Origin: a virus
DNA: 64,000 nt
Reading direction: 5' to 3' (one strand)
Virus record (IMG/VR): IMGVR_UViG_3300028902_000368
Part shown: positions 1-64,000 of the stretch, piece after piece
How positions within the stretch are numbered: the first letter of the stretch is position 1
Layout: each line of letters begins with the position of its first letter
The notes under the pieces: model-generated
The model's input: the letters and a program-made list of their open reading frames with translations, nothing else
Told to the model about the DNA's origin: nothing
Databases searched by the model: none
Program-made: the position numbers and the translations under genes

Positions 1-60
1 AGCCACCGGCCCCGACCAGCGCGACCGCCGCCACTCCGATACCGACCTTCGCCGCCGTGT

Positions 61-603
61 TCATCGCCGTCCTCCTCGGATGCGGGTCACCAACCGGCGA
101 CCCGCGAAGTTGTGCAGTTCCTGGCCCGGCGCTCCCGAGACACCGTGGATCGCGAGGGCCACGGGGATCGCGCGCGCGTGCCCGGCCGCGACCGGGCGGG
201 GGTCCGACACCGGGCCGCCGCTGATCTCGACCCAGTCGTCGACCGTCGGGTTCCACGGAGCGACGACCGATTCGACGCGGACGATGTGCGCCTCGGCCTC
301 GGGCGAGATCGAGATGACGGCGCGACCCGCCAGCACCGTGCCCTGCGTGGTCTTGGCGTAGAGGTCGGTCGAGAAGTAGCTGAGCCCCTGCTTCGCGTCC
401 GTCACCTGGGCGGGCGAGAGCGTGCTGGCGAACCACTGCGGCTTGCCGAGGACGGTGGTGCGAGGGGTCGTCGCGCCCGCCGGGAGCACCGTCACCCCAG
501 CGGGGGCGGGCTTGCGAACGGTTCGGTAGACGGCGTAGCCCACGCCGCCGCAGGCCCCGGCGATGGCCAGGGCCTTGAGGATGGTGGCGGTGCGAGGCTC
601 CAC
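61..603 (-). CDS. Membrane-anchored hypothetical protein (candidate virion protein)
   Basis: N-terminal hydrophobic helix ILKALAIAGACGGVGYAVY followed by RTVRK; GC3-rich frame. Confidence 0.7.
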   Translation of the reverse strand: MEPRTATILKALAIAGACGGVGYAVYRTVRKPAPAGVTVLPAGATTPRTTVLGKPQWFASTLSPAQVTDAKQGLSYFSTDLYAKTTQGTVLAGRAVISISPEAEAHIVRVESVVAPWNPTVDDWVEISGGPVSDPRPVAAGHARAIPVALAIHGVSGAPGQELHNFAGRRLVTRIRGGRR

Positions 604-605
604 GT

Positions 606-1049
606 TCAGGTCCCCATGCGCGTGCGCGTGCGCGTGCCGAGCTCCTGAGGGACGTACGCCGTCGGGTCGAGGACGTACACGAGCTCCTCGGGCTCGTAGT
701 AGTAGGGGTCGTAGTACCCGTAGTACGCGGGGTACGGACCACCCGGCGAGTAGACGTGGCCGCCGTGGCCGTGGTGGCCGTGACCGTGGTGGCCGTGGTG
801 ACCGTGACCGTGATGACCGCCACCACCGTGGCCGCCGTGGCCACCGTGGCCGCCGTGGCCCCCACCGTGACCGCCGTGCGGGCCGCCGACGTGCGCGCCG
901 ACGATGCGGCGGTTGCCGATGATCACCGATCGCCCGATCGCCGTGTTGCCACAGTGCGGATCGTTCGACATCTCGTGACCACTGGCAGCGCCGGTCGTCC
1001 CGTTCGCACGGGTGTGGTGCGTGTGCGCGTACTGGTTCAGCCAGGTCAT
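606..1049 (-). CDS. His/Gly-rich low-complexity protein
   Basis: GGH/GHH tandem tract followed by a Tyr/Pro-rich segment; start taken at MTWLNQ. Confidence 0.65.
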   Translation of the reverse strand: MTWLNQYAHTHHTRANGTTGAASGHEMSNDPHCGNTAIGRSVIIGNRRIVGAHVGGPHGGHGGGHGGHGGHGGHGGGGHHGHGHHGHHGHGHHGHGGHVYSPGGPYPAYYGYYDPYYYEPEELVYVLDPTAYVPQELGTRTRTRMGT

Positions 1050-1050
1050 G

Positions 1051-1944
1051 TCAGCTCGACATCTCGGCCGCACGCAGGCCGCTGTACGGGTTGAGGCCCG
1101 ACGCCATGTGCTGGGCGCCGAGACCGTTCGGGGGGTTGCGGCCCGAGGCCATGTGCTGGGCGCCGAGACCGTTCGAGGGGTTGCGACCCGAGGCCATGTC
1201 CTGCGCGCCGCGCCCCGAGTAGGGGTTCACGCCCGAGGCCATGTCCTGCGCGCCACGCCCCGAGTAGGGGTTCACGCCCGCGGACATGTCGCTCGGCCAG
1301 AGGCCCTGGCGAGCACCGTTCGACGGGTGCATGCGGTCGACGCGCGACCCGGCCCAGCCCGCCTGGTCGCCCAGCGAGATCGGGAAGGGAGCGTAGGGAC
1401 CCCAGCCCGAGGCCATGTCCTGCGCGCCGCGCCCCGAGTAGGGGTTGATGCCCGCCGAGATCGCCTGGACGGCCGCCGGGCTGATCACGAACTCGAACGA
1501 GCAGCGGCCGTCCGTGCAGGCTTCGAGGCACTGCCGGAGGAGGTCGAGCTGCTTGCGCGCGTTCGGGTCGCCGTCGTGCTCCGCGCGCTTGTGGAGGTCC
1601 ACGATGGCGAGCGTCGCGCGGGGGTCGTGGTTCATCGCCGCCGAGCAGAGACGCATGCCCGCCTTGAAGGCGTCGAACGCTTCCGCCATCTGGGCGACGA
1701 TCGGCGCGTTCTGCGGCGCGCTGAGCGAGTCGAGCACGCTGTCGAGGCACATGTCGCGCGAGCGCACGCGGCACTCGCTGCTCGCGACCGGCGCGTCAGC
1801 ACCCGTCATCGCCATCATGTCCTTGGTGTCGATGCAGGTGATGATCTCGAGCGGCTCCGGGCAGTACGGGCTCTTGACGAGGGCGATGGCGCACCACGTG
1901 GTGCCCATCCGCTGGAAACGCAGGTCGATCTTGATCGTCTTCAT
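1051..1944 (-). CDS. Hypothetical protein with 15-aa C-terminal repeats
   Basis: Repeats of the (S/A)GxNPYSGRGAQDMA type; abuts both neighbours. Confidence 0.75.
   Translation of the reverse strand: MKTIKIDLRFQRMGTTWCAIALVKSPYCPEPLEIITCIDTKDMMAMTGADAPVASSECRVRSRDMCLDSVLDSLSAPQNAPIVAQMAEAFDAFKAGMRLCSAAMNHDPRATLAIVDLHKRAEHDGDPNARKQLDLLRQCLEACTDGRCSFEFVISPAAVQAISAGINPYSGRGAQDMASGWGPYAPFPISLGDQAGWAGSRVDRMHPSNGARQGLWPSDMSAGVNPYSGRGAQDMASGVNPYSGRGAQDMASGRNPSNGLGAQHMASGRNPPNGLGAQHMASGLNPYSGLRAAEMSS
1087..1320 (-). repeat. 45-nt in-frame tandem repeats (about 5 copies, further copy near 1400-1450)
   Basis: Units like gggttcacgcccgaggccatgtcctgcgcgccacgccccgagtag with 45-nt period. Confidence 0.85.
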
Positions 1945-1945
1945 C

Positions 1946-2923
1946 TCAGGCTCCCCTCATGGCGCTCAACGGCAGACGAACGACTTGGCCCGGAACCCAC
2001 GGGCGGAGCCCCTGGGGCGTGAGGGCGATCTGCGGGTTGGCCTTGCGCAGCGCCGCGTACTGGCCGTCGGGCCCCGCGAACGACATCGCGAGCTTCTTGG
2101 CCTCCTTCTGGTCGCGTGGCACGAGCAGCGCGGCGCCACTCGTCACCGACTCGAGCGCCTTGTTGCCCTTGAGGTCCGCCGCCTTCTTGTTCAGGAGCAC
2201 CGCGGCCGCGGGGTAGTTCGCCTCGAGATCCTTCGCGACCGCCTCGATGTCGGTCGGGTTCGCGTCGGGCTTGGCGAGCACCGCCTGGACCTTCTGGGCC
2301 AGGTCCTGCGGCATCCCCGAGTAGGGGTCCGCGTTCGGCTTGAGGACCTGCTGCGCCGTCGACGGCAGGGCGAGGCCCGGCTGCGTGAAGCCCGGCATCG
2401 CCGGCAGCGACGGCATCGTTCCGACGCCCTTGGGGTCCGCGCGCACCATGATCGCCCACCCGCCGCCCTGCTTGGCCGCGAGCGTGTCCTTGGTGAACTT
2501 TAGGTCCTTCTCCTTGCCGTCCGCCGTCATGATCGACGGGCGCGCGAGCACGTTGAAGCCCGCGAGCGCCGCCGAGACCGCGAAGTCCTTCGCCGAGGCT
2601 CCGGGGGGGATCGGGCGGCCGTCGGGGGTCGGCATGATCTTGAAGATCGTGGCGTCGCTGCCGCTCGGCATGATGAGCTGGCTCGTGAGCCAGTCGAGCA
2701 CGCCGAGGCCGTCCTTCGACCGGAACTCCACCGCGCCATCGGGCGCGACCTGGAAGTGCCCACGCGGGGCGCCGTCGAGGTCCGCGAGCAGCGGGAGCGT
2801 CGAGTAGCCGGGGCTCACGGGGTGCTTGCGGCGGTAGAGGTAGACGCCCAGCGCCACACCGACCGCGCCAAGGCCGGTCACCACCGCTGCGGTCTTCAAG
2901 GTCGAGTGCTTGTCTTCGTACAT
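1946..2923 (-). CDS. Membrane-anchored hypothetical protein (candidate virion protein)
   Basis: TM helix AAVVTGLGAVGVALGVYLY followed by RRK. Confidence 0.75.
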   Translation of the reverse strand: MYEDKHSTLKTAAVVTGLGAVGVALGVYLYRRKHPVSPGYSTLPLLADLDGAPRGHFQVAPDGAVEFRSKDGLGVLDWLTSQLIMPSGSDATIFKIMPTPDGRPIPPGASAKDFAVSAALAGFNVLARPSIMTADGKEKDLKFTKDTLAAKQGGGWAIMVRADPKGVGTMPSLPAMPGFTQPGLALPSTAQQVLKPNADPYSGMPQDLAQKVQAVLAKPDANPTDIEAVAKDLEANYPAAAVLLNKKAADLKGNKALESVTSGAALLVPRDQKEAKKLAMSFAGPDGQYAALRKANPQIALTPQGLRPWVPGQVVRLPLSAMRGA

Positions 2924-2953
2924 GGGACGGGAATCCTTCGGTGGGGGGAGCGC

Positions 2954-3406
2954 TCAGCCCATGCCGAGACGCTTGCTGGGGTCTTCGATGGACCCATCAG
3001 GGAGCTGGACCACGATGTGGTAAAGCGTTCCGCCGTCGGGCAGGTAGCGCCACACGAAGACAGGATACGCCGCGATGCCGTGGAAGATGTACCAAGCGGC
3101 AAGGTACGCCGCGAGGTCTTCGCAGTCCGCACCACGACCCTTCCGGGCCTCGTCGTTGACGCAGAGGATGTCGAGCCAGTCTTCCTGGCCATCGGGCTCG
3201 GCTTGGTACCAGGTGCCGCACTTGTACGGGTGCTGGATCTCGCCCGGGTCCGCGTGCTCTAGGATGTCGAGGTTGTCCTCGACCATGCACCAGAGGTGGC
3301 GCAACAGCGTGCGCTCGCGGAGCGTCCGACGATGCGGAGCGTCCCGGTCACCCGAGAAGACGCCAAGGACGTGTGTGACCCGATACCCGATGCTGTCGGC
3401 GGCCAT
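2954..3406 (-). CDS. Transglutaminase-like (papain-fold) Cys protein
   Basis: GADCEDLAAY ... YHIVVQ ... IEDPS gives a candidate Cys-His-Asp triad. Confidence 0.6.
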   Translation of the reverse strand: MAADSIGYRVTHVLGVFSGDRDAPHRRTLRERTLLRHLWCMVEDNLDILEHADPGEIQHPYKCGTWYQAEPDGQEDWLDILCVNDEARKGRGADCEDLAAYLAAWYIFHGIAAYPVFVWRYLPDGGTLYHIVVQLPDGSIEDPSKRLGMG

Positions 3407-3420
3407 TCAAGTCTCCCGAG

Positions 3421-3472
3421 GAAAAGCAAAGCCCCTCGCACCGCCCTTGGGGGAGCGAGGCGAGGGGCTTGA
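3421..3472 (-). terminator. Intrinsic terminator downstream of the 189-aa gene
   Basis: Minus-strand stem AAGCCCCTCGC/GCGAGGGGCTT followed by TGCTTTTCC. Confidence 0.6.
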
Positions 3473-3517
3473 CCGCCGGACCGAAGCCCGGCGGGGGGCG
3501 TCCCTTGCGGGGGTGGT

Positions 3518-4087
3518 TCAGCGGACCGCGCGGCCGAACATCGCGGCCCGGAAGGTCACCGGGTTGCCGCTGATGTTGCGGAGCGAGAGGCTGATCGTGA
3601 TGCCGGGCTCGGCGGTGTCGTACAGGGTACCGACGCCGACCGCGACCTCGCTGAAGCAGCGGGCCGGGACCGGACCGGACGCCGAGAACTGGCTCTGCGT
3701 GCCGATGCGGATGTCGTCGACCACGAGCGAGCCCGCGATGTCCGACTGGATCACGAACCGCTCGCAGCGGAACAGGGTCTGCGGGAGGACCTGGATGGTC
3801 GCCGCGCTGTTCGCCGGGATCACGGTCTCGGGGAACGGCAGGGTGAGGGTCCGGCTGTCGAGGGGCTCACGGGCCACGACGACGCTGGCGTTGCGGGCGG
3901 CCAGCTCGCGGACCATCGCGGTCTGGGCGGACTGGGGGGCGAGGGCCTGGGCCAGCGAGGGGGCGCGGGCCTGGATGGTCGCCAGCGCGTTGGCCAGCTC
4001 CGCGTCGTCCGCGCCGATGGCGAGGCCGCGGGCGTGGTGGCGGTAGCCCAGCGCGAGGTCGGCTCCGACGATGTCGTGGTAGCTCAT
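3518..4087 (-). CDS. All-beta protein, candidate single jelly-roll major capsid protein
   Basis: About 110-aa C-terminal domain of alternating beta-strands; located in the membrane-protein module and followed by a terminator. Fold is inferred, not demonstrated. Confidence 0.45.
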   Translation of the reverse strand: MSYHDIVGADLALGYRHHARGLAIGADDAELANALATIQARAPSLAQALAPQSAQTAMVRELAARNASVVVAREPLDSRTLTLPFPETVIPANSAATIQVLPQTLFRCERFVIQSDIAGSLVVDDIRIGTQSQFSASGPVPARCFSEVAVGVGTLYDTAEPGITISLSLRNISGNPVTFRAAMFGRAVR

Positions 4088-4186
4088 GCTCGAAACTCCT
4101 TCAGGGTGTTGTCTGTGTGCTTGGTTTCGTGACTGTTGCGCGCTGGTGAGAAAACTCTCCGTGGCTCAGACGGAGGGTCGGACGTA

Positions 4187-4699
4187 CTACCGCTGGGCAG
4201 CCAGACGCGCGGCCTCGGTGGCCGAGAGCGCGCCGCCCCCCGTGATGTTGTGACGGGGGACTGCGCCACCGATCACATCGTGACGGGGGGTCGCCAGACC
4301 CACTCCGTAACCCTTGCTCGCGGCCGGCACGGAAGCCGGTGCAGCCGTCGCCGGGCGGTGGCTGAGGCCGAGGCCCGCGAAATACTTGAACGCCATGCCG
4401 CCGAGGAGCGCGGTGCCACCGTTGACCATGCAGCGGTCGGCGACGGGCGGGCCCTCGAGCACCATGTTGGCGAGCGCGCCCACGTACAGGGCGAGGACGC
4501 CGTACAGTTCGAGGGGCGCCCCGAGGAACTTCGGGTTGTTCAAGCGGCCACTCATGTAGCCCTGGCCCGCGAGCACGAGGACGGTCGCGCCCTCCTCGGC
4601 CGCCACGTTCAGCGGGTTCTCCACGTACCCGAGCACCGCGTTCGCCCGGGCGAGGGCGTGACGTGCAGCTTGGTTCATTGCGGTGACGCTCTCGGCCAT
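4187..4699 (-). CDS. Hydrophobic protein with 2-3 predicted TM segments
   Basis: ELYGVLALYVGALANMVL and GTALLGGMAFKYFAGLG. Confidence 0.7.
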   Translation of the reverse strand: MAESVTAMNQAARHALARANAVLGYVENPLNVAAEEGATVLVLAGQGYMSGRLNNPKFLGAPLELYGVLALYVGALANMVLEGPPVADRCMVNGGTALLGGMAFKYFAGLGLSHRPATAAPASVPAASKGYGVGLATPRHDVIGGAVPRHNITGGGALSATEAARLAAQR

Positions 4700-4813
4700 T
4701 GCTCCTCCGACGTTGTGAACGATCAGAGAGAATCATGCGGCACGAGAGTGGTCAAAGGCAAAAGTGACCTTGCCTCAGACGCTACTTCTGCTTTTCTAGC
4801 GCAGAATCAATCG

Positions 4814-5032
4814 CTATTCCGTCGTCTTCGCAGCCTTCTTCTCACGCTTCTTTGGCGCGATGCGCGTGCGATTCTCCTGCGTCAGACGCCGAATGAGGCG
4901 CTGCGCGTCCTTCTTCGCCGCACGTTTCCACTCCTCCGGACGCTTCTCGTCGACGTCGATGACGCGGCTCAGGTGCGCCAGTTGCTGCACAAAACGCAGG
5001 TAGTCGTTGACGGGCTTGGGGGCACGGGGCAT
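4814..5032 (-). CDS. Small basic hypothetical protein
   Basis: MPRAPKPVNDYLRF...; Lys/Arg-rich. Confidence 0.5.
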   Translation of the reverse strand: MPRAPKPVNDYLRFVQQLAHLSRVIDVDEKRPEEWKRAAKKDAQRLIRRLTQENRTRIAPKKREKKAAKTTE

Positions 5033-5109
5033 CTGTTTTCCTGCTGCTTTCGCGGTCAGCCGCCCTCGCGGGTAGCGTTCCCGATACGGTGCATTCGGTA
5101 CCGCTACAC

Positions 5110-5158
5110 TGTCAAGCATTGGCAATCGTTGACAATGTACGGTTCCGAACCGTAGGCT
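5110..5158. promoter_or_regulatory. Divergent sigma70-like promoter region with a 15-bp palindrome
   Basis: TTGACA at 5129-5134 (+) and 5110-5115 (-); palindrome ACGGTTCCGAACCGT at 5139-5153. Confidence 0.5.
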
Positions 5159-5165
5159 TTTTTTC

Positions 5166-6131
5166 GTGGCACCAGAGCCCGAGACCTTGCCGCGTGATAC
5201 GGCCGTCGTTCGACGCGATCAGATTTTTGTCGATCATGGTCGGAATCTGTCCCGTGGAGGCCGCGCGATTGACCCTGCGGCACCGAGCACGCTCGAACTC
5301 GCCATCGAGATCGGGAGTCACGGGCAGCACATGCCGGTCAGCGTGCGGCGGATCCCGCCCCGCAAGGACGGGGCGATCTACCGGCTGATCGCTGGATATC
5401 GCCGCATGACGGCGATGGACGTCCTCCACAAGGACCGCCGCGACTACCCCGTGTTCGTCGTGTTCAGCAACGCGCTGACCGACTTCGACGAGGCCGTCGA
5501 GAACTTCGCCGAGAACAGCCAGCTGCCACCGAAGGACTTCGAGCTCGCCGAGGGCGTGTCGCTGCTCCGCGTGCAGCACGGCCTCTCCCTCGAGAAGGCT
5601 GTGGAACTGATCTTTAGCCGGCAGAACGTGAACAACGCTTCGGCGACCCGCATCGCCAAGGCGACCGTGGCCTGGGAGAGCCTCATCCAGCCGCTCCGGG
5701 AGCTGTGGCGCAAGAACACGCCCATGTTCCAGCTCTCGGAGGCCCACAAGCTCGCCAACTACGCGCCCGTCGAGCAGGAGCAGTGGCTTGAGCAGCTGAT
5801 CTCCAACAACGAGCCCGACCCGGTGAAGGTGCGCATCGGCAGCGCTGCGTTCGGCAGCAAGCCCGAGAAGCCGCCCCTCGAGATCGCGCGTCGCCCCACC
5901 AAGAGCCGCATCAACCGCGCCTTCCTCTCCCTCAAGACCGGCGAGGGCGACCCGCACAACGACGGCCTGACGCCCGAGGAGCGGCGCATCACCGTCAAGC
6001 TCCTCCGCTGGATCCTCGGCGTGCCCGTCGATGGCAAGGCGCCGAGATGTCCCATCCGTGGACGGGCGTTCGGGAAGAAGGACGCCGACGACTCTCTCGA
6101 AGACACGAGTGGTGTGGTGGAGGACCAATGA
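5166..6131 (+). CDS. ParB/Spo0J-like protein
   Basis: GQHMPVSVR...YRLIAGYRRMTA...ENFAEN matches the ParB N-terminal domain; HTH-like segment follows. Confidence 0.8.
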   Translation: MAPEPETLPRDTAVVRRDQIFVDHGRNLSRGGRAIDPAAPSTLELAIEIGSHGQHMPVSVRRIPPRKDGAIYRLIAGYRRMTAMDVLHKDRRDYPVFVVFSNALTDFDEAVENFAENSQLPPKDFELAEGVSLLRVQHGLSLEKAVELIFSRQNVNNASATRIAKATVAWESLIQPLRELWRKNTPMFQLSEAHKLANYAPVEQEQWLEQLISNNEPDPVKVRIGSAAFGSKPEKPPLEIARRPTKSRINRAFLSLKTGEGDPHNDGLTPEERRITVKLLRWILGVPVDGKAPRCPIRGRAFGKKDADDSLEDTSGVVEDQ

Positions 6132-6433
6132 CCCGCGAAGAACAGCAAGCGATCCTGATGCGCGCCTCCCGGATCCTGACTCCGATCCAGAGCGCGCTCG
6201 GGACCATCAAGATCCAGCAGGGCCGTTCGGAGAAGACTCTCTCGGCAGAGGAGTTCGATCGGCACTTCGAGGTCGCCTCGAACACCGCGTTCCTCAGCCT
6301 CTTCGTCGCCAAGTCGCTCGAGCTCGGACTCACGCTCGAGGAGATGCAGCACAACGTCGCGACCATCTACAAGCGGCACATGGACGTCATCCAGAGCCAG
6401 CAGCGGAGCGGCAAGAAGCCTGACGGCGGATGA
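6128..6433 (+). CDS. Hypothetical protein
   Basis: ATGA overlap with the ParB-like gene; GC3-rich frame. Confidence 0.7.
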   Translation: MTREEQQAILMRASRILTPIQSALGTIKIQQGRSEKTLSAEEFDRHFEVASNTAFLSLFVAKSLELGLTLEEMQHNVATIYKRHMDVIQSQQRSGKKPDGG

Positions 6434-6999
6434 CCCCTGTGCACTGGACCGAGCGCATCGTCCTCGACGAGGCGACGGCGCAGCAACTGGCCGAAGGCCT
6501 CTCCGAAGCGTTCGGTCTTCATCGCTCGCGCATCCCGATCCCTGTCGTCGAGTCCATCGACGACCGCGTGTACGGTGAGATCGTGATCGGCGATGGGTTC
6601 GTGCGCTTCGACATGCAGCACACGCTCTACCGGCCCGCCATCTCGTGGCTGTCCTCGACACGCATGGTGCTCGCGCACGCTCGCGACCTGCTCGATCACT
6701 GGTCACAACTCGAGCACCGCCCAGGCCTCGAGCTGGCCCTCCTCTACAACACCGGCCTCACGCACACGCCCACGTGCATCGAGCGCGTCGAGAAAGCGTT
6801 CCGCAACGGCGGGTCCGTCCTCGAGCCATGGGAGCCGATGGGCGGAGACCCGATCGGACTCGGGGTCGGCCCGCAGAGCATCATGCTCCGCGGCGTTGCC
6901 GACGATGGCGACTGCGTCGTCACGATGACGAATCTGCGTGCCGAGCAGACCTTCCTGCGGACGCGGGTGTTCGGGCTGACGCAGGACAACCGGCACTGA
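6430..6999 (+). CDS. Hypothetical protein
   Basis: ATGA overlap; coding-like codon usage. Confidence 0.65.
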   Translation: MTPVHWTERIVLDEATAQQLAEGLSEAFGLHRSRIPIPVVESIDDRVYGEIVIGDGFVRFDMQHTLYRPAISWLSSTRMVLAHARDLLDHWSQLEHRPGLELALLYNTGLTHTPTCIERVEKAFRNGGSVLEPWEPMGGDPIGLGVGPQSIMLRGVADDGDCVVTMTNLRAEQTFLRTRVFGLTQDNRH

Positions 7000-7387
7000 G
7001 CGCAGTCGGCTGACGGAGCGCACGCTCGATCTCTCCACGGAGCCACTCGCTGACGCTCTGCCCCTTGGCTTGCGCGGCCGCCTTCACGGCGTGGGCCATC
7101 TCCGTCGAGATGTAGCATGCAAGGAGGGCGGTGCCCTTGGTGGTTCGATGCTTCGTCACGTAGTCCCGAGTCTTGGCTGCACACGCCGCGCAGAGCTTCT
7201 TTCCTTTGCGCACCTTTCGTTCGCAGCACTTGGTGCACAGGCCGCTCTGCAGTGCCTCCGCAACCCGCTTCGCGTGATAGCGACTCGCGTGTGCAAGGCA
7301 GGTGACGCAACGCTTTCGTCCTGGCTTCACAGGCCGCTTGTTGCACTGCGTGCAGAAGCCCTCGGGACGGTTCTTCGCGGTCGTCAT
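6920..7387 (-). CDS. Cys-rich zinc-finger protein with possible C-terminal ribbon-helix-helix
   Basis: Four CxxC pairs, then YISTEMAHAVKAAAQAKGQSVSEWLR. Confidence 0.65.
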   Translation of the reverse strand: MTTAKNRPEGFCTQCNKRPVKPGRKRCVTCLAHASRYHAKRVAEALQSGLCTKCCERKVRKGKKLCAACAAKTRDYVTKHRTTKGTALLACYISTEMAHAVKAAAQAKGQSVSEWLRGEIERALRQPTALSAGCPASARTPASAGRSARHADSSS

Positions 7388-7399
7388 CGTCTAGTCTAC

Positions 7400-7600
7400 C
7401 TACCGCCGTTTCGCGTACTTCACCGGATAGCGAGACCTGTCGGCGAGCCGACCAGCGCTTGCCTGCCACGAAACGGACGGGTCGCGACGCGGGGCGAGGC
7501 GGCTGAGGAGCAGAACGGCCACAGCGCCTCCTGCAAAAATACCGACGGTGATCAGAGTGGCTTGTTTGACGTGATCGGGGATGTCGATGTCGTTGAACAT
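7400..7600 (-). CDS. Small single-TM protein
   Basis: LITVGIFAGGAVAVLLL followed by a basic tail. Confidence 0.6.
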   Translation of the reverse strand: MFNDIDIPDHVKQATLITVGIFAGGAVAVLLLSRLAPRRDPSVSWQASAGRLADRSRYPVKYAKRR

Positions 7601-7795
7601 GCTTCAAGCTAACACGGCCGAGCGGGGCAAGCATCCTCACGACGAGCCATGGCTGCGCATGCAGGCCGGGCAGTCGTCCATGCACCACCAGCCGGACGGG
7701 TCGGACATCCAGACCATGCCGGCGGCAGCACGGATCCGGGCGTGGGCGAAGTCGCCGGAACCTCGCCAAGAGGCTGCCGGCGGTGAAGTGGGATT

Positions 7796-8197
7796 TCACG
7801 ACGAGAACCCCGCCGTGCGGAGGTCGTGCGCGAGCAGCGCCCCCGCCGTCGCGCTCGAACTGTCGGTGGCCGACTGGGCGAGGCGCCCGTTGTACGCGGC
7901 GAGCGCGGTCCTCACCTGCCGCAGAGCCACGACCATGTCGCGCAACGTCTGGCGGTCGATCGTCGTGAACAGCGCCGCGAGCGCCTCAGCGCGCCTGTCC
8001 TCGGCCTCGTGACCCGCGCGCCCCACTTTCGTGAGAACGAACTCCCACTTGGTGTCCCTGGCCGTCATGCGACCGTCGGGCTCGAGGATCGCCTCGGCGA
8101 CCTCGCAGTTCATGTCGATCTCGCGCTCCCAGTCGGGGGCAGCCTCGATGGCCTCGAACAGTTCGAGGAGGCGGGCGGCGTCGAGCGTCTCAGGCAT
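7796..8197 (-). CDS. Hypothetical protein
   Basis: Start MPETLDAARL overlapping the upstream stop. Confidence 0.65.
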   Translation of the reverse strand: MPETLDAARLLELFEAIEAAPDWEREIDMNCEVAEAILEPDGRMTARDTKWEFVLTKVGRAGHEAEDRRAEALAALFTTIDRQTLRDMVVALRQVRTALAAYNGRLAQSATDSSSATAGALLAHDLRTAGFSS

Positions 8198-8384
8198 CGT
8201 CGAGGTCCTTGTCGGTGATCGGCTTCCAGGTTTCGCAGTGCTTGCAGACCATCCACATCTGGTGCCCTGCCTTCGCCGCGGGGTGGTCGGGCTCGTTGTC
8301 GGCGAACTCCACGATCTCGAGGCTGAAGTGATGCTCCTCACCGCGACAGTCGGAGCAGCGGCGACAGCGGGTCTGGTCAGACAT
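8190..8384 (-). CDS. Small Cys-containing hypothetical protein
   Basis: CRRCSDC and CKHC motifs; overlaps both neighbours. Confidence 0.6.
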   Translation of the reverse strand: MSDQTRCRRCSDCRGEEHHFSLEIVEFADNEPDHPAAKAGHQMWMVCKHCETWKPITDKDLDDA

Positions 8385-8814
8385 GCTCGACCTCGAACGC
8401 GATGCAGTCGCACTCGGCGCAGCCTCGTGAGCTAGGATACTCGACCGTCGGCGCGTGCTCCTCGACGGAGTGCCCGCAGGCGCAGGCAGAAGTCGGCGGC
8501 TCGGCCCACTCGAACGCATGCTGCTCCTTGCCGTCGGGGAACACCACCGTCACCGGATTGAGCTTGAACAGCCCCCCACCCGCGTAGGTGCATGGGCCCG
8601 TCTTCGTCTTGTCGAACGCTTCCTTGGAACCAGGGATCCATCTGCCGATGCACGAGAAGGCGAAGCTCGCCTCCGGCATTCCGACGGCTTTCATCTCCGC
8701 GATCGTCTGTGGATGCTTGCAGACGGGGCAGACCACCTGCCAAGCATCGGTGTCCGCACCGAAACGCTCGATGGCCTCGGCGTACCAGTCCTTGACCGTC
8801 ACTCTACGTGCCAT
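8377..8814 (-). CDS. VVA0879-like Cys-rich phage protein
   Basis: ERFG..AWQVVCPVC...FSCIGR...C.YAGGGLF pattern; family name from recollection. Confidence 0.55.
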   Translation of the reverse strand: MARRVTVKDWYAEAIERFGADTDAWQVVCPVCKHPQTIAEMKAVGMPEASFAFSCIGRWIPGSKEAFDKTKTGPCTYAGGGLFKLNPVTVVFPDGKEQHAFEWAEPPTSACACGHSVEEHAPTVEYPSSRGCAECDCIAFEVEHV

Positions 8815-9331
8815 CCGTCTCCGTCTCCCTCTCTCGGTCGGCCGTCTCTCGATCGGCCGTCTTTCGGTACTCGGTGAGGACGCGCAGCAGGCGCGTCTCT
8901 TCTTCGTCGGAGAGTTCCCCGACGGTCACCAGCTTGCGGGGCGTCTCCTCTTCCTCTTCGGCGGCCGCTTCCTGTGCCTGCTCGTCGCTCTCGTCGTCGA
9001 AGTCGAACTCGAGGCGGCGGGGTGGCGGCATCGTTCGGGCGGGCGGTGGGGGAGGAGGTGCTCTCTTGCGCCGCTTCGCCTCCGGGACCGCGGGCACGGT
9101 CGGCGGTGGGGGAGGGGGCGGCCGAGCGGGGGCGGCGAGCGCAGGATCGACGATCCGGATGTGCTCGTGGAGGAGGTAGTGGATCTTCTTCTGCTCTCGC
9201 AGGCGCCGGAGCACGCTCCTGATGGTTTCCACCTTGGTCCCCCACTCCTCTGCGGACTGCGCGATGTGCGCGATGCCGCCGTGGATGCGTACGTGCGCCA
9301 GGATCTGGCTCTGCAAGTCACTGGCGGCCAT
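8804..9331 (-). CDS. Putative HTH DNA-binding protein with Pro-rich/acidic tail
   Basis: IAQSAEEWGTKVETIRSVLRRLREQKKI is winged-HTH-like. Confidence 0.55.
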   Translation of the reverse strand: MAASDLQSQILAHVRIHGGIAHIAQSAEEWGTKVETIRSVLRRLREQKKIHYLLHEHIRIVDPALAAPARPPPPPPPTVPAVPEAKRRKRAPPPPPPARTMPPPRRLEFDFDDESDEQAQEAAAEEEEETPRKLVTVGELSDEEETRLLRVLTEYRKTADRETADRERETETDGT

Positions 9332-9403
9332 GGGTCAGCCTACCATGGTCCGCACAGGTCCGTCACGGTGGCTCTTTCGGCCCATGTCTGGTACCATCGC
9401 CGC

Positions 9404-9721
9404 ATGGAATCACCGCCCCCGCCTCCCGCACCCGCCAAGAAACCCATCGAGTTCCTGATCGCCGACGCGGTCCAGTCCGCGACCACGATCAAGGGCATGC
9501 TCTCCGAGTCGGGTCTCCTCTACAAGACCTGCGTCCAGGCGGCCGAGCTGTGCAACCGGCGCCTGACCCACGCCATCTTCGTGCAGCTCACGGCCACCGA
9601 AATCTGCCAGCTGATCGACGCCAGCGTCGCCCTGACGATCGCCAGCATCGTCGTCGACAAGCCCGCCCTCCCCTCCATCATCTCGAACGCCCCCCGCATC
9701 CGCGAGGAGACCGAGAACTGA
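9404..9721 (+). CDS. Hypothetical protein
   Basis: GC3-rich frame; divergent from the upstream gene. Confidence 0.65.
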   Translation: MESPPPPPAPAKKPIEFLIADAVQSATTIKGMLSESGLLYKTCVQAAELCNRRLTHAIFVQLTATEICQLIDASVALTIASIVVDKPALPSIISNAPRIREETEN

Positions 9722-9722
9722 G

Positions 9723-10361
9723 ATGGGCGGGAAGCACGACCCCAGCTACAAGCTGGTCGTGGACCCACGGATCCGCGCCGCACGGGCCACGGCCAACATC
9801 AGCAACCAGATCAAGCTGATCCGGGAGCAGCTCGGTTTCACGCGCAGCGACTGGGCGCCCAAGGTCGGGGTCAAGGTGATGCGGCTGCGCAAGATGGAGC
9901 TTGGGGGCGCCCGGCCATCGCTCAAGATGCTGGCTGCCATCGTGGCGATCGTCGGCAAGCCCGTGTTCGAGGTGTTCGCGGTCGGCGAGGCCGCGCGGGA
10001 AAAGGCCGAACTCGCGATCGCCGCGAGCACCGCTCCACCGCCACGCAAGAGCGCCACCCCTCGCAAGAAGCCCGGCAGCCGCGGGCCCGCACGGGTCGCG
10101 CCTCCACCCGGGCCGCCTGCCGAGGTGGTCGAGGTGGTGTCCGACGGGCCCCGGGCCGTGACGCTCGAGGACCTCATCCCCGCCGACCTCCGCATCAACC
10201 TGTTGGCGCCCCCAGTGACCCATGGCGCGCATCTCGCCACCGCGCAGGCACCCGGACGGCGGACGTTCTCGGCGACCGGTCCGACGGCGGCCGCCGCGCT
10301 CGCGGCCGCGATCGCACAGGCGCAGACCGACCGCTCGCGCCTCGCCAAGGTCAACGCATGA
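9723..10361 (+). CDS. XRE-family HTH transcriptional regulator
   Basis: IKLIREQLGFTRSDWAPKVGV...LRKMELGGARPSLKMLAAI. Confidence 0.75.
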   Translation: MGGKHDPSYKLVVDPRIRAARATANISNQIKLIREQLGFTRSDWAPKVGVKVMRLRKMELGGARPSLKMLAAIVAIVGKPVFEVFAVGEAAREKAELAIAASTAPPPRKSATPRKKPGSRGPARVAPPPGPPAEVVEVVSDGPRAVTLEDLIPADLRINLLAPPVTHGAHLATAQAPGRRTFSATGPTAAAALAAAIAQAQTDRSRLAKVNA

Positions 10362-10681
10362 CCCTCGACGAAATCCTCGCCGCCATCCCCACGCTCTCGG
10401 GAGACGACGTCGCCATCGTTCGCGACAGCCTCCCGCCCACGGCCTCGCCGTGGTCCGAGCCCAAGGGCTCGTTGCGCTCTGTCCGCGGGCGGACTCTGGA
10501 CGACCCTCAGGTCTGGTGTGCTGCCGTCTTCCCACTGGACGACGGCCGGTGGTGTGCGCGGGTTCGCTCGTTGAACGGTCCGGCGGTCGAGTGCGTGCGC
10601 GACTCCGAGGCCGACGCGAGGGTTTGGTGCGACCAGCGCCTGGCCGATGACGGGATCGCGCTCCGCACGAAGACCGGCTAA
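10358..10681 (+). CDS. Hypothetical protein
   Basis: ATGA overlap. Confidence 0.6.
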   Translation: MTLDEILAAIPTLSGDDVAIVRDSLPPTASPWSEPKGSLRSVRGRTLDDPQVWCAAVFPLDDGRWCARVRSLNGPAVECVRDSEADARVWCDQRLADDGIALRTKTG

Positions 10682-10690
10682 CCTCGGCGG

Positions 10691-11104
10691 GTGGCCACGG
10701 TCCGGAAGAAGCGTTCGCGCAAGCGGCGGCGGGGGGCGCGCCGGTCGACCGTGCGCGCCGTGCGCCCCACCCGGCTCGCGGTCGCCGAGATCCCCGCCGG
10801 GGTCTCCAAGGCGGCCGCGGACGGCCTCCGCCTCGTGGACGAAGGGTTCGGAGGGGCAGGGCTGACGGAGGGCGCGCTCGATCGCGCGCGGGCGCTCGCG
10901 CGTGGCGGTAGCATCCCGCGCGAGACCCTCCGCATGATGCGAAACTGGTTCCGTCGCCACCAGGTAGACCATCGGCCGGGCTGGGACCGGGATCACACCC
11001 ACGGTTGGGTCGCGTGGCAGCTCTGGGGCGGCCACGCAGGCTGGCGCTGGGCCGAGCGGCTCGAGGGGGACCCTCCGTGGACGATCCCGGCCTGGGCATC
11101 GTAG
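10691..11104 (+). CDS. Phage protein with AWxLWGG domain and basic N-terminus
   Basis: RARALARG...RMMRNWFRRH...GWVAWQLWGGHAGWRWA, a motif seen in phage head-region proteins. Confidence 0.65.
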   Translation: MATVRKKRSRKRRRGARRSTVRAVRPTRLAVAEIPAGVSKAAADGLRLVDEGFGGAGLTEGALDRARALARGGSIPRETLRMMRNWFRRHQVDHRPGWDRDHTHGWVAWQLWGGHAGWRWAERLEGDPPWTIPAWAS

Positions 11105-11113
11105 GATGGTCCG

Positions 11114-11620
11114 GTGACCCGCTTCGACGAGCTCTCTGCCCTCGGCGTCCAGGTGGCGGCCGACGCCAAGATCGACTCCATGGTCGTCACCGCACTCGCG
11201 GCTGTCGGGCTCACGATGCCGTTGCTCCAGAAGCTGGTCGTGCATCACCCCGTGGGGTGCGCATGCGCGAACTGTGACCCTCAGGCGACCAGGACACCGT
11301 TCCGGGTTGACCGTGAGCTGTGGCTCGACCTCGTGCGACGCTGGGCGCCTCGCGGCCGCCCGTCCATCGCAATGGGGTCGCACCACTACCACCTGTCGGT
11401 CTCCCCAGTGGACGCCGACCGCGCCCAGATGGCGCTCGCCGAGGCGGGCGACCACCTCGAGCGGCAGGTGCTGGTGGACGGACTCTACGACGAGCTGACC
11501 GAGGCGAACCCCGAGCTGGCGACCATCCCGACTCGTGACCCACGCGCACGACACTGGGTCGTCGTGGGGGCACTGTCTGGCCTCGGCCCTGCCGAGATTC
11601 GCGACTTCGTCAGCGGCTGA
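11114..11620 (+). CDS. Hypothetical protein (HPxxCxCxxC motif)
   Basis: ORF immediately left of the repeat region. Confidence 0.6.
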   Translation: MTRFDELSALGVQVAADAKIDSMVVTALAAVGLTMPLLQKLVVHHPVGCACANCDPQATRTPFRVDRELWLDLVRRWAPRGRPSIAMGSHHYHLSVSPVDADRAQMALAEAGDHLERQVLVDGLYDELTEANPELATIPTRDPRARHWVVVGALSGLGPAEIRDFVSG

Positions 11621-11639
11621 GCGCTGCGGAGACACGAGG

Positions 11640-12279
11640 CTACGACCTGCGGGGTCTTGTGAATCAGGCCGCGGTCTAGCCCGCCAAGCCGTGATTCGTC
11701 CACCTGCCATGTGCTTGATACTGGTGCCCTGCCTAGCGGTCACGTACAACCTGCGCGCGCGTGTCCTGCTCGCAACGCCTTGGCGGGTCCTGCACGTATC
11801 GGCGAACTGGCCCGGACCCCTGCTGTGTACCGCACGTGCGTAGAACCTCAGGCCCGCTCGCCCAAGATCCGTGACTCCGTCACCTGCGCTTCGAGCTCCG
11901 GGGTCAGCGGTCCCTGCGGTAGTGCGCCTTCGCCCTGAGAACCCCACACACGCAGATCGGATTGGCCTGGCCGTTGCGCCTGCATCTACAGGAACCCGCG
12001 ACCCCTGACGCAGAGCCCTTGGGCGACCCAGCATGTGCGCGACGACCCTGCGCGAATCTTCGTGAGGCAAGATAGCCTGAGCGGACACCCTACGATCGAC
12101 ACACAATCGGAGGTGGACTGCATCGCGACGTCCTGACGATCCTCCACAAGGCTATCCCGGCGGGGCTCCTGCGGTCATCCATCGAAGCGTCCCCTCCCTG
12201 ACCAGGCCGCTACCCTAGACGTACTCCTGAACGAACGCAGCCCAACAACGCTATGGCGTTTTTCCGCAGAGCCAGTGGG
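11640..12279. repeat. Eroded trailer of the CRISPR-like array (CCTG-periodic relic)
   Basis: 19 CCTG on + versus 4 CAGG in about 600 nt; includes decayed repeats such as CCTGAGAACCCCACACACGCAG (11934) and CCTGAACGAACGCAG (12226). Confidence 0.6.
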
Positions 12280-13459
12280 CCTGAACCAATCCACACACCG
12301 CGCAGGCCGCTAAAAACTCCAGGGGTGTTCGCCATTGAGCCTGACCGTAAACCATCGCGCTCGAGGCCTGAACGAATCCACATGGGGCGAAGGCGGGCTC
12401 ACGTCGCGCCACCTGAACGAAATCCACACACCACGCACCCCGAAGTCCAGAGCCTATTCGTGGACGCCCTCCTGCGTCGTGCGTCGTGATCGAGCCGTCG
12501 GTGGCCCGCCAGCCTGAACGAATCCACACACCACGCAGGCCACTCAGCAGTCGAGCTGGGTACTGTGTCAGGTGTCGTGCCTGAACAAATCCACACACCA
12601 CGCAAGAGGACCGGCATCGTGCACGCAGTTCCTGAACGACAGCGACGGCATGACCCTGAACCACGCAGGCCGCTCAACCGACAGCGCGGGCCTGCGAACG
12701 AGCGTGAAGTTCGAGCCTGAACGAATCCACACACCACGCAGGCTGCCTGAACGAATCCACACACCACGCAGGCCGCTCAACATGCCATCGACTTCACGCG
12801 GGGCTCGCAGCCGCTCCCCCTGAACGAATCCACACACCACGCAGGCCGCTCAACCGGCGAGTTTCGTGCGGACGCTGGCCAAGAGCGCGAACCTGAATCC
12901 GCCGCACACCACGCAGGCCGCTCACTGGGAACCGGACGCCATACACGAGAAGGCCCCTGAGCGAATCCACACACCACGCAGGCAATGGTTGACGAGGTGA
13001 CCGAGTGGCCCTGAACGAATCCACACACCATGCAGGCCGCTCAACCCGCGAGCTGGTCTAGGTCATGGCCCTGAACGAATCCACAACCGCGCAGGCCGCG
13101 ACCTAGAAGAACTGTCGGCCTTCCCCCCTGAACGAGCTTCGTTCGCGCAGAGCCCTGAGCGAATCCACACCACGCGAGAAGCTGGTCGACGATGTGATCG
13201 CCCTGAACGAATCCACACAACGCGGGCCGCTCAAACGAATCCACAGCGCAGGCCGCGACCCAGAAGAGCTGTCGGGCCCTGAACGAATCCACACACCACG
13301 CAGGCCGCTCAACCAAGCGGCGAGCGGACCTTCCGCACCGGACCCCAGGTCCTGAACGAATCCACACCCCACGCAGGCCGCTCAACGGAACGGGTGGGCG
13401 TACGCTGGGTGCTGGTCTGCGCGCCTGAACGAATCCACACACCACGCAGGCCGCTCAAC
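12280..13459. CRISPR. Degenerate CRISPR-like array without cas genes; repeat CCTGAACGAATCCACACACCACGCAGGCCGCTCAAC (36 nt)
   Basis: About 20 full or partial repeats; intact or near-intact copies at 12513, 12746, 12819, 13010, 13278, 13351 and 13424; four intervals have exactly 37-nt unique spacers. Confidence 0.8.
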
Positions 13460-13640
13460 AGGTAACCGAATCACATCAGCAATGTTGTGGGCTTACGTCT
13501 CGCATTGCGAGAGGTCCATCCGAAGATGGTTCTCGAGTGCCGTGAACCACGACCTCGAGTTACGGCGACCGCAGTTCGCCGACAGAGATCACTAGTAGAT
13601 CACGCTCTACCAACGCGCAAGGGTCATTGCGAGCGCCGCC

Positions 13641-13934
13641 TCACTTTTTCGGATCACCGGCGTTCTCGCATGGTCCACAACTACCCATATGTGCCACCTG
13701 GCAACCGGCGCACACGGGCCGCTCGATGGGGTCGCCGCGACGCACGTTGCCTCGGCGGTCCTCTGCCCAGACGCCAACCTTGCAAAGGTCACGACGCACC
13801 GCCGTGGCTCCACAGAAGAAGCACGGGCGAGCGGTGCTGCGCTCGTGGTCGAGCGTCACCCGCGCTCCCGCCCGCTCGAGCAGCCTCGCCAGTCGCTCGA
13901 TGGGCGAGTCGCCCTCTTCCTCCCCGTTCCCCAC
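13641..13934 (-). CDS. Small zinc-finger protein
   Basis: CFFC, CAGC and CGPC motifs. Confidence 0.55.
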   Translation of the reverse strand: MGNGEEEGDSPIERLARLLERAGARVTLDHERSTARPCFFCGATAVRRDLCKVGVWAEDRRGNVRRGDPIERPVCAGCQVAHMGSCGPCENAGDPKK

Positions 13935-13937
13935 GAC

Positions 13938-14606
13938 TCAGTCGACGTTCGAGAGGCCACCCATCAGGCGACGGAACAGCGAGACCGACTGCGACGGAGG
14001 CGTCGCCTCGATCGCCTTTTCCATCTTGGCGACGTCGCGCGCGATCGCCTGCGTCTCCACGGCCGGACTCGGAGGCGCGCCCTCCATCGCAGAGCGACGC
14101 TGCACCTCGGCCAGCTGCTGGCGGAGCTTCTCGGCCACCCGAGCCTGACGCGCGAACTCGTCCTGAGCTCCACCGAAGCGGCCGAGCGCGGTCACCACCG
14201 GCGCTGGGAGCTGCCCACGGGTCCACTTGACAAGCGCATCCTCCGCCGCGGCCGCCTGCTCGGGCGAGACTGGACGGCCTTCGGCGGCCGCCGCCATCTG
14301 CTCGACCTCGGCGACTTCTTCCGCGATGGTGCCGATCAGACGGCGCATCTCGTTCGCGTCGTGCTTCGCGGAGGCGATCGCCACCTCCGTCCGCTCCGTG
14401 ATCTCCTCGATCGTCTTCAAGCGACGCTTCGGAGCTGCCCCACCCTTGTGGCCCGCTCGGACCGCCGTCTCGTGGTCGAACTGGTAGCAGCCGCCCTTCG
14501 CTCGAGCTGCCTTCTGCCCCTTGCTCGCGATCTTCTTGCGCTCCTCGGGGGGCACGCAGGCCAGGCCACGCAACTGCTTGCCATCGGGTCCGACCTTGAA
14601 CGGCAT
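13938..14606 (-). CDS. KGG-repeat (stress-induced motif) protein with coiled coil
   Basis: RGLACVPPEERKKIASKGQKAA...FDHETAVRAGHKGG. Confidence 0.7.
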   Translation of the reverse strand: MPFKVGPDGKQLRGLACVPPEERKKIASKGQKAARAKGGCYQFDHETAVRAGHKGGAAPKRRLKTIEEITERTEVAIASAKHDANEMRRLIGTIAEEVAEVEQMAAAAEGRPVSPEQAAAAEDALVKWTRGQLPAPVVTALGRFGGAQDEFARQARVAEKLRQQLAEVQRRSAMEGAPPSPAVETQAIARDVAKMEKAIEATPPSQSVSLFRRLMGGLSNVD

Positions 14607-14618
14607 CGTGCCCCCAGT

Positions 14619-15071
14619 CTAGCCGATCTCCGCGGCCTTCGCGCGGGACCGCTTCTTCGGCTTCTCGGCGGCCGCGCCCATGGCCCGCGGGTGACCGCGG
14701 CGGGCACGGTTCTCCGGGGGCGTCAGGTGCCACGCGCAGATCCCGAAGAGGTCGCAGCCTGGACACCCGGGCTCTCGGTCGGGGTGGGTCTTGTTGCGCT
14801 CGTACTGGTCGATCATCCACTGCGGCACGTAGGCCGCCTGCCCGTGAGACACCTTCAACGAGGGGTGGAACGCCCACGTGCAGCGGCTCTCCCGCGCCGC
14901 GAGCGTCACCATGCGCGGGTGCAGCGTGCCGTGGGCGAGGTTCGCCTGCTGAACGCGCCGCGCTTCGTCGCCCTGCGCGTGGGCCTTCTCGCACGCGGCG
15001 AGCGCGCGCGACCACGCGAGGACGGTGTCGAGCAGCTCGCGCTCCCCCTCGGTGCAGGTCAGGATCTTCAC
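14619..15071 (-). CDS. Hypothetical protein
   Basis: GTG start with GGAGG RBS; GTGA overlap. Confidence 0.6.
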   Translation of the reverse strand: MKILTCTEGERELLDTVLAWSRALAACEKAHAQGDEARRVQQANLAHGTLHPRMVTLAARESRCTWAFHPSLKVSHGQAAYVPQWMIDQYERNKTHPDREPGCPGCDLFGICAWHLTPPENRARRGHPRAMGAAAEKPKKRSRAKAAEIG

Positions 15072-15607
15072 GACGTCTCGGCCTCCTCCGTCTCCATCTG
15101 CTTGGGCGGACGTTCCGCGGGCTCGAGCATCCGCATGGTGGACAGAGACCGCACCAGCACCACCGCCATCGTCTCGGCAGCCCCGACGGCCCACGTGTGC
15201 AACCGCCCGTCCGTGATCGGGAGCAGCGCGAGACTGCTGACGGCCTTGATGGCCTCCGCCCTCTGCCCGGACGCCATCTCGCTCCCGTCACCCCACAACT
15301 CGTGCGCACGGCGCAGCTTCCAGACGATGTCGTCGCAGCGCGCGATGTCGTGCAGGATTGCGTAGATCGCCCGCGCGCGGCCCACCATGTCCGTCACCGT
15401 GAGGGTCTGCACCAGACGCTCGTGCTGTGACGCAACGTGCCTGCTCACTTCGTTGATCGTCAGCTCAAGCATCGCGGGCATGAGGCTGCGGAGCTGTGGG
15501 CTCTCGTCTGCCCCCTGCGCCGCCACGTTGCGGAGGGCTTCCGGGAAGGTCAGCCCCACCGACACAGCCAGCGTCTCGATGTTCGGAGTGAGGTAGATCG
15601 CTCTCAT
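15068..15607 (-). CDS. Hypothetical protein
   Basis: ATGA overlap with the methylase gene. Confidence 0.65.
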   Translation of the reverse strand: MRAIYLTPNIETLAVSVGLTFPEALRNVAAQGADESPQLRSLMPAMLELTINEVSRHVASQHERLVQTLTVTDMVGRARAIYAILHDIARCDDIVWKLRRAHELWGDGSEMASGQRAEAIKAVSSLALLPITDGRLHTWAVGAAETMAVVLVRSLSTMRMLEPAERPPKQMETEEAETS

Positions 15608-16515
15608 AGGAATCCTTGGAACAGGGTGGGCTGACGGTTGCCGAGACAGTGAGGGGAGAGCCAGAGGCACTCGCTCTGGCCGTTCGAGCGGACGCCGCGG
15701 GAACCGTTCTTCGCCGACCAGAGGACCTTGCGCCAGCCCGTAGGCATCTCGTGGTCGCTCTCGAGCCCGCAGAGCACGATGCGCAGGCGGCGGTCTTCCC
15801 CGCGTTCGACTGCCCACTTCCGGACGTCCTCCGCCAGCGCGCCGCCCACGCCTCCGGCCGCGTAGTCCATGTCCCCCTTCGCGTAGGGAGGGTCCAAGAG
15901 CACACCGACGGTCGTCGCCGCACCGTTCTGCTGGCAGAAGAGGACGCTGTCCGTGACCACGCGCGTCCAGTCCCCGCACGCCACCCGAACCGGGCGCAGG
16001 CGCGCTTGGAGGTCGGAGAACCACTGGACGAGCTCGCTGCGTCCCGTCCGCTTGCGGAGCACCCCGTTCTGGGAGGCGAGCTTGGGCAGCTGGCGGCGCG
16101 GCTTCTTCCCGTCGCACCACGTACCACCGATCCACTGGCAGAGCCCCCAGACCCACCACGCCGCCGCCGTGACGTCGTAGAAGTGCGGGTCGGTCATCAC
16201 CTCCTCGCGGATCGCCTCGTGACGCTCGTGGAGGCGCAGGTGCCGCGCATGGAGGTCGGCCTCGTTCACGGGCCAGTCGACCTTCTTCGCCAGCTCCTCG
16301 GGGTTGGCTGCCGCGGCCCGCCAGAAGTTCGCGATCAGCGCGTCCTTGTCGTTGACCGTCTCGATGACCCCCGGACCCCCTGGACGACCCAGCAGGGTCG
16401 CGAGAGACCCGGCGAAGGGCTCGACGTAGTGCCCCACGTTGGCGCCCAGCGCGTCCCAGATCGCCGGGGCCGCCAGCGACTTGCCTCCGTACCAGGGGAA
16501 GGGCGCGTCGATCAT
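15604..16515 (-). CDS. Dam-like (D12 class) DNA adenine methyltransferase
   Basis: PFPWYGGKS, YVEPFAGS, VND and DPPY motifs. Confidence 0.9.
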   Translation of the reverse strand: MIDAPFPWYGGKSLAAPAIWDALGANVGHYVEPFAGSLATLLGRPGGPGVIETVNDKDALIANFWRAAAANPEELAKKVDWPVNEADLHARHLRLHERHEAIREEVMTDPHFYDVTAAAWWVWGLCQWIGGTWCDGKKPRRQLPKLASQNGVLRKRTGRSELVQWFSDLQARLRPVRVACGDWTRVVTDSVLFCQQNGAATTVGVLLDPPYAKGDMDYAAGGVGGALAEDVRKWAVERGEDRRLRIVLCGLESDHEMPTGWRKVLWSAKNGSRGVRSNGQSECLWLSPHCLGNRQPTLFQGFL

Positions 16516-16964
16516 CGGATCGAGGCCGTGGGCCACGGTTCGAGCGCGAGAGTGAGCCACACCTCGTCGACCAGCTGCTGCTTGAGGTCGCCGTGCCGAC
16601 TCGAGGGAACCAGCGCGAACGGAGGTCCGACGGGCGCATCGGTCCGTGCCTCCACGAAAACCGTCGCGTGCGGGATGATCATCGGGTAGGGCGGCCGTGC
16701 GCGATGCTCGATCTGGATCTTGGTGCAGAGCCACCAACCGTTCTCCATGGCGATCTTCGCGAGCTGGTCGAGCTTCGGGAAGTAGAGCTGGTGCGCCCAC
16801 TTCTTGAACCACTCGCGCATGTCCTCGAGCGCGTCTTCGACGTTCGCGTAGTAGGTCCCGACGGGACACTCCTCCTTCGCCTCGAGACAGGCGTTGCGCA
16901 GAATGCGGTGGGGGTCACGGGCCACCCACGCGGCCGCCTTCGTACCGATGGTCTCCTCCGGCAT
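16512..16964 (-). CDS. Hypothetical protein
   Basis: ATGA overlap with the methylase. Confidence 0.65.
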   Translation of the reverse strand: MPEETIGTKAAAWVARDPHRILRNACLEAKEECPVGTYYANVEDALEDMREWFKKWAHQLYFPKLDQLAKIAMENGWWLCTKIQIEHRARPPYPMIIPHATVFVEARTDAPVGPPFALVPSSRHGDLKQQLVDEVWLTLALEPWPTASIR

Positions 16965-16967
16965 CGC

Positions 16968-17228
16968 CTACTTTCCTCCGTAGATCAGCGTGGGCTGAAC
17001 GACGTGCTTCGCGGCCTCGTGCTCCCGGAGGAACTCCTCGAGACCGTCCTTGTCCGCCTCGGACAGCGCCTCGCTCAGCGAGGTCACGTCCTCGACGATC
17101 TCGATGTCCGCAGGCAGCTCCCCGTAGGCCGACTCCCCGCAGTCGCAGCGGAAGCCGAACATCGGGGGGACGCGGGCGGCGGCGGAGGTGCGGATCGGCT
17201 CCTCGTAGATGAAGAGCCGGTTCTGCAT
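16968..17228 (-). CDS. Hypothetical protein
   Basis: FRCDCG motif; acidic. Confidence 0.55.
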   Translation of the reverse strand: MQNRLFIYEEPIRTSAAARVPPMFGFRCDCGESAYGELPADIEIVEDVTSLSEALSEADKDGLEEFLREHEAAKHVVQPTLIYGGK

Positions 17229-17232
17229 CAGG

Positions 17233-18069
17233 CTACGCGGGCGAGGCATTGTCGCCCTGCTGCGTGGCCCGCCGCCGCTGCTCGAGGATCTCGCCGTAGT
17301 GGTTGGCGAAGTCCTCGATCGCGTGCTCGTAGTCGATGCCCATCTCGAGGGCCGCGTGGGCGGCGCCGGAGAGGAAGCAGATGTAGATCGAGAGCGCGCG
17401 GCGCGGCGGGTTCTCCGGGACCGGCAGGACCGACATCGCCCCCTGGATGGCCTCGTTGATCAGATCGGACTCGTCTTGGACTGCCTCCCACTCCTGCTCT
17501 TGGGGGGTCTTCTCCGCCGGGGCACCCGCCACGATCGGGGCGTTCAGATCGGTGCCGTGTTCGAGGCAGCGCGGCTGGAAGTCGCCCCGCATCATGGTGC
17601 CGTCGGTCATCGTGGCGACGCGACCGAACACTTCCTCACCGAAGGTCAGCGCTTTGCCGCAGACCTCACAGGGGCGCTCGATCTGCATGAGGGTGCGTGC
17701 GAGCCCCGTGCTCTTGACCTCCCGGAAGCCGTCCGACGCGGGGGCGGGCGTCGCGGGGGCGGGAGCCACCGCCGCGGGCGGCTCGGCCGTCGGAGAGGGG
17801 GCGCTCTGCGGGGCCGGCAGCTGGACCTGGTGGCCGTTGATGACCCTCTTCTTGGTGGTGGAGCTCGCGGGGGCGGGCGATGGGGCCTTGGAACGCTTCC
17901 CGGCAGCCTCGGCCACCTTCTTGCCCGCGTTCTTGGGGAGGGGCTTGGCCGACGCCTTCGCCTTGCCCTTGGCCGGGACGGCCTGCGTGGTGGGGGGGGG
18001 CGGGGCGGGCGGCGGCGCCAGCTCGGTCTTGGTCTCGGTCACGGTCTCGGTCTTGGTCTTGCGGGCCAT
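17233..18069 (-). CDS. Hypothetical protein with Lys/Pro/Ala-rich N-terminus and CxxC finger
   Basis: CEVCG...CLEH; GC3-rich frame. Confidence 0.65.
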   Translation of the reverse strand: MARKTKTETVTETKTELAPPPAPPPPTTQAVPAKGKAKASAKPLPKNAGKKVAEAAGKRSKAPSPAPASSTTKKRVINGHQVQLPAPQSAPSPTAEPPAAVAPAPATPAPASDGFREVKSTGLARTLMQIERPCEVCGKALTFGEEVFGRVATMTDGTMMRGDFQPRCLEHGTDLNAPIVAGAPAEKTPQEQEWEAVQDESDLINEAIQGAMSVLPVPENPPRRALSIYICFLSGAAHAALEMGIDYEHAIEDFANHYGEILEQRRRATQQGDNASPA

Positions 18070-18102
18070 CCACGTCTCCTCAGCAGGGGTCTCCTGCGCT
18101 GC

Positions 18103-18726
18103 CTACGTCTTGTCGTTCTGCATCGCGACGATCGCCGCGACCACTTCATCTACGCTGCGCACCACGATCGAGGCTGCGCCCATGCGGCGCATCTTCTGCC
18201 GCCAGAGCTTCTGGCTGGTGCGCTCCGTCCCCTTCGGCGCCTTCGCCTCGACCGACAGGAAGCGGCCGAGGGGTGCTACCACGACGAAGATGTCCCCGCT
18301 CCCGGGGGCGCCGAAGCGCACGAATTTGCGGCGCGTCGTCGCCGTCGCAGGGGCCTTGAAGACCCCGGTGTTGTTCCGCCAGGCCGCGACCCCTGGCATC
18401 TGCTCGAGGCGGGCGAGGATGCTCTTGACGAGGTCCGTCTCCGGGCTCTTCTTGCGCCCCGTCAGCTTCTTGGTGACCCTCGCGGTGGGGGACTTCGTCT
18501 TCGGGAAGCGTGGGTTCGTGAGGCTGTGCTTGTGGGGCGGGAGGTACTGGTAGGCCCCGCGGAACGTCGCGATGTCCAGCTTCTCGGCACCGCCGCCGTT
18601 GGAGATCATCAGCACCACTTGGTCCTGCCGCTCCAAGTAGGAGACGATCTTGGCCGGCACCCCGGTGTCTCGATTCATCCACAACTGGCGGGGCTGGATG
18701 GCGTGCATGTCGAAGTTCGTTGTCAT
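18103..18726 (-). CDS. VRR-NUC / PD-(D/E)xK nuclease
   Basis: WRNNTG...RFGAPGSGDI...FLSVEAKAPKG...Q. Confidence 0.8.
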   Translation of the reverse strand: MTTNFDMHAIQPRQLWMNRDTGVPAKIVSYLERQDQVVLMISNGGGAEKLDIATFRGAYQYLPPHKHSLTNPRFPKTKSPTARVTKKLTGRKKSPETDLVKSILARLEQMPGVAAWRNNTGVFKAPATATTRRKFVRFGAPGSGDIFVVVAPLGRFLSVEAKAPKGTERTSQKLWRQKMRRMGAASIVVRSVDEVVAAIVAMQNDKT

Positions 18727-18824
18727 CGTGCCTCCACGACGACAGGCTCCTCGGACGCGCACATGCTCAGGCCCAGGCCGAGCGCCAGGACCACGATCAT
18801 CGCCTCGAGCACCCGTCCGATCAT
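18723..18824 (-). CDS. 33-aa hydrophobic peptide, not in the ORF track
   Basis: MIGRVLEAMIVVLALGLGLSMCASEEPVVVEAR; ATGA overlaps at both ends. Confidence 0.5.
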   Translation of the reverse strand: MIGRVLEAMIVVLALGLGLSMCASEEPVVVEAR

Positions 18825-19051
18825 CGGACCGGCACGCCTGGAGGAAGAGGGACCGACTTCGCGCCGCGCTTCCAGGTGTCGTTCATCTTGTCGAGCACCG
18901 TGCTGGCTTCGTGGGTCGACTTGAACTGCCGCGCGCGCTCGGGCAGAGTGGTAGCGTCACGCCCCGTTTCGGGCAGGTACCGGGTCTGTCGGGTGACCTC
19001 GTCGAAGATGCTGACGAGGTAGCGCTTGGGGCGGCGGAGGCCTGGCTTCAT
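18821..19051 (-). CDS. Hypothetical protein
   Basis: MKPGLRRPKRYLVSIF... Confidence 0.5.
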   Translation of the reverse strand: MKPGLRRPKRYLVSIFDEVTRQTRYLPETGRDATTLPERARQFKSTHEASTVLDKMNDTWKRGAKSVPLPPGVPVR

Positions 19052-19082
19052 CGTGCTGGCATTCTGCCTGGACCGTTTATGG

Positions 19083-19111
19083 TTGTCAACGACCCATGTT
19101 CGGACCATAAT
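19083..19111 (+). promoter_or_regulatory. Sigma70-like promoter of the replication operon with embedded motif
   Basis: TTGTCA-N17-CATAAT; motif (rc) ATGGTCCGAACATGGG at 19093-19108. Confidence 0.65.
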
Positions 19112-19133
19112 GAGCCCCGGAGGTTACCCGCGG

Positions 19134-20060
19134 ATGCACCAGAACCTGGTCGGTAGGCTGAACGCCGCCGCCGAAGACTTCAAGCTCTCCGACTTCTATC
19201 CCGGCCGCTGGATGGGCCCGCCGCGCGGCCCCTGGTTCACCGCCTTGTCAGGGACGCAGGTGCACCTGCTCGACCCGCAGCCCGACGAATTGATGCTGTC
19301 GGACATGGCGCACGGGCTCGCCGCCATCGCGCGGTTCGGCGGCCACGTCGGCTTGGACACCGAGCGCTATCGCCAGCGCGAGAACACCATCCTCTACACC
19401 GTCGCGCAGCACTCCGTGCTCGTGCTGTGGCTCGTCTTCCAGCTCTACGAATGCAAGCGCTGCAAGGCGCACGAGGCGAAAGCCGACTCTGTGGCGCGCA
19501 CCCTCTACTGGAACGAGCCGGAACACCTCTCGCTCCTCGAGCATGCCGTCCTCCACGACTCCCCGGAAGCGTGGCTCGGCGACAAGATCAGCCCGCTCAA
19601 GCAGCTCTTCCCCTTCTTCAAGATCATCGAGAACAACTTCTTCGCCTGCATCGTCGACAAGCGGAAGCTGCGCCCGCTGAACGACGAGGAGCGCATGACG
19701 CTCAAGTTCGCCGACCGCATCGCCCTCTCCATCGAGCGCGAGCTCTACTGCCCCAACCCTCCCCGCGGCGACGACCTCTCGCCGGAGGAGAACGTCACCC
19801 TGCCCGACTTCGCGGCCTCCTTCATCGAATGCGCCAGGCGTGCCCACTACTATGGCCGCAGCCGCGCTTGGTCGTTCGATCGAGCCAAGGAGGTGTTCCT
19901 CGACGCGGTCCACAACATCGCGGGTCGCCGCTGGGCCATCGAGGCCGCCGACGACCCCAACGACGAACTGCCGGGGCGCCTCGAGCTGCCGGGCGTTCCG
20001 GACTTCGACCAGTCGATGGACGAGTACATGGACGACATCAAGGAGATGCTGCTGACATGA
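19134..20060 (+). CDS. HD-domain 5'-deoxynucleotidase/dNTP phosphohydrolase (YfbR/DatZ-like)
   Basis: DMAHGLAAIARFGGH...YTVAQHSV...LHDSPEAWLGD. Confidence 0.85.
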   Translation: MHQNLVGRLNAAAEDFKLSDFYPGRWMGPPRGPWFTALSGTQVHLLDPQPDELMLSDMAHGLAAIARFGGHVGLDTERYRQRENTILYTVAQHSVLVLWLVFQLYECKRCKAHEAKADSVARTLYWNEPEHLSLLEHAVLHDSPEAWLGDKISPLKQLFPFFKIIENNFFACIVDKRKLRPLNDEERMTLKFADRIALSIERELYCPNPPRGDDLSPEENVTLPDFAASFIECARRAHYYGRSRAWSFDRAKEVFLDAVHNIAGRRWAIEAADDPNDELPGRLELPGVPDFDQSMDEYMDDIKEMLLT

Positions 20061-20395
20061 CCAAGGCCGAACGCGACGCCCAGCGGCTTGCCCGCTACGA
20101 GACCATCAAGGCCTACCTGGCCGCCAACGGGCCCACCGTCGTGCCCGAGCTGGCCCGCAAGCTCCGGACGGACCCCAACGTCATGCACCACGACCTCACC
20201 CGCATGGCGCGCGAGAACATGGTCGCCCGCCAGCTCGTGAAGTGGACCCCCCGCTACCGCCGGGGCGTCGTCATCTACTTCGCGCTCGGGGAGGATCCCA
20301 CCCGCATCGCGAGCCTCGTCGACAGCCTCGCCAAGGAAACCGCGTCGAGCGCCTTCATCGGCGGCTTCCGGCGCTCTTCCTCCACCGCAGCATGA
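20057..20395 (+). CDS. Winged-HTH protein
   Basis: IKAYLAANGPTVVPELARKL...VMHHDLTRM. Confidence 0.65.
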   Translation: MTKAERDAQRLARYETIKAYLAANGPTVVPELARKLRTDPNVMHHDLTRMARENMVARQLVKWTPRYRRGVVIYFALGEDPTRIASLVDSLAKETASSAFIGGFRRSSSTAA

Positions 20396-20628
20396 CCCTC
20401 GTCTACAACGATGGTGAGGTCAGCGATGGGGGCCACTGCTCCCGGCAGCTCTCGGACCCCACCAAGGCCCGGGAACGGTTCGCCCGCCTGCACCTGCCCG
20501 GCGTCTACGTCGACGACCGAGGCCACCTGATCTGCCTGCACCCGTCCCGCGCGGTCGCGGAGCACCTTGTCCTCGCCGCCATCCACATCATCCTGCTCGC
20601 CGACCTCGGAGACCCTCATGGACAGTGA
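20392..20628 (+). CDS. Hypothetical protein
   Basis: ATGA overlap. Confidence 0.55.
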   Translation: MTLVYNDGEVSDGGHCSRQLSDPTKARERFARLHLPGVYVDDRGHLICLHPSRAVAEHLVLAAIHIILLADLGDPHGQ

Positions 20629-21022
20629 CCCCAAGCGCATCAGCCTCAAGCAGGCCCAACTGTCGATCACGATGGACAACGCGGTCGACGTCCTGCGCCG
20701 CGTGCACATCATGAACAAGGAGGATCGCGTCCTTCACGACTACCTGATGCACTTCACGACCATCGCCGACGTGGGGTTCGCCGTTCTCATGACGTCGCCC
20801 GCTCTGGCGCGTCGCTTGGCCGCGGCGGGATTCAAGGTCCAGGCCCAGCTCACCTTCACCTTCGGCCAAGAGGCCCCCACCTTCGGACCGGTGCTCGATC
20901 CCGCGCAGGACGCTCCGTGGAGCGACGTCATGGCGCTGCCCGAGGCCAAGAAGGTGTGGGGGGACATGCCCCGCGACAACTTCAGTTGGCACTTCCGGAT
21001 TTCGTGGTCGGAGGAAGGCTGA
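20618..21022 (+). CDS. Hypothetical protein
   Basis: Overlaps neighbours; GC3-rich. Confidence 0.65.
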   Translation: MDSDPKRISLKQAQLSITMDNAVDVLRRVHIMNKEDRVLHDYLMHFTTIADVGFAVLMTSPALARRLAAAGFKVQAQLTFTFGQEAPTFGPVLDPAQDAPWSDVMALPEAKKVWGDMPRDNFSWHFRISWSEEG

Positions 21023-22236
21023 TGGGCACCACAACCATTGAGTGGACCGACGTCAGCTGGCCGCTCGCGAACGGCTGCCGGGTCGCGTCGCCAGGCTGCC
21101 TGAACTGCTACGCGGCGCGGCTCTCCGCCACGCGGCTCAAGCACCATCCCAAGTACAAGGACCTCGCCTGGCTCCCCGAGCGGAAGGGCTTGCAGACCGT
21201 GCGCGTCCCGCGCTGGACAGGTGAGGTCCGGATGGCCTGGGACGACCTGATGATGCCCCTGCGCCTGCGCAAGGCGAGCCGCATCTTCGTCGCCAACATG
21301 GGAGACCTCTTCTACGAGGAGTTCTCGCTGGACGACATCGACGCCGTCTTCGGCGTGATGCTCGCGTGCGCCACCCTCGACAACGTGCCCGCCCACACCT
21401 TCCAGGTCCTCACCAAGCGCGCGGGCTGGATGCGGGACTACCTGAGCGTCGAGCCCCACGTCCTCGTCGAGCGCTGGGCCAAGGCCGTCGACGGAAAGGT
21501 CATCGTCGGCGATGGCGACGTCTGCTTCTCCGAGTACGTCGCGGGCATCACCGGGCGCGCATGGAAGGACGGCGGCCTCGCGGCCAACCCCGACGAGAAG
21601 AACGTGCCCTTCTCCTACAGCAGGCTCTTCCACCCGCTCCCGAACCTCATGCTGGGCGTCAGCGTCGAGAACCAGGAGTGGGGCAACAAGCGCATCCTCG
21701 ACCTGCTCCAGACCCCCGCCGCCCAGCGGTACATCTCCTACGAACCCGCCCTCGGCCCCCTCGACCTCACCATGCTGAACGACGGCGCGTGGTGGGACCG
21801 CGAGGGCGCCGACCTCTACAACGCCCTCACCGGCACCGCCTACTGGCGCGACGGCGAGCACGGCCTCAGCGGAGGCCCGCGCCTCGACTGGGTCATCGTG
21901 GGCGGCGAGAGTGGCCCCGGCTCGCGCGGGTTCGACCTCCGATGGGCGCGCGCCATCCTCGACCAGTGCAAGCACGCCAAGGCGAGCCTCGAGCGGCGTG
22001 GCGAGGTCGGCCCCGCCCTGTTCATCAAGCAACTCGGGTCGTCGCCCCTCTGGGTGCCGGACATGCCCGAGGATCAGGACTGGTGGAAGTCGGGGAAGGT
22101 CGACAAGACCGGCGCGCCACGCTTCGCCGACAGGAAGGGCGCCGACCCCTCGGAGTGGCCCGAGGCGTTGCGGGTGCGCGAGTTCCCGCCTCGGCTGCAT
22201 GTCGGATGGGTCGGGTGGGAGGTGCGTCATGGCTGA
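21022..22236 (+). CDS. DUF5131 / phage Gp37-Gp68 family protein
   Basis: TTIEWTD...GCRVASPGCLNCYA, IFVANMGDLF, FQVLTKR, GVSVENQ, ISYEPALG and WVIVGGESG motifs. Confidence 0.9.
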   Translation: MGTTTIEWTDVSWPLANGCRVASPGCLNCYAARLSATRLKHHPKYKDLAWLPERKGLQTVRVPRWTGEVRMAWDDLMMPLRLRKASRIFVANMGDLFYEEFSLDDIDAVFGVMLACATLDNVPAHTFQVLTKRAGWMRDYLSVEPHVLVERWAKAVDGKVIVGDGDVCFSEYVAGITGRAWKDGGLAANPDEKNVPFSYSRLFHPLPNLMLGVSVENQEWGNKRILDLLQTPAAQRYISYEPALGPLDLTMLNDGAWWDREGADLYNALTGTAYWRDGEHGLSGGPRLDWVIVGGESGPGSRGFDLRWARAILDQCKHAKASLERRGEVGPALFIKQLGSSPLWVPDMPEDQDWWKSGKVDKTGAPRFADRKGADPSEWPEALRVREFPPRLHVGWVGWEVRHG

Positions 22237-22612
22237 ACGATGGGAGGTCGTTGCGAGACGACTCGCGAAGGCGGCGTCGCTCGACGGCCTGCTCGCGTGG
22301 TGGCCCTTCGAGGGACTCCGGCGTCTCGCCTTCCGTGCCGCAGACGCCGCTCACATCGTCCTGCACTCGCCCGCGAACACGGCGCTCGTCGCGGACTGCG
22401 TGGCGCTCTTGCGGAGGCGTCTCGACGATGGACACGGCGAGGACTGCGAAGTGACGCTCGTGATTCGTGAGAACGAGGCTGTGACCGAAGTTCATCTTCG
22501 GTGGTTCCGAGCGAAGTTCGGACACGACCCCGAGTGCGACTGCGGCTATGTCGCCGCAAAGGAAGCGCTCGAGGCCCTCGACGCATCGTTGCTCGCCGGA
22601 GGCTCCGAATGA
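22229..22612 (+). CDS. Hypothetical protein
   Basis: GGAGG RBS; overlap. Confidence 0.6.
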   Translation: MAERWEVVARRLAKAASLDGLLAWWPFEGLRRLAFRAADAAHIVLHSPANTALVADCVALLRRRLDDGHGEDCEVTLVIRENEAVTEVHLRWFRAKFGHDPECDCGYVAAKEALEALDASLLAGGSE

Positions 22613-22821
22613 CCGACAAGACCTACCCCGACGACCGCAGCCGCCATGGACACCTCGTCCACAACGCCGTCGCGTCCGGACGCGAGGTCAAGATCGTCGC
22701 GTACTTGGAAGGTGGCCACAACCCGATCATGTCGCGCGTGCTGTGCCGCACACCGCAGCAGGCCTTCACCATCGCGACGCTGTTGCAGGACGCCATGACG
22801 ACGGACGACGACAATGGCTGA
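22609..22821 (+). CDS. Hypothetical protein
   Basis: ATGA overlap. Confidence 0.55.
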   Translation: MTDKTYPDDRSRHGHLVHNAVASGREVKIVAYLEGGHNPIMSRVLCRTPQQAFTIATLLQDAMTTDDDNG

Positions 22822-23398
22822 CCCGAAGCGCAGTCGCTGGCAGACGGATCTCGAGCCCCACGAAGCGGAGATCGTTCGGGTCGCCCTTCGCTGGATGGTG
22901 AAGCGAGACGGCAGCAACGCTGCGGTCGGCCGTTGCCTGGGCAAGCACATCGGCAAGCCCAAGGGGCTGACCGGGCAGTCGATCGGCCTCGCCCTCACCT
23001 CCAACTCGCCGAGCCTCCACATGGCGAAGGCCGTGGCCTGCGAACTGAACGTCCCGTGGGCGCGGCTGTCGATGTGTGATCCCTACGTGCTCGAGCAAAG
23101 CCTCAACGCCTCGCCGATGACCTCTCCCACGGTGCTCGTCTTGGGGCTGGGAGCATCAAAGCCGTCTTCGCCTGAGGAGATTCTCCGTCTGGGCGACCGC
23201 CTGTATCCGCCGCCCGCGCCCGCCGCCCCACCGCAGTGGGAGTACCTGACCGTTCTTCTCGCTCACCTGGATCACGAGTCCTTGGACGAGTACGGGAAGG
23301 ACGGCTGGGAGGCTGTCTGTCCGCTCGACCCGTGGGGGCCAGGGCGCGCGCTGTTGTTCAAGCGACGCCTGCTGGCGAAGTCAGGGGATGGTGGATGA
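22814..23398 (+). CDS. Hypothetical protein with C-terminal DUF4177-like domain
   Basis: QWEYLTV...LDEYGKDGWEAV...LLFKR. Confidence 0.65.
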   Translation: MADPKRSRWQTDLEPHEAEIVRVALRWMVKRDGSNAAVGRCLGKHIGKPKGLTGQSIGLALTSNSPSLHMAKAVACELNVPWARLSMCDPYVLEQSLNASPMTSPTVLVLGLGASKPSSPEEILRLGDRLYPPPAPAAPPQWEYLTVLLAHLDHESLDEYGKDGWEAVCPLDPWGPGRALLFKRRLLAKSGDGG

Positions 23399-24264
23399 AA
23401 CCGTACACCCCACACGTAGCGCTGGTTGCCATGCTCCGAGCGTTGCAACACGAGAACCTGCGGCAGCGGCTCGCTCACAACCACGTCTCGAGTGAACACC
23501 TGACGTTCCGTGAGGCAGAACGCAGCGACCTCCTCCGGTTCGATGGCGTGATTGTCGTCGCCACGGTCGGTGGCCACACCGCCATCAACGCCGTCCGTCA
23601 GCGCTGCGACGACACCCAGCGTCCGTGCATCCTCGTCGACCACAAGGCCTCCGCGTGGCCTTGGGAACGGATCCGGTCGCTTCCCATCATCCGGAACCTG
23701 GACGCGCCCCGCCGAGACCGAGAGGAACCCCCCTTCTTGGCGGAGGATGCAGCGGCCATTCTTCCCAAGGGCATCGTCTCCTTCGGCGATTGCCTGCGCG
23801 CCGCTCGCGAGTCGAACAACCTCGACTACGACACCCTGGCCGAGCTGATGAGTCTCGCGCACGAGCCTGTCGCTGCTGTACGCCACTGCGCGTCGTGGGA
23901 GTCGGACAGCTCCTCGCCGACCCGTGAGGAGCACGCGCTCCTCTTGGAACTGTTCCCCGCGCTCAAGTTCGCACCCCTCCCTGCCTGGCCTGTCGCGACC
24001 GACGATGGGCTCGAGGGCAACGAGTGGGTCACCGCTTCGCTGACCATCGCACGCCCCTCTTCTTCGCTCGACACCCCCGAACCCGAGGTCCCCATGCCTG
24101 CTCCTCAGCTCGACAAGAGCGACGTCATCAAGCTCGCGACCCTCACCGCCACCGCCCGCAGTACCCTTCCTGATGGCGTCCGGGACCTGCTCCTGACAGC
24201 CCAGCGGCTCAACTTCACCCTCCAAGACGTCCTCGACCTTCTCGCCATCCAGGAGCCTTCGTGA
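23395..24264 (+). CDS. Protein with DUF2325-like N-terminus and XRE-like HTH
   Basis: DGVIVVATVGGH..AINAVR and SFGDCLRAARESNNLDYDTLAELM. Confidence 0.55.
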   Translation: MKPYTPHVALVAMLRALQHENLRQRLAHNHVSSEHLTFREAERSDLLRFDGVIVVATVGGHTAINAVRQRCDDTQRPCILVDHKASAWPWERIRSLPIIRNLDAPRRDREEPPFLAEDAAAILPKGIVSFGDCLRAARESNNLDYDTLAELMSLAHEPVAAVRHCASWESDSSSPTREEHALLLELFPALKFAPLPAWPVATDDGLEGNEWVTASLTIARPSSSLDTPEPEVPMPAPQLDKSDVIKLATLTATARSTLPDGVRDLLLTAQRLNFTLQDVLDLLAIQEPS

Positions 24265-25151
24265 TGCAGACGCAGCCCCAACCTCCCATCGCCAACCTGC
24301 TGCCCGACAAGACTGCGAAGGGGGACGGCGGGCGCTCGGCCGTCTTCTCGGCCTGCGGCCGGTTCCGCTACCGGCTCGACATCCCCCTGAACACCCAGCA
24401 GAGCCTGTTCGCCTCCGAGCTCAAGGGCGGCCGCTGCACCTTCCTGATGCTCAACCCCTCCACGGCCGACCAGAACGTCAACGACCCCACCGTCCGACGG
24501 GTCGTCCAGTACGCCCGCGACTGGGGGTTCAGCGACGTCACCGTGATCAACCTCTTCGCCTACCGCAGCACCGACCCCGACAAGCTCCTCGAGCTGGGCC
24601 TGGCCAACAGTGTCGGCCCCAAGAACGACCGCTACATCCAAGACGTCGTCGCCAAGAGCAACCGGGTCGTCGTCGCCTGGGGGCGCACCTTCCAGCAGGA
24701 GGAAGTGTTCCGGGCTCGCGTCCGGGCGGTCCTGCGGCTGGTCGGCGAAGGGGCCGCCCCCGTCCTGACCCTCGGGCTCAACGACGACGGCAGCCCCAAG
24801 CACCCCCTCTACGTCGAGAAGTCCGTGCTCCCGCGCCCCTTCGACGCGAGCCGACAGATCCGCGTCGAGGAGCTGGACAGGCCCGAGAACTTCCACACCG
24901 TCACCGGCGACTACATGACCACCCCCGACGAGGCCATGGAACTCGCTCGCCCCAACCTCGTGCTCGGCGAGACCGGCGCCAACGCCTACCTTGAGTGCAA
25001 CGCCAAGGTCTTCAAGCTCACCCGCAAGACGAAGGGGAAGAAGGGCGACAAGAAGGTCGAGATCGAGATCCGTGGCACCTCCGGCAACGCCGCGCGCCGC
25101 AAGCGCGACGCCGAAGGCTTCTCCCCGATCACCATCAGTTGGACCCGATGA
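24261..25151 (+). CDS. DUF1643-family protein
   Basis: AVFSACGRFRYRL, FLMLNPSTAD, NLFAYRSTDP, VVVAWG and PKHPLY. Confidence 0.9.
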   Translation: MMQTQPQPPIANLLPDKTAKGDGGRSAVFSACGRFRYRLDIPLNTQQSLFASELKGGRCTFLMLNPSTADQNVNDPTVRRVVQYARDWGFSDVTVINLFAYRSTDPDKLLELGLANSVGPKNDRYIQDVVAKSNRVVVAWGRTFQQEEVFRARVRAVLRLVGEGAAPVLTLGLNDDGSPKHPLYVEKSVLPRPFDASRQIRVEELDRPENFHTVTGDYMTTPDEAMELARPNLVLGETGANAYLECNAKVFKLTRKTKGKKGDKKVEIEIRGTSGNAARRKRDAEGFSPITISWTR

Positions 25152-25486
25152 GCTACGTCGACCTGCGGACGTTGCACCGATGCCAAGAGTGTGGGCGGTC
25201 GTGCTCATGCAGCACCTACGCACAGCGTAGCTCGATGTCCGACGCGACCGCGGCCCACCTCATCGCCTCTCGCTCAAGACCCTCACTCCCGCTGTTACCC
25301 CCGTTTGTGCCGCCCAGCCCGGAGGCGACCCCCATCGTTGTCGCCGTGGAGGGCGCGCACCCCTACCGAGGCGACAGTCTCGTCACCACCACATCTCAGG
25401 TCGAGCAACTCACGCTCTGGGCTCGAGCCCGGCGCGCATGGCGGTCGCTCTTGCGGGGCAAGAACGTGCCGAAGAAGGAGGGGTGA
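25148..25486 (+). CDS. Hypothetical protein
   Basis: ATGA overlap; CQECG. Confidence 0.5.
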   Translation: MSYVDLRTLHRCQECGRSCSCSTYAQRSSMSDATAAHLIASRSRPSLPLLPPFVPPSPEATPIVVAVEGAHPYRGDSLVTTTSQVEQLTLWARARRAWRSLLRGKNVPKKEG

Positions 25487-25914
25487 TGCCCAGCAACGCG
25501 AAGTCCATCGTCCAGATCGCTGACGAGATGATCGCCGAGGTGCTCAAGCGACTCGTCCAGCAGCTCGAGCTGCCCGAGGGCAAGCGCGAGCCCGTCGTCC
25601 CCGTGTTCAACCACGCCTTCGGCATCCGCATCGGCCTGTCGATGGAGACCACCGGCCTCGCCCTCTTCGTCGCCCGCGTGTGGCCGCCACAACGCCCGGC
25701 GCTCCCAGAGGACCTCGACATCATCCGGCAGTTCGCCGAGGCCGTGAAGGCCCCGGAGGACGCGCTGATCAACCCCGTCTACCGGCCGAACGACCTGTTC
25801 ACCTACGCCTGGTACCCCAAGGAACTGCACCGCACCCAGGAGGCTGTCCGCACGGTGCTCCGCCAACTCGACGTCGTCCACAAGTCGTTCTCGCCCTCCA
25901 ACAACAACAACTGA
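25486..25914 (+). CDS. Hypothetical protein
   Basis: TGATG overlaps; AAGGAGG RBS. Confidence 0.7.
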   Translation: MPSNAKSIVQIADEMIAEVLKRLVQQLELPEGKREPVVPVFNHAFGIRIGLSMETTGLALFVARVWPPQRPALPEDLDIIRQFAEAVKAPEDALINPVYRPNDLFTYAWYPKELHRTQEAVRTVLRQLDVVHKSFSPSNNNN

Positions 25915-27431
25915 TGGCCGAGCCTCGCGATCCCAACCGTTTCAAGCCCCGCGTCCAAGCTGTCGACATCGCCGGGCGCGTCCCACCCCACAACAACGAC
26001 GCCGAGGCCGCGGTCATGTCCGCGATCCTCACCGAGGCCAAGGCGTTCGACCTCGTCGCCGAGGTCCTGCCGAACAGCGACCCGTTCTACATCGACGCCC
26101 ACCGCCGGATCTACGACGTCGCCTTGGAGCTCCATCGCGAGGGCGCCCCCGTCGACATCCAGACCGTCGCCGAGGTCCTGCGCCGCACCGACAAGCTCCA
26201 GGCCATCGGCGGCCTCGCCTACATGGCGCGCCTCGTGGACGCCACACCCGCGGTCGCCCACGTCGCCGCGCACGCCAAGATCATCCTCGACACGTACCGC
26301 ATCCGGCAGCTGATCGAGACGTGCCAGATGGTCGCGGCCGAGGGCTACGGCGACTACGGCAACGCCCAGGAGTTCATCGACGCCGCCGAGCAGCGCATCT
26401 ACAAGCTCGCGCACACCAAGGACCGCAACTCGCCCATCCTCGCCTACGACGCCATCAAGACGTCGTTCCAGCGCTACGAGGAGGCCGCCGCTCGAGGACG
26501 ACGGGTCACCGGCGTGCCCACCGGCTTCTACGAGCTGGACACGCTCACCAGCGGCATGCACGACGGCGAGTTGATCATCGTCGCCGCACGACCCGGCATG
26601 GGAAAGACCGCGTACGTCATGAACATGGCGCTCAACGTGGTGTCCCCGAAGATGATCCAGGATCCCGACGGGGAGGTGACGCCCGACCCGGACCAAGAGA
26701 CCTTCGGCTGCGTGGTGTTCTCCCTCGAGATGCCCACCCACCAGCTCTCCGACCGCGTCATGTGCAGCGAGGCGCGGGTCAACCTCAGCTCCTTTCGTGC
26801 GGGCATGGTGCAGGGCGATTCGTGGGATCGCCTCGTCGAGAGCGCCAACCGCGTCTCCCAGCTGCCGATCTGGTTCGACGACACGACCAGCCTCTCCGTG
26901 CTCGACATCCGCTCACGGGTCCGACGGATCCAGGCCGAGTACAACCGCCCGGACCCCGCGAAGGAGGGTCGGTTCACCCAGCGGATCGGCCTCATCGTCA
27001 TCGACTACATCCAGCTCATGGGGATCAGCGCCGGGAGCCGCGCGGGCAACCGGGAGCAGGAGATCGCGGAAATCTCCCGCGGGCTCAAGAACCTGGCCAA
27101 GGAACTCCGGGTCCCCGTCGTCGCGCTCTCCCAGCTGAACCGTTCGGTCGAGACTCGAGGCAAGGACAAGCGGCCCCAACTGGCGGACCTTCGCGAGAGC
27201 GGGGCCATCGAACAGGACGCCGACATGGTCCAGTTCATCTACCGCCCCGACTACTACATCCAGGACAAGCACTCCCCCGAGTCGCTGAAGGTCCGCGGCC
27301 TCGCCGAGGTCAACGTCGCGAAGCAGCGCAACGGGCCCACTGGTAGGGTGAGGCTCAAGTTCTTCGACGACTACGTCCGCTTCGACAACCCCGCCAAGGG
27401 CGAGACCCTCCCTGACAACTACGACGACTGA
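25914..27431 (+). CDS. dnaB: Replicative DNA helicase
   Basis: PPHNNDAEAAV N-terminus, AARPGMGKT, FSLEM, IVIDYIQLM, LSQLNR, DLRESGAIEQDAD and KQRNGPTG. Confidence 0.97.
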   Translation: MAEPRDPNRFKPRVQAVDIAGRVPPHNNDAEAAVMSAILTEAKAFDLVAEVLPNSDPFYIDAHRRIYDVALELHREGAPVDIQTVAEVLRRTDKLQAIGGLAYMARLVDATPAVAHVAAHAKIILDTYRIRQLIETCQMVAAEGYGDYGNAQEFIDAAEQRIYKLAHTKDRNSPILAYDAIKTSFQRYEEAAARGRRVTGVPTGFYELDTLTSGMHDGELIIVAARPGMGKTAYVMNMALNVVSPKMIQDPDGEVTPDPDQETFGCVVFSLEMPTHQLSDRVMCSEARVNLSSFRAGMVQGDSWDRLVESANRVSQLPIWFDDTTSLSVLDIRSRVRRIQAEYNRPDPAKEGRFTQRIGLIVIDYIQLMGISAGSRAGNREQEIAEISRGLKNLAKELRVPVVALSQLNRSVETRGKDKRPQLADLRESGAIEQDADMVQFIYRPDYYIQDKHSPESLKVRGLAEVNVAKQRNGPTGRVRLKFFDDYVRFDNPAKGETLPDNYDD

Positions 27432-27439
27432 GGCCGACC

Positions 27440-27892
27440 ATGCTGACCCTCCCCGAACGTCCGACCTGCCCCAACCATCCAGCCCAGCGCCCCACCAACG
27501 CTCGCAACGTGGCAAAGGGCAAGCGCGAGTACATCTGCGGCGTCTGCGGACGTGTTCTCGGGGATGCGCCCGACGAGGGGCAGGGGGAATGGGAACTCCA
27601 GACCATCGGTGGTCCCCCGGCCGCTCCCGTGGCGGCGCCGCCGATGCCGGAAGTCCTTGTGCCGCACCCCCACGTCACCCTGAATGCCGACGGGGTCCCG
27701 GTCATCAAGGACACCATCATCCCGGTCCATCGGCTCTGGGCGTGGCACCGCCAAGGGACTGCGACGGAGACCATGCTCCGGCGCTACCCGCAGCTCGGCC
27801 CGGCCCGCATCTTCGACGCCTTGGCGTTCGCCTACGACAACATGCCCCTCATCAACGCCAGCTTCCTCCGGGACCAGGCCAAGGGCGGCTGA
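27440..27892 (+). CDS. Zinc ribbon plus DUF433-domain protein
   Basis: YICGVCG; GVPVIKDTIIPVHRL...YPQLGPARIFDALAFAYDN. Confidence 0.7.
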   Translation: MLTLPERPTCPNHPAQRPTNARNVAKGKREYICGVCGRVLGDAPDEGQGEWELQTIGGPPAAPVAAPPMPEVLVPHPHVTLNADGVPVIKDTIIPVHRLWAWHRQGTATETMLRRYPQLGPARIFDALAFAYDNMPLINASFLRDQAKGG

Positions 27893-28371
27893 TGCGCATC
27901 GTCGTCCGCCGGGAGTGGGTCATCGAGAGCCCTGAGGCCTTTCGCCTGGCCACCCATGAGGAGACCAAGAACGGCGCCTACTGGCTCCGGAAGGAACAGT
28001 TCGCCCAGCGGATCTGCCTGTTCGAGGCCCCCCTCTGCAACCTCCACCCGGAGTGCTGGGACAGGGAGATGGGCAAGGCGTGCGTCCAGCACGAGCCCCA
28101 CAAGTACGAGGTCCGGATCTGGGTGCGGCGGGACGCGCGCAAGCGCTCGAGGGAGTGGGCCACCAGACTGAGCGGGCAGCTCGCCTGGACGCTCTTCGTG
28201 TTCGGGGAGTTCCTCTGCGAGCACGGGGCTCCTCCCCGGACCACCCCGATCCTCCACGTGCCTCCGTTCACGGTCTCCAGCTTGGGGGAACGGGTCATCA
28301 ACTTGGTCAGGGACGTGGGCGACGAGGGCTACGGCCGCCACGCCCAGACCATTCCCACCCCCGCCCGGTAG
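27892..28371 (+). CDS. Hypothetical protein
   Basis: TGATG overlap. Confidence 0.6.
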   Translation: MRIVVRREWVIESPEAFRLATHEETKNGAYWLRKEQFAQRICLFEAPLCNLHPECWDREMGKACVQHEPHKYEVRIWVRRDARKRSREWATRLSGQLAWTLFVFGEFLCEHGAPPRTTPILHVPPFTVSSLGERVINLVRDVGDEGYGRHAQTIPTPAR

Positions 28372-28426
28372 GACCGGTTCAACCCACCTTCGACACATGG
28401 CCCAGTCATGGGCTATACTGCGGCTC

Positions 28427-29104
28427 ATGTTGCAGTATCACCTGGCGGTGATGTGCTCCGAGGCGCAGCGGCGAGCGCCGTTCCTCGAGTGCGACTTCAT
28501 CGTCGGCAACATCGCCGGGGACAGTTCTCAGCCCGACGAGCTCGTCGAGGCGGGCTCCGGTCAGCGGTGGGCGCTACGGCAGGGGGCGCGGGAACGGTTG
28601 GTGCGGGGTGGGTACGCGGTCCCTGTCGCCGACGCAGCGTTCGTCGTGGAGGACTCGCCATCCGTGTGGATGATCGGTCGTCAGTCTGCGGCGATTCGAT
28701 TCCTCAAGACCCTGATCGGCGGCGTCCATGGCGAGCGGCGTCTTTCGATCCCACCCTTGGGGGTGGTGACTTCTCCGATGGAGCTTCTCTTCGTGCCTCC
28801 GGAAGGTCTGCTCTGTCGCCTTGCTGCCGCACGTCTGGCTCGGTCCATGGCCGAGAAGGCTGTGGAGTGTCAGCTCCAAGAAGCGGCTGCGGCCGCCGAA
28901 GTCGCCTACGCGCTCGCGGTGCGACCGCCAGAGGACATGACGGCTTGGGCTGGTGCAACCCGCGACGCCGACCTCTACAAGCTCGTCGCCAGTGCTTACA
29001 GTGTGTCGGGTCGGTACGGACCCGTGAGCAAGGAACTGTTCGAGCCCACCGCCGATCGCTCGAGTCGCGACCTCATCCCGAACATCGGAGACTTCCTGGC
29101 ATGA
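28427..29104 (+). CDS. Hypothetical protein (start uncertain, possibly leaderless)
   Basis: ATG lies 7 nt after TATACT (28414-28419); the ORF can also start at 28397. Confidence 0.55.
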   Translation: MLQYHLAVMCSEAQRRAPFLECDFIVGNIAGDSSQPDELVEAGSGQRWALRQGARERLVRGGYAVPVADAAFVVEDSPSVWMIGRQSAAIRFLKTLIGGVHGERRLSIPPLGVVTSPMELLFVPPEGLLCRLAAARLARSMAEKAVECQLQEAAAAAEVAYALAVRPPEDMTAWAGATRDADLYKLVASAYSVSGRYGPVSKELFEPTADRSSRDLIPNIGDFLA

Positions 29105-29481
29105 GTTTCGAGGGGACAGCGCTGTCCGACACGTCACTGGTGGAGCCCCAGCAGCGCAGGCTCAGCTACCAGGAGCGCCGAGACTTGGGCCTGTGCGTGG
29201 AGCGGTGCTGCGCGAGAGCCCCCGTTCCCGGGCGCGTCCGCTGTGCCGTGCACCTCGCCATGGTCAACCGGTCGTGCGCCAAGATCCGCGATCGCCGGTC
29301 GACCCAGGCCGACGTCGTGGAGCGGGAGCGCCAGCTGGTCGAGGCGAGCCGGGCAGCCGACGCCAGCGGCGAGCAGCCGGTCCGGCGGCCGCGGAAGACT
29401 GTCCCTCGGTCGCAGCGTCTCGGCAACTCCTTGGTCACGCGCGATGCCCAAGGTCGTGTGGTCGTCACCAAGATCGCGTAG
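29101..29481 (+). CDS. Cys-rich hypothetical protein
   Basis: GLCVERCC...RCAVH resembles the finger in 6920-7387. Confidence 0.55.
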   Translation: MSFEGTALSDTSLVEPQQRRLSYQERRDLGLCVERCCARAPVPGRVRCAVHLAMVNRSCAKIRDRRSTQADVVERERQLVEASRAADASGEQPVRRPRKTVPRSQRLGNSLVTRDAQGRVVVTKIA

Positions 29482-29484
29482 ACC

Positions 29485-29886
29485 ATGAGCGACATCAAGC
29501 CTCCGACGGGTCGACGCACGTCCGACGAGCGGATCGCCCGCTGGGAGGCTGCCTGTGGCGAGGGCTGGGCCCCCATGAGCACGACCCCGCAGGAGATGCT
29601 CGACCTCATCGCCGACCTCAAGGACGCCGAGGCGCGCGTGCTCGAGCTCGAGCGGAAGATCACCGCTGGCACCGCCCTCTTGGTCGCGCCTGCACCGCCA
29701 TGGACCGTCTTCGCGGATCGAGGCGAGCCGCTTGCCATCCTCCCCGCGGGACGCCCCGGGACAGTGCTGAACGTGAAGGGTTGGGACGCTCGTGAGGTCG
29801 ACGAGCTGGTGAGAGCCGCCAACAGGAATCGGCGGTTCATGGCGCATCGTCTCGACCTCCCGGCGGCTCTCCGGAGTCGTCGATGA
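29485..29886 (+). CDS. Hypothetical phage protein (Ead/Ea22-like segment)
   Basis: PQEMLDLIADLKDAEARVLELE. Confidence 0.5.
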   Translation: MSDIKPPTGRRTSDERIARWEAACGEGWAPMSTTPQEMLDLIADLKDAEARVLELERKITAGTALLVAPAPPWTVFADRGEPLAILPAGRPGTVLNVKGWDAREVDELVRAANRNRRFMAHRLDLPAALRSRR

Positions 29887-30140
29887 CCCACCCACTGCGC
29901 GTCATCATCGGCGGTGTCCCCGTCGACCTCGAGCTGCTGCCGTTCCAGACCGTCGGCGACGCGCGCGACATCGCCATTCGCTTGACGCGCAACACTGGGC
30001 GGCCGAAGGACGACTGGCAGGCCTACGATCGCGACGGACGGCGCCTCGACATGGACGCCTTTGCTGACGACGTCGACGAGGTCTACTTCAGTCCCCACGT
30101 CGGGGCCGGCGGCAACCGCGCCTACGCCTTCGCCGCCTGA
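29883..30140 (+). CDS. Ubiquitin-like (DUF2604-like) protein with C-terminal extension
   Basis: LRVIIGG..V.L...VGDARDIA...TGRP.DDWQ..D.DG..LD...VYFSPHVGAGG followed by NRAYAFAA. Confidence 0.65.
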   Translation: MTHPLRVIIGGVPVDLELLPFQTVGDARDIAIRLTRNTGRPKDDWQAYDRDGRRLDMDAFADDVDEVYFSPHVGAGGNRAYAFAA

Positions 30141-30147
30141 CTCGTTG

Positions 30148-30222
30148 CGCGCTCTGCAGGACTCGAACCTGCAACATCCCGACGCCATAAGCCGGGTGCT
30201 CTACCATTTGAGCTAAGAGCGC
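30148..30222 (-). ncRNA. tRNA-like RNA with 6-bp anticodon stem (loop TTATGGC, nominal ATG)
   Basis: Acceptor GCGCTCT/AGAGCGC; canonical D arm and TTCGAGT T-loop; extra base pair in the anticodon stem. Confidence 0.7.
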
Positions 30223-30225
30223 TCG

Positions 30226-30308
30226 TGGGGGAGGGTGGAATTGAACCGACCTGCCTCCACCGAGACCGCGAGGGTCACGGCGGTGCTCTGCCGATGAGCT
30301 ACTCCCCC
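30226..30308 (-). ncRNA. tRNA-like RNA with elongated anticodon arm and no 7-nt loop
   Basis: Acceptor GGGGGAG/CTCCCCC; CCGCC/GGTGG stem encloses 17 nt containing a GACC/GGTC hairpin. Confidence 0.7.
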
Positions 30309-30313
30309 GGGAT

Positions 30314-30607
30314 CTACCGCAAGAGCGGCAACGACGACAGCTGTCGTCGCACGGCCTCCTTTCGCGCGGGAACGATTCCGATGGCGGTCGCCTGCCCGAA
30401 GAAGGGCGCATCCGGCTCGTCGATCAGCACGTGTGGCACGCCCGCGCGCTCGAGGCGCTGCGCCAGCGCTTGCAGCTCCGGCTCGCCCTTCACCGTCAGG
30501 ACCACCGCGTGGGTGTCCTTCGGGAGAGCGCCCGAGCTGCTTTCGCCAGCAGCATGGACGATGTGCGCGGCCTGCAAGCCTCGCGGTAGGTCGGACCGCA
30601 CCACCAC
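30314..30607 (-). CDS. PTH2-like peptidyl-tRNA hydrolase (start uncertain)
   Basis: YVVVRSDLPRGLQAAHIVHAA...VVL.V..E.EL...EPD...TAIGIVP...LSSLPLL. Confidence 0.8.
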   Translation of the reverse strand: MVVRSDLPRGLQAAHIVHAAGESSSGALPKDTHAVVLTVKGEPELQALAQRLERAGVPHVLIDEPDAPFFGQATAIGIVPARKEAVRRQLSSLPLLR

Positions 30608-30721
30608 GTAGTGGGTCAGGGGGTCCGAGGATGCGAGCGTGGCGTCGGCGCTATGGGTTCATGACGAGAGGTCCCGGAGGGGCTGCGAGCGAAGGTGGCT
30701 ACTGACCGGAGGGGTTCCACC

Positions 30722-30750
30722 AGAATGGGAACGGTCTCGCGCCCTGTCAA
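30722..30750 (-). promoter_or_regulatory. Sigma70-like promoter of the PTH2/tRNA-like unit
   Basis: TTGACA-N17-CATTCT. Confidence 0.65.
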
Positions 30751-31133
30751 GAGGGCCAGCGGGCCGGGCGGGTCGACCGACGCCGAATCCGCACGTTTCT
30801 GCGGCGGCGGGGCGACCGGGCCTTGAGGTGCGGGCGGGGCGGAGGGGGCGTCAGCGCGAGCCAGGTGAGGGGAGGGGGCACCCAGGCGGCCTCAACCCGT
30901 TCGCCCGCGGGCAGGCGCGGGCGGGCAGCCGCGCGCGAGGCCAGGCGCATGGCCACGCTCGCGTTGGCCACGACCTCCCCGAACGCCTTCAGGAGGCGGC
31001 GGTAGGCGGCGGGCGGGGGCGCGGCGAGCGGCCCTTGGGCGTAGAGGGCGCTCGGCGGCCAGTTGCACCCGATGGCCATCGTGGCGTGGTCGTACGACAG
31101 GTTCGTCGTCCGGATCGACGTCTGCGCGAACAT
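30747..31133 (-). CDS. Hypothetical protein
   Basis: Start MFAQTS just after the ruvA stop. Confidence 0.45.
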   Translation of the reverse strand: MFAQTSIRTTNLSYDHATMAIGCNWPPSALYAQGPLAAPPPAAYRRLLKAFGEVVANASVAMRLASRAAARPRLPAGERVEAAWVPPPLTWLALTPPPPRPHLKARSPRRRRNVRIRRRSTRPARWPS

Positions 31134-31143
31134 CCTCGGCAGT

Positions 31144-31762
31144 CTACCGGCTCGTGAAGGCCAGCGCCTCACGCAGAAGGTCGGGCAGCGGGACATCGGT
31201 CGCGATGCGAGCTCGGATGGCTTCCACCGCGTGCTCCACCACCGCGGGCTTGAAGCCCAGGCCAGCCAGCGCCCCTTGGAGCGACTGGGTCCTCTCCCGC
31301 ACGTAGGCCGAGGGCGCTTGGATCGCTCCCTTGCCCGCGGCGGCGGGGACGGCGGGGCTACCGGGAACCATCCCGAGCTTCCCCGCCAGCTCGAGCACGA
31401 TCCGCTCGGCCGTCTTCTTGCCGATGCCGGGCACGTCCGTCAGGCGCGCGAGGTCCTTGCCCTCGACCGCATCGCGCAGGCTCGTCACGGGGAGTGCCGA
31501 CCGCCGTCTTCGGACCGATGCCCGACACCGCGAGCATCGCACGGAAGACCGCTCGCTCCATCTGCGACGCGAACCCGAAGAGCTGAAACGCATCCTCGCG
31601 CACAACCGTGTGCACGTGGACTACCACCCGCTCCTCCGGCTCGTGCTGTGCCCGCGCGACCGTACCCGCTGGCACGGTCACGTCGTAGCCGACGCCACCC
31701 ACGTCGATCGTGCACACGTCGTCGTCCTGCGCGACCACGCGACCGACCAAGCGCCCGATCAC
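31144..31762 (-). pseudogene. ruvA: Holliday junction branch-migration protein RuvA, frameshifted near 31495
   Basis: MIGRLVG...VGGVGY...[16 protein letters not shown]...VSGIGPKTA in one frame; [19 protein letters not shown]...LAGLGF in another. Confidence 0.85.
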
Positions 31763-31926
31763 AGCCACCCCAAGGCGGCGAACCGCCAGATGACCAGCAG
31801 GTACGCCACCACCAAGCCCGAGAGCACGGCCAGCCGCCGCATCGACGCCCGGCCCTCCGCGCGGCGATGGGCCAGCTCGGCCTCGACGCAGGGCCCGCAC
31901 TTCGGGTAGCGCGCATTGACGCTCAC
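31759..31926 (-). CDS. Small membrane protein
   Basis: CGPC motif plus C-terminal TM helix; GTGA overlap with ruvA. Confidence 0.5.
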   Translation of the reverse strand: MSVNARYPKCGPCVEAELAHRRAEGRASMRRLAVLSGLVVAYLLVIWRFAALGWL

Positions 31927-32129
31927 GATTTCTCTCCGAGGTACGGGCCGTACACGCCGGGAGAGACCATGTTGGCGCGGGTCGGGTCGACACGAGCGGG
32001 GGTGCGACGCGCTTCGATCTCCGCCGGCCTGAAGCAGCGGATACAACGGACGGAGGAGTCAGGCACACGCGCCCGGAGGATGGCTTCCTCATCATCGGTG
32101 AGACAGGATCGACAGATCGGGTAGCTCAC
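31923..32129 (-). CDS. Small zinc-finger protein
   Basis: CRSC...CIRC; GTGA overlap. Confidence 0.5.
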   Translation of the reverse strand: MSYPICRSCLTDDEEAILRARVPDSSVRCIRCFRPAEIEARRTPARVDPTRANMVSPGVYGPYLGEKS

Positions 32130-32220
32130 GCTGCACCCCCCCTTCGGCACGGCATCGTCGAACGGCCCACCATGGCCCTAGTATGGCCCTGTCCGGACCG
32201 TTCGGTCAACCCAGCGCCCG

Positions 32221-32838
32221 TCAGGCCGAGGGCTTGGACTTGGCAGCGTCTCTCTCCGCCACGCGCGAGAACAGTTCCACAAACGCAGCGGACTGGCCGG
32301 GCTCGAGGTTCCCGATGAGGATCTTGACACCTTCCTCGTCGAGGGCGCGCACGAAGCTGAAGGTCCCCATGATGGCGCCGATGTCACCGGAGCGGGCCGC
32401 GAGCAGCGTCTTGCGGTCCATACCCGCGATCTGCGCCTTGAAGAGCGCTTTCGAGATGTTCTCGATCTGCTCGTCGGTCAGCGTGCCGAGCAGGATGCCC
32501 ATCTCTGCGATCGGCAGCTTGCTTTGCAGGTCGTTATTGATCGCCCGAAGCGTGCCGTTCTTGTCGAACACCTTCTGGATGCTCTGCACGAGCGTTGGCA
32601 GGTACGCTTGGAACACTGGCGTCAGCAGCGTGAACAGCTTCTCCCGCTTGTCCATCAAGAACTTCGCGTGCTCGCTCTTGAGGAGTTCGTCCTTCTCGCG
32701 CAGATCCATCTCGCGCTTGCGCATGTCCTGCTCACCCTCGAGCAGGGTGACCATGCGCCCCACCAGGTGGGTGCTCGTGTGGACTTGGTGCTCCAAGAGC
32801 TCGCGCTCGCGCTGCTCGGCGGTCGGGGTCTTGGCCAT
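32221..32838 (-). CDS. Coiled-coil hypothetical protein
   Basis: TGATG overlap with the upstream gene; GGAGG RBS. Confidence 0.7.
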   Translation of the reverse strand: MAKTPTAEQRERELLEHQVHTSTHLVGRMVTLLEGEQDMRKREMDLREKDELLKSEHAKFLMDKREKLFTLLTPVFQAYLPTLVQSIQKVFDKNGTLRAINNDLQSKLPIAEMGILLGTLTDEQIENISKALFKAQIAGMDRKTLLAARSGDIGAIMGTFSFVRALDEEGVKILIGNLEPGQSAAFVELFSRVAERDAAKSKPSA

Positions 32839-33818
32839 CAGAGCACCACCTCCCGGCCCGCGAGCGATACCGCCGAGAGCTGCACCTCGCGGGAACCCAC
32901 GTTGCAGACGCGCAGCGCGACCGTCTGCCCGTTGGCGACGCGGTCGAAGCCGAGCTTCTGGCCCTTGAAGTGGCTCACGGGCACGGCGCCCGTGCCGATG
33001 AACTGAGACACCCCACCGACCAAGATGTCTTGGATCAAGAGGCGATTCACGTCGTCGGACGTGATGAGACCACCGTCTTCGCGCGGTAGGCTCGCCGAGA
33101 AGTCCAGCTCGGTGATCTGCACCTCCTCTTGGGGCACCACCTCCATCGTCGCCTGCGCGTTGGGCGCCAGCCGCCTCTCGGCGAAGGTGATCCACGACGT
33201 CGTCGGTCCAGCGTCGGACGACACTTCCGGGTACATCCGGCGCAGGTGCTCGACCATCGCCGCGGTGGCGCGACCATCCGCGCCATCGGTCGCGCCGTAC
33301 TGGCTCTTGGGCATGAGGCACTCCGTGTCGGGCGGGACCTCTTCGTAGAGCTGGCGGAGCGACTCCCGGATGCGCAGAGCGCCGTTGGACCGCATCGCGT
33401 CCCCGAACATCGTCGCATAGACGACGACCGGCACGGTTCCGCGGTTGCTGACGGACAGGACGTGATGAAGGCCAGCATCGCTCGCCGGCAGGTGCAGGTC
33501 CTTGTTGCCGAAGCTGCGGATCGGTACGCCACCCACGGTCGAGAAGTCCGACTGGGTCCCGGTCCTGAGGTCGTCCACGAAGACTTGGTTGATGTCCGAC
33601 TCCAGCAACGGCTCGGGCCGTTCGGCAGCGGCAGGCGCTGACACCGTGATCGCGAGGTGGCGTGCTGCGAACATGTGCTGCGGATACGCAGCCAACTCTC
33701 GCGTGGTGCCAGGAGAAACGATCTGACTGCGGAACGGCAGCACCAGCTTGCGGCGCTGGCACGTGTCGAGCTGCTCGATGATGGACGAGAGACGGGAACG
33801 GACCGTGAGACTGCTCAT
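32838..33818 (-). CDS. Protein with two tandem copies of the beta-domain of 3518-4087
   Basis: LPF...PQ.MF...FVDDLRTGTQSDF...GVP...LSVSN....V.VYATMFG, and a second copy IQDILVGGVSQF...GAVP...LRVCNVG. Confidence 0.65.
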   Translation of the reverse strand: MSSLTVRSRLSSIIEQLDTCQRRKLVLPFRSQIVSPGTTRELAAYPQHMFAARHLAITVSAPAAAERPEPLLESDINQVFVDDLRTGTQSDFSTVGGVPIRSFGNKDLHLPASDAGLHHVLSVSNRGTVPVVVYATMFGDAMRSNGALRIRESLRQLYEEVPPDTECLMPKSQYGATDGADGRATAAMVEHLRRMYPEVSSDAGPTTSWITFAERRLAPNAQATMEVVPQEEVQITELDFSASLPREDGGLITSDDVNRLLIQDILVGGVSQFIGTGAVPVSHFKGQKLGFDRVANGQTVALRVCNVGSREVQLSAVSLAGREVVL

Positions 33819-33898
33819 GGTCCACACGGTACGCGCCGAGGTCCAAAACTGTCCACCGAACGGTCCCGCACCTGGCAAGGTACGGACCAGAACGCTTC

Positions 33899-34348
33899 CT
33901 ACGGGGCCGTCGGGGCGTCCGACTTCGGCTCCTCGTCCGCGTCCTTCTTCGCCTCGGCCTTCAACTTCTCCGCCTTCGCCTCGGCCTCCTTCGCCTCCTT
34001 CTCGTCGTCGATCGAGAGGAGCCGACCCACCGGGACGTCCTTGAAGCCCGCCTTCGACAGCACCGCCGTCAGCACGCTCTTGACCATGACGTCGTGCCCC
34101 ACGACCGGCAGGAACCCCGCGAACAGACCCCGCAGGATCGCCATCTTCCAGACGGTCGCGAACAGGGTGTGGTCCACCACCGCGGCCACCAGCCCGAGCG
34201 CGATCGACAGCGGGGCGTACCAGCGCTTGTTGTGGATGGTGAACGGAAACACCGTGTCCGCCTTGAGCAAGCGGATGAAGGCGCCGATCAGTACCGCGGC
34301 GACCAGCACGAACCAGTGGGTCTTGACGAGGGTGGTTACTTCGGTCAC
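33899..34348 (-). CDS. Three-TM membrane protein with charged C-terminus (holin-like)
   Basis: WFVLVAAVLIGAFI, LSIALGLVAAVV and ILRGLFAGFLPVV; start uncertain. Confidence 0.55.
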   Translation of the reverse strand: MTEVTTLVKTHWFVLVAAVLIGAFIRLLKADTVFPFTIHNKRWYAPLSIALGLVAAVVDHTLFATVWKMAILRGLFAGFLPVVGHDVMVKSVLTAVLSKAGFKDVPVGRLLSIDDEKEAKEAEAKAEKLKAEAKKDADEEPKSDAPTAP

Positions 34349-34363
34349 CCAGGAACGGTACCA

Positions 34364-34436
34364 GAGCCGCCGACGGGAATCGAACCCGCGCCGGGCCCCT
34401 ACAAGTGGGCCCCTCCCGCCACTGGGACAACGGCCC
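34364..34436 (-). tRNA. tRNA-Thr(TGT)-like, irregular anticodon arm
   Basis: Acceptor GGGCCGT/GCGGCTC; GGGCCC-ACTTGTAG-GGGCCC arm; TTCGATT T-loop. Confidence 0.55.
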
Positions 34437-34507
34437 AAGAATGGTACCGGGCTCGAGGACGGGCCTCAATCCCGAAGCGCAGCGCGAGCGCGTGGTAGGA
34501 TGGCGAG

Positions 34508-35017
34508 GTGACCGAGCCCGCTGTCGACCCCATCCACGAAGCCCGCTACCACTCTTGGCGCACGTTCATGCGGGACACGAGCAAGACCAGGGGCCGCCCG
34601 ATCCACCCCTCCGTCCGCGAGAAGGCGCGCGCCGAGCTCGAGACCTTGGGGCCCGCGGAGCGGCCCAGCTGCGCCGAACGACTCACCCAGCTCGCGCAGC
34701 TCGAGCCGGGGTGGCTCTACGGCAAGGGCGAACCCATCCCCGCCTCCGAGGTCACCTGGCTGATCGCGCTCTTCGCGCGCCTCGAGATCCTCGGCGTCCC
34801 CCAACCGCACCTGTTCCCCACGCCCGAGGGTCACGTTCAGGCCGAGTGGAACCTGCCCCACGGGGACATCGAGGCACGGTTCTGCGACGGCACAGCCGAG
34901 TGCGTGTTCACCCGGTGGGCCGGGCACGACGATGTCGACGTGTTCGAGACCACCATCGCGCTCCACAACGAGGAGGGCGTCGCGGCGCTCGTCAACCTCG
35001 TCCGGCGCTTCGCCTGA
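34508..35017 (+). CDS. Hypothetical protein
   Basis: Isolated + strand gene; PHLFPTPEGHVQAEW motif. Confidence 0.65.
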   Translation: MTEPAVDPIHEARYHSWRTFMRDTSKTRGRPIHPSVREKARAELETLGPAERPSCAERLTQLAQLEPGWLYGKGEPIPASEVTWLIALFARLEILGVPQPHLFPTPEGHVQAEWNLPHGDIEARFCDGTAECVFTRWAGHDDVDVFETTIALHNEEGVAALVNLVRRFA

Positions 35018-35822
35018 GATCGGTCTCCACGTCGGCGATCGACGTCACGAAGATCGGGAAGGGGCCATCGGATCCGTCACCGCGGAAGTGTAGGCCGCTC
35101 TCGTCGGACGAGACCCTGGTGAACATCTCGACCAGCCGTGCACGCTGCATCGCGTGACGCACCGACAGCGGGTTGCCACGCCCCTGCTGCACCATGCGTT
35201 CGGTGACCGCTGCGGTGACGCTGCTGTTGCAGATCGAGATCCACTGACCGTTCGGCATCCGGGCGGCCGCGAACACTTCGGCGGGCGAATGCTCCATGAC
35301 TTCGCTCAGCAGTTTCCCTGCGCTCACCTCGTAGACCTTCGACATCGGCACGTTCTTGTTCAACGTGCGCAGCACCTCGAAGAACTCGAAGGGGAACTCG
35401 CCCTCGACCGCCACCGCGTAGCTCGTGGACTCGGTACCCGCGCAGATGATCTGGTTGTCCACCACCACGGATGGCACCACCCACACGATGCCCGTCGCCT
35501 CCATCGTGCGCGTGCGGAACCACTTCACCATGGCGGAGGTGTTCGACCGATCGACGACCAGCCCCTTCAAGTGCTCCCAGCGCGCGGGCGTCCCCGCGGC
35601 GAACTTGTAGACGACGGCGCCCGCCAGCACCGCGGCCGCCACCGAGCACAGCTGACCGTTGCGCGAGTGCGGCCCGATGATGGTCGCGGCCCCGGCGAAC
35701 AGGCCGAAGAACCAGACCTCCAGCGGGATGCGGGCGAGCGAAGGGTTCGTCCATCGACCCGCCATGAAGCCGACCATCGCTAGCAAGGCGGGGATGAAGA
35801 CGAAGAGTTCCGCGATCGTCAT
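34992..35822 (-). CDS. Membrane protein with three N-terminal TM segments
   Basis: ATGA overlap; hydrophobic N-terminal 75 aa. Confidence 0.65.
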   Translation of the reverse strand: MTIAELFVFIPALLAMVGFMAGRWTNPSLARIPLEVWFFGLFAGAATIIGPHSRNGQLCSVAAAVLAGAVVYKFAAGTPARWEHLKGLVVDRSNTSAMVKWFRTRTMEATGIVWVVPSVVVDNQIICAGTESTSYAVAVEGEFPFEFFEVLRTLNKNVPMSKVYEVSAGKLLSEVMEHSPAEVFAAARMPNGQWISICNSSVTAAVTERMVQQGRGNPLSVRHAMQRARLVEMFTRVSSDESGLHFRGDGSDGPFPIFVTSIADVETDLRRSAGRG

Positions 35823-36415
35823 GCCACCGCCTCCTGCACGAAGAAGTCCTTCACCCACTCGACCCAGGCCGGAGGGATGTCCTTCGGGTCGAACCTCGGG
35901 CCCATCATCGGCAGATGCTTCGGCTTGTGCGGACGGCGCAGGAGCTTCATGCCCGCCTGCTCCGGCGTCCGGTTCGCCTTCCTCGAGTTGCACGGGTAGC
36001 AGGCCGAGACGATGTTCTCCCAGACCGTCTTGCCACCATGCTCCCGCGGGACGACGTGGTCGTAGTTGAGCTCGTGCATCCGCTTCGGGCTGCCGCAGTA
36101 GCAGCAGCTGAACCCGTCGCGCGTGAACACGTTCATCCTCGAGAACTTGATCGCCTTCTTGAGGCGGGGCGTCGGCTTCGACAGGCGGACCACCGAGGGC
36201 ATGTGGATGGTCAGGTCGCCCTTCTGGTAGATGATCTCGTCGGTGTGCTCCACCACCTCGACCTTGTTCGTGTAGATCATCGTGATCGCGCGATCCCACG
36301 ACACGACCTTGTGGGGCGCATACCCGTTCGTGAGCACGAGTACACGATGCTCGTGCTGACGTTGTGGCGCCCGCTCGACCTCCTCCACGACCCTCTTGCG
36401 TTCCGCCCCGTTCAC
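35819..36415 (-). CDS. HNH endonuclease (McrA-like)
   Basis: VLVL...SW.RA...PSVVRL...FSRMNVFTRDGFSCCYCG...DHVVPR.HGG...WENIVSAC..CN.RK. Confidence 0.92.
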   Translation of the reverse strand: MNGAERKRVVEEVERAPQRQHEHRVLVLTNGYAPHKVVSWDRAITMIYTNKVEVVEHTDEIIYQKGDLTIHMPSVVRLSKPTPRLKKAIKFSRMNVFTRDGFSCCYCGSPKRMHELNYDHVVPREHGGKTVWENIVSACYPCNSRKANRTPEQAGMKLLRRPHKPKHLPMMGPRFDPKDIPPAWVEWVKDFFVQEAVA

Positions 36416-37074
36416 GACAGCACCCTTTTCTCGCACTCGGCCTTGTAGATCATCGCCTCCAAGCGCCGGATCCGTTCATCGTACATCACCGCGCGCGCCA
36501 GTACCGCCACCAGGCACACGGTCCAGCGCATCGCGAGACGGCCACGGGTCACCGAGTCCTTGGTCTCGTGCTCGTCCAGCACCTCCCACAGGATCTTGGT
36601 GACGTAGAGGGGCAACCCGAGCCGATGGCTCTCCTCCACCGCACGCCACTGGTCGAGGTCGCCGCGCATCTCCCGTTCGTGGTCGGCCACGATCGTTAGG
36701 TTGTCTGGACGCGCCGCTTCCACGTGGAGCCGAATCCCCCAGAGGGTCACGTGCTCGCCGATGGCCGTCAGCATCGCCTCTCGAGGTGCCGTCTCGACAG
36801 AGGGGCCCTTGCGGGCGCCTGCCAGCCGGATGAGGGTCGACAACGCGGACACCGTCATCGACTGACGGGATGCACGGGAAGCGTTCCCCACCTCGCACTC
36901 CCACAGGGCCAAGAGCGCGTCCATGACGGCGGACTCGATCCGCTCGGACTCGTCCGCGCCTTGCGCGACTTGGTTCGCCAAGAGCCCCATCGCGTTCGTG
37001 AGCGGCAACGCCTTCACGAGGAAGGCCGTGTCCTCCTCAGCTGCGACGTCAACGATCAGCTTCGCGGGGTTCAT
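36412..37074 (-). CDS. Hypothetical protein
   Basis: GTGA overlap; helical. Confidence 0.65.
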   Translation of the reverse strand: MNPAKLIVDVAAEEDTAFLVKALPLTNAMGLLANQVAQGADESERIESAVMDALLALWECEVGNASRASRQSMTVSALSTLIRLAGARKGPSVETAPREAMLTAIGEHVTLWGIRLHVEAARPDNLTIVADHEREMRGDLDQWRAVEESHRLGLPLYVTKILWEVLDEHETKDSVTRGRLAMRWTVCLVAVLARAVMYDERIRRLEAMIYKAECEKRVLS

Positions 37075-37084
37075 CGGTGACTCG

Positions 37085-37166
37085 TGGTGCGAGAGGAGAG
37101 GATCGAACTCCCATGGGCATCGTGGCCCGGGCTCTCGCCCGCGTCTTCCGGTTCCGCCACTCTCGC
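37085..37166 (-). ncRNA. tRNA-Leu-like RNA with the anticodon loop replaced by a GAGA tetraloop
   Basis: Leu-type D arm, long variable arm, A73 and encoded CCA; anticodon arm is GGGC-GAGA-GCCC. Confidence 0.75.
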
Positions 37167-37167
37167 G

Positions 37168-37253
37168 TGGTGCGCAGGAGGGGAGTCGAACCCCTACGTC
37201 ACTGAGGACACCAGCACCTCAAGCTGGCGCGGCTGCCATTACGCCACCTGCGC
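37168..37253 (-). tRNA. tRNA-Leu(GAG)
   Basis: CCAGC-TTGAGGT-GCTGG; long variable arm; CCA. Confidence 0.9.
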
Positions 37254-37272
37254 GCGTTCCTTCGCCAGCCTG

Positions 37273-37358
37273 TGCTTGGGAGAGGAGTTGAACCTCCACG
37301 GGCGCGTATGTCCCGCCACGGTCTGAACGTGGTGTGTCTGCCGTTCCACCACCCAAGC
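37273..37358 (-). tRNA. tRNA-Leu(CAG)
   Basis: CCACG-TTCAGAC-CGTGG; long variable arm. Confidence 0.9.
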
Positions 37359-37382
37359 GCGTCAACGTGTTCAGAGAGTCAG

Positions 37383-37514
37383 TGCCGATGCGGGGAGTCG
37401 AACCCCTGGTAGCTTGTGTGCTCGCGCTGTGTGGACCCGTGAAGGTCCGAGGTGCTCAAGCAGGTCTGGAACGAGCCTTATTCGTTTGGGGGTACCGTCC
37501 CCCTTATCATCGGC
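37383..37514 (-). ncRNA. tRNA-like RNA B (132 nt) with giant variable-arm insert; nominal anticodon AAG
   Basis: GCCGATG/CATCGGC; D stem GGGGG/CCCCC; AACGA-ATAAGGC-TCGTT; insert shared with RNA A; TTCGACT T-loop. Confidence 0.75.
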
Positions 37515-37522
37515 GTAATTTC

Positions 37523-37660
37523 CCCGTGTCCGAGATGCTCGTGCTGTTTTTTCTGGTTTGGTAGTGAGCCAAATTGCCAACCACTGGCGCAGCTCCATTT
37601 TGGTGGAGTTGTGAGGAGTCGAACCTCTGCTTGTGAGCACGTGCTGTGTGGACACGGGTA
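37523..37660 (-). ncRNA. Circularly permuted tRNA-like RNA C (3' half 37601-37660 precedes 5' half 37523-37596); nominal anticodon CAC
   Basis: ...TTCGACT CCTCA CAACTCC A CCA AAAT GGAGCTG...; TTTGG-CTCACTA-CCAAA; free ends pair as GGACACGGG/CCCGTGTCC. Confidence 0.7.
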
Positions 37661-37661
37661 G

Positions 37662-37786
37662 TCGGGGAGTTGGGAGTCGAACCCAAGAGCTTGTGTGCTC
37701 GCGCTGTGTGGACCCGTGAAGGTCCGAGGTGCTCGAGCAGAGTTCCAATGTTGCGGATTGGTGTCCTTCCGTGGACTTACTCCCCG
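37662..37786 (-). ncRNA. tRNA-like RNA A (125 nt) with 58-nt variable-arm insert; nominal anticodon GCA
   Basis: CGGGGAG/CTCCCCG; GTCC/GGAC; CCAAT-CCGCAAC-ATTGG; TTGGG-TTCGACT-CCCAA. Confidence 0.75.
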
Positions 37787-37802
37787 TGATGTGACTGGCG
37801 AA

Positions 37803-37815
37803 CTGTCAAAGAGCG
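37803..37815 (-). promoter_or_regulatory. boxA-like antitermination site
   Basis: CGCTCTTTGACAG versus the rrn boxA consensus TGCTCTTTAACA; lies between the promoter and RNA A. Confidence 0.55.
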
Positions 37816-37838
37816 GTGATTTGCATCACCAGGGCCAT

Positions 37839-37866
37839 ACTCTACCCATAATCGGGCACGTGTCAA
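37839..37866 (-). promoter_or_regulatory. Sigma70-like promoter of the tRNA-like cluster
   Basis: TTGACA-N16-TAGAGT. Confidence 0.6.
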
Positions 37867-38450
37867 GGCCCGATGGAAGAACGCACGAAACTCGGGGCGA
37901 TCTCGTAGTTCACGCGCTGCTCGTGGACCAGGAAGAGGCGGGCCGCCTCCGCGAGGTACGCCGACACGATGCCCACGAACGGCAGGAACGCGCCATCCTC
38001 GCACGTCGCCACGCCCGCGCCGGGCTCGTCGTCGATCTGGAAGCGCTCGTCCCAGACCACCCGCCCGTACGCGCCATCGGCCGCCAGGCCACCGTGGAGG
38101 CACGGGATGCCGCGCGCGCGCACGTAACCCTGCACGATGCGCCGGGATGCCCCGTTGTCCAGGCAGTCGATCACCAGCGCGGATCCACCCAGGAGTTGCT
38201 CCTCGTTGTCGGCCGTCAGGCGGTGCGGCACCGTCTCCACGCGGCGGTTGAACAGGAAGTGCATCTGCTGCGCGAGCGCCGACACCTTCGGCTTCCCGAT
38301 CCCCGGCATCCCGAGGAACTGGGACTGCGTGTTCTTCGACTCGACCCGGTCGAAGTCGATCACACGCAGGACCGTGTCCGTGCTTCGCAGGAACTGCGTC
38401 ACGTGCGACCCCAGCGCGCCCGCACCCACGATCGTGACCATCTTCTTCAT
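37863..38450 (-). CDS. ThiF/MoeB (E1-like) adenylyltransferase
   Basis: IVGAGALGS, VIDFDRVESKN..SQ, IGKPKV, VIDCLDN..SR and C-terminal Cys (VATCED). Confidence 0.9.
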   Translation of the reverse strand: MKKMVTIVGAGALGSHVTQFLRSTDTVLRVIDFDRVESKNTQSQFLGMPGIGKPKVSALAQQMHFLFNRRVETVPHRLTADNEEQLLGGSALVIDCLDNGASRRIVQGYVRARGIPCLHGGLAADGAYGRVVWDERFQIDDEPGAGVATCEDGAFLPFVGIVSAYLAEAARLFLVHEQRVNYEIAPSFVRSSIGP

Positions 38451-38611
38451 GATGAGGCCTCTTCCTTCGGCACGAACTCTTCGCAGTCGCACGCTTCCAT
38501 CCGCATGGAGCCGGGCGCGCAGCCAGTGACCACTTGGCAGCCCTCGACGTCGTCGTGCACCGACTCGAGGTGGCCGCACCGCCGACACACGCGCGCGCTC
38601 TCGTCAGGCAT
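38447..38611 (-). CDS. Small Cys/His-rich protein
   Basis: CRRCGH..H..GC...CDC; ATGA overlap with the E1 gene. Confidence 0.55.
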   Translation of the reverse strand: MPDESARVCRRCGHLESVHDDVEGCQVVTGCAPGSMRMEACDCEEFVPKEEASS

Positions 38612-38813
38612 CGTCCGCCTCCAACGTTTCCTTGGCCTCGAGCTCGCTGAGGCCGCGCTCCAACGCGAGCCGGAGCACCGCCGCCATCGACACCCTGATG
38701 CCGCACGCCCGCTTCGACAGCGTCGCGGCCAACGCCTTCGCACGAGCCGCCGTCTCTTCGGAGACGCTGACGGTGAGGGTGACCTGCACCGTGTCCTTCT
38801 TGGGCCTCCCCAT
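38604..38813 (-). CDS. Ribbon-helix-helix-like small regulator
   Basis: MGRPKKDTVQVTLTVSVSEE...SMAAVLRLALERGL. Confidence 0.6.
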   Translation of the reverse strand: MGRPKKDTVQVTLTVSVSEETAARAKALAATLSKRACGIRVSMAAVLRLALERGLSELEAKETLEADDA

Positions 38814-38820
38814 CGCCCCT

Positions 38821-39081
38821 CTACTTGGCCGCCAGGGTCGACAGGGTCTCGCTGAGCTTCTCGATGGCCGTGACCAGCTCGAGCTGCACCGCAAGCGCCT
38901 GTAGCTCGCGGGATCGCACCCGGTAGGCCGGACAGTGGGGGTTGGTGCAGTAGGCCTCCGTGCCCTCTTGGTACGTCGGCCAACCGCATGGCGGGTCGGG
39001 GAACGACGGGGAAAGGGCAACCGCGCAGGTGCCCTGACGGATGCGCAGTCGCTGCGACGACGTGCCGACGACGTGGTTCAT
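38821..39081 (-). CDS. Hypothetical protein
   Basis: ATGA overlap; Cys motif. Confidence 0.5.
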   Translation of the reverse strand: MNHVVGTSSQRLRIRQGTCAVALSPSFPDPPCGWPTYQEGTEAYCTNPHCPAYRVRSRELQALAVQLELVTAIEKLSETLSTLAAK

Positions 39082-39758
39082 CGCCGAACCGTTCCGGCGA
39101 GACCGAGCGCCGCCAGGTCCTCTTCGGTGAGCTTCGCCAGGGCGCGGGCGCGAGCCGCCCCCTCGTCTTCGACGAGCATCTGCACCTCCTCGCCGAGCAG
39201 GTAGAGCTTGCCGTCCCACTCGACCATCCGCTCGGTGGCCTGATGGACGTCGGCGTCGGCCCCGAACACCCCGCGGCCCTTGGCGCACTGGCTCGCGAGG
39301 GCCAGGCTCGAGGACCGGCCGATCACGACCCTATCACCACGCCCTTCGCATGTGTCCGTGTTGCTGACCACTTGGTAGTGCGTGAACTCGTAGACGGTCG
39401 CGTTGCGAGTGGACGGCTTGGCCGCCGCCTCCACCGCACCGACGAGGACGATGATGGTCTCGCCGATGCGGATCTCGTCTCCGACCTTGATCTTGGCCTT
39501 GCTGACGCACACCCCGTTCAACAGCACACGGCCGGAAACGCCGATGTCGATCAGCATGAGGTCCCCGGGGCTCGCGCCAACCTCGATGACCGCCTGCATG
39601 CGGGCTGCGGTCGGTTCGGTGAGCCTGATGTGTGCGCCCTCGTCACGCCCGATCTTGACCAGGTATTCCGTCACCAACACGGTTTCTGGGAGACCTTTGG
39701 CGTAGATCGCGGCGACCGAGGACACGGTGAAGTGCAGCGTCATCTTTCGCTTGGCCAT
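39078..39758 (-). CDS. Degenerate FHA-domain protein
   Basis: KIGRD...IRL..P..ARMQAVIE...LIDIG...LLNG...IKVGDEIRIGET. Confidence 0.65.
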   Translation of the reverse strand: MAKRKMTLHFTVSSVAAIYAKGLPETVLVTEYLVKIGRDEGAHIRLTEPTAARMQAVIEVGASPGDLMLIDIGVSGRVLLNGVCVSKAKIKVGDEIRIGETIIVLVGAVEAAAKPSTRNATVYEFTHYQVVSNTDTCEGRGDRVVIGRSSSLALASQCAKGRGVFGADADVHQATERMVEWDGKLYLLGEEVQMLVEDEGAARARALAKLTEEDLAALGLAGTVRR

Positions 39759-39765
39759 GGGTTCC

Positions 39766-40092
39766 TCAGCGCCGGTTGACGACAGCGCCAGAGACGCTGC
39801 CCGACACGTTGCCGCAGTTCACCGCGTTGCCGTGCACGCTGCCGCCCACGGCCTCGCAGTTGACGACGTTCGCGCGCACGTCGCCTTGGACGTCGCCGCA
39901 GCGGACGTCGCCGCCGTGGACCGTCAGGTTCGCCAGCGGCCCCTCCCACTGGATCGTGGTGGGGCCCCCGTCCTTGCTCGTCTGCGCGACCTCGCGGCCG
40001 TCCACGACGACACGGCCGTTGCTGACCGTGACGCTGTTGCTGTCGCCCTCGATCACGATGCGACGACCGTTGACGATGATGACGCTGCTCAT
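39766..40092 (-). CDS. Gly/Val/Asn-rich beta-solenoid-like phage protein
   Basis: Repeating V.CG.V.G.V motifs. Confidence 0.65.
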   Translation of the reverse strand: MSSVIIVNGRRIVIEGDSNSVTVSNGRVVVDGREVAQTSKDGGPTTIQWEGPLANLTVHGGDVRCGDVQGDVRANVVNCEAVGGSVHGNAVNCGNVSGSVSGAVVNRR

Positions 40093-40094
40093 GG

Positions 40095-40373
40095 TCAGGT
40101 CCCGAACGGCACCTTCGGCCGCACCATGAAGCGCGTGTAGGGGTACTGCTCGGACGGGTCGACCCGGTCGACCACGAAGTCGCGGCTGAAGTCGGCCCGC
40201 GGGTCCGCCGGGATGCCGGGGAAACCCCCCGTGCGCACCGCCTCGGTCACGATCGCCAGCACCTGCGCGTCCGTGCTGTCCAACGCCACCGCGTCGGGCA
40301 GGTCCACGTTGCGCGAGACGCCACCCGGGCTGTAGGTCAGGTTCACCAACGCCTGATTCGCTTCGATTGCCAT
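40095..40373 (-). CDS. Putative ubiquitin-like protein ending RPKVPFG-T
   Basis: About 92 aa with beta-grasp-like pattern and C-terminal Gly plus one residue; near the E1 and JAB genes. Confidence 0.55.
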   Translation of the reverse strand: MAIEANQALVNLTYSPGGVSRNVDLPDAVALDSTDAQVLAIVTEAVRTGGFPGIPADPRADFSRDFVVDRVDPSEQYPYTRFMVRPKVPFGT

Positions 40374-40431
40374 GAGGATTCTCCTGTTGTCGGATGGTCC
40401 TAGCATGGCCCGCACGGGTACGCCAGATGGG

Positions 40432-40785
40432 TCAGTCGCCCTCGTCGCGGAACAGCTCGCGTCCCTCCGAGTAGTGCATCTTGGTGTCGGCGGGGAAGAT
40501 CCGGAAGTAGTCGATCTCGTGGAAGGACACGTTCTTGGTCCCCCTCTGGGTGCGCTTGAACCAGTCGGCCAGCGCCCCCTCCAAGAGCGCGTGTGGGCTC
40601 TCGCAGTCGCACCACGTACCGTCCATGCCGTCCCACTGACGGACCACGAACCCCTGGTCGCTCTCGGGCATCACCTGGTGCAGCGTCAGGTAGCGCGCGT
40701 AGGCCTGCGCCACGATCGACTCGTCGCCGGCAGCCACGTCGGTCACAGCGTCCTCCAACGTGCGCTCTTCCGCGTCCGGAACCAC
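40432..40785 (-). CDS. Hypothetical phage protein (start uncertain)
   Basis: WDGMDG.W.D...IDYFRIFPADT.M motif. Confidence 0.6.
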   Translation of the reverse strand: MVPDAEERTLEDAVTDVAAGDESIVAQAYARYLTLHQVMPESDQGFVVRQWDGMDGTWCDCESPHALLEGALADWFKRTQRGTKNVSFHEIDYFRIFPADTKMHYSEGRELFRDEGD

Positions 40786-40968
40786 GACGACTGGTCGGGC
40801 TTGACCCGGTAGGGCACGTGCTCGGCCGCAGGGCGCTCGATCGCCTTGCGGAACCATCCGCACGGTTCCCAGGCCCCGTGGTCTTCACGAACGCCATCGG
40901 CGCTCGGACCTCGAAGCGCAGCGGGCGCTCCATGACCGTCAGGAGTCGCTTCAACCGACGCCAGTGCT

Positions 40969-41478
40969 TCATGGGAGCACCTTCAGTCCCGTGTAGACCT
41001 CGATCCCGCGGAGCCGTGTCTCGCTGATCGACATGCGCCGCTCCAGCTCCTCGATCCGGTCTTGCTCCGGGGTCTCGACCAAGAGGCCGAGGCTCGCGAA
41101 CATCGCCGCGTTGAAGTCCCGGAACGAGCACTCCTTACGCAGGAGCCTCTCCGGCCGGACCCACTTCGCCGTCAGCCCCGTCTCGGCGATGAGCTTCGGC
41201 GGAGCGGGGGTGCCGAGGGTGACCGAGTAGACGTACGCCATCCGCCCGGAGGTCGTGCCCGTCTCCCGCTGATAGACGAGTTGGAGCTGGTTCGGGTGGA
41301 TCTCCAGCCCCGTCTCCTCCTCGAGTTCGCGCGCCGCCCCGTAGACCGCGATCTCGTGCGGCTCGAGCTTCCCTCCGGGGAGGTTGAGATCCTGCTCGTT
41401 GTTGCGGCGGCTCACGGCCACGATGAAGCCCTGCCACCACACCAGCACGAGCCCCGCAGGCGGAAACTGCGTCGTCAC
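40969..41478 (-). CDS. NUDIX hydrolase
   Basis: Nudix box GGKLEPHEIAVYGAARELEEETGL. Confidence 0.9.
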   Translation of the reverse strand: MTTQFPPAGLVLVWWQGFIVAVSRRNNEQDLNLPGGKLEPHEIAVYGAARELEEETGLEIHPNQLQLVYQRETGTTSGRMAYVYSVTLGTPAPPKLIAETGLTAKWVRPERLLRKECSFRDFNAAMFASLGLLVETPEQDRIEELERRMSISETRLRGIEVYTGLKVLP

Positions 41479-42143
41479 GTGTCACCTCGACAGTCGAGCG
41501 CGTATTTCATGTACTTCACGATGCCCGCCGACTGCGTCGCGTACAAGTGCGGACGCACCGCAGGCACACGAATCGCCACCCGCAAGAGGTCGATGATGCC
41601 AACGCCACGCAAGCGGTCCAGCCCCTCGCAGAGCAGCCCGAGGCGCGCCTGCGGCCCCACCCTCGCCGGGATCGCGGTCTCGTAGCTGTCCACCAGGCGC
41701 GCGCACGCCATCGACAGCTGGTCCGGGGTCGAGAGCGCCAAGAGCAGGATCCGCCAAGGAAGGTCGTCCGGAGGCTCGGTGACCAGGTAGTCGACCACCT
41801 GCATCCCTTGGCGCTTCTGGCGGTGGTCCCCCTCCGTCAGGGCGAACATCTTGACCCGGCAGACCCGACTGTCGCTGATCGACATGATCCACCAGTCGAC
41901 CGGTCGCCCGAGCCCGTACACCGACTCCACGTTGCGGAAGGTCGTGAGGTCGGTCGACGACGGCATCGGCGGTCCATAGCCAGGGTGGGAGTGCGCCACG
42001 CCCGCGAGGTTTCCCGCCGCGTGGTGCTTGAGCAGTTCGTCCCAGAGCCGCTCCTCCGGCAGGTAGCCGACCGAACGGTCCTTGGGCGTGTGGTGGTAGA
42101 GCACCTCGCCTGACGTCCCCAGCACGATCGCAGCCTCGAGCAT
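41475..42143 (-). CDS. JAB/MPN-domain metalloprotease (deubiquitinase-like)
   Basis: N-terminal Glu and HSHP-x7-S-x2-D (AHSHPGYGPPMPSSTD). Confidence 0.85.
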   Translation of the reverse strand: MLEAAIVLGTSGEVLYHHTPKDRSVGYLPEERLWDELLKHHAAGNLAGVAHSHPGYGPPMPSSTDLTTFRNVESVYGLGRPVDWWIMSISDSRVCRVKMFALTEGDHRQKRQGMQVVDYLVTEPPDDLPWRILLLALSTPDQLSMACARLVDSYETAIPARVGPQARLGLLCEGLDRLRGVGIIDLLRVAIRVPAVRPHLYATQSAGIVKYMKYALDCRGDT

Positions 42144-42148
42144 CGTCC

Positions 42149-43147
42149 TCACCCAACCCTTCGGTACACCACCAACTTGTTCTCCCGGATGGCCTGGCGG
42201 ACCACCGTCGGGATCGATTCCAGGGTGAGCATCGTGTCGCCCTTCTCCCCCGCGTCGAACCCGTCGTCCCCGTGCGACGTCAGGCAGATGCCCGCGTCCA
42301 CGATCTGGAGGGTCCGGGCGATGCACACGCACTCGAGGCGATGCTGCTGCACCCGGTAGCGGACCACCATCTCCCCCCGACGCGCCGACGCACGGTGGTC
42401 CAGGTACTCGGCGCCCCCGACCCGCAACGCCGCCTGGGCGGCCGCCCGGAAGTCGGTCGCCGCGAGCTCTCGGCGGCTCTCGGCCGTGCCGATCGTCCGC
42501 ATCAGCTCGGCCCGCCGCTCCTCCAAGCGCCGACGCTCCTCGGCCTCCCGCTCCTGCCGCTCGATCTCGAGGCGCCGCCGCTCCGCCTCCTCCTTCTGGA
42601 AGACCTCCATCCGGAAGGCCATCTCGAGCGCCGGGACGACCCCCTTGACCGCCCGGAGCCCCGCCAGGCCTCCACCGTCCAGGAAGACCTGGTTGGCCTC
42701 TCCCTCGGGCCCCAGGGGCATCACGCGCCCCATGTAGACGAGGGGACCGTGCTCGTGGATGCGGCCCACTTGGATGTGCTCGAACCGGTCCAAGCCCGGC
42801 TCCACCAGGTGCACCCGCTCGGTCTCCGTCCCGATCCGCTCGAACTTCCACGGGTTGAAGCCCGTCCTCGACGACGGCACGAACCGATCGCCCGCCAGGT
42901 AGCCCTGCTGGACGTCGACCAGGTGGGGCTGCCACTGCTCCGGGCTCTGGAAGACGTCGTCCTCCGGCACCGACCGCAGGAACAGCGCTCGGCCGTTCGT
43001 CTTGGTCGCGAAGACGCACCAGCTGTGCTCCACGGGCAGAGGGCCCTCGATCTTCCACCCGACCACCCCACGGCGCAGCTGGCGGCCCCCCAGCCAGGGG
43101 AACCACTGCTCCGTCGGGGCCTGCTCGAGGAACCGCGCGTAGCTCAT
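42149..43147 (-). CDS. Hypothetical protein upstream of JAB; candidate E2-like component
   Basis: Coiled coil, then a C-terminal domain RLECVC...LQIVDAGICL...TLESIP; only a 5-nt gap to JAB. E2 role is inference. Confidence 0.45.
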   Translation of the reverse strand: MSYARFLEQAPTEQWFPWLGGRQLRRGVVGWKIEGPLPVEHSWCVFATKTNGRALFLRSVPEDDVFQSPEQWQPHLVDVQQGYLAGDRFVPSSRTGFNPWKFERIGTETERVHLVEPGLDRFEHIQVGRIHEHGPLVYMGRVMPLGPEGEANQVFLDGGGLAGLRAVKGVVPALEMAFRMEVFQKEEAERRRLEIERQEREAEERRRLEERRAELMRTIGTAESRRELAATDFRAAAQAALRVGGAEYLDHRASARRGEMVVRYRVQQHRLECVCIARTLQIVDAGICLTSHGDDGFDAGEKGDTMLTLESIPTVVRQAIRENKLVVYRRVG

Positions 43148-43653
43148 GGGTCCTGCTCGAGGCTCTGCTGGAGGAGCGGCGCCAGCCGAGGCATCAGCCG
43201 CTCCACCATGGACACGCAGCTCCGGTTGCGGCGCATCGTGAAGCACTCCGAGACGCCTTCCAAGCGACGGGCCAGCGCGCTCGTCGCCCACCACACCGCG
43301 AAGCCATCGCGGCTGTTCTCCACGTCCGACATCTCGTTCTTGAGGGCGCGCAGGGTGGCGCCGCTGAACCCCTGCTCCTTCGCCATCTCCAAGATGGCCT
43401 TCGCGCTCTCCTCTCCGTCGTACTCGTCGGAGGACAGCTTCTTCACGAAGTAGTCCGGATCCTTGACCGCGCCCTGCAAGAACTTCCGGATGTCGCAGCC
43501 CGGGGATGTCCACCGGAAGGCGTAGTTTCCCCAGTCGGTGACGCAGCTGAAGTAGCCGTCGCTGCCGATGACGAAGGTCCCCCACTCGAACCGTTCCACC
43601 CCCTCACCACGGCCGGACGGCAGGTGGAAGCGCCACAGACGCACCTCGCTCAT
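43144..43653 (-). CDS. Hypothetical phage protein
   Basis: TDWGNYAFRW...DYFVKKL motif; ATGA overlap. Confidence 0.65.
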   Translation of the reverse strand: MSEVRLWRFHLPSGRGEGVERFEWGTFVIGSDGYFSCVTDWGNYAFRWTSPGCDIRKFLQGAVKDPDYFVKKLSSDEYDGEESAKAILEMAKEQGFSGATLRALKNEMSDVENSRDGFAVWWATSALARRLEGVSECFTMRRNRSCVSMVERLMPRLAPLLQQSLEQDP

Positions 43654-44186
43654 TTCGCGGGCTCCGGGTTGGCCGAGGTCTCCGGGCCGTACGACCAGAG
43701 GACGTCGTTGGCCTCCGACAGGCGGGCCGACATGACGTTCATCCCCATGGCTTGCTTGGCGATGATGTGGCCTACGAGATTGTGCGTGCGGGCTGTCCAG
43801 CACCGCCGATCAAACCGGCGCGGCGCTGCGCGGACGACGCTGGTCATCGCCATCGCCATCGCCACCTCGACGCTCTGGGCGTGCTGCACCAAGGGGTGGT
43901 GCTGGGCGCTCAGGTACTCGGGGCCCACCCAGATCACGCTCGCACCCGACTTCAGCGCGGCGCCCATCTCGACGAGGGAACCCTTCTGCACCTCGCCCTC
44001 GTTGTGCACCAGCACCAGCACCTGGGCCGAAGACGCCTCTTGGATGCAGCGCGTCCAGAGCGCGGGCAGGTTCGACTCGCCCGGCCCGCACTCGTCGATC
44101 CATGTGCTGATGATGGGGATCCCGGCCTCACGCCAGCGCTTCCACTCGGGACCCATCTTCGACTTGCTCGCCACGTAGATCGACAT
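43650..44186 (-). CDS. Nucleoside 2-deoxyribosyltransferase-like protein
   Basis: IYVAS...STWID...KGSLVEMGAAL..G..VIWVG. Confidence 0.6.
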   Translation of the reverse strand: MSIYVASKSKMGPEWKRWREAGIPIISTWIDECGPGESNLPALWTRCIQEASSAQVLVLVHNEGEVQKGSLVEMGAALKSGASVIWVGPEYLSAQHHPLVQHAQSVEVAMAMAMTSVVRAAPRRFDRRCWTARTHNLVGHIIAKQAMGMNVMSARLSEANDVLWSYGPETSANPEPAK

Positions 44187-44198
44187 GAACGCCTCTCC

Positions 44199-44789
44199 TC
44201 AGGTCAGGTGCTTGGCGCAACTGCGCAGGGTATCGATGTCACGAAGCAACTTCTCCACCGCCGAGACCGTCCGGCGCAGTTCGTGCAACTGTGGCGTGAT
44301 CGTCGTTTCGACGTTCTTGAGCTGCATCAGTGCGCCGAAGGACGCCGTGTACTTCATGTCCCGGACCGCGGCGCGCATCCGCTCCGTCGGGTCGAAGACG
44401 GTGGCGGCGCGGGCCACCAACATCTGCGCCGCGATCCGCTCCTCGAGCTCCGGGATCAGCGGCTCGATGTACTGCGCACTGAACGACGTGCCGTGCCGAC
44501 CGCGGCGCTGCGATACGCTCCACGAGAAGACCGTGGACGTCTGACGATCCCCCTTCTCTTCACCCAACTCGCCGACGGTGACGCGCAGGTAGTGCAGGGA
44601 CGCCGTCCGCTTGACGGACTTCACCACCCGCAACTCCATCCAGTCGTTTGGGTAGGCCCGATGCCAGACCACAAAGTCTCCCACCGCCAAGTCCGGCGGC
44701 TTCGGCGGCGGCGCCTTCTTCGCCTTCTTCTTCTGGGTGGCCTTCTGGAGGAGCTTCGGGGCCGTGACTCCACGCTTGATTGCGCTCAT
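44199..44789 (-). CDS. Hypothetical protein
   Basis: Basic N-terminus; GC3-rich. Confidence 0.65.
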   Translation of the reverse strand: MSAIKRGVTAPKLLQKATQKKKAKKAPPPKPPDLAVGDFVVWHRAYPNDWMELRVVKSVKRTASLHYLRVTVGELGEEKGDRQTSTVFSWSVSQRRGRHGTSFSAQYIEPLIPELEERIAAQMLVARAATVFDPTERMRAAVRDMKYTASFGALMQLKNVETTITPQLHELRRTVSAVEKLLRDIDTLRSCAKHLT

Positions 44790-44956
44790 AGCGGCCCCGC
44801 CTTGAGCCGCAGCACGTCCGTTTGCAGCAGGCGCACGTCATCGCGCAGCAGGCCAAGGTCGACGCGCGCGTGCTCCAACTGCTTCTTCAGCGCGTCGATC
44901 TCCTGCTCCATCGACCTCGGTGATCGTCCTGCTGCTTTCTTACGTGCGGCGGCCAT
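44786..44956 (-). CDS. Small coiled-coil protein
   Basis: ATGA overlap. Confidence 0.5.
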   Translation of the reverse strand: MAAARKKAAGRSPRSMEQEIDALKKQLEHARVDLGLLRDDVRLLQTDVLRLKAGPL

Positions 44957-44958
44957 CG

Positions 44959-46551
44959 CTAGGTCCGTTCGCTGTAGTGGCCCGGGTCGCGGCCGAAGCA
45001 CGCCGCCCGCACCATCGCCGGCACCTTGCCCGTGTTGCGGACCTTCACGACGATGAACTGCCCGGGCTGCGCCGCGGTCCACTTCGTGCCCACCCCCACG
45101 GACTCGACGCCGTACGCCGTCCCCGGCACGACCCCGAGCCCGTCCGAGTCGAACATCGACTTGCCGCCCACCCGGACGTCCTCGACCACGATGTCGCTGA
45201 GCTGTTGGCAGTTCAGCAGGAAGCGCTCGTTCTGGAATGGCGCCTCGACCCGCACCCGCAACGACTCGACCCCACCGGGCGGCACCAGCGTCTCGGGGAA
45301 CTGCAGGGTCAGCGTGCGCTCGACCGCCCACGCGGACGGCGACTCCGGATCGATTCGCGAGAGCACCTTGCGCAGGCGCTTCGCCGCCTCCTTGACGTTC
45401 TCCGCCGTGATGTCGATGTCGAGGCCGCCGCCCTTGAGCACGATGTGGACGCGCTCCTTCTTGCGCGCCTTCTTCTGGTCACGCCGACGCGCCTCGTCGA
45501 CCAGCGCCTTCGTGAGCTCGAGGAGGTTGCCCTCCACACGCCCCACGGTCGCCGCCGTCGCCGTCGCCACCGCGTTCGAGAACACCCGCTCGTTGATGTC
45601 GCGGATGCGGCGACGCTGCTCGATCTCCTGGATCTTCTTCCACGCCTCCACCCGCTCTTCCTCCGTCCCCGAGAAGAGCTTCGCCCGGAGACCGTGCAAC
45701 TCCACCACGTCGGGGAGCGACTGCCCGAAGGTGTCCGACGGCGGGAAGGCCGCGGGCGGCGCGATGGGCGGCGGCGGGACGGCCGGGGTCGGCGGCACCG
45801 CCGGAGCCTCCGACGCTTGGGCGGGCTGCTCGGTCGCACGGGCGCCCTTGGCCCCCTTCTTCGTCGCGGTCTTCTTCGTGGTCTTCGCGGCCATCGTCTT
45901 CTCCTTCAGGCGTTCGTTCAACTGCTGATCCATGCGTTTGTTGTAGTCGTCCACCGACTCGACCGTGTGAGCCCCCTTCGGGTTTGGACATTGGAAGGGC
46001 GTGGCGAAGCTCGCGAAGGCCGCGCACCCGGTCCTGCGAATGACCTCTGCGCTGTCCTCGGCGGCCGCGCGGCTTGGACACATCATGTGGCGCCGCTGGC
46101 CATCCGGGCAGAGGATCATGTGAGGCACCGCCGGAGCCTCGCCTGGCGTCGCAGCACCCTTCTTCGTGGTCTTCACAGCCATCGTCGTCTTATCCTTCAT
46201 GTGTTCAACCAGTCGCTGATCCACGCGCTTGTTGTAGTCGTCCACCGACTCGACCTTGTGCGGACCCTTCGGATTGGGGCACATGCGCGGTTCGGTGCTA
46301 GAGAAGGCTGTGCACCCGACGCAGCTGCAGCGTAGAGCCTCCGCAACAGCCTCGGCCGCAGCGCGGCTGGGACATGTCGGGTGGCGACGCCGACCGTCCG
46401 GGCAGAGGATCATGTGAGGAACCTCGGCTGGCGATATCGTCACGCGCCAAGGCACCCCTTGGAAAGTGCCGGAGGTCGTCGTCGGGACGGGCGGGGGCGT
46501 GGGCCCTTGGCGTACAGCGCGTGCGTTCGTGACAGCGCACCTCTTGGCCAC
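44959..46551 (-). CDS. Multi-module protein: duplicated Cys/His module plus C-terminal copy of the 3518-4087 beta-domain (start uncertain)
   Basis: Two copies of VPHMILCPDG...CPNPKG.H.VESVDDYNKR; C-terminal TLTLQFPETLVP...ERF...VVEDVRVGGKSMF...VRNTG...RAACFG. Confidence 0.7.
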   Translation of the reverse strand: MAKRCAVTNARAVRQGPTPPPVPTTTSGTFQGVPWRVTISPAEVPHMILCPDGRRRHPTCPSRAAAEAVAEALRCSCVGCTAFSSTEPRMCPNPKGPHKVESVDDYNKRVDQRLVEHMKDKTTMAVKTTKKGAATPGEAPAVPHMILCPDGQRRHMMCPSRAAAEDSAEVIRRTGCAAFASFATPFQCPNPKGAHTVESVDDYNKRMDQQLNERLKEKTMAAKTTKKTATKKGAKGARATEQPAQASEAPAVPPTPAVPPPPIAPPAAFPPSDTFGQSLPDVVELHGLRAKLFSGTEEERVEAWKKIQEIEQRRRIRDINERVFSNAVATATAATVGRVEGNLLELTKALVDEARRRDQKKARKKERVHIVLKGGGLDIDITAENVKEAAKRLRKVLSRIDPESPSAWAVERTLTLQFPETLVPPGGVESLRVRVEAPFQNERFLLNCQQLSDIVVEDVRVGGKSMFDSDGLGVVPGTAYGVESVGVGTKWTAAQPGQFIVVKVRNTGKVPAMVRAACFGRDPGHYSERT

Positions 46552-46657
46552 CCTCGTCCTGCTCGGGAACGATGCCGACGAAGTGGCTCACACGCCGGAG
46601 CAACTCGATCATGTCGGGCCCGAGGACGTGGCGCTCGACGTACGGCCTCATCGCTCG

Positions 46658-47008
46658 TCACTCGCCCTTCTGGACCCACTGGAGGCCGAGAGCGCTGAGC
46701 ACGTAGGTGGGTGTGCCAGAAGGAACGGCCGTGCCCACAGCGACGATCAACTCGAGCGCTTTGATGGCACTGAACGCCATCAGCGCTTGCTTGTACGTCG
46801 CACCAGGGACCGTCCGCACGGTGCGTCCCATGATGTCGCTGACCACCATGCCATCCTTGGCCTCGTCGCGGAGAATCGTGAGCATCGCAAGGCAGAGCGG
46901 GTCGATGGCGGCGTTACGCTCGAGGTTGCGCCAACTGCGCATGTTCATAGCCACGCGCACCAAGGCCAGCACCGCCAAGACACCGATGCCGAAGATGACG
47001 TAGGTCAT
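46658..47008 (-). CDS. Membrane-anchored winged-helix-like protein
   Basis: N-terminal TM helix; GAGG RBS. Confidence 0.55.
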   Translation of the reverse strand: MTYVIFGIGVLAVLALVRVAMNMRSWRNLERNAAIDPLCLAMLTILRDEAKDGMVVSDIMGRTVRTVPGATYKQALMAFSAIKALELIVAVGTAVPSGTPTYVLSALGLQWVQKGE

Positions 47009-47229
47009 GGAGTCCTCAAACGCGCGATCGTGTTGAACAGTTCGGAGGGCGGCGCGGTCCCCTCCTCGACCAGCTTGGCCACCGACACCACGTCGGCCGC
47101 CACCTCGAGCCAGCTGTGCACCTTCGTGAGCGCTGCCCATGCAGCATGGCGCTCGGAGGGGGTGGCGTCGCTACACACCCCCGCCGACACCTGGTCGCAG
47201 AGCGTCTCGATCGATTCCGCGTCGATCAC
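47005..47229 (-). CDS. Hypothetical protein
   Basis: Abuts neighbours. Confidence 0.5.
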   Translation of the reverse strand: MIDAESIETLCDQVSAGVCSDATPSERHAAWAALTKVHSWLEVAADVVSVAKLVEEGTAPPSELFNTIARLRTP

Positions 47230-47736
47230 TCAGCCGCCGCTGCCGAGCAGAGCGCCACGGAAGAGCACCGGGCCCTCGTTGTTGTTCTCGATCTCGAGGA
47301 CGATCTCCGCGCGCTTGGCGACGCGCTCGAAGTGCAGTTCCGTGACGGGGCCCTTCCAACCATCCCAGCTCTCCATGAAGCGCTCGATCGAGTACGCCTC
47401 CTCGAGCTTCGCCGGGCTCGCCGACTTGAGGATGACGTTCTTCGCCGCCTCGTCCGGCGGCGCGCCGAGCACCAACTCCTTGCCGTCCACGATCAGCCTC
47501 TGCGGCAGGATGGACAGCTCGGGGCTGAGTACCAGCCGCCAAGACGCCGGGGCCACCTTCAAGATGTCGGGCATAGGCCTCAGCGTCGCGAGCGCGGGCG
47601 CCGTCGGGTGGCGCTCGCGATACGCTCGGAGGAACGGCTCGGTGAGCGCCGAGTTGCGCCCGGCGACGATGGTCTCGGGGATCGGCAGGAGGAGCGGGCG
47701 GTGGTCAGCGATGGGCGTGGTGTTGGGATTCATCAT
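47230..47736 (-). CDS. Divergent paralogue of the 3518-4087 beta-domain
   Basis: PLLLPIPETIV...IVLEIENNNEGPVLFRGALLG. Confidence 0.5.
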   Translation of the reverse strand: MMNPNTTPIADHRPLLLPIPETIVAGRNSALTEPFLRAYRERHPTAPALATLRPMPDILKVAPASWRLVLSPELSILPQRLIVDGKELVLGAPPDEAAKNVILKSASPAKLEEAYSIERFMESWDGWKGPVTELHFERVAKRAEIVLEIENNNEGPVLFRGALLGSGG

Positions 47737-47744
47737 GTGGCCCA

Positions 47745-47772
47745 GTGTTACCCATACTCGGACCATCGTCAA
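47745..47772 (-). promoter_or_regulatory. Sigma70-like promoter with embedded motif
   Basis: TTGACG-ATGGTCCGAGTATGGG-TAACAC. Confidence 0.55.
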
Positions 47773-47789
47773 GGGACAGGGAGACCGCG

Positions 47790-48752
47790 TTAGCCGCTGG
47801 TCCCTCCCAGCATCCGCGCACCCAAGGCCCGCAGGTAGTCTCGTCCGAAGCGGCCGTCCTCGATCTGTTCGACCATCCACGGCTCGAGGGGCATCCCGGT
47901 GAGCGCCAAGATCCCACACGACAGCGCTCCCACCGTGTCGGTGTCCCCGCCTTGCTTGATGGTGAGCTCGATGGCGTGGCGGACGCTCTGCGCCTCGTGG
48001 ACGACGCGCAGGACCGCCCGAACCGTCAGCCACGCCAGGCTGTCGCTGTCGGCGCCTCCGCCCTCGACGCGACCGTAGTAGGGTTCGCAGAGCCACCGGA
48101 GCGGGTCGGGCACCTGACCGAACCTGCGCGTGTCGCCCGTAACCATGAGCATCCTGCGACGCAGCTCACCGGCGAACGTGGTTCGGTCCATGCCAGCCTT
48201 CGCCATCGACGCCAGCATCGCCACGGCCATGGACGACCAGCAACCGCTGAGGCTGTCGTGGGTGAGCTTGGCCCCGAGTTGCGCATGCACCGCCGTCGCG
48301 TCGACGGCATAGCCCAAGAGCCCGTAGGGGATGGCGCGCATCGCCGCTCCGTTCTTCTCCGAGTTGTTGCGGCCGTAGAGGCGGGTCATCAGCTCCTGCC
48401 CATCCGACACGGTCGCCAGAACGGACTGGAATCCCCGCGCGTACCCCGGGCGGCGATCGCGGTTGAAGACGCGCACGACCGCGTTCGCGAGGCCAGGGAT
48501 GCTCATCTGCGCCTCGAGCAGCGACTCCACCACGGCGATCGTCATCTGCGTGTCGTCGGTGTACCGGCCCGGCGGCAGTTCGAGGGCCGTCGACCCCACG
48601 AACCGACCCACGTCCAGTGTCGTGAGCGTCTTCACCACGATCGGGTCGTCCGGCTTCACGAACTCGGTCGAGATGCAGGCCGCGTCCCCCACGGCCATCG
48701 CCAAGAGCCAGTCCTCGCGGGCCGCCCGATGCGGATCGTCGGGCGGCTTCAC
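47790..48752 (-). CDS. ADP-ribosylglycohydrolase (DraG/ARH family)
   Basis: AVGDA, YTDDTQMT, NGAAMR, THD and GGDTDTVGA. Confidence 0.92.
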   Translation of the reverse strand: MKPPDDPHRAAREDWLLAMAVGDAACISTEFVKPDDPIVVKTLTTLDVGRFVGSTALELPPGRYTDDTQMTIAVVESLLEAQMSIPGLANAVVRVFNRDRRPGYARGFQSVLATVSDGQELMTRLYGRNNSEKNGAAMRAIPYGLLGYAVDATAVHAQLGAKLTHDSLSGCWSSMAVAMLASMAKAGMDRTTFAGELRRRMLMVTGDTRRFGQVPDPLRWLCEPYYGRVEGGGADSDSLAWLTVRAVLRVVHEAQSVRHAIELTIKQGGDTDTVGALSCGILALTGMPLEPWMVEQIEDGRFGRDYLRALGARMLGGTSG

Positions 48753-48943
48753 GGCTCACCGCCGCGCAAGATCCGCAGGCCGACGCTCGGCAGCATCTGC
48801 CGGTACATGACCTCGCCGACGATCTTGCGGCCGTAGTCGCGCCGACCGACCTCGTCCGCAGCGTGCACCTCGTCGTAGGTGCCGATGAGCGTGATCTCGA
48901 GCACCTGCATCAGCGCGTCCACCTCACTGTCGGGCATCGACAT
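48749..48943 (-). CDS. Hypothetical protein
   Basis: GTGA overlap; GGAGG RBS. Confidence 0.55.
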   Translation of the reverse strand: MSMPDSEVDALMQVLEITLIGTYDEVHAADEVGRRDYGRKIVGEVMYRQMLPSVGLRILRGGEP

Positions 48944-49310
48944 CGGCGCCTCCCTTCCTGCGCGCGAGCTGCCGCCGGATGTTCTCCACCTCGACGGGAT
49001 GCGCCTTGCGCCACTTGCCCCACGAGGCATCGGCCAGCTTGTGACGCAGCCACTCGTCGACGTCCGCCTTCGGCTTGAAGGCCGCCCGCCCGCTGGAGCA
49101 CCGCGCGCACACGCCCGTGACGCGAAGATGCTCGCCGCAGAAGAAGAGACCGCAGCCGTTGTTCCACTTCCCTTCCGTCTGCAACCCGCCGCACATGTGG
49201 CCGAGGCCACGATCGATCGGCTTCTTGCAGCCTGGGTGGTCACACACCGCGGGCACGCCGTAGCCGATGTCGCGCTTCGTGTTGCTGTCGAACCCGATGC
49301 TATACCCCAT
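48924..49310 (-). CDS. Cys-rich conserved phage protein
   Basis: RDIGYGVPAVCDHPGC...IDRGL...GCGLFFC..H. Confidence 0.7.
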   Translation of the reverse strand: MGYSIGFDSNTKRDIGYGVPAVCDHPGCKKPIDRGLGHMCGGLQTEGKWNNGCGLFFCGEHLRVTGVCARCSSGRAAFKPKADVDEWLRHKLADASWGKWRKAHPVEVENIRRQLARRKGGADVDARQ

Positions 49311-49683
49311 GCTCTGCCTCCTTTGTGGCTGGCGTCGCCTCCCGCTCGCGGGTGCGACGACGTTGCTTGTGCATGTCGAACCTCGCCACCCCCATCCGCG
49401 TCGGCGCCTTCTTTCGGCGCCAGACCATGTTGGCGGCGTCCGAGAGGTTGCGAGCGAGCACGAACGCGCGGTCGGGCGACAGGGCGACGGTCTCTTGGTG
49501 CCCGTTCTCCACATCGACCACCAAGATCGCGCGCGCGCCGCGGGTGATGATGTGCACGTTGTCGGACTTGTCCGCTGCCGCGTCGTTGCGGCGACTCAGC
49601 CAGAGCCCGAAGGCAAGCAACCCTGCCGCGGTTCCCACGGCGGTCAGGATCATGCCGAGCACAAACTGGTGGATCGTGATCAC
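49300..49683 (-). CDS. Membrane-anchored hypothetical protein
   Basis: N-terminal TM helix; GTGA overlap. Confidence 0.55.
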   Translation of the reverse strand: MITIHQFVLGMILTAVGTAAGLLAFGLWLSRRNDAAADKSDNVHIITRGARAILVVDVENGHQETVALSPDRAFVLARNLSDAANMVWRRKKAPTRMGVARFDMHKQRRRTREREATPATKEAEHGV

Positions 49684-50234
49684 TTGGCCGCGTCCAGGAT
49701 CTTCTTGAGCGCGAGGTCGCCGATGGCCGCTCGCACCTTGCCGAAGTCGGCCTCGAGTCGGTGGTGCGCAGCGTCTTGCTGCTCGTGGCCTTCTCGCACC
49801 TGCGCGAGTTCCTCGCGAACGGCCTCCACCTCTTTCATGCGGTCGGCTGCCGCGCGGGCGGTGCTCTCGAGTCGGTCGCTCAAGACCTTCTCGGCACGCT
49901 GCAACCGCTCGACCTCGTACTTCAACTTGCTCTTCTCGTCGGTCGCCTCTCGGAGGCTCGTCTTCAAGGTCTCCATCAGCTCGTCGCGGCCGCCACGACC
50001 GATGATGAAGCGGGGCTCTTGGACGAACGTGTCGTGCCACACCCCCGCGATGGAGAGCTGACGCATCATGGGTTCGCTGTACGTCGCCAGCACGCGCCAC
50101 CCTGCGTGTGCGAGCGCCGACCCGAGAAAGCCGATGAGGTCGTTCTGGCTGATGATGCGGTACTCTGCTGCCTGAACCGTCGTCGGCAGGATCGTTCCGC
50201 AGGCGGAGCACGCGGGCATCTGTTCGGTGGTCAT
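49680..50234 (-). CDS. Coiled-coil hypothetical protein
   Basis: CSACG, then heptad repeats. Confidence 0.65.
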   Translation of the reverse strand: MTTEQMPACSACGTILPTTVQAAEYRIISQNDLIGFLGSALAHAGWRVLATYSEPMMRQLSIAGVWHDTFVQEPRFIIGRGGRDELMETLKTSLREATDEKSKLKYEVERLQRAEKVLSDRLESTARAAADRMKEVEAVREELAQVREGHEQQDAAHHRLEADFGKVRAAIGDLALKKILDAAK

Positions 50235-50920
50235 CGGTCTTCCTTCTTCTGTTGCTGGACCGGGCGGTGGTCATCGACCGCGGGGTGCCGGAACCATTCC
50301 TTGTCGTCCAAGACTCTCTCGTCCGGGGCGTGGGTGACCAGGCTCCACGGGGGCCGACCGGGGGCGGGCGGGCTAGCTCCATGGAGCTGGTAGGGCAGCT
50401 GGGTGCCTGCGAAGCGCTCCTCCGACAGGGCCACCACGTAGATGGCGTAACCCTCCCCGTCACGGGCCGTGACGCCCGCCACCCCCTGGCCGCGCGTCTG
50501 GTCGTGCAGACCTGCCAGGGCCGTCTGGATGGCCTCCGCGAGCCGCAGCAGCCCCTTCCGGTCGCCGACGATGTAGGCGTCGTCGTGGTTGCCGTGCTGC
50601 CCGTGGAGGTGCACCTGCGGCGGCGTGTTCTCGGCCAGACCTCGGGCGCGACAGGCCTCGCAGTGGGCGTAGTGGTTGTTGGTCGTGGGGCTGGGCAGGT
50701 CGCGCTCCCACTCCGCCCAGTTCGCCAGCCGCGACTTGACCCGGCTGTGCCACGACGGGGCGAGGGGAGGCACGCAGTCCATCGCCGCCACGCGCTTGTA
50801 CTCGGCCCGAGCCTCGGCCAGGGTCTCGTTCCCCACGAGGTCGAGCCCGAGCGCGACCAAGCACGCGCGCTCGTAGGCGATCTCCCGCTGGATGTACTCG
50901 TCGGTCAGGGGCTCGCTCAT
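50231..50920 (-). CDS. Hypothetical protein
   Basis: ATGA overlaps. Confidence 0.6.
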   Translation of the reverse strand: MSEPLTDEYIQREIAYERACLVALGLDLVGNETLAEARAEYKRVAAMDCVPPLAPSWHSRVKSRLANWAEWERDLPSPTTNNHYAHCEACRARGLAENTPPQVHLHGQHGNHDDAYIVGDRKGLLRLAEAIQTALAGLHDQTRGQGVAGVTARDGEGYAIYVVALSEERFAGTQLPYQLHGASPPAPGRPPWSLVTHAPDERVLDDKEWFRHPAVDDHRPVQQQKKEDR

Positions 50921-51411
50921 TCCGCCACCCACCGCATGCGAGGACGCCAAGACGACACCCGGCTCGGGTGGACGATCTCCGCGTGAAGCCACCCCTCCTC
51001 CGCGGGCATCTCGTTGACGTGGTCGTCGACCAGGTACTTCCACCCATCGATCTGCACCACCGACTCGCCCTTCTCCTCACAGAGTCGGACCAGCTCGGCC
51101 TCGGCACTAGACCCCGGCGCGACCGGCAAGAGGTACACGAACCTGATCGTGAGCCCTGATGGGTTCATGAACGTCCGCTTGCTCGGCACCACCTCCACCG
51201 TCTGGACGTAGATGCGCCGGATCTCGCTGTTCTTGGCAGGGGTGTAGACCAAGACAAGGCCCGGACGGATGGACTGCGCCCATCCTCCGGTCGCGCGCGC
51301 GCCCGAGTTCATCATGAGGCGGCGCAGGACGAGGATGACGACCACCGCCGCGAGGACACCGATGCTCACGCCGGTCGGAATGTGGAGGGGGGAGGTCATG
51401 GGTAGGCTCAC
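50917..51411 (-). CDS. Membrane-anchored hypothetical protein
   Basis: VSIGVLAAVVVILVLRR. Confidence 0.6.
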   Translation of the reverse strand: MSLPMTSPLHIPTGVSIGVLAAVVVILVLRRLMMNSGARATGGWAQSIRPGLVLVYTPAKNSEIRRIYVQTVEVVPSKRTFMNPSGLTIRFVYLLPVAPGSSAEAELVRLCEEKGESVVQIDGWKYLVDDHVNEMPAEEGWLHAEIVHPSRVSSWRPRMRWVAE

Positions 51412-51620
51412 TTGTCGCTGAAGTAGTCGGTGTCCCGCTCGCCGCGGAGGATCCGCACCTTGATGGGTCCCGAAGGGGGCGGGAGGCTCTTGAGCAGACC
51501 CGAGACGATCGCTCGCGCCTTATCGCTGCACGTCGGCCACACCTCGACGGCAGCGATCGAGGCTGCTTCCTCCATCGTCGGAGGCACCGGGATCGTCTCG
51601 CTCTTCGTCGACTCGCTCAT
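51408..51620 (-). CDS. Hypothetical protein
   Basis: Overlaps neighbours. Confidence 0.55.
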   Translation of the reverse strand: MSESTKSETIPVPPTMEEAASIAAVEVWPTCSDKARAIVSGLLKSLPPPSGPIKVRILRGERDTDYFSDK

Positions 51621-51862
51621 CTTTCGGTCTCCGCTTTGTGGGCTGCCGCGCGCACCTTCTCACTCATGGCCGAGATGGCGTTGGCGGCCGCGTGACGGAC
51701 AACCGGGGGTCCAGCGTCCGCCCTCACCTCCTTGGCGACGTTCTCGAGGTAGAGCGCAATGTCGTTCATGTGGGCGTACGCGACGCCGTCGATGAGTTTG
51801 ACGCGAACGCTCATGCCCGTCTCGATCTTCGTTGACGCGCCCGCGGGAGGGGGGGAGGTCAT
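51617..51862 (-). CDS. Hypothetical protein
   Basis: ATGA overlap. Confidence 0.55.
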   Translation of the reverse strand: MTSPPPAGASTKIETGMSVRVKLIDGVAYAHMNDIALYLENVAKEVRADAGPPVVRHAAANAISAMSEKVRAAAHKAETER

Positions 51863-52176
51863 GCGCCCTCGAACTCCTTCACAAACTCGAGCAGAGCCAT
51901 CTTCTCGTCCAACAGGCCCTCGATCTTCTCGGCCCGGATCCAGATCGCTTCGTGCCGCACGGGGAGACCCGACAGCACGTCGATCCGCACCTCTTGGGGC
52001 ACCTCGGTGGCGGTCAGCGGGCCGCTCGGGAGCCGCCCGAGCGTCCGCAGCTGGACCCCCAACGGGGTCGCCGCGTCCTCGTCCTCGGGATGCTCGGTCG
52101 ACAGCGCGGTCGTCTTCACGAGTTCGCAGCCGCGGATCTTGACGGTCATGCGCACGTGGATCGGGTTGGTCAGCAC
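51859..52176 (-). CDS. Hypothetical protein
   Basis: AAGGTG RBS before GTG. Confidence 0.55.
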   Translation of the reverse strand: MLTNPIHVRMTVKIRGCELVKTTALSTEHPEDEDAATPLGVQLRTLGRLPSGPLTATEVPQEVRIDVLSGLPVRHEAIWIRAEKIEGLLDEKMALLEFVKEFEGA

Positions 52177-52559
52177 TGGATCACCTTCTTTCGTGGGAGC
52201 AGAGCGTGGAGCCGCAGAGTCGCCGCTTCGTCCTGCGCCGCCTTGTACCGCGCCGCCAGCAGCACGTTCTGCTCCACCGTCGCCTTGATGAGGCGGTCGG
52301 TCTGTTCGATGTTGCGCTGCACCTTCGCCATCCTCTTGTGCCTCCGCGCGGACCGACGCTCGAAGTCCCTGAACTCTTCCCGCATGCGTTCGGCCTCTCG
52401 CCACAGACGCGCCACCTCCATACCCTTCGGGAACAGTTCCCCGAGCGCGCGCAGTGCTCCCCCCAGGGTGGCGGCCTCGACCCGCGCGAGCGGGCGCTCG
52501 ATCACCTTCGGCCCCTCGCGGGCCGACCACCAGACGAGGCGTGCCAGACCGCGTTTCAC
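52170..52559 (-). CDS. Hypothetical protein
   Basis: GTGA overlap; helical. Confidence 0.55.
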   Translation of the reverse strand: MKRGLARLVWWSAREGPKVIERPLARVEAATLGGALRALGELFPKGMEVARLWREAERMREEFRDFERRSARRHKRMAKVQRNIEQTDRLIKATVEQNVLLAARYKAAQDEAATLRLHALLPRKKVIQC

Positions 52560-53398
52560 AGCCCGGCCCGCTTCATCAGCGTCTCGAACGCTTGGACGGT
52601 GGCCTTGGCTCGCTCCATGTCGAACCAGTCGTCCGTGCGGAGGCTGGTCTCCATGTCGATCCAGAAGCCCGGCTTGGACAGCGCCAGGATCTTCGGCATG
52701 TGGAAGGCCAGGTTCTCGAGGCTCAGCCCACCCGCGAACCCCACCGGAGCCTTCACGTCAGGCGCCTCCCAGTGCTCGGGCTCCACCCCTCGGCCACCCG
52801 AGGCGTCCACCAAGAGCGCCGTGTTGGGGAAGTGCGTGCGTCCCGCCGCGTCGTCCCAGGACCTGTTCGCGTCCGGGCGGCTCCACTGCGTGATGACGGT
52901 GCGCCGGAACAGGCCGGTCGCCCGCGCGACGTGGAGTGCGCTGACCCGGCCGTTGATCTGCACACGGGTCGCGTACTGACGGATGGCATCGCGCATCGTG
53001 GCGTGCGACACGTCGGAGCGGTCGTCCGTCTCTAGACCGAGGAAGGCCTTGGTCGCAGCCGCGCCACAGACGTGCACGGCGCAGCGCATCGGCAGGCGCT
53101 CGAGCGCGGTGCAGACCGCCGACCGCCGCATGTACCGCGGCTCGTCGCGCGAGTCCGACCAGAGGATCCCCAGCTCCACGCTCAGGTGCTCGTCCAGCAG
53201 ACGGCGCGCCTGCCACCAGAGCACCTTGCTGTCGATGCCGGTCAGCGTGATGACCGGCTGCTCGTTGCCGAGGTAGAGCTTGGCCGCGTCCTTCCGGTCC
53301 AACCGCGTCGCGCGCAACTCGCGCAGCATGTTGGCGAGGCGCTCGTTTCCGGCTCGCTCCGCGTGTTCCAGCTCCCGGTCGATGTCGTCCGCTGCCAT
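52556..53398 (-). CDS. TrpF (phosphoribosylanthranilate isomerase)-like TIM-barrel protein
   Basis: LLVDASGGRG...VGFAGGLSLEN...FWIDMETSLRTDDWFD. Confidence 0.65.
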   Translation of the reverse strand: MAADDIDRELEHAERAGNERLANMLRELRATRLDRKDAAKLYLGNEQPVITLTGIDSKVLWWQARRLLDEHLSVELGILWSDSRDEPRYMRRSAVCTALERLPMRCAVHVCGAAATKAFLGLETDDRSDVSHATMRDAIRQYATRVQINGRVSALHVARATGLFRRTVITQWSRPDANRSWDDAAGRTHFPNTALLVDASGGRGVEPEHWEAPDVKAPVGFAGGLSLENLAFHMPKILALSKPGFWIDMETSLRTDDWFDMERAKATVQAFETLMKRAGL

Positions 53399-53404
53399 GG
53401 CCCG

Positions 53405-53433
53405 ATTATACCCCTGCGCGGGCCATACGTCAA
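53405..53433 (-). promoter_or_regulatory. Near-consensus sigma70 promoter
   Basis: TTGACG-N17-TATAAT. Confidence 0.75.
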
Positions 53434-53624
53434 AGCGCCTGCAACCGCGCCTTGGCGATCCGAGACAGCGCACGCTTCACGGCGACGCGCTTCCACTCCG
53501 GGCTCTTCTTGCCCAGGTCGCGCAGCATCTTGAGCAGCTCCGGCTCGGTCGCCGCCGCGCACCGCGCCAAGAACTCGCGGTCGGCCTCACGCTTGCGCGC
53601 CTCGCGCGCGCCACCGTAGCTCAC
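53430..53624 (-). CDS. Small basic protein
   Basis: GTGA overlap. Confidence 0.55.
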   Translation of the reverse strand: MSYGGAREARKREADREFLARCAAATEPELLKMLRDLGKKSPEWKRVAVKRALSRIAKARLQAL

Positions 53625-54028
53625 GATCGCTCAGCCACCTCGATGATCGCCCCGTACACTTGCACGTGGTTGCCGATGAGGTTGCGCAGCACGATCTTGA
53701 TGTCCTTGCCGACGTGATCGCGAATCAGGTACGGCGGGCGACCCAGAACCATCGCTAGGTCGGTTGCTGCGGTGGTCAGCAGCAACGGTGCGTACTGCTC
53801 GAGGCTCCGGTCGTCGGCTACGAGCGTCCCCGGTACCTTCACCGCGCACAGCGTGTCTCCCACGTACAGTTCCTCGATCAGGATGTACTTGGCCGACCAG
53901 CTCGCCAGCGTGAACTGCAACGGCGCCGTGACGTCGCGTCGGTTGCCTGCCGCGAACGTCCACTCGGTCGCGGAACTCGGGTTGATGGCACGCTCGAACC
54001 CCTCGGCGTACGTGGTCTTGCCGCTCAT
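53621..54028 (-). CDS. Possible divergent paralogue of the 3518-4087 beta-domain
   Basis: ILIEELYVG...VPG...GKDIKIVLRNLIGNHVQVYGAII. Confidence 0.45.
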   Translation of the reverse strand: MSGKTTYAEGFERAINPSSATEWTFAAGNRRDVTAPLQFTLASWSAKYILIEELYVGDTLCAVKVPGTLVADDRSLEQYAPLLLTTAATDLAMVLGRPPYLIRDHVGKDIKIVLRNLIGNHVQVYGAIIEVAERS

Positions 54029-54276
54029 GCTCCGTCCTCCGGCTTGGGCACACACAACAGGAAGTGGCGGTTGCAGCGGAACTGCCACGGCGGCCAGTAC
54101 GGCGTGTAGGCGGACACGATGGGATCGTTCTCGATGCGGTTCGCGAAGTCGAGGCCGATCTTCAGGCTGAACCAGAAGACTTCGCCGTCGATCTTGAGCT
54201 GCACCCGGACCGGGAGGTCGAGCCCGATCTGCTGCTTCTCCATCCAAGCCTGAACCTTCATCCGCTCTTGATCCAT
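54025..54276 (-). CDS. Hypothetical protein
   Basis: ATGA overlap. Confidence 0.55.
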   Translation of the reverse strand: MDQERMKVQAWMEKQQIGLDLPVRVQLKIDGEVFWFSLKIGLDFANRIENDPIVSAYTPYWPPWQFRCNRHFLLCVPKPEDGA

Positions 54277-54278
54277 CG

Positions 54279-54349
54279 TGCGAGTCCGGGGAGTCGAACC
54301 CCGAGCAGTCTTCGCGTCAGGAAGACCAGGTACCGTACCGTCGACTCGC
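54279..54349 (-). tRNA. tRNA-Val(GAC)
   Basis: Loop CTGACGC; TTCGACT T-loop; atypical D arm. Confidence 0.75.
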
Positions 54350-54350
54350 G

Positions 54351-54423
54351 TGCACCGCTTGGGGATCGAACCCAACTCTCCCGCGTATCAGACGGGCGAC
54401 CTCTACCAGAGGACCAGCAGTGC
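54351..54423 (-). tRNA. tRNA-Ile(GAT)
   Basis: Loop CTGATAC. Confidence 0.85.
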
Positions 54424-54424
54424 G

Positions 54425-54492
54425 TAGGACGCCAGGGAATCGGACCCTGTCGCGCGCCGTGTGAGGGCATGCTCCCTTCCAAGGGGCGTCCC
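54425..54492 (-). tRNA. tRNA-Val(CAC)
   Basis: Loop CTCACAC; T-loop TCCGATT; short. Confidence 0.7.
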
Positions 54493-54498
54493 GTGTCG

Positions 54499-54570
54499 TC
54501 GGCGTGGGGAGAATCGAACTCCCGAAATCTCGGTCCCGAACCGAGTGACCTACCACTGGCCTACACGCCG
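54499..54570 (-). tRNA. tRNA-Pro(CGG)
   Basis: Loop TTCGGGA. Confidence 0.9.
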
Positions 54571-54642
54571 TCTCGTTCACGAACTCGAGCCTACATGCTC
54601 GAGGTGGGCTCTGCAACCCATACACGACCCATGTGCGGGCCG

Positions 54643-54717
54643 TTGGTCAGCCTGGCGAGAATCGAACTCGCGACCTCTCCCTCCCCAAGGGAGCGCGCTA
54701 CCAGTGCGCTACAGGCT
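54643..54717 (-). tRNA. tRNA-Pro(GGG)
   Basis: Loop TTGGGGA; CCA. Confidence 0.9.
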
Positions 54718-54725
54718 GATGGTGG

Positions 54726-54795
54726 TTGGGGTGGCTGGTGTCGAACCAGACGCATACCCGGTTCAAGGCCGAGACGCCCTCCGAGGGACACCCCA
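54726..54795 (-). tRNA. tRNA-Gln(TTG)
   Basis: 5' TGGGGTG; loop CCTTGAA. Confidence 0.75.
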
Positions 54796-54796
54796 G

Positions 54797-54865
54797 TGGC
54801 TGCGAAGGGAGTCGAACCCTCGTGGTCACCCTTATGAGGAGCGCCCGTCTCCGAGACACGCAGCC
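54797..54865 (-). tRNA. tRNA-Met(CAT) (elongator Met or Ile2)
   Basis: Loop CTCATAA; short D arm. Confidence 0.75.
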
Positions 54866-54866
54866 G

Positions 54867-54938
54867 TGGATGCAGGGCCAGGTACTGCCCCTGGTCGCCG
54901 GGGTTATGGGCCCCAGCCAGCCTCTTGGCTTCCCTGCG
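54867..54938 (-). tRNA. Initiator-like tRNA-Met(CAT)
   Basis: C1.A72 mismatch; G-C-rich anticodon stem; T-loop GGCAGTA; CCA. Confidence 0.7.
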
Positions 54939-54939
54939 G

Positions 54940-55008
54940 CCCCCCGTGGTGGAGTTGAACCACCTACCCGACCTTCGGAGGGTCGGCGCCAGAGCCGCTG
55001 GACGGGGG
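54940..55008 (-). tRNA. tRNA-Arg(CCG)
   Basis: Loop CTCCGAA. Confidence 0.8.
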
Positions 55009-55010
55009 TC

Positions 55011-55499
55011 TCAGCCGATCGCGTTGTTGAACGCCGTCTTGTAGCCCTTCTTCCAGGCATCGGACTGGTCGGTGTCGTAGTGGACCATGAGGTCGCTCGG
55101 GTTCGCCGACGGGTCGATGCTCAGCGTCGCGATCGCCGCGAGGCCGTCCGCACGCCCCACCTGCGCACCGGCGTTGTAGTCGTCGGCGCCATCCGACGTG
55201 CTCGAGGGGCTCGGGCCGTACGCACCCGGGGGCCGCACTGGCTCGGCGCCCGGCGACGTCGTCACCCCACCCGGCAGCTTGCTCGGCTTGGGCAGCGAGA
55301 CCGTCGGCACCGTGGTCACCTTCTTCTTCGGCGGCACGGCGGCCGCACCGAGGCCAGCGGCCTGCTTCTTCTTGTAGGCCCGGTAGAGCACGATGCCACC
55401 GACGGCGAACCCACCCACGAGGGCGATGGTCCCCCACGGGATCGGCTTCTTGGCGAGAGCAGCGGAGGGGGTGGCGGGCATGGTGGCCATCCCCGGCAT
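55011..55499 (-). CDS. Membrane-anchored Pro/Ala-rich protein inside the tRNA cluster
   Basis: WGTIALVGGFAVGGIVLY-RAYKKK anchor resembles those of the left-end proteins. Confidence 0.65.
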   Translation of the reverse strand: MPGMATMPATPSAALAKKPIPWGTIALVGGFAVGGIVLYRAYKKKQAAGLGAAAVPPKKKVTTVPTVSLPKPSKLPGGVTTSPGAEPVRPPGAYGPSPSSTSDGADDYNAGAQVGRADGLAAIATLSIDPSANPSDLMVHYDTDQSDAWKKGYKTAFNNAIG

Positions 55500-55504
55500 C
55501 GTAG

Positions 55505-55574
55505 CACCCCCAGGTCGAATTGAACGACCGCAACCAACATTCGTAGTGTCGGCGCCGGATCCACCGGTGGGGGC
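55505..55574 (-). tRNA. tRNA-Arg(ACG)
   Basis: Loop CTACGAA. Confidence 0.8.
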
Positions 55575-55705
55575 AAATGGTGCCATGCTGTCCACGGAAA
55601 CGGCCATCGCCGCCTCATGTTCAGACCATGCCTGCTCGGGACCTGGTCCAAGAACCGCTCGGCCGAACGGTTCCTGGTAGGTGCCTCTTGCACCGGAGCA
55701 GGAGC

Positions 55706-55780
55706 TGGCGATCCCGAGGGGAGTCGAACCCCCATTTCCGCTGTGAGAGAGCGGTGGCCTGACCCTTAGCCGACGGGACC
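55706..55780 (-). tRNA. tRNA-Glu(CTC)
   Basis: Loop CTCTCAC; CCA. Confidence 0.9.
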
Positions 55781-55781
55781 G

Positions 55782-55854
55782 TGGAGACGTGGAGGGGAGT
55801 TGCACCCCATCTACGCGGTTTTGCAGACCGCGGCGCTCTCTGGAGCACCACGTC
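55782..55854 (-). tRNA. tRNA-Cys(GCA)
   Basis: Loop CTGCAAA; U73; CCA. Confidence 0.85.
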
Positions 55855-55858
55855 GTTG

Positions 55859-55932
55859 TGCACCCAGCGGGAGTCGAACCCAGCATCCCGCGCTTGAAAG
55901 GCGCGTGGCCTTACCACCTAGCCTATGGGTGC
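55859..55932 (-). tRNA. tRNA-Glu(TTC)
   Basis: Loop CTTTCAA. Confidence 0.85.
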
Positions 55933-56198
55933 GTCGCCCCCTCCCCAGGAATCGAACCCGGCGGCGCGGGCTTAGAAGGCCCAGCCTCGTCCAGCGTGGA
56001 GGAGTCTACCGGGGCGAGCTCGCGCAGGACGCCGCTCGCCAGGTGCGTTCTCGCGCGACCCAGCGCCCGCTCGAGCGACCCGTGGTGGCACTCGTCGGCC
56101 GCCTCCTCGTTGAGCAGGTGCTGGCAGCTCTTGCACCGCTCGATCGAGTCGAGCACGTTCACGAGGTCGCGCAGCAACCCATCGGACTTGTTGGCCAT
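55923..56198 (-). CDS. Possible small protein whose 3' end overlaps tRNA-Arg(TCT)
   Basis: MANKSDGLLRDLVNVL...CKSC; GC3-rich 5' part. Confidence 0.35.
   Translation of the reverse strand: MANKSDGLLRDLVNVLDSIERCKSCQHLLNEEAADECHHGSLERALGRARTHLASGVLRELAPVDSSTLDEAGPSKPAPPGSIPGEGATHP
55937..56004 (-). tRNA. tRNA-Arg(TCT)
   Basis: Loop CTTCTAA; minimal D arm. Confidence 0.7.
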
Positions 56199-56200
56199 CG

Positions 56201-56273
56201 AGCGTGTGGCGGGAATCGAACCCGTCCTGTCCTTCCTTGGCAAGGAAGTGCCTCACCAGTCGGCCTCACACGC
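56201..56273 (-). tRNA. tRNA-Gly(GCC)
   Basis: Loop TTGCCAA; U73. Confidence 0.9.
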
Positions 56274-56277
56274 ATTG

Positions 56278-56360
56278 CGGAGGGTAGAGGAGTCGAACCC
56301 CCACGTTTCACCGTGACCCGGTTTTCGAGACCGGTTGCCCGCCACTGAGCATTACCCTCC
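56278..56360 (-). tRNA. tRNA-Ser(CGA)
   Basis: Loop CTCGAAA; long variable arm; G73. Confidence 0.9.
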
Positions 56361-56362
56361 AG

Positions 56363-56956
56363 TCAACTCTCCTTCACCACTGCGGCGCCGAACAGCGCCA
56401 TGTTCTCGATCTGCAACGCGGATGCTGGGTCGAAGTGGAACTCGATGGAGTCCCCCTTCTCGGCCCAGTCTTCTCCACCGATCAGCGCCCCCAGCATCGC
56501 GCCCACCTCCGCATCGACCTCCGCAGCGACCTCGAGCCACCGCTGGGTGGGGCCCTCGGCCGCCAGCTCCAGCTCCTGCTGCGTGAGGCGACTCTTGATC
56601 TCGTCCGTCGGGCCTGCGACGACCCTGAGCGGCAACGGGGCCGCCAGCACCGCCGTCTTGCCGACCATGATCTGCTCGAGCCACTCGCTGCCCGTCAGCG
56701 CCGCTCGAGCCACCTTGAGCGTGAGGACGACCCGCTCCATCCGGAACGGCCGCGCGAGATCCTTGGCGATCCAGACCGACGGGTCACCTTCCTTCTGCAC
56801 CAGCACCACGCACGCGGTCGCGTGAGGCGGGCAGTGCCGCTGAGGCAGGCTGTGCCGCTGTGCCGCAGCTCGGATCCCGGCGATGACGTCCGCCGGAGCG
56901 TCCATCTTCTCCATGGCGTCGCCGATGACTTCTCCCAGGACCTTCGGTTCGGACAT
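56363..56956 (-). CDS. Hypothetical protein
   Basis: Preceded by a TTGACG promoter and the recurring motif. Confidence 0.65.
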   Translation of the reverse strand: MSEPKVLGEVIGDAMEKMDAPADVIAGIRAAAQRHSLPQRHCPPHATACVVLVQKEGDPSVWIAKDLARPFRMERVVLTLKVARAALTGSEWLEQIMVGKTAVLAAPLPLRVVAGPTDEIKSRLTQQELELAAEGPTQRWLEVAAEVDAEVGAMLGALIGGEDWAEKGDSIEFHFDPASALQIENMALFGAAVVKES

Positions 56957-57005
56957 GCCCGAAGTTACCCATGTGCGGGCCATGCCGTCAAGTGACCAAC
57001 ATCAG

Positions 57006-57077
57006 AGCGAGTGACCGGACTCGAACCGGCACCTCAGGGCTTGGAAGGCCCGCGCGCGACCATCGCGCCGCACCCGC
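57006..57077 (-). tRNA. tRNA-Gly(TCC)
   Basis: Loop CTTCCAA; U73. Confidence 0.9.
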
Positions 57078-57251
57078 AGGGAACGGTCTGCGCGTCCGCA
57101 GACCGGCTCGTGAAGGGCACGTAGCCACCCAACGAGGGGTTGAACCCCCATCCCCGCGCCTGGGGCTCCGTGACGCGGGTGACGGCGTGCGTTTCCACTT
57201 CGCTAACGCACAAGGCTTACCGAGGCCTTATCATCCCGGCATTGTGGCTTG

Positions 57252-57323
57252 AGCCAGTCGCGGGAGTCGAACCCGCCCCTCGTCCGTACCAAGGACGCGC
57301 CCCCCCACGGGGACCTGACCGGC
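57252..57323 (-). tRNA. tRNA-Thr(GGT)
   Basis: Loop TTGGTAC. Confidence 0.85.
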
Positions 57324-57326
57324 ATG

Positions 57327-57398
57327 TGGTCCAGCTGACGCCACCACTCCGCTCTTCGGCACGTTGGCGCCCGCGAACGAAGTGGTCACGCCAGCTGG
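57327..57398 (-). ncRNA. Rod-shaped RNA ending in ACCA, between two tRNAs
   Basis: 11-bp plus 9-bp stems (CCAGCTGGCGT/GCGTCAGCTGG; ACCACTTCG/CGGAGTGGT), then ACCA. Confidence 0.45.
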
Positions 57399-57399
57399 G

Positions 57400-57470
57400 T
57401 GGACTCGAGGGGAATCGAACCCCCAACTCCTCATTGCGAACGAGGTGCTTGCCCTTCAAGCTACGAGCCC
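57400..57470 (-). tRNA. tRNA-Ala(CGC)
   Basis: Loop TTCGCAA; G3:U70. Confidence 0.9.
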
Positions 57471-57534
57471 GGGAGCGCGACAGCGATGAGGCAGCGACGC
57501 GCGAAACGCACGTGGCCGCTCACCGAAGTCGCGG

Positions 57535-57605
57535 TGGAGAAGACCAGAGTCGAACTGGCATCATCCGCTCGCAAAGCGGTGGTACTTCCGTTGTACGACT
57601 TCCCC
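57535..57605 (-). tRNA. tRNA-Ala(TGC)
   Basis: Loop TTTGCGA; G3:U70. Confidence 0.85.
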
Positions 57606-57609
57606 GAAG

Positions 57610-57691
57610 TGCCGAGAGCGGGAGTTGAACCCGCATGCCACGTGGGCGGCGAGGTTTGAGCTCGCTGCGTCTGCCGTTCCGCCACCTCGGC
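57610..57691 (-). tRNA. tRNA-Leu(CAA)
   Basis: Loop CTCAAAC; long variable arm. Confidence 0.9.
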
Positions 57692-57696
57692 GATGT

Positions 57697-57770
57697 TGGT
57701 GGACCCGAGGGGAATCGAACCCCTGACTCCTCGCTGCCAGCGAAGTGCTTGCCCTTCAAGCTACGAGCCC
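57697..57770 (-). tRNA. tRNA-Ala(GGC)
   Basis: Loop CTGGCAG; G3:U70; CCA. Confidence 0.9.
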
Positions 57771-57859
57771 GTCATCACCAGAGCGCGGCTCGTGCTGGCG
57801 ATCCCACGTTCGCGACCTTGATGGTGCCGCTCGCTCTGTCACGCAGCCTCGGCATGCGC

Positions 57860-57931
57860 TGGCACGGACGCCAGGAATCGAACCTGGTCCCGCGGAGTTG
57901 GAAACCGCTCGGCCGCCATGGCCTCGTCCGT
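57860..57931 (-). tRNA. tRNA-Trp(CCA)
   Basis: Loop TTCCAAC closed by U.U; CCA. Confidence 0.75.
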
Positions 57932-57932
57932 G

Positions 57933-58019
57933 TGGCGGAAGACGGAGGGCTCGAACCCCAGTGCCGAAGCACCGCACCGGATAGCAACCGGGCTCGCTCC
58001 CTTGAGCGATTCATCTTCC
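57933..58019 (-). tRNA. tRNA-Ser(GCT)
   Basis: Loop TTGCTAT; long variable arm; CCA. Confidence 0.9.
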
Positions 58020-58095
58020 ATGGGCCGGGGTGTCGCGATTTCACGCGGTGCTGATCCGGCGGAGCACCACCCGTGTTGAGGCTCACGGGAGCCAG

Positions 58096-58167
58096 CGCCT
58101 CGTACGGGGATTGAACCCGTCTCAACCGCGAGACAGGCGGCCTGCGACCCCAGTCGCATCACGAGGC
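58096..58167 (-). tRNA. tRNA-Asp(GTC)
   Basis: Loop CTGTCTC; G73. Confidence 0.85.
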
Positions 58168-58168
58168 A

Positions 58169-58239
58169 TGGCGTCCCTGCGCGGAATCGAACCGCGTCGC
58201 TTGGCCTTAGGAGTGCCAGCGCCGACCTTCGGCAAGGAC
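58169..58239 (-). tRNA. tRNA-Arg(CCT)
   Basis: Loop CTCCTAA closed by A.G; CCA. Confidence 0.75.
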
Positions 58240-58241
58240 GT

Positions 58242-58318
58242 TGGGGTGGTGTACGGGTACTGCCCCCGTCGAAGACCGATCCACAATCGGCCGGGTTCTC
58301 TTGCTCCCTCACACCACC
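58242..58318 (-). tRNA. tRNA-His(GTG)
   Basis: Loop TTGTGGA; G-1/C73; T-loop GGCAGTA; CCA. Confidence 0.85.
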
Positions 58319-58325
58319 ATGATCG

Positions 58326-58397
58326 TCGGGGTGACTGGAATCGAACCAGCAACATCGTGCACCCAAAGCACGAGCACTACCGCTGTGCGACACCCCG
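58326..58397 (-). tRNA. tRNA-Pro(TGG)
   Basis: Loop TTTGGGT. Confidence 0.9.
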
Positions 58398-58398
58398 G

Positions 58399-58470
58399 TG
58401 GTCCAGGTCGGACTCGAACCGACTCCTCCTGGGTTTCAACCAAGCGCGCAACCCGTTGCGCCTCCGGACC
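58399..58470 (-). tRNA. tRNA-Phe(GAA)
   Basis: Loop TTGAAAC. Confidence 0.85.
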
Positions 58471-58476
58471 GTGTAG

Positions 58477-58548
58477 AGCCCCCTGCCGGAATCGAACCGG
58501 CTTCTCCGCAGTACGAAAGCGGCACCTCACCATGTAGGCGTAGGGGAC
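58477..58548 (-). tRNA. tRNA-Thr(CGT)
   Basis: Loop TTCGTAC closed by U.U. Confidence 0.8.
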
Positions 58549-58549
58549 G

Positions 58550-58626
58550 TGGCGTAGCCCCAGGGGATCGAACCCTGCTTGGACCGGTTAACAGCCGGTT
58601 GCACTCACCAGAGGTGCGAGGGCCAC
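58550..58626 (-). tRNA. tRNA-Asn(GTT)
   Basis: Loop CTGTTAA; CCA. Confidence 0.9.
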
Positions 58627-58670
58627 AGTTTCCGAGCGGCGCTTGCAACGCCGATCGGATGAAAGTTCAG

Positions 58671-58684
58671 GTTGTCAGAGAGCA
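58671..58684 (-). promoter_or_regulatory. boxA-like antitermination site inside the tRNA cluster
   Basis: TGCTCTCTGACAAC. Confidence 0.5.
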
Positions 58685-58700
58685 GGTTCCCTTGCGGGAG

Positions 58701-58775
58701 TGGTTGGGGATGGTGGACTCGAACCACCAGTGCCGGACTCAGAAACCGGTGCCTTAGCCGTTTGGCGAATCCCCA
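58701..58775 (-). tRNA. tRNA-Gln(CTG)
   Basis: 5' TGGGGAT; loop TTCTGAG; CCA. Confidence 0.9.
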
Positions 58776-58782
58776 ATGATCG

Positions 58783-58855
58783 TGGGTCCGGGGGGAATTG
58801 AACCCCCTCCTGTCGAGGTAAGAGCTCGCTATGCCGACCATTACACCTCGGACCC
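58783..58855 (-). tRNA. tRNA-Lys(CTT)
   Basis: Loop CTCTTAC. Confidence 0.85.
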
Positions 58856-58863
58856 GTGTGCCG

Positions 58864-58935
58864 TGGAGGCGGAGAGGATCGAACTCTCGCCTGATGGGGT
58901 AAAAGCCCACTGTGCAGCCGCTACACTACGCCTCC
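58864..58935 (-). tRNA. tRNA-Lys(TTT)
   Basis: Loop CTTTTAC. Confidence 0.85.
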
Positions 58936-58980
58936 TCGTCGATGCGGCTTGTTGGTTTGCGCTTCATCTGATGCCTTTCG

Positions 58981-59056
58981 TCCCGGTGCCAGGAATCGAA
59001 CCTGACTAGCCGAGTGGGTTACAACCACCCATCGGTCCCAGCCGAACTTCACCGGG
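58981..59056 (-). tRNA. tRNA-Tyr(GTA)
   Basis: GGGTGG-TTGTAAC-CCACTC; lacks the long variable arm. Confidence 0.75.
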
Positions 59057-59061
59057 TCAGA

Positions 59062-59098
59062 AACGAGAAAGGCCGCCTGGGTTTCCCTGGGCGGCCTC
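59062..59098 (-). terminator. Terminator/attenuator-like hairpin just upstream of the first tRNA
   Basis: GAGGCCGCCCAGG-GAAA-CCCAGGCGGCCTT, then TCTCGTTT. Confidence 0.5.
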
Positions 59099-59293
59099 GA
59101 ACGGAGCTTGCTGCTGCTCGTCTTGGTCCGCCCCTATCCCTCCTCCGGCTTGCGCGTATTCCCGAAGAAGGGGGCTCGGGGATCCTGGGTGCACTCCGCC
59201 GCATAGCCGACCGCAGCCCACACGCCGCCGTGACCCCTGTGGGCCGCGGTGCGAATGGAGCTGGTGGCTGACGGGCACAACATCTTGTCTCCC

Positions 59294-59322
59294 ACGATGA
59301 TGGGGCATCGCCGACCTGTCAA
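59294..59322 (-). promoter_or_regulatory. Sigma70-like promoter of the main tRNA cluster
   Basis: TTGACA-N17-CATCGT with an A/T-rich upstream tract. Confidence 0.65.
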
Positions 59323-59338
59323 GAACTATTTTTCGGAC

Positions 59339-59890
59339 TCAATCCGTGAAGCGCAACTTGGGCTTCGGCAGCGACAGTGGCGGGTCCTGCGTGAACGGCT
59401 TGCGGTACACCCCGCGCCGCTCCGCTTCCTCGAGCAGCTCGCGCACCACCCTCGAGTTGCCGGTGTTCTCTGCGTGCACCCCGTGCACGACCGTCTCGAT
59501 GTCGTTGTCGCCGAGGATGCGGCTGAGCGCGCGGGCGACGCCCACCGAACGAGAGAGGCCCGCCTCGCAATGCACCACGATGAGCATCGGGCCGCGCGGC
59601 GCGTCGATCACCACGGGCAGCACCTCGTCCAGGATCGTCCTCGCGGCCGCCCGATCGAACAGGTGCGTCGGGTGCCCGTCCTTGAGGAGCCCGTCGATCA
59701 CGTCTTGGGGCATCTGGTCGCAGTAGTCGTGGAACTCGAGCCGCACGATCTTCGCCTGCGGCGCGTCGTTGAAGCGCACTGGGTGGCTCTTCGGATCGGT
59801 GATGCTCACGATGACCGACGGCGCGAACTCGATCTGGTACTCGCGCGCGAGCATCCGACCGCACACGTAGAAGTGCACCTCGGCCGACAT
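59339..59890 (-). CDS. Tyrosine/dual-specificity phosphatase-like protein
   Basis: IVSITDP...RLEFHD...VVHCEAGLSRS (CX5R). Confidence 0.85.
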   Translation of the reverse strand: MSAEVHFYVCGRMLAREYQIEFAPSVIVSITDPKSHPVRFNDAPQAKIVRLEFHDYCDQMPQDVIDGLLKDGHPTHLFDRAAARTILDEVLPVVIDAPRGPMLIVVHCEAGLSRSVGVARALSRILGDNDIETVVHGVHAENTGNSRVVRELLEEAERRGVYRKPFTQDPPLSLPKPKLRFTD

Positions 59891-60150
59891 CAGGCGGCCG
59901 CCTTGATCAGGCACCCGTACTTCGAGACCCAGCGATCGATTCCCGCGCGCTCGTGCACGACGCGCGCGTGCTCACCCGCGGCGACCACCACCTTGCACCG
60001 GATGCCGCACGTCGCGCTCCAGCGATCGCCCGCACCGATCGCCTCGGCATGCGCCTTCGTGCATGGCACCATGACGAACATGCCCTCGTCGAAGTAGGCG
60101 GGGTGGTCGTAACCGCTGCCGGGCATGATCTGGTCCGGATACAGGCTCAT
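59890..60150 (-). CDS. Hypothetical protein
   Basis: TGATG overlap. Confidence 0.5.
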   Translation of the reverse strand: MSLYPDQIMPGSGYDHPAYFDEGMFVMVPCTKAHAEAIGAGDRWSATCGIRCKVVVAAGEHARVVHERAGIDRWVSKYGCLIKAAA

Positions 60151-60196
60151 ACACAGACCATACCCGGACCATGTCCGAGCGGCAACGCGCGGACGG

Positions 60197-60886
60197 TCAG
60201 GCCGGCTCGGGCTGCACCAGTGCGACGACGATGGAACCGCCACCACCCTTGGTCGGACCCTGGTACTGGCACGGGACATCCGGCTTGTACTGGGTGCCCG
60301 TCTTGCAGCCGGTCGTGGTGCCCGCGGGGAACCCGCACGGCGGCTTGAGCCGAGAGGTGCAGGCGTCACAGCCCAGCGGGTAGACGCCGAACGACTTCTC
60401 GTTGTTCGACTTGCCGCGCGTGAAGAGCTTCGTCCCGTTCGCGTCGACGACGATGAAGTTCGAGAAGCCGTCGACCAGGGAGATGTCGGTCACGTCGTAC
60501 CAGCTCGGGTTGTTGGCGTTCACCTCGGCCTTCGTCGTGCCACAGGTCACCGGGCTGTCGAAGCTGATGGTGACGTTCAGGTAGCTCCCTCCCGTGGGCA
60601 GCGCCTGCTTCGTCTTCGCCTTCAAGGGGAAGGAACAGGTGAGGGTCGAGCTCGGGGGGCAGAACGTCCACGAGGACGGCAGGACGACCGAGTCCGAACC
60701 GAACGCCAGGAACACCACGGTGTCCTTGGCCGTAGCGTTCTCCACCGTCACGCTCGTGCCCACGGCCGTGTCCGCGCTCGCGTCGGGCGCAGGCGCGTCC
60801 GCGCGCGTGGGCCCGGGCGTGGGCGAGCAGGGGTGGCAGCCACAGAGGACCGTGGCGAGGATCAGCAGCAGCGACAGCGCCTTCAT
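60197..60886 (-). CDS. Cys-rich lipoprotein with thaumatin-like motif
   Basis: Lipobox-like LCGC; TKAEVN...YDVTDISLVDGFS resembles thaumatin AEFT...YDVSLVDG(F/Y)N. Confidence 0.6.
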   Translation of the reverse strand: MKALSLLLILATVLCGCHPCSPTPGPTRADAPAPDASADTAVGTSVTVENATAKDTVVFLAFGSDSVVLPSSWTFCPPSSTLTCSFPLKAKTKQALPTGGSYLNVTISFDSPVTCGTTKAEVNANNPSWYDVTDISLVDGFSNFIVVDANGTKLFTRGKSNNEKSFGVYPLGCDACTSRLKPPCGFPAGTTTGCKTGTQYKPDVPCQYQGPTKGGGGSIVVALVQPEPA

Positions 60887-61380
60887 TTCTTCACCATCCC
60901 TGACAGAGCCCAGAGAGAGACGTACCCCACCGCCACAGCGACCGGAGCGAGAGCACCGATCGCTCCGACCTTCGCCACCTTCTTGCCGAGTTCCTTCCTG
61001 CCCGCCAGGTACATGACGCCACCGACCGGCACCGCGACGAAGCATCCCATCCAGAGCACGTCCATCGCCTTCGCGACCATGCCAGGCCCCGACTGGACGG
61101 CGGGGGCTGGCGCGACAGGAACGGGTTGGCTGGACGCGACCGGGGGCAGCGCGGTGGCCACGTCAGCGCCCGTGTGCAGGCGCTCGCGCGCGTGGGCGCG
61201 CACGCACGCCGCGTGCGAGTGAGCGTTCGTCGGGTCCTTGCCGTGGTCCCACGGGCCGAAGTGGATCTCGCCGTTGAAGCGGTGCCAGTGGTGACCGTTC
61301 TTGCAGCGGGTGTCGCCCGCGCGGCAGCGACACGTGGTGACGCCGGGCTCGTTGCAGGTCGGGCAGTTGCCGTAGCTCAT
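60883..61380 (-). CDS. Protein with Cys/His-rich N-terminus and two C-terminal TM helices
   Basis: CPTC...CRC...C.NGH; ATGA overlap. Confidence 0.6.
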   Translation of the reverse strand: MSYGNCPTCNEPGVTTCRCRAGDTRCKNGHHWHRFNGEIHFGPWDHGKDPTNAHSHAACVRAHARERLHTGADVATALPPVASSQPVPVAPAPAVQSGPGMVAKAMDVLWMGCFVAVPVGGVMYLAGRKELGKKVAKVGAIGALAPVAVAVGYVSLWALSGMVKK

Positions 61381-62123
61381 CGCATCCCCCGCCGTGGGCT
61401 CATGGACTCGGCCAGCACCCCTTCGGCGAACCCTTCGTCGAACCCCTGCTTCTTCCAGTAGTGGCGGCCATCCTGCTCCCTCTCGGCGCACTCGAGCAGC
61501 CGAGCGCCCATCGCCGTGTTGGCCTGCTGCGCCTTCTTGCGCATGAGCAGGTACGTCCCGAGCGCGCCCGCGCCCGCGCCCACGAGGCCGGCGATCGCCA
61601 CCAGCTTCACGGTGTCGAGGAACGGTGTCGCGACCGGGGTCGCGTCTGCGCCCGCGTACGCGGGGGCGTCCAGGCCCCCGCCCGTGTGCGCGCCGCCCGT
61701 GCGGGGGAGCGAGGCACCGAACACCCCGAGCTGCGCCCCGGGCGCGCTCGAGGCGCTCACGCGCTTGACCATGATGCGGACCTCTCCCTGGGGAGGGACG
61801 ACCGGCATCTTGTCGTCGAAGCGCATCCGGGCGTCGCCCTCGGTGCTCGAGCGGATCGCGTGGCCGTTGACCTCCACGCTCACCACCAAGGCGCCCTCGC
61901 CCTGCACGTACTGGATCATCGCGTCGGTCGGACCGCGGTTGACCCAATGGAGCAGCGTCAGCGCCCCGTGCGTCTCGAGGGGGCTCGCGTCCACCCGGGT
62001 GAACACGCACGCCGACATGGGCGTGGGCGCGCGCATGAGCACGGGCGAGCTCGCGGGCGCGGGCGCGCGCGAGCGGGTGGGGGCGGGGGTGCGGGCGAAC
62101 GCGGGGGACTGGAAGGGGGGCAT
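61377..62123 (-). CDS. Hypothetical protein with beta-domain and C-terminal TM helix
   Basis: LVAIAGLVGAGAGALGTYLLM-RKK. Confidence 0.65.
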   Translation of the reverse strand: MPPFQSPAFARTPAPTRSRAPAPASSPVLMRAPTPMSACVFTRVDASPLETHGALTLLHWVNRGPTDAMIQYVQGEGALVVSVEVNGHAIRSSTEGDARMRFDDKMPVVPPQGEVRIMVKRVSASSAPGAQLGVFGASLPRTGGAHTGGGLDAPAYAGADATPVATPFLDTVKLVAIAGLVGAGAGALGTYLLMRKKAQQANTAMGARLLECAEREQDGRHYWKKQGFDEGFAEGVLAESMSPRRGMR

Positions 62124-62124
62124 G

Positions 62125-63450
62125 CTACTCCGAGAGGGGGACGGGGACACACGAACCGTCGCGCATCAGGACCCACATCGTGCTGGGTTCGCGCGGGGCG
62201 GACGCGCGCGCGGGCGCGCCCGCAGCGATGACCGGCACGCCTTGGACCACGGGCAGGTGCAGCTCGTAGCCAGGGGCCGTGGCGATCGCGAGCGCGTGCC
62301 CACCCACCGTCGGCCGGATGGAGACCGACCGCAGCCAGGGCATCCGGTGCGCGTGCTGCAACACCAGCGCCTTGGCGTGGCGCGCGGCGTTGTAGGAGAC
62401 ACCGCTCGTGCTCGAGCTGCTCATCCCGAGGCGGGCTCGAGCTTCGTTCAGGCGTAGGACGGCCGCCTTGTAGAGCGGGGTGCCCTTGTAGTAGTTCACC
62501 GCGCCCGCGAGGTCGCCGAGGGTCACCTGCCCGTCGCCGTTGACGTCCAGGCCCTTGTTGAGGTCGTACGACTTCGACCCCTCGGGGTAGATGACCGAGG
62601 TCATCGCGTCCCCGGTGTAGAGCGTCGAGGGGGCCGCGTTCGCCTGGTAGAGCTTGGCGGCAGAGGTCCACTCGTGCCCGTCCTTTCCCCACGGGGTCGC
62701 GTTGAAATACTGGCGCACCATCTCGAGCTGCGCCCCCACGGGCGTGTCGAGGATCTGCTGGGCGACGGGCGGCCACTCCCCGCGCTGGTCGGGTGTGAAG
62801 CGGCCGAGCATCACCAGGGCGTCGAACGTCAGCTGGTTCAGCCCGACGGCGAACGGCCACTGGACCTTCATGTCCTTGGGGTTGCGAGCGTCCGGGCGCA
62901 GGTTCGACTCCGAGCAGAGGACGAGCAGCAAGTCCTCGGGCTTGCACCGGATGTCCTTGCACACCTCGATGAGCTGCACGAAGTCCGTGTCCGCCCACGC
63001 GGGCGTGAGCAGGCGCGCCTCCTCGGGCGTGAGTTCGGACACCGCGCCGTCGTCCCCCGTGGAGGTCGCCGCTTTCACCGAGGCATCGGGCAGCCGCACG
63101 AACAGGCCGCTCTTGGTCGCCTCCCCCACGCGCTCGGGTGGGACGGAGATGAGACTCGAGGGGTAGCCGGGCTTCGGGAGCTTGCCCTGGTACATGCTCG
63201 TGGGGATGAGCACCGCGCGCCCGGCCGCCTGCTCCTGCAAGCACCAGTCGATCGCGAATGGCTTGCCGCTCTCGTGCGTGACCACGTCGACCGCGTTCGC
63301 GTACGTGAGCACGTTGGGCGCGGGCGCGTACCCGCCCGTGCGCAGGAGCTTGCCGATCTCCATCGCACGCGCCTCGCTCGTCCACGTCACGGCCACGCCG
63401 ATCATGGCGAGGGTTCCGAGACCGATTGCTACTTTCTGCCACGTACGCAT
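62125..63450 (-). CDS. Membrane-anchored lytic transglycosylase/lysozyme-like protein
   Basis: N-terminal TM helix; LCSESNLRPDARNP...AVGLNQL...YDLNKGLDVNGDGQVT. Confidence 0.75.
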   Translation of the reverse strand: MRTWQKVAIGLGTLAMIGVAVTWTSEARAMEIGKLLRTGGYAPAPNVLTYANAVDVVTHESGKPFAIDWCLQEQAAGRAVLIPTSMYQGKLPKPGYPSSLISVPPERVGEATKSGLFVRLPDASVKAATSTGDDGAVSELTPEEARLLTPAWADTDFVQLIEVCKDIRCKPEDLLLVLCSESNLRPDARNPKDMKVQWPFAVGLNQLTFDALVMLGRFTPDQRGEWPPVAQQILDTPVGAQLEMVRQYFNATPWGKDGHEWTSAAKLYQANAAPSTLYTGDAMTSVIYPEGSKSYDLNKGLDVNGDGQVTLGDLAGAVNYYKGTPLYKAAVLRLNEARARLGMSSSSTSGVSYNAARHAKALVLQHAHRMPWLRSVSIRPTVGGHALAIATAPGYELHLPVVQGVPVIAAGAPARASAPREPSTMWVLMRDGSCVPVPLSE

Positions 63451-63603
63451 GCGAACATGGTAGCCGACCACGCGCGCCACGTGCGAGCGATGCGCCGCGC
63501 GACACTCGCACGATCGAGCGCGAACGATTCGACACTTGCCGCGCGCCTCGCGTTCCGCTAGCGTGTGCCTGAACGCGCATACTACCTAACCGCCCGACCA
63601 GTA

Positions 63604-63697
63604 GCTCTGCTTTCGCAAGAAACTCTGCTTTGGTCATGGCAGAGCTTTGTCAAGCTCTGCTTTGGCTTTGCATTGCAGAGTTAGAAGCTCTGCTTTG
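63604..63697. repeat. Direct and inverted CTCTGC(TTT) repeats in a lower-GC intergenic region
   Basis: CTCTGCTTT at 63605, 63623, 63655 and 63688; inverted GCAGAG at 63639 and 63675. Confidence 0.7.
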
Positions 63698-64000
63698 AGG
63701 GTTTGGTCCGATGGAACGCTAGTTGGTAGACGTTGACTGTCGGTTTCCGACTAAGCGTCTCCCCCCCGCCATAGGGGTAATGCGGCGGCAATACAGGCAC
63801 ATCTAGGGTGGTTTGGTTCCATCCTAGAAGACTCGGCCCCCCGTGACAGGGGCCCGGTTCTACGGTGCGCAAGCGAAGCAAGCGGCGCGATGCCACGGGA
63901 TTACCCCGCGGCCTCTCACAACGCGAACAACGCGGATAGCGACTGGCCTACGTACAGGCTACATACGTCACGTCGTGTCGACCGGTTGCATATGGTGTGC

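Follow-up and report, generated by a model that had tools for sequence, protein, structure and literature searches.

A 64,000-nt stretch of DNA (hereafter the window) from an uncultured, high-GC, phage-like element originating in wastewater bioreactors carries a large array of 36-nt repeats that we read, with moderate confidence, as a virus-borne orphan CRISPR array, expressed and dependent on Cas proteins supplied in trans. Its intact repeats are separated by unique 37-nt spacers, it adjoins a flank that is conserved among strains, the spacers closest to this flank differ from one strain to the other, and no recognisable cas gene accompanies it. Phage arrays that lack cas genes are known, but they are usually tiny and carry a repeat copied from the host; the present one is large and old, and its leader is conserved in three lineages.

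The window has a GC content of 67% and contains 20 tRNA genes on the minus strand. The genes with PHROG matches include a DnaB-type helicase, several HNH endonucleases and methyltransferases, and the majority of the genes belong to no family. No capsid or terminase is recognised on the element, so that the label “phage” rests on PHROG content and genome style, and a megablast search of positions 9000-17000 against the INPHARED phages returns no match. The window is treated here as a phage-like mobile element of a high-GC bacterium. Four bioreactor metagenome runs, all from a single study, contain the same DNA, and relatives are present in other bioreactor runs and in activated sludge. Source and sister material corresponds to JGI samples 3300028826, 3300028841 and 3300048074 and to runs SRR10823751-64, SRR35514028 and SRR27959556. 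Related contigs were fetched through the 222-aa gene to the right of the leader. Strain A is the window's own (JGI contigs, the longest 105,464 bp, with 100% identity throughout), strain B is a 125,688-bp contig from a different sample series, and strain C is a 5.8-kb contig from a third data set, with a flank protein 84% identical to that of the window.

The array sits in a non-coding gap of about 2 kb with converging genes on either side (Table 1). A plus-strand operon ends at 11620 and a minus-strand operon at 13641, and the coding signal in GC3 phase is absent from about 11620 to 13640, which rules out coding potential inside the array. Searches of the flanking proteins in Pfam, PHROG, NCBIfam and the ESM Atlas are uninformative: the 97-aa Cys-rich protein, kept in strains B and C with amino-acid changes, has no NCBIfam match and no usable ESM Atlas lead, and the 222-aa protein has no relative among viral contigs.

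Repeats, orientation and leader

The 36-nt repeat, CCTGAACGAATCCACACACCACGCAGGCCGCTCAAC, is found in seven copies at three mismatches or fewer. Four are exact, starting at 12746, 12819, 13278 and 13424, and three carry one or two mismatches; the number expected by chance is 0 (100 shuffles). Iterative local alignment brings the count to 26 copies or fragments over 11665-13459, of which 23 lie within 12203-13459 and about 19 are truncated, and the estimate of about 20 copies given by an earlier, sequence-only reading was thus a fair one. Between intact repeats the spacers are all 37 nt long (n = 5): the four that this reading had placed at 12782-12818, 12855-12891, 13314-13350 and 13387-13423 are all correct, and a fifth is located at 12679-12715. 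With its period of 73 nt and its unique inserts, the array has the general form of a CRISPR locus, namely repeats of about 23-55 nt and unique spacers of uniform length. The spacers do not resemble one another, with the exception of one old duplication. They average 67% GC, and their period-3 GC signal (0.314, against 0.231 in shuffles; P = 0.003) is consistent with a capture from high-GC coding DNA. The repeat itself folds weakly, as had been noted, at -2.0 kcal/mol on the plus strand and at a non-significant -9.5 kcal/mol (z -0.7) on the minus strand. It is also as unfamiliar as it had seemed, since none of the Rfam CRISPR-DR models matches positions 11500-13800 at E <= 10.

The best copies and the conserved flank are both on the right, which places the leader at 13460-13640 and means that the array would be read on the minus strand as GTTGAGCGGCCTGCGTGGTGTGTGGATTCGTTCAGG. 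The minus-strand orientation (GTTGAGCGG...TTCAGG) thus inferred makes the plus-strand orientation first given to the repeat probably wrong. The leftward decay described at the same time holds overall, the stretch from 11640 to 12279 being a barely recognisable tail, but the gradient is not monotonic, because the exact copies at 12746 and 12819 stand amid damaged ones.

A putative promoter precedes the leader block. The invariant block begins 6-7 nt downstream of its -10-like element, and transcription would start at about the first base of that block. The -35 element and the TAC of the -10 are retained in strains B and C, even though this stretch differs from strain C at 20 of 55 positions. 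A stricter sigma-70 consensus scan called no promoter for the array, hence the word “putative”. The leader block that follows is predicted to fold at -48.1 kcal/mol (z -2.3) and has no match in Rfam. Duplex folding of the block with the repeat gives an anti-repeat complementarity that does not exceed shuffled controls, which argues that the block is not a tracrRNA; a BLAST comparison of the array with some 115 kb of the element's DNA, made to detect a tracrRNA or anti-repeat, likewise finds nothing above shuffled controls. A diverged paralogue of the promoter and leader block is present elsewhere on the element (L023:14378-14508), with no adjoining array. There the arrangement TTGCGC-17-ATCTAC precedes the block, and hairpin 2 carries one compensatory change from G:C to A:U. 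Since this paralogue lies away from any array, the block may be a general phage 5' RNA element and not a CRISPR-specific one. This invariant 90-nt RNA is a separate candidate regulatory element, and a speculative, rather improbable reading is that its four hairpins form a regulatory RNA of a new kind, by which the phage would license long non-coding transcription.

Parts of the locus are present in RNA libraries. Three metatranscriptome studies contain portions of the leader and first units (13278-13600). In run X17, an 86-nt contig covers 13430-13515, that is, leader plus 30 nt of repeat 1, with 0 differences and a depth of 13.7 (3-4.3 for the flanking-gene contigs), and in run X21 a contig joins 12495-12546 to 13009-13079 via 88 other letters, which is strain B's repeat-spacer-repeat arrangement; all of these are unstranded contigs in which DNA carry-over is possible and RNA ends are not visible.

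Table 1. Features of the array and its surroundings, in window positions.
Feature	Positions	Strand	Details
168-aa flanking gene	11114-11620	+	Converges on the array from the left
Fossil tail	11640-12202	-	Remnant units of about 13-64 nt; all terminate in (G/T)CAGG, the 3' end of the repeat
Older units	12203-13277	-	Exact, mutated, fused and 5'-truncated repeats mixed; spacers shortened
Strain-specific blocks within older units	13136-13277, 12547-13008, 12203-12494	-	
Older-unit blocks common to strain B	13009-13135, 12495-12546	-	
Internal diverged duplication in older units	13086-13118 vs 13243-13275	-	
Leader-proximal intact part	13278-13459	-	Three repeats (exact, one mismatch, exact) and two 37-nt spacers; both spacers absent from strain B
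Variable leader linker	13460-13495	-	GC lower than surroundings; same in strain B, differs at 15/36 positions in strain C
Invariant 90-nt leader block	13496-13585	-	Four consecutive hairpins, one with a UUCG loop; 0/90 differences in strains B and C
Putative promoter	13586-13620	-	-35 TTGCGC (13620-13615), 17-nt spacer, -10-like TACTAG (13597-13592)
97-aa Cys-rich protein gene	13641-13934	-	CxxC...CxxC...CxxC; ORF immediately upstream of the leader, co-oriented
222-aa flanking gene	13938-14606	-	Anchor for fetching relatives

Cas genes, host repeats and targets

The first reading had found no cas gene in the 64 kb, and this is borne out over a wider range. There is no Cas family among the 84 ORFs of the window searched with Pfam, in which 16 families are found, or among the 25 PADLOC families listed of 55 for the window. 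Looking for an effector outside the window had been suggested; precomputed Pfam tables give none in the rest of the 105,464-bp contig (L015, L018, L020, L022 and L023), and none at positions 84,010-124,008 of the 125,688-bp strain-B contig (L007, L025 and L034), the families encountered outside the window being ChlI, methylases, DUF6094, Mom, DprA/DUF488 and similar. An NCBIfam search of ten large or nearby proteins returns no Cas either. In the contigs searched, no cas genes are thus associated with the array, whether in cis or identifiably in trans. “Cas-less” refers here to recognisable families, and undetectably divergent effectors are possible.

A search for the repeat in other genomes, also proposed at the outset, covered 185,579 species-representative genomes with an exact 33-mer, a 22-mer core, the paired 3' half and the 5' 20-mer (GTTGAGCGGCCTGCGTGGTG), and no array is found among them. 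The 20-mer yields two single chance matches, neither of them inside an array. IMG/VR viral contigs and the scanned JGI metagenome contigs contain no matching array, the latter giving three unrelated tandem repeats only, and a literature search does not find the repeat sequence. As no host array with this repeat emerges, borrowing of a host's Cas proteins is put forward here as a conditional part of the model. Another of the proposed checks, a search for spacer targets, gives no protospacer in phages, plasmids, sampled contigs or the element's own DNA: matches in the INPHARED phages and PLSDB plasmids are at chance level, exact spacer cores are absent from viral contigs (two spacers) and genome contigs (one spacer), and no spacer matches the element's own DNA (approximately 115 kb), be it of strain A or of strain B. 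Spacers matching foreign elements are thus not seen in what is a shallow search, with three exact cores in contigs.

In the model we propose, the array would have a promoter of its own, at about 13592-13620, that drives minus-strand transcription. The RNA would open with the invariant, structured 90-nt leader at its 5' end and continue into repeats reading GTTGAGCGGCCTGCGTGGTGTGTGGATTCGTTCAGG. As there is no recognisable Cas protein among the products of the element, RNA processing, interference and an occasional acquisition of new 37-nt spacers at the leader end would depend on Cas proteins acting in trans, most likely those of a high-GC host, and the likely purpose would be the fight against competing mobile elements. 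Selection would act on the leader and first units only. The older units would drift neutrally and be whittled away by deletions centred on the junction between the 3' end of a spacer and the 5' end of the next repeat. Against such an orphan array stand the lack of a partner array and of a protospacer, and the fact that most units are damaged.

Strain differences, erosion and alternative explanations

Strains A and B diverge by 11% at four-fold degenerate sites. From 13585 to 13424, a stretch covering the leader block, linker and first repeat, they differ at 0 of 162 positions, against about 18 expected under neutrality (P about 6e-9). Over the longer stretch 14000-13422, which adds the flank, identity is 97%. 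Immediately after the first repeat comes unrelated DNA, 286 nt long in A and 326 nt in B, and the two strains then share blocks in the same order, at 13135-13009, 12546-12495, 12179-12046 and 11932-11849. The identity of these blocks is 86-98%, about the neutral level, the last two belonging to the fossil tail (90-93%). Strain-specific blocks are interspersed among them, including in the interior. The strain-B array has the same repeat, is equally eroded and has spacers of 36-43 nt between intact repeats; the five strain-B contigs that enter it all agree on the array as far as each reaches. One of the A-specific blocks holds a diverged copy of a shared unit (the internal duplication of Table 1), so that part of the difference between the strains would be due to an old duplication followed by loss in B. 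Some of the leader-proximal DNA that is specific to one strain is therefore a matter of losses, not gains, and recent gains seem confined to two spacers in A, its first and second, and one in B, its first, judging by their canonical length and exact flanking repeats. The pattern as a whole nevertheless reads as CRISPR-like, with an apparently selected leader and first repeat, turnover at the leader end, shared old spacers that drift, and internal losses. With its fixed leader, differing proximal spacers and shared old units, this comparison of sister strains supports the initial proposal of a CRISPR-type array on a phage-like element.

Strain C extends the conservation of the leader. The 97-aa gene differs between A and C at 69 of 294 positions and the non-coding DNA beside the leader block by 36-42%, whereas the block itself is 100% identical. 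The first 20 nt of strain C's repeat are identical to those of A, and positions 21-30 differ at 4 of 10. The contig ends exactly 30 nt into this variant repeat, which is where a k=31 assembly breaks at repeated sequence, as expected if the variant repeat were also iterated in C.

The strongest alternative, still unlikely in our view, is that the array is a decaying relic, either taken over from a host or remaining from a CRISPR-Cas system that the phage has lost, in which the guides no longer work and the leader block is conserved as a general phage promoter and 5' RNA element serving some other function. About two in three copies are damaged, the shared old units diverge at the neutral rate, and neither a cas gene, a matching host array nor a protospacer is found; the paralogue of the promoter and leader block stands without an array, and the internal duplication makes some of the strain-specific DNA old. 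Decay alone fits poorly with the leader end, however. The linker and first repeat are unchanged at 0 of 72 positions between A and B at a neutral divergence of 11%, and in both strains exact leader-proximal repeats flank strain-unique spacers of canonical length, a pattern that pure decay would seldom leave. Furthermore, some 2 kb of useless DNA would have been retained in at least three lineages.

The decay of the older units has a direction. In strain A, 11 truncated repeats have lost their 5' side and kept their 3' end against one with the opposite loss (binomial P = 0.003); strain B has 10 and one, giving 21:2 over both strains, some of the events being common to the two. The spacer ahead of each truncated repeat is shortened to 18-31 nt, and this indicates that the deletions straddle the junction between the 3' end of the spacer and the 5' end of the next repeat. 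Retained repeat lengths form a continuum from 31 down to 4 nt, and the oldest units keep only the terminal CAGG. On the minus strand of the tail (11640-12279) there are 19 CAGG against 3.2 expected, no other 4-mer of the repeat being comparably enriched, which bears out a CCTG lattice in this tail; the tail of strain B has 13 in 514 nt. The density in the tail, one per 34 nt, compares with one per 73 nt at most as predicted by random deletion. Eight of the nine homologous CAGG sites are retained between A and B and about six would be expected, a count underpowered, at n = 9, as a test of extra conservation. A slipped first cut at integration was rejected as the source of the truncations, because the preceding spacers are shortened too and the sum of spacer and repeat is not constant.

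Neutral deletion explains neither the strict one-sidedness (21:2) nor the surviving 4-nt tag. As the shared old units diverge at the neutral rate, we favour a mutational bias, for example breaks at the leader-side repeat junction that would cease when a recognition motif has disappeared; alternatively, a handle may be under selection. In a more specific version, which we hold to be speculative and rather improbable, this self-limiting erosion would be the footprint of an enzyme repeatedly attacking the leader-side junction of every repeat, be it a host Cas1-Cas2 integrase or an activity encoded by the element. Each failed or reversed attack would trim a few bases on both sides of the spacer 3'/repeat 5' junction, and trimming would continue until the recognition motif is lost and the distal CAGG is left. 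Spacer integration would then truly use the phage locus as a substrate, and the locus might even act as a sink for it. The polarity may thus report either a junction-specific enzymatic process or a minimal handle requirement, and the array keeps a record of how CRISPR units decay, since its old units have not been purged.

The same bias could also be taken as the sign of a multi-copy RNA decoy akin to an RNA anti-CRISPR, in which the 3' handles of the repeats would soak up host Cas proteins and the spacers would be incidental. The 3' end of the repeat is indeed what truncated copies retain, the locus is present in RNA libraries, and viral repeat mimics that inhibit Cas complexes are established (PMC10651486; PMC11656645). 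Yet the known ones are solitary units matching a host repeat, which is not found here, the lengths retained show no functional threshold, the old units evolve neutrally, and a decoy needs neither uniform 37-nt spacers nor leader-end spacers that differ between strains. We give this explanation little credence. The earlier suggestion that damaged repeats titrate Cas proteins likewise finds no direct support, the old units being neutral and the most eroded of them keeping 4-9 nt.

Slightly less likely still is a Cas partner hidden among the element's own family-less proteins, for example a 658-aa protein (L025:17672-19648), one of the other such ORFs (400-530 aa) or, in an accessory role, the 97-aa zinc-finger protein beside the array. 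Most genes of the element have no Pfam, PHROG or NCBIfam match, compact effectors of phages, Cas-phi among them, first came to light as proteins without annotation in the vicinity of phage arrays (PMC7162821), and one explanation given for orphan viral arrays is that their effectors are too divergent to have been detected (PMC12607003). But there is no large ORF beside the array, where the neighbours are of 97-303 aa, the 658-aa protein is located among likely structural genes and has no PDB sequence match at E <= 1, and no tracrRNA-like anti-repeat is found. Least credible of all is that the locus is not CRISPR but an iteron, centromere or packaging repeat field, or a novel repeat system with a strand-biased CCTG/CAGG tag as its functional unit: CAGG is kept six-fold above background where the rest has decayed, no known CRISPR repeat family is matched and cas genes are absent, but 37-nt unique inserts between 36-nt repeats and turnover at the leader end are unlike an iteron or centromere, the helical-phase short repeats, non-unique spacing and skew switch or divergent genes of such loci are not seen, and an origin or iteron reading is rejected by spacing (13-64 nt between CAGG in the tail, without helical phase), by GC skew (no switch at the locus) and by gene orientation (genes that converge here would diverge at an origin).

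Comparison with known systems

Phage arrays devoid of acquisition or interference genes are documented and have been proposed to use host Cas proteins (PMC7162821; PMC11656645), the best-studied cas-less viral forms being mini-arrays with one or two spacers and solitary repeat RNAs (PMC11656645; PMC10651486). It is the former group, the arrays of huge and other phages (Al-Shayeb et al., 2020, PMC7162821), that an orphan array such as the one proposed here would most resemble in its working. In both cases the genome is phage-like, with no Cas1, Cas2 or Cas4 and no recognisable effector, and degeneration of the old end is described for those arrays too; the use of host Cas proteins is the mode of action proposed for both. 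However, they are compact, with a median of six repeats, whereas the present locus has about 26 recognisable units and a fossil tail. The cases cited there share their repeats with a host, and the repeat here matches no known family and no identified host. The element is also assembled to only about 105-126 kb.

Virus-borne mini-CRISPR arrays (Medvedeva et al., 2019, PMC6858448; PMC11656645) are likewise viral, cas-less and presumed to exploit the host CRISPR-Cas system. They have one or two spacers and repeats identical to those of the host, and most of their spacers target related viruses; the present array, in contrast, has more than 20 units, no host match and no spacer that matches strain A or B DNA, and so lies outside their definition. 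With RNA anti-CRISPRs (Camara-Wilpert et al., 2023, PMC10651486) it has in common a virus-encoded RNA derived from repeats, and the part preferentially retained is the would-be 5' handle of a crRNA. Those RNAs are defined as solitary repeats without spacers that mimic a known host repeat, unlike this long array, in which the spacers are uniform and vary between strains at the leader end. The orphan arrays found on bacterial chromosomes and plasmids (PMC9071438) are also located away from any cas locus and depend on Cas in trans, but the cell that carries them usually has a cas-linked array with the same repeat as well, and none is found here.

The array thus differs from known phage arrays in its size, age structure, repeat family, invariant structured leader and one-sided erosion, the last of which does not come up in the literature cited here. 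If it does act via a host system, the array would be a sign that wastewater bacteria possess a CRISPR-Cas type or a repeat family not yet characterised, and would be an example of the long-term storage of guides by a virus.

The repeat, the leader and the adjoining gene

In the most distant lineage, strain C, the first 20 nucleotides of the array repeat are kept (L031:5741-5790) and four of the following ten are different; therefore, it is the 3' part of the repeat that varies between lineages. This is the same portion that is spared by erosion, in which truncated repeats lose their 5' side. The gene directly upstream of the leader, encoding a Cys-rich protein, is kept in all three lineages with amino-acid changes, and has no entry in the JGI gene tables.

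A diverged paralogue of the putative array promoter and of leader hairpins 1-3 lies elsewhere in the same genome, with 88.6% identity over 70 nt. In its hairpin 2 a G:C pair has become A:U, a compensatory change. The paralogue has a DprA/DUF488-like gene on one side, into which it is directed antisense, and a DUF6884 gene on the other; no array adjoins it.

Features in the window and at outlying loci of the same 105-kb contig
Feature	Locus	Coordinates	Strand	Remarks
97-aa Cys-rich protein gene	window	13641-13934	-	three CxxC; directly upstream of array leader
Leader paralogue	L023	14378-14508	-	outside window, close to far end of contig
345-aa protein	L023	8800-9837	+	N-terminal match to polyadenylate-specific 3'-exoribonuclease AS, NF033638, E 1e-28
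1292-aa protein	L022	15775-19653	+	DUF6094 domain and C-terminal SNF2-like helicase region

Gene content of the element

Across ~125 kb (the window's 84 ORFs plus L015 of the same contig and L025 and L034 of strain B), neither Pfam nor the PHROG matches listed yielded a capsid, portal or terminase family, and the extended series of co-oriented genes to the left of the window (L034) gave zero family matches. A 426-aa protein (L018:7580-8860, off-window) weakly matches a PHROG baseplate-hub family (E 6e-6). The window carries 20 tRNA genes on the minus strand (30148-58935), the majority clustered at 54.5-58.9 kb. Matches to PADLOC E1-E2 models and to Pfam ThiF and DUF2604 at ~37.8-43.6 kb point to a predicted ubiquitin-like conjugation cluster carried by the element.

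Host and likeness to known systems

The exoribonuclease AS family is best known from actinobacteria, and the match of the 345-aa protein is a weak hint that the host may be actinobacterial. The 1292-aa protein resembles defence or anti-defence helicase-methylase fusions.

Follow-up and report, generated by a model that had tools for sequence, protein, structure and literature searches.

The gene at positions 29883-30140 encodes a BilA-type ubiquitin-like protein (Ubl), the kind of tag that Type II Bil systems use against phages. It stands as an orphan outside any Bil operon. The eight residues that cover its C-terminal Gly-Gly appear, by comparison with the family, to be a typical pro-peptide, and a Gly-Gly capped in this manner is ordinary and no discovery. 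The novel part is the orphan, phage-borne BilA-type precursor; family membership and the cap are of an already known type. The explanation that we consider probable is that a single-domain BilA-type Ubl is made as an inactive precursor whose cap is an ordinary pro-peptide, and that the AFAA ending of this cap is neither conserved nor needed for the mechanism.

The features on which the argument rests are given below. They lie in the window, which is the whole stretch of 64,000 nucleotides of viral DNA that was analysed (IMG/VR record IMGVR_UViG_3300028902_000368).

24174-25148, plus strand: gene of the DUF1643 family (counterparts at L013 3562-4074 and L015 1-225)
25680-27431, plus strand: DnaB-type replicative helicase (DnaB_C, E 2.9e-93), heading the same-strand run that ends with the Ubl gene
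29485-29886, plus strand: upstream 133-aa gene, whose stop overlaps the Ubl start (ATGA)
29883-30140, plus strand: BilA-type (DUF2604) Ubl precursor, 85 aa (ORF, PF10790, match of the family profile to BilA, beta-grasp model)
30102-30113, plus strand: G-A-G-G, codons 74-77, the conserved C-terminal activation motif, aligned as G-x-G-G in nearly all of 123 relatives
30114-30137, plus strand: eight-codon cap NRAYAFAA, with a degron-like ending, followed by TGA at 30138-30140
30147-30222, minus strand: tRNA-His-like gene found by ARAGORN, anticodon read as ATG (A34), convergent with the Ubl gene and 6 nt from its stop
37863-38450, minus strand: minimal, 195-aa ThiF/MoeB-type E1-like adenylyltransferase (ThiF E 8.9e-23; best solved relative MoeB)
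40095-40373, minus strand: small ORF inside the E1-JAB module, coding-like (GC3 0.94)
41475-42143, minus strand: candidate JAMM/JAB-type peptidase (HSH...SSTD motif invariant in 6 homologues; weak Prok-JAB match)

The Ubl gene and its setting

The ORF at 29883-30140 is a genuine gene of 85 codons. It starts with ATG and its product ends in ...SPHVGAGG-NRAYAFAA, after which comes the TGA. The GC content at codon positions 1, 2 and 3 is 0.72, 0.45 and 0.88, respectively, which agrees with the other coding frames of this window of 67% GC, and the pattern is absent from the antisense frames that overlap the ORF. The ATG shares bases with the upstream stop codon (ATGA), and a GGAG precedes it by 6 nt. 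The upstream 133-aa gene is without a Pfam or PHROG family. In related populations its 3' part (29651-29870) is swapped for unrelated sequence, so that 218 nt become 197 nt in run X5, and its orthologue in L003 is 96 aa long. An RNA library (run X22) yielded a contig that spans 29870-30154; as DNA carry-over is possible, this contig is not proof of transcription.

An earlier note on this DNA had placed the Ubl in a replication gene cluster, and this is correct. The Ubl gene closes a same-strand run that has the DnaB helicase and a DUF433 protein at its start, and the order from DnaB to Ubl is retained in the relatives L001 and L003. The tRNA-His-like gene that follows the Ubl gene is retained in L003 and L008; in L001 an 84-aa gene lies in between. 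Two odd tRNA-like genes abut the Ubl stop on the minus strand (30147-30308): the tRNA-His-like gene and one with a 4-base "anticodon", GACC. The window as a whole is phage-like, with 29 tRNAs, DnaB, and synteny with uncultured contigs of 125 and 200 kb. In addition, a DUF1643-family gene is found a few genes 5' of a BilA-type Ubl gene in three otherwise dissimilar phage-like lineages, namely the window clade, L013 and L015, and it may be a conserved partner of BilA-type Ubls.

Neither the DNA nor the protein of the Ubl matched GenBank phages, a scan of viral contigs found no relative, and PHROGs and PADLOC gave no match. A metagenome scan yielded four distant loci only. A match in a genome contig, located inside a 1647-aa Aeromicrobium surface protein, was discarded as a false positive. 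Within the window itself, a local profile search turned up no further gene of the DUF2604 type.

Assignment to the BilA family

The assignment to the BilA type follows from the Pfam match, the match of a family profile to solved BilA, the structural model with its Foldseek neighbours, and the presence of relatives in Bil operons. Pfam DUF2604 (PF10790) is matched with 32.6 bits (E 1.1e-7), above its cut-off of 25. No other Pfam family was matched at E<=1 and NCBIfam gave nothing, so there is no membership of the ThiS/MoaD families. A profile built from 15 family members matched the solved BilA chains 8tyx_A and 8tyz_B with an E-value of 2.5e-22 and the multi-domain BilA of 8u38/9d5b with about 6e-17, and the single Ubl sequence matched solved BilA at E 2.7e-5. 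In the reverse direction, BilA from a Polyangiales operon was used as the query against the six-frame ORFs of the whole window and found the Ubl ORF at 5e-9.

The AlphaFold2 model (pLDDT 85.6) is a beta-grasp of the order strand-strand-helix-strand-strand, in which residues 75-85 are predicted to be disordered (pLDDT <50). The top Foldseek matches of this model are the BilA chains 8tyx_A, which ranks first, and 8tyz_B (TM 0.77-0.83), followed by archaeal and eukaryotic ubiquitins. Additional support comes from gene neighbourhoods. P0103, a typical relative, lies in an operon that comprises the DUF2604 gene, a BilB-like E2, a 163-aa gene and a Prok-E2_C+ThiF E1 (BilD), with AbiEii adjoining, and a Polyangiales copy has Y4jH-like and BilD genes after it. 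The earlier note had described a DUF2604-type Ubl with a capped di-Gly; this description is borne out by the PF10790 score above the cut-off and by the ending GAGG-NRAYAFAA.

The G-x-G-G motif and its cap

A search for the family gave about 1,100 hits. The length of the stretch that follows G-x-G-G varies among the 123 relatives: there are 0 residues in nine of them, 1 in six, 2 in 75, and up to 16 residues at the upper end, and there is no common sequence. The motif itself is retained in all orphan phage copies examined, including those that are only about 30-35% identical. A similar arrangement has been described for BilA, where the glycine is universally conserved and is followed by up to nine non-conserved residues (Chambers et al., 10.1101/2023.09.26.559546), with overhangs of 2-9 aa given by Hoer et al. 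(10.1101/2023.09.04.556158). In Ensifer aridi BilA, Ala98 blocks the binding of ATP in the E1 BilD; BilC, a JAB peptidase, cleaves the Gly97-Ala98 bond, and the conserved C-terminal Gly of the trimmed protein becomes adenylated (10.1101/2023.09.26.559546). It is because variable overhangs are the rule in this family, and are already published for BilA, that we regard the eight residues in the window as a family-typical pro-peptide. With a published cap after the conserved Gly, no degron is needed to explain NRAYAFAA.

Some members of the family are larger. P0005 and P0014-P0017 (167-172 aa) are ISG15-like di-Ubls with two DUF2604 domains in tandem. Here, only domain 2 ends in G-V-G-G plus 2-5 residues, while domain 1 ends in G-A-G and runs into domain 2.

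The E1, the JAB candidate and the search for Bil components

According to the earlier note, the phage that encodes the Ubl also has an E1 and a JAB, the E1 about 8 kb away on the opposite strand. Both enzymes were located by their signatures, the E1 as the ThiF protein at 37863-38450 and the JAB as the JAMM motif at 41475-42143; the measured distances from the Ubl gene are 7.7 kb for the E1 and 11.3 kb for the JAB, and both lie on the other strand. The ThiF protein is a possible activator of the Ubl and the JAMM product is a possible trimming enzyme. The latter has an intact H-x-H...S-x-x-D JAMM motif; its match to Prok-JAB (E 9.8e-4) is below the cut-off, and it has no sequence match to solved chains. 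Its AF2 model, with a pLDDT of 58, is too poor for a fold comparison with BilC, and the score of 0.01 that was returned by a complex prediction of JAB and Ubl has no bearing for or against binding. The small ORF between the two enzymes (40095-40373) has no Pfam family and is unrelated to the DUF2604 profile; it is probably the "first" Ubl that was implied by the earlier note.

No homologue of BilC, BilB or BilD was detectable by sequence in the 64 kb. A BilB-like query gave no match at E<=1 in the six-frame ORFs of the whole window, and there is no such Pfam family in the neighbours. A BilD query (a two-domain E1 of about 500 aa, BilD_N/Prok-E2_C plus ThiF) found nothing in the window's six-frame ORFs. 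The E1 and JAB of the window thus appear to be of a non-Bil type. Membership in a Bil system fails because there is no BilB and no BilD, and because the gene is phage-encoded.

The E1-JAB module and BilA-type Ubls also occur apart from one another. The virus Rctr197k (KX853510.1, 197 kb, a partial genome) carries homologues of the E1 (54% identity) and of the JAB (39%). No DUF2604-type ORF was found in this partial genome, where the best match has an E-value of 0.72 and five positive controls fall below 1e-26. Conversely, L010, L012, L013, L015 and L017 carry orphan BilA-type genes that are surrounded by polymerase, thymidylate-kinase, Thy1 or DUF1643 genes; the search of 6-10 kb around them showed no E1, E2 or JAB. 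An E1-JAB module without the Ubl in Rctr197k and orphan Ubls elsewhere show that the two are separable. Within GenBank, the Rctr197k locus (L020 8952-12624) comes closest to the E1-JAB module; the virus is from a methane-oxidising enrichment culture and is packed with tRNAs.

Conservation of the AFAA ending

The earlier note had asked whether homologues conserve a di-Gly followed by an xxAA tail. The first half of this holds, as GG is conserved family-wide; the second does not, as tails range over 0-16 residues with unrelated sequences and differ even among close relatives. Within the clade of the window, AFAA is retained in P0001 (94% identical, SRAYAFAA) and in P0002 (71%, NSAHAFAA). P0003 and P0019, which belong to the same clade and are 68-69% identical, have unrelated basic tails in place of AFAA. 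In the sister phage L001 (10260-10514; also in L002) there is an extra 84-aa ORF between the Ubl gene and the tRNA-His-like gene; this ORF overlaps the 3' end of the Ubl gene, and the AFAA tail is there replaced by a basic one. Since sister phages have basic tails, phages evidently persist without AFAA.

Population variants seen in further bioreactor and wetland samples have the ending unchanged. The natural variants of the tail are N78S, R79S and Y81H, together with two synonymous Ala changes, one of them at A82. Retention of AFAA across sub-lineages that are only about 70% identical, with Ala codons changing synonymously, suggests some constraint on the protein sequence of the tail. A different origin of the two alanines was considered, in which GCC GCC (Ala-Ala) is merely the complement of GGC GGC (Gly-Gly) in a hairpin or terminator shared with the convergent tRNA gene. 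This was rejected because the folding z-score is close to 0 for either strand, L008 retains AFAA although the pairing has gone, and no terminator-like site was found.

An Ala-Ala end is present in three of the five distinct sequences of the window clade. Two other orphan phage-like copies also end this way, P0009 in ...FAEAA and P0072 in ...GVLAA, and other orphan phage copies end in LNGIL, YKSFIPEYRNV or SVGIES, or are without a tail. Among 29 independent tails of at least 4 aa, Ala-Ala ends were counted three times against 0.9 expected (P about 0.05) and hydrophobic-Ala-Ala ends twice (P about 0.016), both by permutation test. When the window clade, which is the source of the hypothesis, is left out, the estimated P for Ala-Ala enrichment is about 0.14. 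The alanine content of the tails in these high-GC genomes is 18%. In the window, the Ubl is the only product with an Ala-Ala ending among about 60 coding-like ORFs.

The resemblance of the tail to a ClpXP signal can be judged against an unbiased screen in E. coli, which gave the consensus [L/F/Y/W]-[L/A/R]-L-A-A with the terminal Ala-Ala as the key determinant (PMC10862746). In the same screen 39% of tails that end in Ala-Ala were weak, position 3 preferred Leu, and Phe at this position was neither preferred nor listed as depleted (PMC10862746). Y-A-F-A-A fits four of the five consensus positions (two of the three before Ala-Ala) of what is an E. coli consensus and may differ from that of the host's ClpX.

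Discussion

Comparison with known systems

The phage module at 37863-43147 resembles the archaeal SAMP/UbaA/HvJAMM1 and Thermus TtuB/TtuC systems in having a minimal MoeB/ThiF E1, a JAMM peptidase and a small Ubl with no canonical E2, but the window Ubl is, unlike the tags of those systems, not ThiS/MoaD/SAMP-like by sequence. Precursors with a masked Gly-Gly are familiar from eukaryotes: ubiquitin fusions and the precursors of NEDD8, SUMO and ISG15 have C-terminal extensions that are removed by DUBs, which exposes the Gly-Gly before the E1 acts. The window protein shares the masked Gly-Gly and differs in being viral and prokaryotic, and the peptidase that probably acts on it is a metalloprotease of the JAMM class, where the eukaryotic enzymes are cysteine proteases. 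Carriage of a host-type modifier by a virus that lacks the full conjugation machinery is known from baculovirus v-ubi. The window Ubl belongs to another Ubl lineage, the BilA type, and would meet a bacterial host in which the corresponding system is antiviral.

With Type II BilA of Ensifer aridi (PDB 8TYX/8TYZ; 10.1101/2023.09.26.559546, 10.1101/2023.09.04.556158), the window Ubl has in common the DUF2604 family, a single beta-grasp with an R-N-T-G-R-P...D-W core, and a conserved C-terminal Gly with a short non-conserved overhang, which in BilA is trimmed. The difference is one of setting and ending. BilA is encoded in a bacterial defence island, whereas the window gene lies in a large phage as an orphan that closes a replication run, and its overhang ends in AFAA. 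The difference extends to the rest of BilABCD, since the window is without a BilB E2 or BilD E1 in 64 kb and the E1 and JAB that are present are of another type and 7.7-11.3 kb away. As to the tail, ssrA and C-motif-1 ClpXP degrons (PMC7652416, PMC10862746) also have a disordered end of the form aromatic-Ala-hydrophobic-Ala-Ala-COOH. Unlike the ssrA tag, the window tail is encoded in the genome and not added by tmRNA, has Phe in place of the consensus Leu, and is not conserved among homologues.

Proposed mechanism

The sequence of events that we favour is as follows. The orphan Ubl gene would be transcribed together with the replication genes. The beta-grasp core of the product ends in G-x-G-G, and eight residues that are predicted to be disordered would cover the reactive glycine. 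This cap would keep the phage Ubl inert until it is trimmed by a JAB-type peptidase, which may be the phage's own candidate (41475-42143) or BilC of the host. After trimming, an E1 would adenylate Gly77. AFAA may destabilise the precursor, whether incidentally or as a refinement peculiar to this lineage; it is taken to be dispensable because P0003 and P0019 have basic tails and L001 has a gene inserted at this point.

Alternatives

The earlier note went further and read AFAA as an ssrA-like ClpXP degron, so that the unprocessed Ubl would be constantly destroyed, and removal of the tail by the JAB would both stabilise and activate it in a licensing switch. The likeness to ssrA stands, with YAFAA at four of the five E. 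coli positions in a tail that is predicted to be disordered and so accessible; a conserved degron does not, as the tail varies in the family and is replaced within the clade. We consider the switch unlikely. It is helped by the weight that ClpXP places on a terminal Ala-Ala (PMC10862746), by the singularity of this ending in the window, by the retention of AFAA in the window sequence with P0001 and in P0002 while the Ala codons change synonymously, and by the Ala-Ala ends of P0009 and P0072. Even so, many Ala-Ala tails are weak, and both the H at position 1 of P0002 and the G-V of P0072 are disfavoured (PMC10862746). The statistical enrichment is marginal and vanishes once the clade that generated the hypothesis is removed, the tails are rich in Ala in any case, and other orphan copies end quite differently or not at all. 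The consensus is moreover that of E. coli, and the host may differ in its ClpX and its tmRNA tag. That a phage captured the immune tag BilA and fitted it with a real ClpXP degron, which would leave the viral Ubl transient unless a JAB licenses it, is in our estimate quite improbable.

A less doubtful proposal, which we nevertheless hold only tentatively, is that the gene is a captured part of a defence system. The BilA look-alike would bind the BilD E1, the BilB E2 or BilC of the host, and the phage's E1 and JAB would serve a different Ubl. It might act as a capped, non-adenylatable dead-end ligand or, after trimming by host BilC, as a competitor of host BilA; in either case phage proteins would be tagged less, or the tagging would be diverted. 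A clear BilA homologue, yet no detectable BilB or BilD in 64 kb, is consistent with this, and so are the orphan BilA-type genes that several unrelated phage-like contigs carry near genes for replication or nucleotide metabolism. Rctr197k, which has the E1 and JAB and no BilA-type Ubl, points the same way, but its genome is partial. The decoy option is made somewhat more plausible by the finding that BilA with its cap still on sits in the E1 site and keeps ATP out; in E. aridi, one residue beyond the Gly blocks ATP binding in BilD (10.1101/2023.09.26.559546). Against this, the co-occurrence of an E1 and JAB in the same phage (the window, L001 and L003) fits use of the phage's own enzymes equally well, and the host may or may not have a Bil system. 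The two options, that the phage's minimal E1 and JAB act on the Ubl or that it meets host Bil as a decoy or competitor, carry roughly equal weight. It is very unlikely that the Ubl is never conjugated and serves as a non-covalent beta-grasp adaptor in the replication module, with G-G and tail as inherited baggage. Its constant position as the last gene of the DnaB run and the failure of the six-frame search of the window to find a cognate E2 would suit such a role. However, every orphan phage copy examined has retained G-x-G-G, even at about 30-35% identity, and selection on the reactive end is therefore favoured. We accordingly retain the capped, inactive precursor as the preferred explanation.

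Biological meaning

Bil is the clearest bacterial counterpart of antiviral tagging by ISG15 and ubiquitin. To our knowledge, Bil systems have so far been described as host defences only, and a search of a limited collection of literature found no study that deals with DUF2604 or with BilA homologues encoded by phages. If the degron idea were true, it would be a new way of gating a Ubl: a degron on a captured BilA would act as a proteolytic timer on a virus-encoded Ubl that jams the host's Bil system or tags proteins during replication. If it is false, the gene is still a candidate anti-Bil factor. The interest of the gene rests more on a phage carrying a host immune tag than on the tail, and an orphan BilA-type Ubl that adjoins phage replication genes suggests that viruses of bacteria put this tag to their own use or subvert it, much as ubiquitin is treated by some viruses of eukaryotes.

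Follow-up and report, generated by a model that had tools for sequence, protein, structure and literature searches.

A minus-strand gene at 37166..37085 of the window, the whole 64,000-nucleotide stretch of viral DNA analyzed here, encodes a class-II tRNA-Leu body whose anticodon arm is cut down to a stable hairpin. This RNA, referred to below as the mimic, is a tRNA-Leu derivative and belongs among the tRNA mimics as a natural variant. It occupies the same locus in five diverged phage lineages, between a true tRNA-Leu gene and an open reading frame (ORF) of no known family, and its sequence has hardly changed among them. The reading tentatively favored here is that of a selected, non-decoding, bacterial-type class-II tRNA-Leu derivative that serves as a competitor or decoy.

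Anatomy and leucine identity of the mimic

Read from the minus strand and folded by hand, the mimic forms a cloverleaf in which 23 of 23 pairs are standard or G.U, with an energy of -35.0 kcal/mol against an unconstrained minimum of -35.6 kcal/mol. A short hairpin, the stub, stands at the place of the anticodon arm and has a folding energy of -6.7 kcal/mol in isolation. The first-pass annotation had described a tRNA-Leu body carrying a GGGC-GAGA-GCCC hairpin, and the minus-strand fold of 37166..37085 bears this out. The parts of the gene are as follows:

37085..37166, minus strand: tRNA-Leu mimic, 82 nt including CCA, with RNA nucleotide 1 at 37166; assigned from sequence and fold, kept in five lineages
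Minus strand, by hand fold: acceptor stem GCGAGAG/CUCUCGC, 7 bp, followed by U8 and G9
37141..37157, minus strand: Leu-type D arm with a 3-bp stem, GCG/CGC, and A14, A15, G18G19 and A20a in the loop
37129..37140, minus strand: stub at the place of the anticodon arm, made of a GGGC stem strand, a GAGA cap (37133-37136) and GCCC
37113..37128, minus strand: long variable arm, GGGC-CACGAU-GCCC, with 4 bp and a 6-nt loop; an unpaired A and U48 come next
37096..37112, minus strand: T arm, GGGAG-UUCGAUC-CUCUC, with a G50.U64 pair; invariant in five lineages
37085..37088, minus strand: A73 (37088), invariant in five lineages, and the encoded CCA (37087..37085)

The mimic resembles bacterial class-II tRNA-Leu, nearest to the UAG type (RF00005), with which it shares the Leu D arm, A73, the long variable arm, and the T loop. 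It differs from a decoding tRNA-Leu in lacking the 5-bp anticodon stem and the 7-nt loop with U33, a Leu anticodon, and a purine at position 37. The interval from the D stem to the variable arm is accordingly 12 nt long, compared with about 20 nt in a normal tRNA. Since the defining feature of the anticodon arm is missing, the mimic is not filed as a decoding tRNA.

The leucine character of the D arm is borne out by its distribution in bacteria. An 18-nt word covering the arm, with one free position, is matched in at least 120 bacterial contigs, and 117 of 119 bacterial genes carrying it are typed as tRNA-Leu by ARAGORN among the matches listed. These tRNA-Leu genes comprise all anticodons and are full-length (83-89 nt) among the matches listed, and no shortened gene with the word occurs among the matches listed in bacterial contigs. 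On this count, the earlier designation of a Leu-type D arm holds.

The determinants read by E. coli LeuRS are A73, A15-U48, G18G19, A20a, and the elbow pairs, and C2-G71 acts as an anti-determinant against SerRS (PMC9976931). The letters of the mimic show A73, C2-G71, A14, A15-U48, G18G19, A20a, U54-A58, and G19-C56. Every E. coli-type LeuRS identity element of PMC9976931 is therefore present, in agreement with the initial claim of intact Leu identity. Because the entire body of the mimic is invariant, conservation of the Leu elements is not a specific sign of charging.

LeuRS disregards the anticodon. E. coli tRNA-Leu stays active without its anticodon arm (Larkin 2002, as cited in PMC9976931). 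In A. aeolicus, deletion of the anticodon arm makes Km 2.5-fold worse and leaves kcat unchanged (Yao 2008, PMC2377443); it also abolishes editing and raises Ile mischarging tenfold (PMC2377443). The footprints of LeuRS on tRNA-Leu fall at positions 28, 29, and 42 (PMC2377443), which belong to the part of the stem that is still present in the stub. The charging of arm-less tRNA-Leu in these studies (Larkin 2002, as cited in PMC9976931; PMC2377443) supports the earlier statement that LeuRS largely ignores the anticodon.

The acceptor stem strand GCGAGAG is identical in the tRNA-Leu(UAG) of two bacterial metagenome-assembled genomes (L130 and L049), and the 5' 26 nt of the mimic match those genes at 25 of 26 positions. 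The T stem differs at 5 of 25 positions from these nearest bacterial tRNA-Leu(UAG) genes. Its pairs 49-65, 50-64, and 51-63 are G-C, G.U, and G-C, a triplet that gives an additive estimate of -9.1 kcal/mol for EF-Tu and that the source flags as common and non-additive. The phage Leu genes score about 40 bits against a covariance model of the mimic, which itself scores 112. An origin as a recent copy of a neighboring tRNA-Leu was considered and rejected, since the mimic is no nearer to the GAG, CAG, and CAA genes of the phage than these are to one another.

Operon and genomic neighborhood

The window has 67% G+C and is phage-like, with DnaB, HNH endonucleases, PHROG families, and 29 tRNAs called by ARAGORN. 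Around the mimic, the minus-strand order is a ThiF-type gene, three tRNA-like RNAs, tRNA-Leu(CAG), tRNA-Leu(GAG), the mimic, an orphan ORF, and an HNH gene:

37866-38450, minus strand: ThiF-type protein, 195 aa, upstream of the RNA cluster
37839..37866, minus strand: sigma-70-like promoter that heads the RNA cluster, TTGACA-16-TAGAGT, conserved in the alignment
37383..37786, minus strand: three tRNA-like RNAs with a large extra arm, in blocks conserved in L033, L039, L041, and L163
37272..37358, minus strand: true tRNA-Leu(CAG) in the same operon, used below as a divergence yardstick
37168..37253, minus strand: true tRNA-Leu(GAG), whose own A73 lies 4 nt upstream of nucleotide 1 of the mimic in every lineage
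36412..37074, minus strand: orphan ORF, 220 aa, modeled as all-helical, starting 10 nt past the CCA in the window
35819..36436, minus strand: HNH endonuclease gene, next downstream of the orphan ORF

One promoter-like site was found at the RNA cluster, where 0.1 would be expected, and no terminator-like site was found from the cluster down to 35700. In all lineages, the three tRNA-like RNAs precede the Leu genes and share a transcription unit with the mimic, and the distance from the mimic to the orphan ORF is 8-30 nt across lineages. A metatranscriptome library yielded a 202-nt contig that aligns to 37052-37251 with two mismatches and runs from tRNA-Leu(GAG) through the mimic into the start of the orphan ORF; since DNA carry-over is possible, it is a weak sign of transcription. 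Three of the four RNA runs (X19, X22, and X23) yielded no contig over the mimic, and contigs of this kind cannot reveal RNA ends or levels.

The 220-aa orphan matches no Pfam or PHROG family and falls into only five clusters among 5.8 billion proteins. Its helical model (pLDDT 70) has no PDB fold match at E<=0.001. A search with the ThiF-type protein gives 1917 relatives at E<=1e-10, and many of these are encoded on contigs of 350-660 kb. In the most diverged lineage, represented by contig L163, three extra genes (4605-6387) separate the ThiF gene from the RNA cluster, which remains contiguous with the orphan ORF and the HNH gene.

Gene families were surveyed in the window and three flanks, which together make up about 85 kb of the 105,464-bp contig. 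Within these ~85 kb, the Pfam assignments on record and additional scans show no aminoacyl-tRNA synthetase, no Aat (Leu_Phe_trans), Bpt/ATE, Fem, MprF, or CDPS family, no CCA-adding enzyme, and no integrase or reverse transcriptase. A gene for a PTH2-type hydrolase is present at about 29482-29883, 7 kb from the mimic. Beyond the window, the same contig (L176 12103-13488) has genes for a Mg-chelatase/ComM-like ATPase and for a large protein resembling DNA methylases, and most other genes in that part belong to no known family.

Other tRNA-shaped RNAs of this phage also depart from the decoding form. At 30225-30308 on the minus strand, a tRNA-shaped RNA has as its anticodon arm a long, closed helix built of 6 bp, an internal loop, a further 4 bp, and a 5-nt loop, in which ARAGORN reads a four-base 'anticodon', gacc. 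For the neighboring gene at 30147-30222, on the same strand, ARAGORN gives His(AUG), but a 6-bp anticodon stem sets it apart from a normal His tRNA. Inside the main tRNA cluster, the minus-strand interval 57324-57398 encodes a near-perfectly paired 68-nt rod followed by ACCA, with an energy of -54.5 kcal/mol (z = -8.5), which looks like a minihelix bearing an acceptor end. The RNAs at 30225-30308 and 57324-57398 fit a wider habit of this phage of encoding acceptor-bearing non-decoders.

Conservation and detectability

Relatives of the locus were reached by a protein route, through homologues of the 220-aa ORF just downstream of the mimic, which share 95, 69, 54, and 53% identity; a fifth lineage type, with 35-38% identity of this ORF, was reached via the ThiF neighbor. 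The mimic is found in all five of these diverged lineages, which come from several independent metagenomes of different studies (JGI, ENA, and Logan). In L033-L042 and L163, it lies at the same place, directly 5' of the 220-aa ORF every time, and it is therefore neither chance nor an assembly artefact. A search for the same truncation elsewhere had been suggested at the outset, and its presence in five lineages means that it is not unique to one assembly.

With the stub excluded, 2 of 67 positions vary across the five lineages, and no lineage has more than one change from the window. One of these differences is a loop base of the variable arm (A to U), and the other is a single base of the D loop, in L163 only. 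All differences are confined to loops, the stub, and the three letters after A73. The 23 pairs are invariant without exception, so covariation support for the fold is absent. The three letters 3' of A73 are CCA, CCG, CUA, or CAA, depending on the lineage, and an encoded CCA is confined to the window, L033-L038, and L039/L040. The encoded CCA that the first-pass annotation had listed is real in the window, but it is not conserved.

In the stub, the GGGC/GCCC stem is unchanged in all five lineages. Four of the five have a GNRA cap, with the sequence GAGA, GCGA, GCAA, or GUAA. In L163, the 4-bp stem instead ends in GCCACUG, a loop of 7 nt that, with C33 and U37, does not read as a canonical anticodon loop. 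The GNRA cap noted at first is thus a property of four lineages, and because the outgroup lineage L163 has the 7-nt loop, a description of the arm as sealed by a tetraloop is not universal. Where the cap does vary, it varies only within GNRA, so it cannot be a fixed anticodon, and the earlier claim that the RNA does not decode gains support. The stub of L163 is 4 nt longer than that of the window, a length difference that excludes an antisense reading frame.

The extent of divergence between the window and L163 can be gauged from the surrounding sequence. Between these two, the 220-aa ORF is identical at 38% of amino acids and 48% of third codon positions, the spacers are about 53% identical, and the true tRNA-Leu(CAG) and tRNA-Leu(GAG) are 75% and 90% identical. 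Over the same span, the mimic has changed at 1 of 67 positions outside the stub. Measured against these yardsticks, the mimic is under strong purifying selection. This selection, together with a cap that changes only within GNRA, makes the case for function.

The mimic was not called in the window by ARAGORN, and an Rfam search at E<=1 gave no RF00005 match for it; no Y RNA model or any other Rfam family matches it either. That both ARAGORN and the Rfam tRNA model miss the gene is what one would expect of a tRNA body whose anticodon arm is gone. In two relatives, ARAGORN types the copies wrongly, as Ala(AGC) in L039 (2908-2989) and as Val(CAC) in L163 (7088-7173), so these copies could enter automatic annotation as decoding tRNAs. 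Censuses of phage tRNAs overlook genes of this kind, since they are missed or wrongly typed by tRNA finders and Rfam.

Direct searches by sequence gave no further copies. In the cultured-phage database, a blastn search with 36900-37500 found matches only over the true tRNA-Leu part. In IMG/VR, there was no match to an exact 28-mer or to two degenerate patterns of the mimic, and no related locus was found with the two flanking proteins as queries. A pattern scan of the JGI metagenome collection returned 32 matches, all of them chance occurrences inside unrelated sequence. Huge phages that share the ThiF gene (L165-L173, ~64% identity) have no copy in its 4-kb flanks. Outside the window, in the ~85 kb of contig seen, there is no further tRNA and no further match to the mimic covariance model. 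A search of the full-text literature found no natural anticodon-less tRNA gene of this kind, only tmRNA, Y RNA, and engineered constructs, and no paper describing a conserved anticodon-less tRNA-Leu gene of a phage was found.

Function and competing explanations

In the favored reading, transcription would start from the promoter at 37866, and the mimic would be the last RNA of the operon, with protein genes directly after it. The RNA would be excised in the manner of a tRNA, by RNase P at nucleotide 1 and by 3' trimming, with CCA repair where CCA is not encoded. Host LeuRS would then charge it with leucine. By analogy with the E. coli and A. aeolicus enzymes, the bacterial LeuRS of the host most likely binds and leucylates the mimic, since the elbow, the acceptor stem, A73, and the D loop offer everything that bacterial LeuRS reads. 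Having no anticodon loop, the mimic cannot pair with a codon, and a nuclease cut in that loop is impossible. It would work off the decoding center as a tRNA-Leu look-alike, occupying a host factor that recognizes the tRNA-Leu body or its acceptor end, such as a tRNA-directed defense toxin, and would meanwhile be kept out of translation. A slight lean toward this decoy role comes from the several other acceptor-bearing non-decoders of the phage, from the lack of a visible transferase, and from invariance at the level of sequence, which suits mimicry of one particular tRNA. Known anticodon nucleases mostly read the anticodon loop itself, and the mimic, missing that loop, would be a poor decoy for them.

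A different use of the same charged RNA would be as a dedicated leucine carrier, in which the LeuRS-charged mimic forms a protected leucyl-RNA pool feeding an aminoacyl-tRNA-dependent transferase. This is a possible but doubtful alternative, and equally doubtful is the proposal that the consumer would be the host L/F-transferase or Bpt, acting in N-degron tagging, or an unrecognized phage enzyme. The evidence from identity and precedent is the same as for a decoy, and the loss of the anticodon is accounted for equally well, because a lost anticodon combined with full LeuRS determinants is exactly what a ribosome-insulated donor needs. A precedent in kind is the Staphylococcus tRNA-Gly used for cell-wall synthesis (PMC7826273). 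The contig also holds many ORFs without a known family, the 220-aa neighbor included; however, no Leu_Phe_trans, ATE, FemAB, CDPS, or aaRS family occurs in ~85 kb of the 105-kb contig, and the neighboring ORF, a predicted all-helical bundle for which no fold match was found, is unlike known transferases. In the T stem, the additive estimate for EF-Tu looks weak, but it concerns a triplet flagged by the source as common and non-additive, and no sign of tuning away from EF-Tu can be read from it. To our knowledge, the known aminoacyl-tRNA transferases all use ordinary tRNAs, so removal of the anticodon is not required for a donor.

The remaining explanations dispense with leucine altogether. The tRNA shape might act in cis and only guide RNase P and the 3' enzymes, so that cutting there releases tRNA-Leu(GAG), whose 3' end lies 4 nt upstream, and fixes a 5' end for the mRNA that follows 8-30 nt downstream, leaving the released RNA jobless. 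The fixed 4-nt gap to the upstream tRNA, the ORF immediately after the mimic in five of five lineages, the lack of a terminator between the RNAs and the ORFs, and the RNA-library contig that joins tRNA-Leu(GAG), the mimic, and the ORF start all agree with such a processing element. It is nevertheless improbable. For RNase P, little beyond the T and acceptor arms is required, yet invariance extends equally to the D arm, the variable arm, and A73, and the body as a whole is more conserved than the adjoining true tRNAs. A working tRNA would do for this purpose, which leaves the lost anticodon and the retained stable cap unexplained. An uncharged scaffold or cofactor, which would bind a phage or host protein through the elbow and the variable arm with leucine irrelevant, is also hard to credit; its partner could be Ro60-like or ubiquitin-like machinery, or an assembly factor. 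In all lineages, the mimic is co-transcribed with the three tRNA-like RNAs directly downstream of the ThiF-type gene, and invariance that is sequence-level rather than merely structural suggests contacts over most of its surface. However, the mimic matches neither the Y RNA models nor another Rfam family, lacks the long helix of the neighboring RNAs, and has no copy within 4 kb of ThiF in the huge phages that share this gene at ~64% identity, and a scaffold could do without A73 and an intact acceptor end.

A tRNA-Leu pseudogene in decay, or a relic kept for recombination that has no RNA function (a homing target or an attP-like site), is strongly disfavored and very improbable. In its favor, the mimic is not called by tRNA finders, and an HNH endonuclease gene lies two genes downstream. 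The five lineages, however, hold at most one change outside the stub relative to the window while third codon positions are saturated, and the cap stays GNRA even though its middle letters vary. The ORF between the mimic and the HNH gene is only 38-71% identical, which means that homing has not recently homogenized it, and no integrase or reverse transcriptase occurs in the ~85 kb.

Several known systems resemble the mimic in part. The minimalist tRNA-Leu constructs of the laboratory (Larkin 2002, as cited in PMC9976931; PMC2377443) share its elbow, acceptor stem, A73, and lack of an anticodon loop, and they are charged by E. coli and A. aeolicus LeuRS (PMC9976931, PMC2377443). Those constructs are engineered deletions, whereas the mimic comes from a conserved natural gene and retains a stable cap along with the top four stem pairs; it can be regarded as the natural counterpart of the hand-built 'minimalist' LeuRS substrate. 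The Staphylococcus non-proteinogenic tRNA-Gly is used outside translation after charging by the normal synthetase, both of which are predicted for the mimic, but it has a normal anticodon arm and known Fem transferase partners for peptidoglycan bridges (PMC7826273).

tRNA mimicry without an anticodon is also found in tmRNA and in the Y RNA domains of bacteria and phages (YrlA, RF02553; PMC4201824). These RNAs are processed by tRNA enzymes, and tmRNA is aminoacylated. They differ from the mimic in what replaces the arm: a message and pseudoknots in tmRNA, a Ro60-binding helix in Y RNA, and a bare 12-nt hairpin here. The mimic has no tag-coding domain, its G3-C70 pair rules out the Ala identity given by G3.U70 of tmRNA, and ARAGORN found no tmRNA in the window. 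It likewise has no Ro60-binding helix and no RF02553 match. In the tRNA cluster of T4, the stable RNAs known as species 1 and 2 (rnaC and rnaD) are non-tRNA molecules that lie in a phage tRNA operon and are released by tRNA processing. Species 1 and 2 are not known to preserve a complete aminoacylation identity set. The tRNA mimics that we can name carry a large replacement domain, lack aminoacylation identity, or are made in the laboratory.

A near-unchanged mimic amid diverging true tRNAs and proteins points to a function of a chargeable tRNA body outside decoding during infection. Candidate functions are counter-defense against tRNA-directed toxins, supply of an amino-acid transferase, and control of LeuRS. 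More speculatively, and with rather low likelihood, large phages may encode a class of ribosome-invisible, synthetase-chargeable tRNAs, of which the mimic would be the leucine member, holding a private pool of activated leucine for an undescribed transferase or a toxin-neutralizing pathway. Should editing be lost with the shortened arm, as it is in the A. aeolicus deletion, this pool could hold near-cognate amino acids instead. On the host side, a wastewater contig (run X23; window 37141-37198) carries a full-length bacterial tRNA-Leu(UAG) with 2 differences in the 5' 26 nt, and this resemblance might hint at the tRNA of the host.
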